A stretch of DNA of 24,421 bases from a virus. Taxonomy: Duplodnaviria > Caudoviricetes. The position numbers and the translations under genes are program-made. Each line of letters starts with the position of its first letter. The first letter of the stretch is position 1. Below the pieces are notes generated by a model, which did not search any database, was not told the origin of the DNA, and saw only the letters and a program-made list of their open reading frames with translations. Of this stretch, positions 1 through 24,421 are shown in pieces. The stretch lies in the IMG/VR virus record IMGVR_UViG_3300037483_000526, positions 1 through 24,421 of that record; one strand, written 5' to 3'.

Positions 1-2
1 TT

Positions 3-257
3 GGTGTTAGATTTTCTGATGCTCTTGCTCAAATACACTTAGACCAAGGACATCGATATTTCTCTAGGACTGCCCACCCACGTATGATTTGGTACAGAGA
101 AAATTCACCGTTATGGAAACCGACAAGTAAACATAAAAAATTACGTAAAGATATTACACATGATAATATATTTAATAATCATTATGCTGATAATAAAAGA
201 GTTTGTGGTAGCTTTGAGTATATTGGTTCGATTAATGACTTCGCTGAATCATCATGA
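3..257 (+). CDS. 3' end (partial) of a GNAT-like acetyltransferase domain, probably of the phage ABC-ATPase/GNAT fusion family
   Basis: Not in the ORF track. Frame from nt 3 reads GVRFSDALAQIHLDQGHRYFSRTAHPRMIWYRENSPLWKPTS...RVCGSFEYIGSINDFAESS*, with TGA at 255-257. The G.RYFS.TAHP...YR..S..W...SFEY.G pattern matches my recollection of the C-terminus of that family. Confidence 0.6.
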   Translation, partial: GVRFSDALAQIHLDQGHRYFSRTAHPRMIWYRENSPLWKPTSKHKKLRKDITHDNIFNNHYADNKRVCGSFEYIGSINDFAESS

Positions 258-1170
258 ATGTATCGTTAAGTCTATTTGCCCCCATTTTAGCCCAGAATGC
301 TCTACTTTCTGGTGTAGGTGTTACTAGAATTGTTTGGAATAGCTCAAAGTCATTAAAAATAGTATGAATAACTTCATTGATGATTTTCATATAGAAAGTG
401 TTATAATCTGGACTCAATTCAATTAGTACTATTTCTAGTGCTTTATCCATAGTTTCACTTGGTGAAACAACAATCTGCCCAGCATCTCTACCATTATATT
501 GTATAATATATGTAGATGTGTCTGGTGTTTCATCAATGACACTAAGTTCCACATTTTCCCTAAATAATCTTTGTATATTAGCTTTAGTTGATTCCTTTAT
601 ATTCCATTTCGCCTTACCATCCTTTTCTAATTTAGTCAAACGGCTATAATAATCAGGTATTTCAACTAGATGGTCCATAGCAATTTCTTGTGCTAATTTT
701 TTAGAATTAGCATGTTCCATTTCAACCTTAATACCCATCTCCAATTCCTTATTTATTTTTTGTAAACTAAGACCAAATTTATCTGATATATCTTTTTTGG
801 TCATCTTGTCAGCTAACCCACCCTTAATTTTATTTGTATTTTCATTCATAGTTCTTGGATATCTAATCATCGAGTCACGAAACTCATAACTTTTATGGTG
901 TCCTTTATTCTGTTTAAAACCAAACTTCTTATAAAATTGAACTAATCTATTTTTATTTCCACCAAAATCATTTGATGGGGTTAGAGCAATAATTTGTTTA
1001 TTTTTATCGGCATAATTGATTAGCTCATTCATTATTTTACTACCTATACCTTCTTGTCTAACATTTGGTTTAATTATAATTCTAGATAATATTAAACTAG
1101 TTGAATTTTCATAGATGTCTAAACCATCTATGAAATCACCATATCTACTCTTTAAAATATCTTCTATCAT
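232..1170 (-). CDS. Multidomain protein: GNAT acetyltransferase + DUF5661-like + second degenerate GNAT-like domain
   Basis: Acetyl-CoA motif RQEGIGSKIM and RLVQFYKKFGF; central MGIKVEMEH...EIAMDHLVEIPDYYSRL (DUF5661-like); C-terminal TPTPESRAFWAKMG. Start moved from 1206 to ATG 1170 because 1196-1217 is a terminator and TATTTATA lies at 1181-1174. Confidence 0.75.
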   Translation of the reverse strand: MIEDILKSRYGDFIDGLDIYENSTSLILSRIIIKPNVRQEGIGSKIMNELINYADKNKQIIALTPSNDFGGNKNRLVQFYKKFGFKQNKGHHKSYEFRDSMIRYPRTMNENTNKIKGGLADKMTKKDISDKFGLSLQKINKELEMGIKVEMEHANSKKLAQEIAMDHLVEIPDYYSRLTKLEKDGKAKWNIKESTKANIQRLFRENVELSVIDETPDTSTYIIQYNGRDAGQIVVSPSETMDKALEIVLIELSPDYNTFYMKIINEVIHTIFNDFELFQTILVTPTPESRAFWAKMGANRLNDTFMMIQRSH

Positions 1171-1192
1171 ACATATAAATATTAATACACAT

Positions 1193-1217
1193 AAAAAAAG
1201 CCACATATGTGGCTTTT
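1193..1217 (-). terminator. Intrinsic terminator downstream of clpC
   Basis: Perfect palindrome AAAAGCCACATATGTGGCTTTT (1196-1217) with a T7 tail on the minus strand, 4 nt after the clpC stop. Confidence 0.8.
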
Positions 1218-1221
1218 AATA

Positions 1222-3720
1222 TTATGTCTTCTTTGGAATACCCCTTATAATAATATTGTCTGTTTTATCATCATAATCAATTCTAAGTGTATCACCCTCA
1301 CTAATTTTACCATTTAATACCTCATCAGCTATTGGGTCTTCAACATAACGTTGTATTGTTCTAGCTAGTGGTCTAGCACCGTATTCTGGGTCATAACCCT
1401 TTTTAGCTAAAAAATCAATGGCGTTTTTACCCAACTTTAATTTAAAACCAATTTCATTAATTCTTGATTCTAGACTTTCTAATTCATTATAAATAATTCT
1501 ATGGATATCACATTCTTTAAGTCCATTGAAGATTATGGTTTCATCGATTCTATTTAAGAATTCTGGCTTAAACTTCTTCTTAAGTGCTTTCTCAATAATT
1601 GTTCTAGCTCTTTCTTCTTCATTTGCAATCTCAGCACCAGTGTTAAAACCAACACTTTTACCAAAACTAGCTAATTCTCTAACACCTATATTTGATGTCA
1701 TTATAATAAGCGTATTTCTAAAATTAACCTTTCTACCTAACCCATCAGTTAAGTGACCTTCATCCAATAATTGTAAAAGTAAGTTAAATACATCATCGTG
1801 AGCTTTTTCGATTTCATCAAAAAGGATAACTGCATGAGGCTTTCTTCGAACCTTTTCAGTTAATTGACCACCTTCTTCATAACCCACATAACCAGGTGGT
1901 GGTCCAATAAGCCTACTAATAGAAAATTTCTCCATATATTCCGACATATCAATTCTAAGAAGATTATCTTCATCACCAAATACGTGTTCCGCAAGTAATT
2001 TCGCTAGGTACGTTTTACCGACTCCAGTGGGTCCTAGAAATATGAACGAACCAATTGGTTTTTTCTTATCCTTGATACCAATACGATTTCTTTTTATTGC
2101 CCTAACAACCTTACTTACAGCATTATCTTGACCTATTACTTTACCCATAAGGTCCTTATCTAACTCTAATAATTTTTTGGTTTCTTGTGTTGATACCTTG
2201 GATAATGGAATACCTGTCATTATTGACACAACTTCACTAACAAGGTCAACATCGACAACAGTTATATCGTTGTTCATTTTATTAACCCAATCAGCTTTAG
2301 CTTTAGATAATTTTTCATCAATTTTACGTTCCTCATCTCGTAACTCAGCCGCCATTTCATATTTTTGTTTATTGACAACATCCATCTTTTTGATTATAAT
2401 ATTTTCTTTATCTATCTCCAATTGTTTTATATCTTCTGGGACATCAACATTAACATTGGTGGCTGCACCAGCTTCATCTAATATATCAATAGCCTTATCT
2501 GGCATTGCCCTATCGGAAATATATCTATCAGCCAATTTAACACATTCTTCAATGGCTTCATCGGTATATTTGACCTTGTGGTGGTCCTCATATTTATCAC
2601 GAATGTTTTTAAGTATTGTTATTGTTTCCTCAATAGTTGGTTCTTCAATTAGTACCTGTTGGAATCTTCTTGTCAATGCTGCATCCTTTTCAATATTTTC
2701 ACGGAATTCATCAAGAGTTGTTGCACCAATTACTTGAACCTCACCTCTAGCTAATGCTGGTTTAAATATGTTAGATGCGTCTAACGACCCAGAAGCGTTA
2801 CCAGCACCTATCATTGTATGAATTTCATCGATAAATAATATAATATCTGAGTTCTTCCTAAGTTCCTCAAGAATAGCTTTCATTCTTTCCTCAAACTGAC
2901 CTCTATATTTAGTACCAGCAACCAACGAAGCTAAATCTAATGAATATAGTTTTTTGTTTAATAGTGTTATTGGTGCCTTACCATCTTTAATTAGTTGGGC
3001 TAGACCTTCTGCTATAGAGGTCTTACCAACACCAGCCTCACCAATAAGAATTGGATTATTTTTCTTTCTCCTTGAAAGAATTTGTGAGACCCGTTTTATT
3101 TCTTTCTCACGACCAACTATCAAGTCTACTCTACCATCCTCAACTGCCTTACTTATATCACGACAAAAATTATCTAATACTGGTGTTTTACTAGGACCAG
3201 TACTCTTACTCTTTTTCTTGGCTGGTTCATTTTCATAATCTAGATTAAATTCTTCCTCATTGTCACTATTCTGAATATCATTATCAAAAATTTCTTTACA
3301 CATATGTTTAAAACTTTTATAGTTAGCCCCCATACCAATTAATATTTTTTTTGTGGGTGTGGGATTCTTTAATATCGATAACATTAAATGTTGTGCGTCA
3401 ATTATGGTGTCACCAAGTGTATCACATTCATGGTCAACATTATCAAATATTTGTTTAGTTAATTTAGAAAACGGTAGTTTACTCTTCTTTCCAATTCTAG
3501 GCGTTAAATCACTTTTGTTTAGGTGTTCGTAGACTAAATCATATAGTACATTAGCATCAATTCCTAGTGAATCAAATATATCAACGCATTTGTTATTATT
3601 ATCTTTAATTATCGAAAGTGTGATATGTTCTGGCTTTACGTCGATATCATCCATTTCCTTAGCTATCACCATCGACTGATTGATGATTTCTTTAACTTTT
3701 GGTATAATTTCTTTATTCAT
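1222..3720 (-). CDS. clpC: ClpC-type Hsp100/Clp ATPase (phage-encoded)
   Basis: Clp-N domain; NBD1 (GEAGVGKT, LFIDEIH, AGTKYRGQFEER); UVR-like middle coil (QKYEMAAELRDEE); NBD2 (GPTGVGKT, LFDEIEKAH, GARPL); ClpP-docking loop VGF. Confidence 0.93.
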   Translation of the reverse strand: MNKEIIPKVKEIINQSMVIAKEMDDIDVKPEHITLSIIKDNNNKCVDIFDSLGIDANVLYDLVYEHLNKSDLTPRIGKKSKLPFSKLTKQIFDNVDHECDTLGDTIIDAQHLMLSILKNPTPTKKILIGMGANYKSFKHMCKEIFDNDIQNSDNEEEFNLDYENEPAKKKSKSTGPSKTPVLDNFCRDISKAVEDGRVDLIVGREKEIKRVSQILSRRKKNNPILIGEAGVGKTSIAEGLAQLIKDGKAPITLLNKKLYSLDLASLVAGTKYRGQFEERMKAILEELRKNSDIILFIDEIHTMIGAGNASGSLDASNIFKPALARGEVQVIGATTLDEFRENIEKDAALTRRFQQVLIEEPTIEETITILKNIRDKYEDHHKVKYTDEAIEECVKLADRYISDRAMPDKAIDILDEAGAATNVNVDVPEDIKQLEIDKENIIIKKMDVVNKQKYEMAAELRDEERKIDEKLSKAKADWVNKMNNDITVVDVDLVSEVVSIMTGIPLSKVSTQETKKLLELDKDLMGKVIGQDNAVSKVVRAIKRNRIGIKDKKKPIGSFIFLGPTGVGKTYLAKLLAEHVFGDEDNLLRIDMSEYMEKFSISRLIGPPPGYVGYEEGGQLTEKVRRKPHAVILFDEIEKAHDDVFNLLLQLLDEGHLTDGLGRKVNFRNTLIIMTSNIGVRELASFGKSVGFNTGAEIANEEERARTIIEKALKKKFKPEFLNRIDETIIFNGLKECDIHRIIYNELESLESRINEIGFKLKLGKNAIDFLAKKGYDPEYGARPLARTIQRYVEDPIADEVLNGKISEGDTLRIDYDDKTDNIIIRGIPKKT

Positions 3721-3725
3721 ATTTT

Positions 3726-3756
3726 CAAATATACTAAATTAATTCTATTATTACAA
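3726..3756 (-). promoter_or_regulatory. Bacteroidota sigma-A-type promoter for clpC
   Basis: Minus strand TTG (3756-3754), 20-nt spacer, TATATTTG (3733-3726); matches the -33 TTTG / -7 TAnnTTTG consensus. Confidence 0.55.
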
Positions 3757-3758
3757 GG

Positions 3759-3789
3759 TTGATTCTTAATTATAAATATTGTATATTTG
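3759..3789 (+). promoter_or_regulatory. Bacteroidota sigma-A-type promoter for KTSC-thyA
   Basis: TTG (3759-3761), 20-nt spacer, TATATTTG (3782-3789), about 40 nt before ATG 3830. Confidence 0.6.
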
Positions 3790-3829
3790 AACAATAATAA
3801 AATAACGTAAAAAGTAAATCTTAAAAATC

Positions 3830-4282
3830 ATGTTAATAAGTAGAACAGAAAATGATGGAGTTGTAAACGCACTCTACGAATCATCAAATATCCTAGCATC
3901 AAAATGGGATGGTAGTAACTTAACGGTAATCTTCAAACGAGGTGCATCATATACCTACAATAACGTATCTAAAACTGACTATGTTCGTTTTGAATCGGCA
4001 GATAGTCAAGGTGCGGTATTAAACGCTAAGATTAAAGCCTATAGTTACACTCAAAATGATTCAGTTACTGAAATTGGAATTATAAATGAAATCAATGAGG
4101 TTAAAGAAAAAACCCTTAAAAATTTCGAGGCGGGTGTTGTTGACCAGATGAGACTTATAGTTCAAGCATATGAGGTTAACCCAACCTTAACCAAATTAGC
4201 AATTGAAAGACTAGCCGAAATGCTTGTTAAACATGGTGAATTAGGTGGTCATGCTAAACTTAAACTTTGCGCTTGTGAATAA
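3830..4282 (+). CDS. KTSC domain protein with a C-terminal helical extension
   Basis: SSNILASKWDGSNLTVIFKRGASYTYNNV...F..ADSQGAVLN..IK follows the KTSC pattern. Confidence 0.75.
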   Translation: MLISRTENDGVVNALYESSNILASKWDGSNLTVIFKRGASYTYNNVSKTDYVRFESADSQGAVLNAKIKAYSYTQNDSVTEIGIINEINEVKEKTLKNFEAGVVDQMRLIVQAYEVNPTLTKLAIERLAEMLVKHGELGGHAKLKLCACE

Positions 4283-5327
4283 TATAGACAAATCATATCA
4301 AGACCTCTTACATAAGATAATCAACAAAGGTAAGATAAGGGGTGATAGAACTGGCACTGGTACTGTATCAATCTTCTCACATACACTTGAGATGGATATG
4401 GGTGAAGGGTTTCCACTCCTCACAACTAAGAAGATGTTTGTCAAAGCCATTATACATGAATTACTTTGGTTCTTAAAGGGTGACACCAACATAAAATATC
4501 TTGTAGATAATGATGTTAATATTTGGACATCAGACGCTTATAAGAATTATGTAAATGAAATGGCTAAAGATGAACATAGTTCTTGGTTCTCAATAGAAGA
4601 ATTCATAGACGAAATAAAAACCAACGATGAATTTGCTAATAGGTGGGGTGAATTGGGTCCTATATACGGTAAGCAGTGGCTTAACTGGGGTGGGTTCTTT
4701 TCATCTGGACATTGGAATTCAGAAATAAATGATACTGGTAAACATTTTAATGGTATTAATCAAATTCAAGAGGCGATAGATACACTTAAGGATAACCCAG
4801 AATCTAGAAGAATACTGGTTTCGGCTTGGAATGTAGATGAGATAAAGAATATGGTACTCCCACCTTGTCATTGGGCATTTGAACTATACACTGAGGAATT
4901 AACACATAATGAAAGAATGCGACAATTAATAGTGATTTTTCCAGATGTGGTCACATCAAGTGAGAATGTATTTAATTTGTTTAAAAAACATAATATACCT
5001 AAATATAAATTATCACTTAAATGGCATCAACGTTCAGTGGATACATTCTTAGGCTTACCCTTTAATATAACTAGTTATGGATTTTTATTGGAGATGTTAG
5101 CACAACAAACCAACATGGTTGCTGGGACACTCATTGGTGACCTTACAAATGTTCACATTTATAAAAATCATCTAGACCAATGTTCAGAACAATTAAGTAG
5201 GGTTCCTATGGAACTACCTAAACTTAAACTAAATAAGGCTAAAGATATATTCTCATACCAATATGATGACTTTAATATTGTGGATTATAAATCACATCCA
5301 CAAATAAAGGGTAAAATATCTGTTTAA
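4275..5327 (+). CDS. thyA: Thymidylate synthase
   Basis: DRTGTGT, FPLLTTKK, ELLWFLKG, LGPIYGKQW, catalytic LPPCH, QRSVD.FLGLPFN, HIYKNH. Probable start is GTG 4275 (MNNIDKSYQDLL), overlapping the KTSC stop; the track start is 4245. Confidence 0.95.
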   Translation: MNNIDKSYQDLLHKIINKGKIRGDRTGTGTVSIFSHTLEMDMGEGFPLLTTKKMFVKAIIHELLWFLKGDTNIKYLVDNDVNIWTSDAYKNYVNEMAKDEHSSWFSIEEFIDEIKTNDEFANRWGELGPIYGKQWLNWGGFFSSGHWNSEINDTGKHFNGINQIQEAIDTLKDNPESRRILVSAWNVDEIKNMVLPPCHWAFELYTEELTHNERMRQLIVIFPDVVTSSENVFNLFKKHNIPKYKLSLKWHQRSVDTFLGLPFNITSYGFLLEMLAQQTNMVAGTLIGDLTNVHIYKNHLDQCSEQLSRVPMELPKLKLNKAKDIFSYQYDDFNIVDYKSHPQIKGKISV

Positions 5328-5336
5328 AATATAACT

Positions 5337-5361
5337 AAAGCATCTAATCGATGCTTTTTTT
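5337..5361 (+). terminator. Intrinsic terminator after thyA
   Basis: AAAGCATC-TAATC-GATGCTTT followed by further Ts. Confidence 0.75.
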
Positions 5362-5410
5362 ATTATATGTGGATATTTATATCTATAAGGTCAATTTAAA
5401 TAATATAGAT

Positions 5411-5662
5411 ATGCCATTACACAACGGAATTAGTTCAATTATACATGAAGCCAGCAGCGCAAACACTACTGGTTATACATATATTCAAGTATATGCGGGG
5501 GCTGCGGCAACACCAACAATAAATGGGGTAGCGGTTAACATGGCTGCTGGTTCAACAATAGATGTAGTAGTGAAATCTATCAGTGCCACTTCAAATGTGT
5601 TTGTCATTGGGGATGTTATAAGTACTTCAAGTCCAAATGGGACTACTGGTCTAATATTATAA
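5411..5662 (+). CDS. Small Ala/Thr/Ser/Gly-rich protein, probable virion structural or decoration protein (83 aa)
   Basis: Beta-rich composition. Start moved to ATG 5411 because the upstream in-frame stretch covers the terminator and TATTTATA at 5374-5381. Confidence 0.6.
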   Translation: MPLHNGISSIIHEASSANTTGYTYIQVYAGAAATPTINGVAVNMAAGSTIDVVVKSISATSNVFVIGDVISTSSPNGTTGLIL

Positions 5663-5680
5663 CTTTACTAAAATACTTAA

Positions 5681-5688
5681 TATTTATA
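5681..5688 (+). promoter_or_regulatory. Putative phage late promoter TATTTATA (one of a family)
   Basis: The same octamer occurs on the sense strand before several structural genes: 5374, 5681, 10036, 12112, 14214, 16251, 17051 (TATTTATT); minus strand 1181-1174, 3778-3771, 23414-23407. Confidence 0.7.
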
Positions 5689-5705
5689 TAAAAAGATTAA
5701 TAAAC

Positions 5706-6518
5706 ATGGAAAACTCAAATATTAAACCAATCGGATTAAAAGGACAAGAGAAAATCAATCGTATGATTGATTTAATGAAGATTACACCTATCAAGGAAAA
5801 CGTAAATAGGTCAGTGGTTGAATTAACTAAGATTGGTCCAGATGGTAAATCATATGCTATTGTTAAGGAAAATCAAGAGTACTACATTAAAGTTAGTGAT
5901 AAAACAGATAACTTAATGACTGAGGATTTTAATTATATTGGTGGTCTCATGAATAAAAAAGACAAGGCTTATCCTTCGTATGCAAAGGCAACAAAACACT
6001 TGAACCTAAAATTCATGTCTTTGGCAGAATCATTAGGTCAAGAAAAAACATTTAATATACTCAGAAACGATAACTTAATTAAAGAAGGTAGTGATATTAA
6101 TGGTGGTGATGCTGTCGTTGATAAGAAGACTTCTGGTGATAATTTAGCTACTGGTGATAATATTGGTGAGGATGATTTCGAAAAAGCAAAAACTGATGGT
6201 ACTAAAGATGGTAACACTGGTACTCACTCTGAAAAACATGTCATGGAAGAAGTAGAATTAACTGAGGACGAGACTTATATTGATGAGATGTTAGACCCAG
6301 TTGGTAAAGAGGACGATGATGTTAACAATGACGGTGAAAAGGATGAGCAAGACGATTATATCAAGAACAAAAGAATCAGTATCTCTAAAGCAATGAATGA
6401 GATGGATTCTATCATTGATGGAATAGCTGGTGAGCATGGTAAAATTAATGAATTTCTTTCAAGTCTTACTGAGACTGAAAGAAAAATGCTTGAAAATACA
6501 TTAAAAAAAAAAGCTTAA
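5706..6518 (+). CDS. Acidic putative prohead core/internal head protein (N-terminal part of a possible frameshift fusion)
   Basis: 270-aa ORF after TATTTATA; many [ILM]-x-E sites; DxNNDG loop (DPVGKEDDDVNNDGEKDEQD); ends at an A10 run. Confidence 0.7.
   Translation: MENSNIKPIGLKGQEKINRMIDLMKITPIKENVNRSVVELTKIGPDGKSYAIVKENQEYYIKVSDKTDNLMTEDFNYIGGLMNKKDKAYPSYAKATKHLNLKFMSLAESLGQEKTFNILRNDNLIKEGSDINGGDAVVDKKTSGDNLATGDNIGEDDFEKAKTDGTKDGNTGTHSEKHVMEEVELTEDETYIDEMLDPVGKEDDDVNNDGEKDEQDDYIKNKRISISKAMNEMDSIIDGIAGEHGKINEFLSSLTETERKMLENTLKKKA
6503..6512 (+). other. A10 slippery site (candidate -1 frameshift or transcriptional slippage)
   Basis: TTA AAA AAA AAA GCT TAA in frame 0; the -1 frame is open from 6494 to 7633. 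Confidence 0.55.
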
Positions 6519-6538
6519 CCGAAACTAAATCAGACGGA

Positions 6539-7633
6539 ATGTCTACTGGTCTTTTTAAAGACGAAGAAGAATCATATAATTTAGAAGAAACAAAATACGT
6601 GTTGAAGAGCAATGCCCCTTCAACCGATTCGTCTATGGAAGATGATATTCTTCCAGCTGAACCAGATATAAATAACCCAATGGATGGTTTAGAAGACATG
6701 GAATCAGAAATGGGTGGTGATAAACCATTTGATGATGAGCCGTTCGATGCTGGTGTGGAAGCAGATGAGGACACCGCACCAGAAAAATTCATCCAACAAC
6801 TTTCAGGGAAATTAGGACAATCATTAAGGCAATATACTGAGGATAATGGACAACCAGATTTCGATTTAGAAAAGTTTGCTGTTAATTCTGTATTATCTGC
6901 AACACACACTAGTGAAATGGATACGGAAGACCAAAGAGATATTATCAATAAGGTTAAGAGTGCTGGTGAAGATAACCCTGAGAATGGGGATAATGGTGAG
7001 GAGAGTGATGTAGATTTGGATGTCGAAAAACCAGAGGAAGATATTGATTTTGGTGATGAACCAGTAGAGGAAGAATTAAGACTTGAGGGTGATTCATATT
7101 TCGGTAAAGATGATAATTTTGGTAATGATGATAAGTTTGGTGAAGACAAACGATGGGGAACCGTGAAAGAGTCAGAAAAAAATAGTAACTTTACATATAA
7201 AATAGAAATTATGGAAGCATCTGAACCATTGGTTGAACCTGTTATTAAACCAAACGTTAAACCATCACGTAGAGAAAGAGAACAAGATAGACCATTCTTA
7301 CCTAAGAGAAAAGATAAGGTAAAGGTACCACCTAAGGCTGGTGAGTCAATTCATGAAGATGGTGACTCAGATGGGAAAATTATTAACACTAAATATTTAG
7401 ATGATAAAGTTGCGATAGTTACTGTCGATTTGAATGGCAATCAAGTTGATATGAAATTTGAAAATACTGGTGAGGTTATTACAAAACCATTGGCATATGA
7501 TGAACCATGGGTTTTCCTTTATCAATCTATTATGGATGATAAAGAATATACCATAGGTGTTGAACTATTAGGTCACCCAGATACTAATTTAGAGGCTGTT
7601 GGTGTATCTGATGACTATATTCAGGGAAAGTAA
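6539..7633 (+). CDS. Acidic putative internal head protein (probably reached via the -1 frame from the upstream ORF)
   Basis: 364-aa ORF with a helical core (KFIQQLSGKLGQSLRQY...KFAVNSVLSA), D/E-rich linkers and a P/K-rich segment; the frame is open from 6494. Confidence 0.7.
   Translation: MSTGLFKDEEESYNLEETKYVLKSNAPSTDSSMEDDILPAEPDINNPMDGLEDMESEMGGDKPFDDEPFDAGVEADEDTAPEKFIQQLSGKLGQSLRQYTEDNGQPDFDLEKFAVNSVLSATHTSEMDTEDQRDIINKVKSAGEDNPENGDNGEESDVDLDVEKPEEDIDFGDEPVEEELRLEGDSYFGKDDNFGNDDKFGEDKRWGTVKESEKNSNFTYKIEIMEASEPLVEPVIKPNVKPSRREREQDRPFLPKRKDKVKVPPKAGESIHEDGDSDGKIINTKYLDDKVAIVTVDLNGNQVDMKFENTGEVITKPLAYDEPWVFLYQSIMDDKEYTIGVELLGHPDTNLEAVGVSDDYIQGK
7100..7153 (+). repeat. Three imperfect 18-nt in-frame tandem repeats (FGKDDN/FGNDDK/FGEDKR)
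   Basis: ttcggtaaagatgataat tttggtaatgatgataag tttggtgaagacaaacga. Confidence 0.65.
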
Positions 7634-8064
7634 TGGGTGAGGCGTTATATTTGATTTATGTACATGTAATCGGGATGGACAGAAAGGGTGTCTCAATGTA
7701 TGAATTCATATTTTCCAATACAACGGACAATATTGATGGTGAAGATTGGGATGCAATACCAGCTTCTGGTAGACCTAGCCCACCACATGAAGATTTGGTT
7801 AGAAGGGTTGGGGTACTAACGACTGACGAAATAACATTTCATGTTATACAAGAAAGTGATTCATTTTCAGTGTGGGATGCGATTGATGGAGTAATAGCAT
7901 TGGCTTGGGAAAATATGGATGATTATGTGGAATATCCTGACAGTAGAACCGCATTTCACTTCGGTGATAAAATAGAGGATGTGGAGGCTAAACTCTACGA
8001 AAATGACCTAATATTAAAATATAATAAAGAAGAAAATGGTAAATTCAAAGAAGAGGATAAGTAA
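7633..8064 (+). CDS. Hypothetical protein (143 aa)
   Basis: TAATG stop/start overlap with the upstream ORF; globular-looking sequence; no family recognised. Confidence 0.75.
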   Translation: MGEALYLIYVHVIGMDRKGVSMYEFIFSNTTDNIDGEDWDAIPASGRPSPPHEDLVRRVGVLTTDEITFHVIQESDSFSVWDAIDGVIALAWENMDDYVEYPDSRTAFHFGDKIEDVEAKLYENDLILKYNKEENGKFKEEDK

Positions 8065-8773
8065 TAAGTTAAAAACTATTGGTGAGGCTCTTAAACCAAA
8101 GGACTTAGAAACTAGAATAGATGACTTAGTTGACACTACTGAAAAGAGTTTGGAAATTGATGAACCAGAAGCTAAAGAATTTGTAGCTGGTATGGTTGGT
8201 GAGGTAGAGATTGTTGAAAGGGCGGTTAGTCAAAATCAGCAACAATTTATGGGTATGGTTCATAAGTGTAAGAAAACTGGGGATTGTGCGAGTGAGGCGG
8301 TTAGAAAGGCTGCTAAAAATATGTCAAAAGATGATGCAAAGGATTTTGCATCAACAAAACATAAAGGTTTACCAGAGAAGGTCAAAGAAGATGGGGATGT
8401 TGTGGGTAGAGGAATTGAATATGGGATGAATCCAGAGGTAGAGGGTGACAAATACGAAGCATATAGGGCACTTATGCAACAGTTAGCTGGTGAAGAAAAT
8501 GAGAAGAATATTGAAGAAGGTAATGACCCGATAAAACTTAAAAGTGATGTTGCTAAGGTATTAGCTAAATTGGATATGTCATCGATAGAACCATATTTAG
8601 CTAAGATAGATAACCCAAGTGAGCAAGCTGAGATGATTGCACAATTCGCTGAAAAGATTGGTGTACCAAAAACAAAGTTGAGTTCGGTCATTCAACAACT
8701 TAGAACAGTTTCTGAAAATACTGCACCTAAAAAAAGAATTATAAGAACCGTTAAAGTAAAAGATATTAAGTGA
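8036..8773 (+). CDS. Putative internal head protein containing a DUF3008-like module
   Basis: AVSQNQQQFMGMV...AAKNMSKDDAKDFASTKHKGLPEKV resembles DUF3008 and is bounded by IVE and VKE. Confidence 0.65.
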   Translation: MVNSKKRISNKLKTIGEALKPKDLETRIDDLVDTTEKSLEIDEPEAKEFVAGMVGEVEIVERAVSQNQQQFMGMVHKCKKTGDCASEAVRKAAKNMSKDDAKDFASTKHKGLPEKVKEDGDVVGRGIEYGMNPEVEGDKYEAYRALMQQLAGEENEKNIEEGNDPIKLKSDVAKVLAKLDMSSIEPYLAKIDNPSEQAEMIAQFAEKIGVPKTKLSSVIQQLRTVSENTAPKKRIIRTVKVKDIK

Positions 8774-9981
8774 TGGATTATAGGAAATTAGCAATGAAGT
8801 CATTAGCCGAGGCAAAAAAACCAAAGCGTATAAATGAACAAATTAGATATGCCGAGGGGCATAGTGAAAGAATGGACCCACAACTTGAAAGAGAGTTAAA
8901 GGAAAGAAAACATTCTTTAGGTGACCACCCAATATTCCCAGAGGGGGATGAATCAACTTTTGAACAAAAGATTGTTGGTGAGCGATTCGAAGATGTGATG
9001 AAAAATTACAAAGAGAAGTTTGATGTTAGTGAGATAGATAATAATGCTGTTATGTATGACCAAATGCCTATGGTTGATGATTGTATGTTAATTGAGGATA
9101 AACATAAGAAAGCACTTGAGGACCTTGCAGTTAAAATGATTAGAGATGAATATAATATTTCTGAGGATGTTTGTGATATTACTGCTGAACTTACTTCTGA
9201 AATAAATATGGAAGGTACTAAGAAGGATAAATCACCAGTATCTGTAGATGTGGAGTTTGATAGCCATGCCCACATTAAAGAAGCTAATGACAATGTCTAT
9301 AAGAGAAGATTTCTCAATGCTATGACACAAGGGGCGGCAAAGAAATCCTCTCATATGTTTCACATGGTTAAAAAAGAACTAGCTAATTTAGACCCAACAC
9401 TAAGTACTAAGTACGGGAAAATAATTGCTGCGGCTGATTATTGTTATTTTATTGTCCCTAATATGGACCAACAAGTAAATGGTGGTGTAGTTAGTGTAAC
9501 ATTTCCAACAGATGAAAACCCTAAGTGCCAAATACATGCACAAGGTATGATATTCCCTGTGTTGGTTCACGAACTAGTTAAAGGGGTTATGGAAATCCTT
9601 TCAGCGCATGGTTTACCAGAAGATGAAAAGATGGCTGAATATGTAATAGGTAAATCAGACTTTCTAGCGGCAGAACCATGGGACATGAGATTGGGTCCAG
9701 CACTTTGGGAGAGATTCACAAAATTATTCGATGGTGATGATTTCAAATATAAACATAATGTTTATTCAGAATTAGCCACATTACCTGTGGAACAATTCAA
9801 CCATGAAATGAGAGAGATTATGGCTGGAACCAAATTAGGTAAACAGTTAATCACTTCAATGGTTGAGGAGATAAAAGAAAGAATACAGGATGATGAATAC
9901 AGGAATGAGATTGGTGATGACGACTCTCAAGGGTTCTCACTAAATGATTTAGATGATATTGAGATAGATGACTTAATGTAA
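8773..9981 (+). CDS. Hypothetical head-module protein (about 402 aa)
   Basis: Long ORF with a TGATG overlap; acidic tail; contains LVHELVKG. Confidence 0.8.
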   Translation: MDYRKLAMKSLAEAKKPKRINEQIRYAEGHSERMDPQLERELKERKHSLGDHPIFPEGDESTFEQKIVGERFEDVMKNYKEKFDVSEIDNNAVMYDQMPMVDDCMLIEDKHKKALEDLAVKMIRDEYNISEDVCDITAELTSEINMEGTKKDKSPVSVDVEFDSHAHIKEANDNVYKRRFLNAMTQGAAKKSSHMFHMVKKELANLDPTLSTKYGKIIAAADYCYFIVPNMDQQVNGGVVSVTFPTDENPKCQIHAQGMIFPVLVHELVKGVMEILSAHGLPEDEKMAEYVIGKSDFLAAEPWDMRLGPALWERFTKLFDGDDFKYKHNVYSELATLPVEQFNHEMREIMAGTKLGKQLITSMVEEIKERIQDDEYRNEIGDDDSQGFSLNDLDDIEIDDLM

Positions 9982-9983
9982 AG

Positions 9984-10005
9984 GAAAAGCCCCATGGGGC
10001 TTTTC
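9984..10005 (+). terminator. Intrinsic terminator before the terminase gene
   Basis: Perfect palindrome GAAAAGCCCCATGGGGCTTTTC directly after the stop at 9981, followed by T-rich sequence. Confidence 0.75.
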
Positions 10006-10053
10006 TTGTTTTTAGCCTATTTAGGTTTGTTAGTATATTTATATAAAAAGAAT

Positions 10054-11862
10054 ATGCTAACAGCAACTGAAATATATAGAGAATATGCTAAATGTCTTCA
10101 AGACCCTACATATGCTATCGATAACTATTTAGAAACTTTCGATAAAACGCAAGAAGGATTTGTACCATTTAATTTGTTTCCAAGACAAAGGGAAATAGTA
10201 TATGCCTATGAGAAGCACAGATATAATCTAATTACTAAACCTAGACAAGCTGGTATATCTACAACAACACAAGCTTACATGGCAATCAAAGCTGGTTTTG
10301 CAGACCCAGATAACCCAGAGATTATTCTTGTTATTGCAAATAAACTTAAATTATCACAAAAATTCTTGAAAGGTATTAAAGATTACCTTAAACAATTACC
10401 TAGATGGATATGGGGACCAGAGTATTATGGTTCTCCAGAAAACCTTAAGAGAAGTATATTCATTACTGACTCTAAGATTGAAATTGAATTACCTAATGGT
10501 TCACAAGTTATCGCTGTTGCAACATCAGAAGATGCACTTCGTGGATATACCCCAACATATCTTGTATTCGATGAAGCGGCATTTATTGATAATGGTGATG
10601 CTGTATATACTGCGGCTATGTCCTCAATTTCTACGGGTGGTAAGGTAATCCTTATTTCCACCCCTAATGGTATGGACCCTCTTTACCATAAGACATACGA
10701 ACAATCTAAGTCTGGTAAAAATAAGTATCATATTATTGAAATGCGTTGGTATGAAGACCCTAGGTATAATAAAGACCTTAGGTGGATTAAAAAAGTTAAA
10801 GATGGTGATGATATAATTGAAAATGAGGTTGAATTTAATGTTGAATCATATTCAAAGAGAATTGATGATGATTGGAAGCCAACATCTACTTGGTATGAAG
10901 ATATGTGTATGGCACTTAACAACAATGCTAGAAAAATTGCACAAGAGTTAGATGTATCATTCTTAGGTTCTGGTGGTAACGTTATAGAGGATGAGACTAT
11001 TGCAATGCATGATAAGAAAAATGTTAGGGAACCTAAATTTATTGAGGGGATTGAGAAAGAATTTTGGGTCTGGGAAGAACCAATTGAGGGACATAAATAT
11101 ATTATGGGTGTCGATGTATCTAGAGGTGATGGGGAGGATAGTTCTACCATTGTTATAATTGATTTTACAACAATGGAACAAGTAATGGAATATCAAGGCA
11201 AAGTGCAACCAGATATATTGGCTCAATACGTATATGATTATGGTAATATGTATAATGCATATAGTGTAGTCGATATAACAGGTGGTATGGGCGTGTCAAC
11301 AATTCTAAAATTGATTGAATTAAACTATAGTAAGAAATTACTTCACCACGATAAAGAATCGGTTGGTAAGGTTTTGGCTAATCAAGCTAGATTAAATGTG
11401 GTTAGGGAAAATGATAAGATTCCAGGCTTCAACGCCAATGGGGTTCGTCTTCCAATGATATCTAACATGGAGCAAGTACTTAGAGAAAATAAGGTTATAA
11501 TTAGGTCAAGAAGAATGGTGTCTGAAATGAAGACATTCATTTATAAGAATGGTAGACCAGACCATATGGAAGGTTATCATGATGATTTACTAATGGCTTT
11601 AGGAATGGCTATGTGGGTTCTTGAATATTCATTTAAGAATCTTAAGAAGGCTAACGCCCAGAACAAAGCAATTTTAAATAGCTGGACCACTGGTGGTAGT
11701 CAAGTTAATGATATTATAAATAAAAGTTATGATGGTGGATTTGTGGCTAAGAGTGATAAGGGTAAAAAAACACAACCTAGACCACGCTTTAACCCTAATA
11801 CATCTAAAAACATGCAAGACCCTATGGGGGATTTTATGTGGTTATTTAGTGGAACAAAATAA
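10054..11862 (+). CDS. terL: Terminase large subunit (T4 gp17-like)
   Basis: LFPRQ adenine-binding motif, KPRQAGIST Walker A, LVFDEAAF Walker B, ISTPNG motif C, nuclease GVDVSRG and HDDLLMA. Start moved to ATG 10054, after the terminator and TATTTATA 10036-10043. Confidence 0.93.
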   Translation: MLTATEIYREYAKCLQDPTYAIDNYLETFDKTQEGFVPFNLFPRQREIVYAYEKHRYNLITKPRQAGISTTTQAYMAIKAGFADPDNPEIILVIANKLKLSQKFLKGIKDYLKQLPRWIWGPEYYGSPENLKRSIFITDSKIEIELPNGSQVIAVATSEDALRGYTPTYLVFDEAAFIDNGDAVYTAAMSSISTGGKVILISTPNGMDPLYHKTYEQSKSGKNKYHIIEMRWYEDPRYNKDLRWIKKVKDGDDIIENEVEFNVESYSKRIDDDWKPTSTWYEDMCMALNNNARKIAQELDVSFLGSGGNVIEDETIAMHDKKNVREPKFIEGIEKEFWVWEEPIEGHKYIMGVDVSRGDGEDSSTIVIIDFTTMEQVMEYQGKVQPDILAQYVYDYGNMYNAYSVVDITGGMGVSTILKLIELNYSKKLLHHDKESVGKVLANQARLNVVRENDKIPGFNANGVRLPMISNMEQVLRENKVIIRSRRMVSEMKTFIYKNGRPDHMEGYHDDLLMALGMAMWVLEYSFKNLKKANAQNKAILNSWTTGGSQVNDIINKSYDGGFVAKSDKGKKTQPRPRFNPNTSKNMQDPMGDFMWLFSGTK

Positions 11863-11867
11863 AGATT

Positions 11868-12110
11868 ATGGGATTAGGTAAAAAGGTATTTACAAGAAAG
11901 AATGGGGGGCAAAAAGGGGGTGACCTATATAAATGGTCACCCGTTCCAACTAAAAAGACAATAGATAATGGTGATATTAGGAAATTTTTCTGTACCGCCA
12001 CACCACATTCACAAGGTGAGGATTGGATTGTCACATACGTATATGAAATAAAAGTAATCGATGGTATTCAACATAAAATTGCGTATGTTGCATGTGATTA
12101 TGTAAAATAA
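11868..12110 (+). CDS. Hypothetical protein (80 aa)
   Basis: Fills the gap between terminase and portal, 5 nt after the terminase stop. Confidence 0.6.
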   Translation: MGLGKKVFTRKNGGQKGGDLYKWSPVPTKKTIDNGDIRKFFCTATPHSQGEDWIVTYVYEIKVIDGIQHKIAYVACDYVK

Positions 12111-12115
12111 GTATT

Positions 12116-12139
12116 TATAATGTAATTAATTACATTATA
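12116..12139. repeat. 24-bp perfect palindrome in the portal leader
   Basis: TATAATGTAATTAATTACATTATA equals its own reverse complement and overlaps TATTTATA 12112-12119. Confidence 0.85.
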
Positions 12140-12156
12140 TTTAAGAAAAAATTAAT

Positions 12157-14190
12157 ATGGCTAAGAAGAATTTAACGGTATTTCAACGAATGAATAATAT
12201 GTTCGGACCAGACGGTATCAATGTACCTAAGGAAAAAACAAATAGATATTCAATTGGTAGTACTGAATTATTAAAAACCGATAATAAAGCTGATTACGAA
12301 GCAGCCAAATTACAAGCACAACAAAACAAATATATTGGTGGATTATGGAAAAAGGTTGATGGTGAATTGTTCCAACAATCTATCCACTATGAAACAACTC
12401 GTATTGGTTCATACTCCGACTTTGAGAATATGGAATTCTACCCAGAGATTGCGGCTGCTTTAGATATTATGATGGAGGAAGCAACAACGGTTAATGATAA
12501 GGGAGAAGTTCTTAATATCTATTCTGATTCAAAGAGAGTTAAGAAAATCCTTAAGGACTTATTCAATAATAGACTTGATATTCATACGACACTTCCAATG
12601 TGGACTAGAAATACATGTAAGTATGGTGATGATTTTGTATATTTGAATATAGATGATAAGGCTGGTATTATTGGTGGTAGACAAATGCCCAACTTTGAAA
12701 TGGAAAGAAGAGAAGGTAATATCTACGATGCTATCTCAAGAACCACAAGCAGTAATGACGATGGGAAGGTTAAGTTTTATTGGAAGGGGAGAGATGTTGA
12801 ATTCTCATCATGGCAAATAGCACATTTTCGTTTGTTAGGGGATGATAGAAGATTACCTTATGGTACATCAGTACTTGAAAAGGCTAGAAGAATCTGGAAA
12901 CAACTTCTTTTATCTGAGGATGCGATGCTCATCTACAGAGTAACTAGAGCACCTGAAAGGAGGGTATATAAAATTTATGTTGGTAACATTGATGATGAAG
13001 ATGTCGGACCATACGTAGATGAAATAGCCAACAGATTTAAACGTATGCCTGTTATTGACCCACAAACTGGTCAAATTGATTTGAAGTATAATCAAATGGC
13101 TAACGACCAAGATTTCTTTATTCCAGTTAGAGATGAGAACGCACAGAATCCTATCGATACCTTACCTGGTGCCGCCAACCTTGACCAAATTGCGGATATA
13201 GAATATTTACAAAGAAAATTATTTACGGCATTAAGAGTACCTAAGTCATTCTTAGGATTTGAAGATGCTGTTGGTGAAGGTAAGAATTTAGCGTTGCAAG
13301 ATATTAGATTTTCTAGAACAGTTAATAGAATCCAGCAAGCGATGATTCAAGAATTAAATAAAATTGCCATTGTACATCTATACATATTAGGCTTTGAAGA
13401 AGACTTAGATAACTTTACCCTTACATTAAATAACCCATCAGTACAAGCTGAGATGCTTAAGATTGAACACCTACAATCTAAAATGACACTTTATAAGGAT
13501 GCTGTTAGTGATGCTGGTAATGGATTTGCTGCAATGAGTATGACCAAAGGTAAGAGAGAGATTCTTGGTTGGTCTGATGATGAAATCAAACAAGATTTTC
13601 TTGAGCAAAGAATGGAGAAAGCGGCAGCGGCTGAACTTGAGAATACGTCTAAGGTAATTAAGAATACTGGTGTATTTGATAAAGTAGATAGGATTTATGG
13701 TGACATTGAAATTGCTAGAGAAGGCGGTTCGACTGGAGACGAGGGTGATGAGGGTGATGGTGGTGGACCATCTGGTGGTGCTGGTGGCTTCGGAGGTGGT
13801 GGTTTCGGTGAAGAAGACTTAGACCTAGGTGATGAAGGTGATTTAGGTGACGTTGGTGCTGAAACTGGTGAAGATAGTGAAGATATTGACTTCGGAGAAG
13901 AAAGTGGGATTGATAATGAAACTGAAACTACTGAGGAATCAATCAGAAGGGCTGAGAATATTCTAACGGAACAAAAACTGATATTAAAGGGTAAGAGTGA
14001 TAGTAGAGGTGTAAAGCACAATAAATCTTATCTAGATAGATTAAGTGAGTCAATCAAAAGAACAGACAAACCAAATATTATAAGAGAAAAGGTTTACGAT
14101 AAAAATATTAAATTCAATGAAGGTATGAATCATATGATTAATGAGATTGATGATATGATTAGTGACTTCACTGAACCTATTGATGAATAA
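12157..14190 (+). CDS. gp20: Portal protein (T4 gp20-like) with a Gly/acidic C-terminal extension
   Basis: PEIAAALDI..EE, S.LEKARRIWKQL.L.EDAMLIYRVTRAPERRVYKIYVGN, DFFIPVR, IDTLPGA.NL..I.DIEYLQRKLF.AL.VP are gp20 motifs. Confidence 0.93.
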   Translation: MAKKNLTVFQRMNNMFGPDGINVPKEKTNRYSIGSTELLKTDNKADYEAAKLQAQQNKYIGGLWKKVDGELFQQSIHYETTRIGSYSDFENMEFYPEIAAALDIMMEEATTVNDKGEVLNIYSDSKRVKKILKDLFNNRLDIHTTLPMWTRNTCKYGDDFVYLNIDDKAGIIGGRQMPNFEMERREGNIYDAISRTTSSNDDGKVKFYWKGRDVEFSSWQIAHFRLLGDDRRLPYGTSVLEKARRIWKQLLLSEDAMLIYRVTRAPERRVYKIYVGNIDDEDVGPYVDEIANRFKRMPVIDPQTGQIDLKYNQMANDQDFFIPVRDENAQNPIDTLPGAANLDQIADIEYLQRKLFTALRVPKSFLGFEDAVGEGKNLALQDIRFSRTVNRIQQAMIQELNKIAIVHLYILGFEEDLDNFTLTLNNPSVQAEMLKIEHLQSKMTLYKDAVSDAGNGFAAMSMTKGKREILGWSDDEIKQDFLEQRMEKAAAAELENTSKVIKNTGVFDKVDRIYGDIEIAREGGSTGDEGDEGDGGGPSGGAGGFGGGGFGEEDLDLGDEGDLGDVGAETGEDSEDIDFGEESGIDNETETTEESIRRAENILTEQKLILKGKSDSRGVKHNKSYLDRLSESIKRTDKPNIIREKVYDKNIKFNEGMNHMINEIDDMISDFTEPIDE

Positions 14191-14235
14191 CGATTTTTAT
14201 GGTATTAATAACATATTTATAATAAAAAACTAAAC

Positions 14236-15012
14236 ATGCAAAACTTCGGTAAAATAAAAAATGCGTTTAATGATATCCTAGCTGAATTTATAGTGGATAA
14301 AAACGCAGAAAAGAAAAAAATTGTTAAGCGATATCTTAGGGCTATTAGTGAAAGTAAAATCCTTAAGTCTCAGTTCTTAATTTATAATAATATCGAAAAT
14401 AGAGTTGATGAGGATAAGTTCTCAGCTAATTTATTCGTAACAGAAAATATAAATATTTTGAAGAAGTTCCCAAAGGAAGCAATTGAATTGGAAAATAAGA
14501 AGTTACTCAACATGTCTCAAATGGTTTTAGAGAGACTTGAAGACGTGTATCCTCATAATGTATTACATGAATCAATTTCCACACTTATATTTACCGACCC
14601 AACACCCAATACTATTAAAAAAATAACTGAGAGTAGAATGTCTGTAATAAATTTCATCAATGAAAATAAAGAGAAGGTAATTGTTGAGTCTGATGATATC
14701 CTACCCAATAGTCTTTTACTTAATATATCAGTTGATAAATTCAACGAAAAATATGCCGATTTAACGGAAGCTGAACACAAGGTTTTAAATGTTATTATGG
14801 GAAGCAATAACGAAGAAGATAGAAGGGAAATTTACACTGAGACATTAAAGGGTTGTATTACACTAGTTAATTTAAGGCTTAAAGAATCATCTAATAAAGA
14901 AAAATTATTAGATGTTAAGGATAAATTATTAAATAGTTCCTTTATTAGTGAATCATTTGACGATGACATCACAAAGCTATTGGATTTACAAAGAGCATTA
15001 GGAGAAGATTAA
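14236..15012 (+). CDS. Hypothetical helical protein, probable prohead core component
   Basis: 258-aa ORF after TATTTATA 14214-14221; sits between portal and protease, where T4 has the gp67/gp68 core genes (positional inference only). Confidence 0.7.
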   Translation: MQNFGKIKNAFNDILAEFIVDKNAEKKKIVKRYLRAISESKILKSQFLIYNNIENRVDEDKFSANLFVTENINILKKFPKEAIELENKKLLNMSQMVLERLEDVYPHNVLHESISTLIFTDPTPNTIKKITESRMSVINFINENKEKVIVESDDILPNSLLLNISVDKFNEKYADLTEAEHKVLNVIMGSNNEEDRREIYTETLKGCITLVNLRLKESSNKEKLLDVKDKLLNSSFISESFDDDITKLLDLQRALGED

Positions 15013-15023
15013 AGACAAACTAT

Positions 15024-15323
15024 ATGGAATTAGAATCGTTGGTTCAAATATTTGGAGGTGCTGGGGTAACATTCTTAGTAATGCGATTATGGTTGAGGAG
15101 TGTTCAAGGTGATAAGAAAGTATTAATTGAACAACTCAAAGAAGAACAACAAGCTAGAACGAAAGAATTAAAGGAAATGTTACCATTACTAAGCGATGCA
15201 TCTAAGGGGTTACAATCAGTTTTAACATCCACCACACAATCACATGCTGAATTTGTTGTACTCATAAAAACTCATATTGATGATAAGGTAATTGAAATAA
15301 CGGAGAAATGCAAAAAGAAATAA
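15024..15323 (+). CDS. Single-TM plus coiled-coil protein, holin-like (BhlA/UviB-type architecture)
   Basis: N-terminal hydrophobic LVQIFGGAGVTFLVMRLWL followed by a charged heptad-like helix and a basic C-terminus. Confidence 0.55.
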   Translation: MELESLVQIFGGAGVTFLVMRLWLRSVQGDKKVLIEQLKEEQQARTKELKEMLPLLSDASKGLQSVLTSTTQSHAEFVVLIKTHIDDKVIEITEKCKKK

Positions 15324-15700
15324 CAAATAACCTTCAATATATAATAGCCAAATTAGAATTGAAGCAATTGGAATTTATTGATAAGTTATCTAAGAGAAGT
15401 GATGATTATGTGATACGTTGTATAACATCACCAATTGATAATAGATTTATTGCCGTTAACGGGGATTGGGAAACTGTTACAGGGTTTGATGATGATTTAT
15501 GTGTTGATATGGAATGGTCTGATTTTATTAAAGGTGAAAATGTTGATATGATGAGTACTTCACTTTTTAATGATAGTGAATTTGTTTCATTTGTTTGTGA
15601 CATAGTAACTAAATGTGGTGACTCTATTAGTGTTGATTGGAAATCAAAATATTTCCCAGAAATTGATGGAATAATATCAATTGGGCGACTTAAAAAATAA
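15308..15700 (+). CDS. Stand-alone PAS-domain protein
   Basis: RFIAVNGDWETVTGF....CVDMEWSDFI (PAS core) and FVCDIVTKCGDSISVDWKS....DGIISIGR (PAC-like strands). Confidence 0.7.
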   Translation: MQKEITNNLQYIIAKLELKQLEFIDKLSKRSDDYVIRCITSPIDNRFIAVNGDWETVTGFDDDLCVDMEWSDFIKGENVDMMSTSLFNDSEFVSFVCDIVTKCGDSISVDWKSKYFPEIDGIISIGRLKK

Positions 15701-15701
15701 A

Positions 15702-15733
15702 TTTGACTTATTCAATAATTTTCGTTATACTTA
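15702..15733 (+). promoter_or_regulatory. Host-RNAP-type promoter for the 148-aa gene
   Basis: TTGACT-N17-TATACT (15703-15731); equally readable as TTTG-N20-TATACTTA. Confidence 0.55.
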
Positions 15734-15751
15734 ACTATAAAAATACCAGGT

Positions 15752-16198
15752 ATGATGAAAAAAGGAAAAGAAATTAAAATGGGTAAAACCTATAAGAATT
15801 ATAATGTAACATCTGGAACAGTAGATTCCAAAAATCCAACAAGTGTTTATATTAACATTTCTGCGTGGGGGGAACCAACAGAAGAAAATATAGAACATTA
15901 TGTTAAGGTGATAAGTGGTCTAAAGAGAACTGTGAGAAAATACATTCACGAACAATTACCATTAATATTTAATAAACAGAGAACTATTATCGATTTAGAT
16001 ATGCGAGAATCTGGTATAACTTATGGTAAACGAAGTTTTATGAGTTGTGAGATAACTTTATTCCAAAGCTATAGAAGTGGTGGGTTGTTAATGTCTGACG
16101 AACTAAAGGTTAGGATGGGTCAATTCAGTGATAAATTAATAGAAGAAGTATTCGATAAGTATGAATACTTCAAATTCAATAAGAAAAAGAACAAATAA
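15752..16198 (+). CDS. Hypothetical basic protein (148 aa)
   Basis: Clean ORF between its own promoter and terminator; alpha/beta pattern; no family recognised. Confidence 0.75.
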   Translation: MMKKGKEIKMGKTYKNYNVTSGTVDSKNPTSVYINISAWGEPTEENIEHYVKVISGLKRTVRKYIHEQLPLIFNKQRTIIDLDMRESGITYGKRSFMSCEITLFQSYRSGGLLMSDELKVRMGQFSDKLIEEVFDKYEYFKFNKKKNK

Positions 16199-16207
16199 AT
16201 AAGAAAG

Positions 16208-16237
16208 AACCGAATCCATTACAGATTCGGTTTTTTT
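16208..16237 (+). terminator. Intrinsic terminator
   Basis: AACCGAATC-CATTACA-GATTCGGTT with a T7 run. Confidence 0.85.
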
Positions 16238-16275
16238 ATTCTCAATGATGTATTTATAATTAAAATCTATAGATT

Positions 16276-16989
16276 ATGTCAAAGAGGTTAAATGAGGATA
16301 TTAAATTACTAAAGGCTGGTGACTTTGGTTTTGGATACATGGTTGAGCAAGATGCTGGATTCATTGACCCAAACGATTCAAGAAACGAGAAATTTGTAAA
16401 CGAGGTTAAGAAATTAGCAATTGGTGAGATTGCAATGATTGAACCTTTAGTAGTTACGGTAGTATTACAGAAGTGGGGGGTTAAGAATCGAAACGGTAGG
16501 ATATATCCAGAGAGAATCCTTAAGGCACAAGCTGAGGCTTACAATGAATTAATCAAGAACAAATCCGCATTAGGTGAATTAGACCACCCAGAATCATCCA
16601 TTATAGCTGGTGACAGAGTATCGCATAACATCACTAGAATATGGTGGGAAGGGAGAACTCTAATGGGGGAAATGCAAATCAATACAACATTAGGATTTAT
16701 AAATATGGGTATTTGCTCTACCAAGGGTGATGAGGTTGCCAACATGCTTAGACATGGTTGGAGAATTGGGGTATCGTCTAGAGGTGTTGGTACACTTGAG
16801 GAGGATTATGAAGGTAATGCAATAGTACAAGATGATTTTGAATTAATTGGGTGGGATGTTGTTACGGCACCATCAACGCCAGGTTCTTGGATTTTCGGAA
16901 ACAAAAATGAAGCTGCTCCATTTGTCGAGTCTAGGGTTATGGAGAATAAGTCATTTGAAGATGACCTTGACAAATACCTATTAGATTAA
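16276..16989 (+). CDS. gp21: Prohead core protease (T4 gp21-like)
   Basis: NRNGRIYP, ALGELDHP (His), VSH.I, GVSSRGVG (catalytic Ser), WDVVTAPSTPGS. Confidence 0.93.
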   Translation: MSKRLNEDIKLLKAGDFGFGYMVEQDAGFIDPNDSRNEKFVNEVKKLAIGEIAMIEPLVVTVVLQKWGVKNRNGRIYPERILKAQAEAYNELIKNKSALGELDHPESSIIAGDRVSHNITRIWWEGRTLMGEMQINTTLGFINMGICSTKGDEVANMLRHGWRIGVSSRGVGTLEEDYEGNAIVQDDFELIGWDVVTAPSTPGSWIFGNKNEAAPFVESRVMENKSFEDDLDKYLLD

Positions 16990-17114
16990 TTTTTCACAAA
17001 AAAAAATAACTTTATTTTATAATAAAGATGTTTTTTGTGAAAATAGATTATATTTATTATCAAACACCCAAGGGTGTGAATAAAAAGAATAAAACGTTTA
17101 AACAAAAAATAAAC

Positions 17115-18572
17115 ATGGCTAATAAAAATAAATCAATTATTGAAGAAGCAAAATTGGATGCTAAAAGAATTCAAGAAGCTTTAAACGCCAATACAAAAGA
17201 AATACTTCGTTCAATTGCGAAAGAAGAAATTAATGATGTAGTGAAAGAATCTCTTAACGAGTTTGATGAAGAAGATGTTGACGTAGATATGGATGTAGAA
17301 GATGGTGAAGTTGATATGGATGCTGAGGCACCTGTGGATGTTGATACCGATAGTGCAGAAATGGATACGCTTAATGTTGACGATGAAGATAGTTTAGAAA
17401 TGGGTGACTCCGAAGAAGGTGACTTAGCAATAGGTGACGAAGAAGAAGGTATGGGTGTGGAAGCATCATACGGAGACGAAATGGATATGACTACAGCATC
17501 AGACGATGACGTTATCGCAGTTTACAAAAAATTAACTGGTGATGATGAAATCCAAATCGTAAGCAATGAGGCTGGCGATATCGAATTAACGGTTAATGAA
17601 CCAGGTGAGTTTGTCATCAAGACAAATAATGCTGGTGTTAACACTGATGCGGTAGAGGCTCCAGAAATGGCTACTGATTTAGATTTAGACTTAGACGCTG
17701 AACTTGATGGTGGTGAAGGTGATGAATATGAACTTGCGGATAGTGGGGACTTAGGAATCGATTCTGAACTTGAAGGTGGTGAAGAGGAAGAAGATAAAGA
17801 AGAATACGAAGAAAGTTATGATATGAATGAATCTCAAGTTGTATATGAAATAGCAATAGACGAAATGGAAGACATTGAAAGTATAGGTGCACCTGTTGGA
17901 AATGAAAATGAAGACAATTGGGCTGGTGACAATCTAGAAGGTGGTTTTGATGATAATGGTCAAAACGGAACTGGTGATTCTCATGGAGAACACATTATGG
18001 AGGAAGAGGAAATCGACGAATCAATACCTAAGGGAGTTGGTGAGGCGCATAGAGAACCAGCAAAGGCTAACATCGGACAACCAGTAGCACCAGGTGCTAA
18101 AGGGGTTCATGGTGTAAAGGGTGGAGCAACAAATGAAAATCAATTCGTATCTAAAGCAGATTACGATAAACTCCTAAAGGAAGCTAAGTCACTTAAAAGT
18201 AAAGCTAGTCAAATGGCTGAAACTTTACAGTCACAAAGAAAGATGTTAGGGCAAATAGTTGTATTCAATACTAATCTTACTAATGTAACAAGATTATTTA
18301 CTGAACATTCTACAACAAAAGATGAAAAAAGAAGCATCATTGAAAGATTCGATGATGAAGTAACAAACATTCAAGAGTCAAAAAGACTTTTCAAGACTAT
18401 TGAAAAGGAATTAGGTAATAAACAACCTATTTCTGAATCAGTGGAAGGAAAGTTTTCCAAGGAAACATCAGGTAGTTCCTCAAATTTAAATGAGAATACT
18501 GCATATGTAGACAAGGACACTAAAAGAATAATGGACCTTATCAAGCGAGTCGAAAATAAGGAAAAATATTAA
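17115..18572 (+). CDS. Prohead scaffold protein (gp22-equivalent)
   Basis: Very acidic with N- and C-terminal coiled coils; lies between protease and major capsid; many [ILMV]-x-E sites. Start moved to ATG 17115 (MANKNKSIIEEAKLDAKRI), downstream of TATTTATT 17051. Confidence 0.8.
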   Translation: MANKNKSIIEEAKLDAKRIQEALNANTKEILRSIAKEEINDVVKESLNEFDEEDVDVDMDVEDGEVDMDAEAPVDVDTDSAEMDTLNVDDEDSLEMGDSEEGDLAIGDEEEGMGVEASYGDEMDMTTASDDDVIAVYKKLTGDDEIQIVSNEAGDIELTVNEPGEFVIKTNNAGVNTDAVEAPEMATDLDLDLDAELDGGEGDEYELADSGDLGIDSELEGGEEEEDKEEYEESYDMNESQVVYEIAIDEMEDIESIGAPVGNENEDNWAGDNLEGGFDDNGQNGTGDSHGEHIMEEEEIDESIPKGVGEAHREPAKANIGQPVAPGAKGVHGVKGGATNENQFVSKADYDKLLKEAKSLKSKASQMAETLQSQRKMLGQIVVFNTNLTNVTRLFTEHSTTKDEKRSIIERFDDEVTNIQESKRLFKTIEKELGNKQPISESVEGKFSKETSGSSSNLNENTAYVDKDTKRIMDLIKRVENKEKY

Positions 18573-18598
18573 AAATAAAAAAATAAAAACAAAATAAA

Positions 18599-20371
18599 AT
18601 GTCAAATTCACAATTATTAAATTCTGGGCAAATTGGTAACATCGGGTTAAACCACATGAAGGCTATCCGTTTACAAACTCAGCAAAAGTGGAACTCTTTA
18701 GGATTCTTAGAAGGTCTTAAGGGTCATGTTAAGGAGAACATCGCTCAATTATATGAGAACGAAGCTTCTTACCTATTAAACGAAGCTACTTCTGCGGCTG
18801 ATTCATCTGGTTCTTTTGAAACAGTTGTATTCCCAATCGTAAGAAGAGTATTCTCTAAGTTATTAGCAAACGATATCGTTTCTGTACAAGCTATGAATAT
18901 GCCAATTGGTAAACTATTCTACTTTGTACCGCAAACATCATCTAGAGTTGATTCGACTGGTGCCGCTGGTAACGTTCATGTTAACCCTATTTATTCTGCT
19001 CACACTGGTATGGGTGACCAACTTCCAGATTGTGTAAACTCTTTATGTACTCAAACTGTATTTGAGGCTAAGAACTTATATGATATCTATTATGATGATG
19101 GATTATTCGATAACTCTAAAGGTACTGCAACAATTAACGTTGTTAATGGTATCCCTGTTGCTATGGACTCAAACGGTAATTTCTCTGAAACTGCTACATA
19201 TGTCGCTGGTAATGATGGAACTGCTAGAAATGGTATGTTAAGAGTATCTGGATTTACATCTTTAAACAAGGGTAGATTAACTGGACCAGATGGTAACGAA
19301 ATGGATACGGAAGGATTCCTTGCGTCTCTTAAAGTCGTAAACGCTGGAGGTGATATTCTTGACCCAGATGGTAATGTAATCATAGCAACTAGTGCTGAGA
19401 TTCCATTTAGATTAGTAACTCAAAAGTATGGTAAAGGAATCGTTACGTATGACGATATCTGTGATGCTGCTGGTGAGTTATACTTAGACTTAGATTTAAG
19501 CCATCCAGTTGCTGCTAACGGAACAGCTACATTCGATGGTTATGTTGGTACAAGTGGTTTAACAGTTACAAACACTGGTTTCACTGCATCTTGGGCAACT
19601 TATGCTAGTCTAGAACTTGAAACTGAAATGGGAGAGGTATCTTTCAAACTTGATGAAGTTGTTGTTTCAGTTGAAGAAAGAAAACTAAGAGCAACATGGT
19701 CACCAGAATTGGCGCAAGATGTTAGTGCATTCCACAACATTGATGCTGAGGCTGAATTAACAGCTATGTTATCTGAGCAAGTAGCTGCGGAAATCGATAG
19801 AGAAATCTTAAGAGACCTTAGAAAGGCTGCTGCATGGACTCTTAGATGGGATTATAACGGATGGAGAAAATCTTCTCAAGCGTCTAACGCTTATACACAA
19901 AAAGATTGGAACCAAACTCTTATAACTAAGGTTAACCAATTATCAGCGCAAATTCACAAGGCGACATTAAGAGGTGGTGCAAACTACATCGTTGTTTCTT
20001 CTGAAATCTCTGCTGTATTCAATGATTTGGAGTACTTCCACGTAAGTGATGCTTCTCCAGAGCAAGACCAATATAACATGGGTATCGAAAGAATCGGTTC
20101 TCTTGGTGGTAGATTCCAAGTATACGCTGACCCGTATTCTCCATGGTACTCTATGATTATCGGTCATAAAGGAAAGTCACTTCTTGACACAGGGTATATT
20201 TATGCTCCATACGTGCCATTACAGTTGACACCTACAATGTATAACCCATTCAACTTCGCACCAGTGAAGGGTATAATGACTCGTTATGCTAAGAAGGTCG
20301 TAAATAATAGGTTCTATGGCCATGTAAGATGTGATGGTATTCCTCACTTCAACTTAGATGAATTAAGATAA
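18599..20371 (+). CDS. gp23: Major capsid protein (T4 gp23-like)
   Basis: PIVRRVF..L.A.DIVSVQAM..P.G..F, RKLRATWSPELAQD..A.H.IDAEAEL...LSEQ.AAEIDREI, GYIYAPYVPL, F.P.KGIMTRYA; probable maturation site LLNE|A at E62. Confidence 0.96.
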   Translation: MSNSQLLNSGQIGNIGLNHMKAIRLQTQQKWNSLGFLEGLKGHVKENIAQLYENEASYLLNEATSAADSSGSFETVVFPIVRRVFSKLLANDIVSVQAMNMPIGKLFYFVPQTSSRVDSTGAAGNVHVNPIYSAHTGMGDQLPDCVNSLCTQTVFEAKNLYDIYYDDGLFDNSKGTATINVVNGIPVAMDSNGNFSETATYVAGNDGTARNGMLRVSGFTSLNKGRLTGPDGNEMDTEGFLASLKVVNAGGDILDPDGNVIIATSAEIPFRLVTQKYGKGIVTYDDICDAAGELYLDLDLSHPVAANGTATFDGYVGTSGLTVTNTGFTASWATYASLELETEMGEVSFKLDEVVVSVEERKLRATWSPELAQDVSAFHNIDAEAELTAMLSEQVAAEIDREILRDLRKAAAWTLRWDYNGWRKSSQASNAYTQKDWNQTLITKVNQLSAQIHKATLRGGANYIVVSSEISAVFNDLEYFHVSDASPEQDQYNMGIERIGSLGGRFQVYADPYSPWYSMIIGHKGKSLLDTGYIYAPYVPLQLTPTMYNPFNFAPVKGIMTRYAKKVVNNRFYGHVRCDGIPHFNLDELR

Positions 20372-20387
20372 TATCTTATATAATATT

Positions 20388-20418
20388 AAAAGCCTTAACG
20401 AAAGTTAAGGCTTTTTTT
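20388..20418. terminator. Bidirectional intrinsic terminator between the capsid gene and the convergent HTH gene
   Basis: AAAAGCCTTAAC-GAAA-GTTAAGGCTTTTTTT with a GNRA loop. Confidence 0.9.
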
Positions 20419-20436
20419 GTTTATATCGTTTCGATA

Positions 20437-20670
20437 TTACTCAGCTTCTTTAACTAATTTATATTTAGCGTAATGAATTTTATCACCAAATTTATTCTTC
20501 CCTTCACACATTTCACTTGTGATTTCATGACCATCCTTCTTCAATCCGTGGATTGTTGCGGCTAATCTAGTATCACCTAATTGATTGATAGCATAAAATG
20601 GTTGGATTGTCTTCTCTGGATTTGTCATCATTGCGTCCAATACTCTTTGCTTTCTCGTTACTTTTGCCAT
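20437..20670 (-). CDS. Small winged-helix DNA-binding protein (HTH_39-like)
   Basis: TRKQRVLDAM...I.P..AI..LG.TRLAATIH.LKKDGH.I.S......NKFG....YAKY.L. Confidence 0.75.
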   Translation of the reverse strand: MAKVTRKQRVLDAMMTNPEKTIQPFYAINQLGDTRLAATIHGLKKDGHEITSEMCEGKNKFGDKIHYAKYKLVKEAE

Positions 20671-20704
20671 AATTTAATTTTTATTAATTATTTATAATAG
20701 ACTA

Positions 20705-20736
20705 CAAATATACAAATAATATTTTAATAAAACAAA
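20705..20736 (-). promoter_or_regulatory. Bacteroidota sigma-A-type promoter for the HTH gene
   Basis: Minus strand TTTG (20736-20733), 20-nt spacer, TATATTTG (20712-20705): an exact match to the consensus. Confidence 0.7.
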
Positions 20737-20742
20737 TTAATC

Positions 20743-20889
20743 CTAAATTTTTTTATCGACGATTCTAATCTCATTTAAAAATTTTCTTATTTCCGCACCT
20801 AGCGAACTGTCATTAGGGTGTTTATCAGCTAATGATTTTATTGCCAAGATGCATTCATTCTCAACAAAGGAATATTCTTTTTTATTCAT
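20743..20889 (-). CDS. Small hypothetical protein (48 aa), missed by the ORF track
   Basis: MNKKEYSFVENECILAIKSLADKHPNDSSLGAEIRKFLNEIRIVDKKI*; A-rich leader; fills the gap; I recall a PNDxxLGxxIR motif in small phage proteins. Confidence 0.65.
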   Translation of the reverse strand: MNKKEYSFVENECILAIKSLADKHPNDSSLGAEIRKFLNEIRIVDKKI

Positions 20890-20918
20890 AATAATTAAAT
20901 TTTAGTAAAAATACAAAT

Positions 20919-20950
20919 AAAAAACGGGAAATGCAATGCAAATCCCGTTT
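20919..20950 (-). terminator. Intrinsic terminator after the Zn-ribbon gene
   Basis: Minus strand AAACGGGA-N13-TCCCGTTT followed by TTT. Confidence 0.7.
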
Positions 20951-20982
20951 ATTTATAGTTAACTCGTTTAGTTTATTTTATA

Positions 20983-21822
20983 TCAAATTCTATCACCACA
21001 CATTGGGCAGAATTTGAAGTTTACTTTTGATTTATTACCACAGTTAGTACAGTATCTTTTAACTTGCGTATCTTCAACTGTATTTACCTTATGAGATATT
21101 GGTAACATTTTATATTCAATTTTATAAAATGGTCTAGTTTCCCAATTCATATAAACCGTTGTAAGGGTTTGGTCTGAATAGGAGCCCTTTTCAACCCTAC
21201 CAGTTTCAATAGACTTTTTAGAACGTAATTTCTTTCTAGGTTCCTCAAGTGGTACTGACTTCCCCTCAAGAGTTTGGTCCATGAAGCTCAATGAATCTAA
21301 TGTTGGGTAGGAATCAATAGTTTGATTATAGTTTACGTTAGTTGTTGTAAGTGTTCCAATAATACCTCTAGCATCAGTTGTAGTATTTCCCCATGACCCA
21401 TTGTTAATGTTCAAGGTATTACTACCATAAAAAGTCGGGTTGTAATCGATGGGAATTGACTCTTTATAGAATTCCACTTTAAAGTCACCATTATCCTCAA
21501 TAGCCGCTCTACTCTCAGAGGTGTTTGCAACCTCATAGGTGTCAAATTTAAACTTCTTGGCTACATCGATATACCTATCAAGAAAAACTCTCTGAGCGGG
21601 CTTTAAAACAAGTCCACCCTGTGCGATTGGTTTTCCGTTTAAGGAAATCTTTGCTAAGATTGTGTCTTTAGTCGGATTGAATAATTCGATTTGAAATTCT
21701 TGCCCTTTTTGTAGATAGTAAGTTGGGACTTCTGAACTCTTACCATAGACTTTAATCCTACTTTTGTTTATGGCTAAGTTAGCCGTGGGTGTAGGAACCC
21801 CTTCATTTGTAATTTTGTACAT
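20983..21822 (-). CDS. Hypothetical protein: N-terminal beta-rich domain, N/T-rich linker, C-terminal zinc ribbon
   Basis: C-terminal CTNCG...FKFCPMCG; N-terminal YLQKGQEFQIELFNPT...LVLKPAQRVFLDRY. Confidence 0.8.
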   Translation of the reverse strand: MYKITNEGVPTPTANLAINKSRIKVYGKSSEVPTYYLQKGQEFQIELFNPTKDTILAKISLNGKPIAQGGLVLKPAQRVFLDRYIDVAKKFKFDTYEVANTSESRAAIEDNGDFKVEFYKESIPIDYNPTFYGSNTLNINNGSWGNTTTDARGIIGTLTTTNVNYNQTIDSYPTLDSLSFMDQTLEGKSVPLEEPRKKLRSKKSIETGRVEKGSYSDQTLTTVYMNWETRPFYKIEYKMLPISHKVNTVEDTQVKRYCTNCGNKSKVNFKFCPMCGDRI

Positions 21823-21851
21823 TTTTTAACTTTTTAATATTTGTTATTATC

Positions 21852-21914
21852 GTACCAATCTTTTCACTTCCTTTTGAAAGTTCTAAAGCCAAATCAATGA
21901 CTCAAGACTGATAC
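21852..21914 (-). ncRNA. Candidate structured cis-regulatory RNA (three-way junction) in the 5' UTR
   Basis: GUAUCAGUCUU/AAGAUUGGUAC (11 bp) encloses GAGUCA/UGGCUU and ACUUUC/GGAAGU; five G-U pairs form only on the minus strand. Confidence 0.55.
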
Positions 21915-21929
21915 TAGAGTTAACTTTTA

Positions 21930-21959
21930 CTAATATAATATAAATCGAAAAATTGTCAA
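21930..21959 (-). promoter_or_regulatory. Host-RNAP-type promoter for the Zn-ribbon gene
   Basis: Minus strand TTGACA (21959-21954), N16, TATATT(AG) (21937-21930). Confidence 0.55.
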
Positions 21960-21983
21960 GTACTTTTAGATATTATTATCCCT

Positions 21984-23393
21984 TTATTGTGATATCCTTA
22001 GATTGCTTTGACTGACAATGTCAAATGAAATCGTATCTTTTATTGTTGTAACCTCATTATTAGAAGTAACTTTAACATCTAAATAATAAGTATTTGGTAT
22101 AAGACTTTCTGTGTGTAGTAAGAAATAATTATAATTAAAAGCCCTTTCAACGTCTTGATAATCAATAACCGTTAATTCATTCCTACCCTCTTTAACATAA
22201 AGTCTGTATTGTAAGTTATCAATCACTGTTGTTTGATTGGTTGTATATGGTATTCTAGCTGTTACCGTAACACGTCTAATATCACCAGCCTTGATTCGTT
22301 CGTCTCGTCTAATACCAGATACATTAAACCCATATTGTTTTGGTAATTCATCGTTGTTACCTATATTATAATATTTATCAGAATCCATTAATTCAAAGTC
22401 TAATGTAATATCTGGTCTTGAAATACCGTTAACTAATATACCTTTCCACACATCATTAAAGATATAACAGTCAGTTGCACCTGTTGAGGTTGGGATATTA
22501 ACCTCAACACAATAAACACCCTTTGTAACGTGCGTTACGGCACTAGATGTAATGCTAGAAAATACAACCCCATCATTATCTAATATTTCCACACTAGGAT
22601 TAACATCAAGATTAGTTGGTTGTCCACCTAGGTTTGAGTATAGATAAAGTTTGTTTGTTTTGTCCAAATAAAAGTTTGCTCTATCATCCTTTATGTGACA
22701 ATCATAAATAGTCTCAACATAGGGTTCGTAGAATGTTTGTGTGTGTCTAGTGAAGAAACCAACATAATTATAACTACCAGTTTCTGTTAATTCTAAACTC
22801 CTTATAAATGCGAATCCTAAGCCATTATTGGTGTTTCCAGTTAGGTATCCATTGACGATATCGGTGATATCTAAATTAATGTTTTCATTGCCATGTTCAA
22901 AGTGAATTGTTGCCAATGGTGTGGTAGAACCAGTATATGTTCCATTTCCCCCAGACCATTGGATATTTGTTTGTGCTTCCACCCAATTTGATGGATGAAT
23001 AGACGTTGATTCTGCACCACCCAAAAAGGTATTAGAGACACTATAATCATATCCAACACCCTCATCCCAAGTTTGATTTATTGGGAATAAAATAAGGTCA
23101 AATGAAGAGGCTCTATCTTTCCCATCACATGTGGCGGTACCCAATAATGATTTATCAAAAGAACCAGTATTAGTTAGTCTAAGTGTATGTGTTAATTTAG
23201 TCAAATCAACATATGTCCCACCAGTATATAAATCTCTTAAATTAGTTTCATCAAAATAAAATAAAAATCTTGTGTAGGAGTTTTCAGCATTAACACCACC
23301 ATAATACAACTCAGTAACTGGATTCTGACCAGTGTTGGTTGGGATATTATAAATTATCGTGTTGTTTTTATCAAAATAAGTACGTACTACCAT
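21984..23393 (-). CDS. Probable virion structural protein (beta-rich, DNRLRE-like N-terminal domain plus Ig-like domains)
   Basis: T/N/G/Y-rich 469 aa; TRFLFYFD...L.L....FDL.LFPINQTWDEG.G...DITDIV..Y.....NNG pattern; TATTTATA 13 nt upstream; adjacent to the baseplate spike gene. Confidence 0.65.
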   Translation of the reverse strand: MVVRTYFDKNNTIIYNIPTNTGQNPVTELYYGGVNAENSYTRFLFYFDETNLRDLYTGGTYVDLTKLTHTLRLTNTGSFDKSLLGTATCDGKDRASSFDLILFPINQTWDEGVGYDYSVSNTFLGGAESTSIHPSNWVEAQTNIQWSGGNGTYTGSTTPLATIHFEHGNENINLDITDIVNGYLTGNTNNGLGFAFIRSLELTETGSYNYVGFFTRHTQTFYEPYVETIYDCHIKDDRANFYLDKTNKLYLYSNLGGQPTNLDVNPSVEILDNDGVVFSSITSSAVTHVTKGVYCVEVNIPTSTGATDCYIFNDVWKGILVNGISRPDITLDFELMDSDKYYNIGNNDELPKQYGFNVSGIRRDERIKAGDIRRVTVTARIPYTTNQTTVIDNLQYRLYVKEGRNELTVIDYQDVERAFNYNYFLLHTESLIPNTYYLDVKVTSNNEVTTIKDTISFDIVSQSNLRISQ

Positions 23394-23424
23394 CTTTTCC
23401 TTTTATTATAAATACCATTGAGGA

Positions 23425-24417
23425 TTAATTAATACGGATGTTTTTAGATAATATTTGTAGTAAATCGTACTCATTCATGTTTTGAATGGCAATGGCAGCC
23501 TCAGATTGCCCTTCTGAGTGTGGTGGTAGACCAGGATACTTGTGGTTGTGATTAGCGACTGCCAATTTAACCAACTTTAAGAATTCAAGTAATTTATCAC
23601 CAAATACTAGTGGGTGTGCATCTTTAAGTATCTTTTGCATTTCTTCATCACTAATTAAATTATCTTGATTAGTTAAATTAAACCTAGGACTACCTTCTTT
23701 ATGCGTTAATAGGTTAATTTTATTTGATACAATATTTGTCACTGTCCCATATTCTGGAGACTCATCTTCATTTTCCGTAACGTTTATTTGTGCGTTATAT
23801 TTTATTTGAATATAACCTTGAGTTCTAGAATTGAATTTATACCCTAACTTTTCATCAAACTCATCATTACTACGACTATTATTTGCGACATCATCTTTGA
23901 ATACGAATTTACCAGCCCTGATTAGTACTTCATTATCTTTAAGAATTAAATCACTATTCTTTCTACCTTGAAATGCTATATCGCGTTTATCAGGATAACC
24001 ACCCTTTATTTTTCTTCTTTGTGTTGGTGCTGGTCCTAATTCTGTCATACCAAATGTGAAACCATTCCAAGCCTCAACATCATAATCAGCCCCATCAAGA
24101 AATTGTGGTTGGGGGATGATTGGACCTAAATACATGAAATCGGTGCTTCTATTATTAGTATCAAAACTAAATAGAAGGACTCCATCACCAACCTTTGGTA
24201 TAATATTAATATGTTTTGGTAACATTGGAAAGGCGATAATTGTCTTATCATTTTCAACTTCATTATCACTACCATTTATCTTAACATGTATCCTACCACT
24301 ATCAGACGAGTCATTAATGGATATAACCTTTCCACGTCTAATTAATTGAATATTTGAACTATTATCTTGGTAACCACTCTTACCGTCACGTGTATATTTA
24401 CCGTTATTAAAATACAT
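23425..24417 (-). CDS. Baseplate hub/central spike protein (gp5/gpV-like OB fold)
   Basis: N-terminal G.V.SI.D....GRI.V.I.G...AFP.LP.....IPKVGDGV; C-terminal FGDKL....L......NHNH.YPG.PP with the HxH metal-binding tip. The start is at the window edge and could extend upstream. Confidence 0.75.
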   Translation of the reverse strand: MYFNNGKYTRDGKSGYQDNSSNIQLIRRGKVISINDSSDSGRIHVKINGSDNEVENDKTIIAFPMLPKHINIIPKVGDGVLLFSFDTNNRSTDFMYLGPIIPQPQFLDGADYDVEAWNGFTFGMTELGPAPTQRRKIKGGYPDKRDIAFQGRKNSDLILKDNEVLIRAGKFVFKDDVANNSRSNDEFDEKLGYKFNSRTQGYIQIKYNAQINVTENEDESPEYGTVTNIVSNKINLLTHKEGSPRFNLTNQDNLISDEEMQKILKDAHPLVFGDKLLEFLKLVKLAVANHNHKYPGLPPHSEGQSEAAIAIQNMNEYDLLQILSKNIRIN

Positions 24418-24421
24418 TATA

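What the first reader, a model, noticed from the sequence alone, without database searches (positions are those of the whole stretch)
21852..21914. Strand-specific three-way-junction RNA in the leader of the zinc-ribbon gene: candidate new cis-regulatory motif
Seen (minus strand): GUAUCAGUCUU-GAGUCA-UUGAUU-UGGCUU-UAGA-ACUUUC-AAAA-GGAAGU-GAA-AAGAUUGGUAC. P1 is 11 bp, P2 and P3 are 6 bp each, with purine-rich joiners UAGA and GAA. Five pairs are G-U, which would be A-C mismatches on the other strand, so the fold works only in the mRNA sense. It begins about 15 nt after a predicted promoter, ends 29 nt before the ATG, has no U tail, and is more GC-rich than other leaders. It lacks the hammerhead CUGAUGA core and I do not recognise it as a known riboswitch. 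Inference: a riboswitch-like or protein-binding (autoregulatory) element controlling a monocistronic gene of unknown function.
Basis: partly seen in the sequence, partly recalled or inferred. Interest (0 to 1): 0.7.

Follow-up and report, generated by a model that had tools for sequence, protein, structure and literature searches.

The report
Kinked RNA leader of huge phages
This is a real three-armed RNA fold, kept by many compensating mutations in front of one uncharacterised gene of huge bacterial viruses and, in a few of them, also in front of a second gene that is its operon neighbour elsewhere; it is predicted to form a sharp kink and likely acts as a protein-bound control site for both messages.

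Summary
The 63-nt fold (-19.7 kcal/mol, z -3.9) recurs in 177 of 191 homologue leaders (background 6-9%) from lake phages to Lak megaphages. All 21 pairs covary and G·U far outnumbers A·C, so it is RNA. No Rfam match.

The conserved core is the junction: NNGA opposite RA(A), with both adenines in 89 of 89. This maps onto Lilley's k-junction (TPP riboswitch, DUF-3268) except for one extra nucleotide, so it is k-junction-like, not a proven member.

Motif-first scans found it only before this Ig-fold/Zn-ribbon gene, before nucleases inserted at that gene's start, and before a small vWA gene (5 copies). The two genes are adjacent in other phages, and one 735-kb phage carries one copy before each, which suggests a two-gene regulon.

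The 5' end also pairs with the 3'UTR (9 bp here; 141 of 163 relatives). A translation switch driven by that pairing failed my energy tests.

Best guess: a protein-bound post-transcriptional operator (0.4); ligand and function are untested. Earlier AI notes of this scan reported the junction and the end pairing on other DNA; none that I saw mention the k-junction reading or the vWA link.

The parts
21932..21959 (-). Predicted sigma-70-type promoter (TTGACA-16-TATATT); inferred start of transcription near 21925
   Evidence: 11 of 12 consensus matches; a TTGAC...TATATT arrangement recurs in many homologue leaders; the start site itself is inferred
21917..21925 (-). 5' arm of the end-to-end helix P0 (9 nt) at the inferred 5' end of the mRNA
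21852..21914 (-). Three-way junction RNA. P1 (T helix) 21914-21904 with 21862-21852; P2 (C helix) 21903-21898 with 21891-21886; P3 (NC helix) 21881-21876 with 21871-21866
21882..21885 (-). Junction strand UAGA = predicted L2, L3, G1b, A2b of a k-junction-like core
   Evidence: A2b 89 of 89, G1b 84 of 89, L2 U 85 of 89 in model alignment A6; GA in 99 of 103 with an unconstrained descriptor
21863..21865 (-). Junction strand GAA = predicted 2n, A1n and one extra nucleotide
   Evidence: A1n 89 of 89; 2n A 52, G 35, U 2; extra nucleotide A 76, U 12, C 1
21826..21831 (-). AGUUAA word at -9..-4, weakly complementary to the 5' arm (alternative partner)
   Evidence: not seen in the 19 other start regions of the window that were printed; worth about 0.8 kcal/mol on average
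20983..21822 (-). Downstream gene, 279 aa: predicted Ig-like beta-sandwich (DUF7918-like) split by a long disordered insert, plus a C-terminal CxxC...CxxC zinc ribbon
   Evidence: (1774 homologues)
20957..20965 (-). 3' arm of P0 in the 3' UTR, a perfect 9-nt complement of the 5' arm
20915..20950 (-). Terminator-like hairpin with U run just after the 3' arm
   Evidence: seen in the fold of the whole transcript; not flagged by the simple terminator scan

Best explanation
The element is a conserved three-way-junction RNA in the 5' UTR whose NNGA and RA(A) strands are predicted to form tandem sheared pairs and a k-junction-like kink, and it likely works as a protein-bound post-transcriptional operator that sets translation or lifetime of the Ig/Zn-ribbon message and, in some phages, of a linked vWA message. 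SHOWN here: the secondary structure, its RNA-level selection, the invariant junction adenines, its restriction to two gene families (apart from nucleases inserted at the start of the first), and the 5'/3' end helix in most single-gene copies. INFERRED: P1 and P2 stack with no nucleotide between them while P3 folds back sharply; a protein reads this shape, possibly together with the well-kept G.U wobbles in P1 and P3; the simplest candidate is the Ig/Zn-ribbon product itself (feedback), which would also explain the second copy before vWA in the same genome; the end helix would bury the 5' end and help protect the complete message. UNTESTED: any binding, the ligand, the direction of control, and expression itself.
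For: Covariation: 19 of 21 pairs in a sequence-only alignment of 66, 0 of 500 shuffles as high and slid controls far lower; 21 of 21 in 89 model-aligned copies; 130 independent double changes over 9 pairs on a tree of 156 proteins. P1 has 416 G.U against 25 A.C cells. Conservation concentrates on the junction: A2b and A1n 89 of 89, G1b 84 of 89; helices and loops vary. This matches the k-junction definition in PMC4005666 and PMC10573300, including L1 and L1.1 paired to c1 and c2. Gene specificity in three motif-first scans of IMG/VR: of 19 full folds, 17 family, 1 vWA, 1 cut off; of 52, 43 family, 2 vWA, 6 rows from two nuclease-insertion contigs, 1 cut off; of 15, 10 family, 3 vWA, 1 nuclease insertion, 1 cut off. 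LR756501.1 (735 kb) has two model hits, one before each gene, 107 kb apart. The two genes are adjacent behind one leader in LR756500.1 and in G007/G010. End helix: z<-2 in 141 of 163; cognate -16.9 against non-cognate -8.9 kcal/mol; internal G.U 17 against A.C 3.
Against: No binding or expression data exist. The protein's best fold matches are middling Ig-like domains (Z<=7.1; no Foldseek PDB hit at E<=0.001), none a clear RNA-binding protein. A basic patch before the ETG motif is not universal (4 or more K/R in 110 of 194, 0-1 in 61). Only 3 of 75 vWA leaders carry the motif. The two vWA records I searched for the family gene (G001, 50% complete; G006, 10% complete) gave no match, and L175 and L519 are close relatives. 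The element ends 15-38 nt before AUG in the listed copies and does not cover the start region, so how bound protein would act is unclear. One extra nucleotide after A1n departs from the TPP k-junction as I read it, and 2n is A more often than G. The end helix is absent in Lak, in the LR756501 copies and in 4 of 5 vWA copies, so it is not part of the universal mechanism.
Confidence: 0.4

Rival explanations
1. Purely architectural stability element: the junction and the 5'/3' end helix fold the message into a compact closed unit that resists or directs ribonucleases, with no dedicated ligand.
For: P0 starts at the inferred 5' end and ends just before the terminator in 141 of 163 copies. It is part of the minimum-energy fold of the whole window transcript. 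B. subtilis hbs uses a 14-bp 5'/3'-UTR helix to modulate RNase Y cleavage (PMC5737220, abstract). PMC10573300 states that k-junctions have no known function beyond architecture.
Against: The junction persists where P0 is absent (Lak, LR756501, most vWA copies). A plain hairpin would protect a 5' end, so this does not explain invariant junction bases or the restriction to two linked genes.
Confidence: 0.25
2. Small-molecule riboswitch aptamer built on a k-junction, as in TPP riboswitches, controlling two functionally linked genes.
For: Compact three-way junction with the same topology as the TPP k-junction. Two gene families share it. Three well-kept wobble pairs in the helices (U.G 75, G.U 68, U.G 69 of 89) could be contact sites.
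Against: The C and NC helices are short hairpins with variable loops and no conserved internal loops, which is where TPP binds. There is no terminator in the leader and no predicted structural switch over the start region. No Rfam riboswitch match.
Confidence: 0.12
3. Full-length licensing switch: the 5' arm first pairs with the bases before AUG (off) and is then captured by the 3' UTR arm when transcription finishes (on).
For: The arm and the -10..-5 region are complementary with clade-specific words; the clade-level permutation gave p about 5e-5 at 15 and 20 clusters and 0.002 at 6. At least 4 nt are paired in 89 of 149 leaders against 204 of 745 shuffled tails.
Against: The own arm is the best partner in only 4-7 of 15 clusters and 1 of 9 in the ensemble test. 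The pairing adds only about 0.8 kcal/mol to the cost of opening the start region. In a leader-plus-3'UTR model the own 3'UTR raised that cost in 76 and lowered it in 19 of 139. In whole transcripts the cost was 2.47 truncated against 2.43 complete, lower in 2 and higher in 1 of 20. In the window the arm prefers another short partner.
Confidence: 0.12
4. Self-cleaving or processing signal (ribozyme, or a site for a phage nuclease or ligase that cuts or circularises the end-paired message).
For: Ends held together next to a structured junction would suit processing or ligation (inference).
Against: No known ribozyme core and no Rfam ribozyme match. The junction has only 7 unpaired nucleotides, of which 2 are invariant. 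P0 is not universal.
Confidence: 0.06
5. DNA-level signal (operator, inverted repeats of a mobile cassette) or chance.
For: P1 strands look like short direct repeats in the closest clade. Nuclease insertions occur at this gene.
Against: G.U against A.C asymmetry is 416:25 in P1 and 17:3 in P0. The descriptor matches 177 of 191 leaders in sense and 4 in antisense. Pairs covary rather than staying identical.
Confidence: 0.02

Closest known systems
k-junction motif (TPP riboswitch junctions; Wang et al. 2014, PMC4005666) and DUF-3268 RNA (Li et al. 2023, PMC10573300, PDB 8ITS)
   Same: Three-way junction with the order C helix, loop, G1b-A2b, NC helix, 2n-A1n, T helix. Two conserved adenines. L1 and L1.1 pair with connecting nucleotides. 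No insertion between G1b and A2b, as in DUF-3268, which those authors found folds at low ion concentration. Function of the stand-alone DUF-3268 RNA is also unknown.
   Different: One extra nucleotide between A1n and the T helix, by my mapping onto the E. coli TPP sequence (the DUF-3268 sequence is in a supplement I could not read). 2n is A in 52 and G in 35 of 89. c2.L1.1 is mostly G.U. No ligand-binding loops. Found in huge-phage 5' UTRs. No Rfam match to either family.
B. subtilis hbs mRNA 5'/3'-UTR interaction (Braun et al. 2017, PMC5737220; abstract read)
   Same: Short mRNA with a structured leader and a long-range helix of about 9-16 bp between the two UTRs.
   Different: Here the helix starts at the inferred 5' end, covaries across clades and adjoins a conserved junction. 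No nuclease site is known.
Autoregulatory protein-binding leaders with three-way junctions, e.g. ribosomal-protein leaders and the T4 gene 32 operator (recalled, not from a call)
   Same: Compact conserved leader tied to one gene family, with few invariant bases.
   Different: The downstream protein is an uncharacterised Ig-like/Zn-ribbon protein. The element does not overlap the start region. No Rfam leader family matches.

Membership tests
k-junction | Three-way junction with a third (T) helix on the non-bulged strand, contiguous with the C helix | tested here: met
   P1 and P2 adjoin with no unpaired base; covariation fixes the register. Coaxial stacking itself is inferred.
k-junction | Conserved adenines at 2b and 1n and G at 1b for tandem sheared pairs | tested here: met
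   A2b 89 of 89, A1n 89 of 89, G1b 84 of 89; both adenines invariant in the sequence-only alignment of 66
k-junction | G at 2n | tested here: inconclusive
   A 52, G 35, U 2 of 89; 30 A/G exchanges on the tree. PMC4005666 notes an A.A 2b-2n pair in the k-turn Kt-23.
k-junction | L1 and L1.1 paired with c1 and c2, then L2 and L3 unpaired | tested here: met
   Columns 29/60 and 28/61 covary (A-U/G-C/U-A; G.U/G-C/C-G); L2 is U in 85 of 89 and L3 varies
k-junction | T helix begins directly after A1n (as in the E. coli TPP junction by my mapping of the sequence printed in PMC4005666) | tested here: not met
   One extra nucleotide (A 76, U 12, C 1 of 89); the P1 register is fixed by covariation. Hence 'k-junction-like', not filed as a member.
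k-junction | Cross-strand L1 O2'-A1n and -1n O2'-A2b hydrogen bonds; ion-induced kinking | not testable with these tools
   needs FRET, atomic mutagenesis or a crystal structure
TPP riboswitch | Rfam model match and ligand-binding internal loops in the C and NC helices | tested here: not met
   no match; P2 and P3 are short hairpins with variable loops
DUF3268 RNA motif | Match to the family model and position before a DUF3268 gene | tested here: not met
   No such hit (that the family is in Rfam is recalled); the downstream protein hit no DUF3268 model in Pfam
Hammerhead ribozyme | CUGANGA and GAAA catalytic core | tested here: not met
   junction strands are 0, 4 and 3 nt; no Rfam hit
hbs-type 5'/3'-UTR helix | Long-range helix between the 5' and 3' UTR of one mRNA | tested here: met
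   141 of 163 copies, cognate better than non-cognate; G.U 17 against A.C 3
hbs-type 5'/3'-UTR helix | Helix modulates an endonuclease cleavage in the leader | not testable with these tools
   no RNA data

The most novel reading that the evidence does not exclude
Huge phages run a two-gene regulon through a stand-alone k-junction RNA: the Ig-fold/Zn-ribbon protein is a new RNA-binding protein that recognises the kinked junction on its own end-paired mRNA and on the mRNA of its vWA partner. This would give the first regulatory, protein-binding function for a k-junction.
Probability: 0.25. Interest if true: 0.8.

Novelty: new variant of a known kind. Interest (0 to 1): 0.62.

Why it matters
PMC10573300 lists k-junctions only in TPP riboswitches, the ribosome and DUF-3268, with no function beyond architecture. 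More than 150 natural variants tied to defined genes would give a test set for junction folding rules and a direct route to a function. The shared leader and the operon link also give a first functional handle on an uncharacterised protein family of huge phages (1774 homologues, with structural look-alikes in bacteria and large DNA viruses) and on phage vWA proteins. It adds a well-supported case of an end-paired bacterial-type mRNA.

Tried and rejected
Rfam: three scans, no family on any leader.

Full-length licensing switch: suggested by arm/start-region complementarity, not supported by energies.

More regulon members: whole-record model searches found one copy each in 8 family-bearing huge-phage records searched with one or both models (G002, G003, G012, G013, W02, W05, W06, W07), plus G004, G005 and W04, and two only in LR756501.1. 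Only 150 candidates were scored in the largest IMG/VR records. Both models missed the A+T-rich Lak leader although it folds the same way, so weak copies can be missed. No second copy in the window.

Cellular genomes: one scan of GTDB found a single homologue (L165), on a 103-kb contig of an archaeal MAG that I suspect is a misbinned phage (inference). Bacterial DUF7918-like leaders were not examined.

Protein fold: two models, Ig-like only, no match above Z 7.1. p53/Grainyhead DNA-binding domains appear among tied rows and are not evidence.

No RNA holder was listed for this stretch.

Literature: searches for k-junction/DUF-3268, DUF3268 plus RNA motif (40), candidate structured RNAs in phages (71), huge phage plus three-way junction terms (125) and DUF7918 (130, 0 papers) showed no description of this element. 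In PMC10690425, supplements 3-6 had no hit for motif words (file 4 also none for two sample-id prefixes and PF13240). Its two zip files and three large files could not be searched, so the motif may be among its more than 10,000 unannotated candidates.

Full report
Setting. The window is a 24.4-kb virus record. It encodes a gp23-type major capsid protein and genes that I read from their translations as terminase, portal and prohead protease, so it is a piece of a large T4-like phage. Named relatives of the downstream gene occur in 22 GenBank phage records, all of 460-735 kb, 15 of them Prevotella Lak phages. A Bacteroidota host for the window is an inference from this and from start regions without Shine-Dalgarno motifs.

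Observation. The stretch 21852-21914 folds on the minus strand exactly as described: -19.7 kcal/mol, z -3.89, 0 of 200 shuffles as stable. The plus strand reaches only -2.9. A promoter-like site lies at 21959..21932, 17 nt before the element, and the ATG of a 279-aa gene follows 29 nt after it. Three Rfam scans gave no family on this or homologous leaders.

Conservation. The gene has 1774 homologues. With a descriptor that did not constrain the junction letters, 155 of 166 loci showed a fold (9 leaders too short, 2 without; 2 of the 103 distinct elements were misregistered by the script). The junction strands ended in GA in 99 and began with RA in 102 of the 103. After adding distant homologues, 177 of 191 leaders matched a descriptor that does fix those letters; the 14 misses show the same junction by eye with bulged helices. 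The same descriptor matched 4 of 191 antisense leaders, 37 of 573 shuffles and 20 of 232 other upstream regions, several of which are family genes.

Covariation. In a MAFFT alignment of 66 chosen leaders, 19 of 21 pairs show double changes, 97% of cells pair, 0 of 500 shuffles reach this and slid controls fall to 35-48%. In 89 model-aligned copies all 21 pairs covary (this alignment leans to the model). On a tree of 156 proteins, nine junction-proximal pairs changed on both sides 130 times independently (most of these pairs were required by the descriptor, so the near absence of breaks is by construction). P1 holds 416 G.U against 25 A.C cells, so selection acts on RNA. The fold is also present in Lak-C1, Lak-B5 and six other huge-phage records at 30-39% protein identity, although the models miss the Lak copies.

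The core. What is kept is the junction, not the helices or loops. In the 89 copies the last base of the 4-nt strand and the middle base of the 3-nt strand are A in 89 of 89. The preceding G is kept in 84, the first loop base is U in 85, the base opposite the invariant A is A in 52 and G in 35, and the third base varies (A 76, U 12, C 1). I read parts 2-3 of 5 of PMC4005666 and parts 1-4 of 6 of PMC10573300. Their k-junction has a C helix, a loop whose first two bases pair with connecting nucleotides, G1b and A2b, an NC helix, G2n and A1n, and a T helix coaxial with C. The element maps onto this as P2=C, P3=NC, P1=T, without an insertion between 1b and 2b, like DUF-3268. It differs by one extra nucleotide after A1n and by frequent A at 2n. 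I therefore call it k-junction-like. The kink is a prediction, and the DUF-3268 sequence was in a supplement I could not read. PMC8191799 (passages) names DUF3268 as the only k-junction found among 224 motifs.

Which genes. Three motif-first scans of IMG/VR (the first covered 19 of 64 parts of the collection) returned 119, 60 and 36 loci. Full folds lay before the same family in 17 of 19, 43 of 52 and 10 of 15 cases; the scans overlap. The rest were cut off by contig ends, belonged to two contigs with a nuclease ORF inserted at the gene start, or lay before a small vWA gene. A gene-first look at vWA relatives found the motif in 3 of 75 leaders against 0 of 750 shuffles, confirmed by the model in the same 3 of 74 loci. 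In all there are five vWA copies (L175, L426, L438, L440, L519), two of them close relatives. LR756501.1 has two model hits, one before the family gene and one before vWA, 107 kb apart. In LR756500.1 and in G007/G010 the family gene is followed directly by vWA behind one leader. Neighbourhood and shared leader thus point to linked functions. Most vWA genes lack the motif, and the family gene was not found in the two incomplete vWA records that I searched.

End pairing. Earlier notes of this scan pointed to a 5'/3' helix, which I tested. The 22 nt before P1 pair with the 70 nt after the stop at z<-2 in 141 of 163 distinct cases, cognate -16.9 against non-cognate -8.9 kcal/mol. Internal G.U outnumber A.C 17 to 3. 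In the window it is 9 bp, 21925-21917 with 20965-20957, just before a terminator-like hairpin, and it is in the minimum-energy fold of the 1013-nt transcript. It is missing in Lak, in both LR756501 copies and in four of five vWA copies, so the junction is the universal part. The hbs mRNA precedent was read as abstract only.

A switch that failed. The same 5' arm is also complementary to bases at about -10..-5, with different words in different clades (permutation p about 5e-5 for 15 and 20 clusters; 75 of 130 beat shuffled start regions). But the own arm is best in only 4-7 of 15 clusters, and in 1 of 9 in an ensemble test. The pairing costs about 0.8 kcal/mol. Adding the 3' UTR raised the opening cost in 76 and lowered it in 19 of 139 in a linker model. 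Whole transcripts gave 2.47 against 2.43 kcal/mol in 20 chosen cases. The complementarity looks selected but is unexplained. Translation in Bacteroidetes is tuned by mRNA structure near the start (PMC6847099, abstract), so a weak effect remains possible.

The protein. Pfam gives only sub-threshold zinc-ribbon hits at the C terminus. The Atlas links its structure to DUF7918 clusters. Models of the window protein (pLDDT 61) and of a shorter homologue (pLDDT 83) show a beta-sandwich split by a disordered insert. The best PDB matches are tied Ig-like domains at Z 6-7, and there are look-alikes among uncharacterised proteins of large DNA viruses. Nothing here shows RNA binding; a basic patch is present in a little over half of the members.

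Mechanism and verdict. A small junction with two invariant adenines, free loops, no expression platform and strict linkage to one gene and its operon partner fits a protein-read operator best (0.4). Next come a ligand-free stability element (0.25), a riboswitch (0.12), a licensing switch (0.12), a processing signal (0.06) and a DNA-level or chance explanation (0.02). My confidence that the structure is real is about 0.97 and that it kinks like a k-junction about 0.6. It is absent from Rfam, and my five relevant paper searches showed no description; parts of the supplement of PMC10690425 could not be searched. Earlier AI notes of this scan describe the same junction and end helix on other DNA; I saw none on the k-junction reading or the vWA link. 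Class: new variant of a known kind; interest 0.62.

Noticed in passing
L400/L401 (around 1201-2151), L420/L421 and L075: A GIY-YIG-like nuclease ORF sits at the start of the family gene behind the native leader; in L420 it is fused to the first ~19 codons of the gene. After it comes a second, near-identical leader in both contigs that precedes the downstream family gene. The nuclease appears to carry its own copy of the regulatory RNA.
   Followed up: partly
window 20388-20415: Bidirectional terminator-like hairpin (12 bp, U runs on both sides) between the capsid gene (+) and a convergent 77-aa winged-helix gene (HTH_39, 20437-20670, -). It explains the weak BSnc120 and MicC Rfam hits.
   Followed up: partly
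L433 (LR756500.1), after the family stop codon: The 3' arm lies between the family gene and the vWA gene and reaches into the 5' strand of P1, so end pairing could partly displace the junction's closing helix in this operon.
   Followed up: partly
L014, L111, L162 leaders: An extra hairpin-like insert separates the 5' arm from P1 in a few leaders, so the arm and the junction need not be adjacent.
   Followed up: no
L175 and L519 upstream genes: The vWA gene with the leader lies two genes (L175) or directly (L519) downstream of a HAD_SAK_2-type (RNA-repair HAD) gene; Pfam was run on the L175 copy.
   Followed up: no
window 21852-21914, P1 and P3: Three wobble pairs are unusually well kept across 89 copies (U.G 75, G.U 68, U.G 69). 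The two in P1 form a near two-fold symmetric site. Unexplained.
   Followed up: partly
L165 (PLXT01000052.1): The only homologue found in the GTDB scan, with leader and end helix, is on a 103-kb contig filed in a Methanobacterium MAG; probably a misbinned phage contig.
   Followed up: no
window upstream of 5706, 14236, 16276, 23393: A TATTTAT word recurs 15-25 nt before several structural-region genes and in many homologue leaders; candidate late promoter.
   Followed up: no
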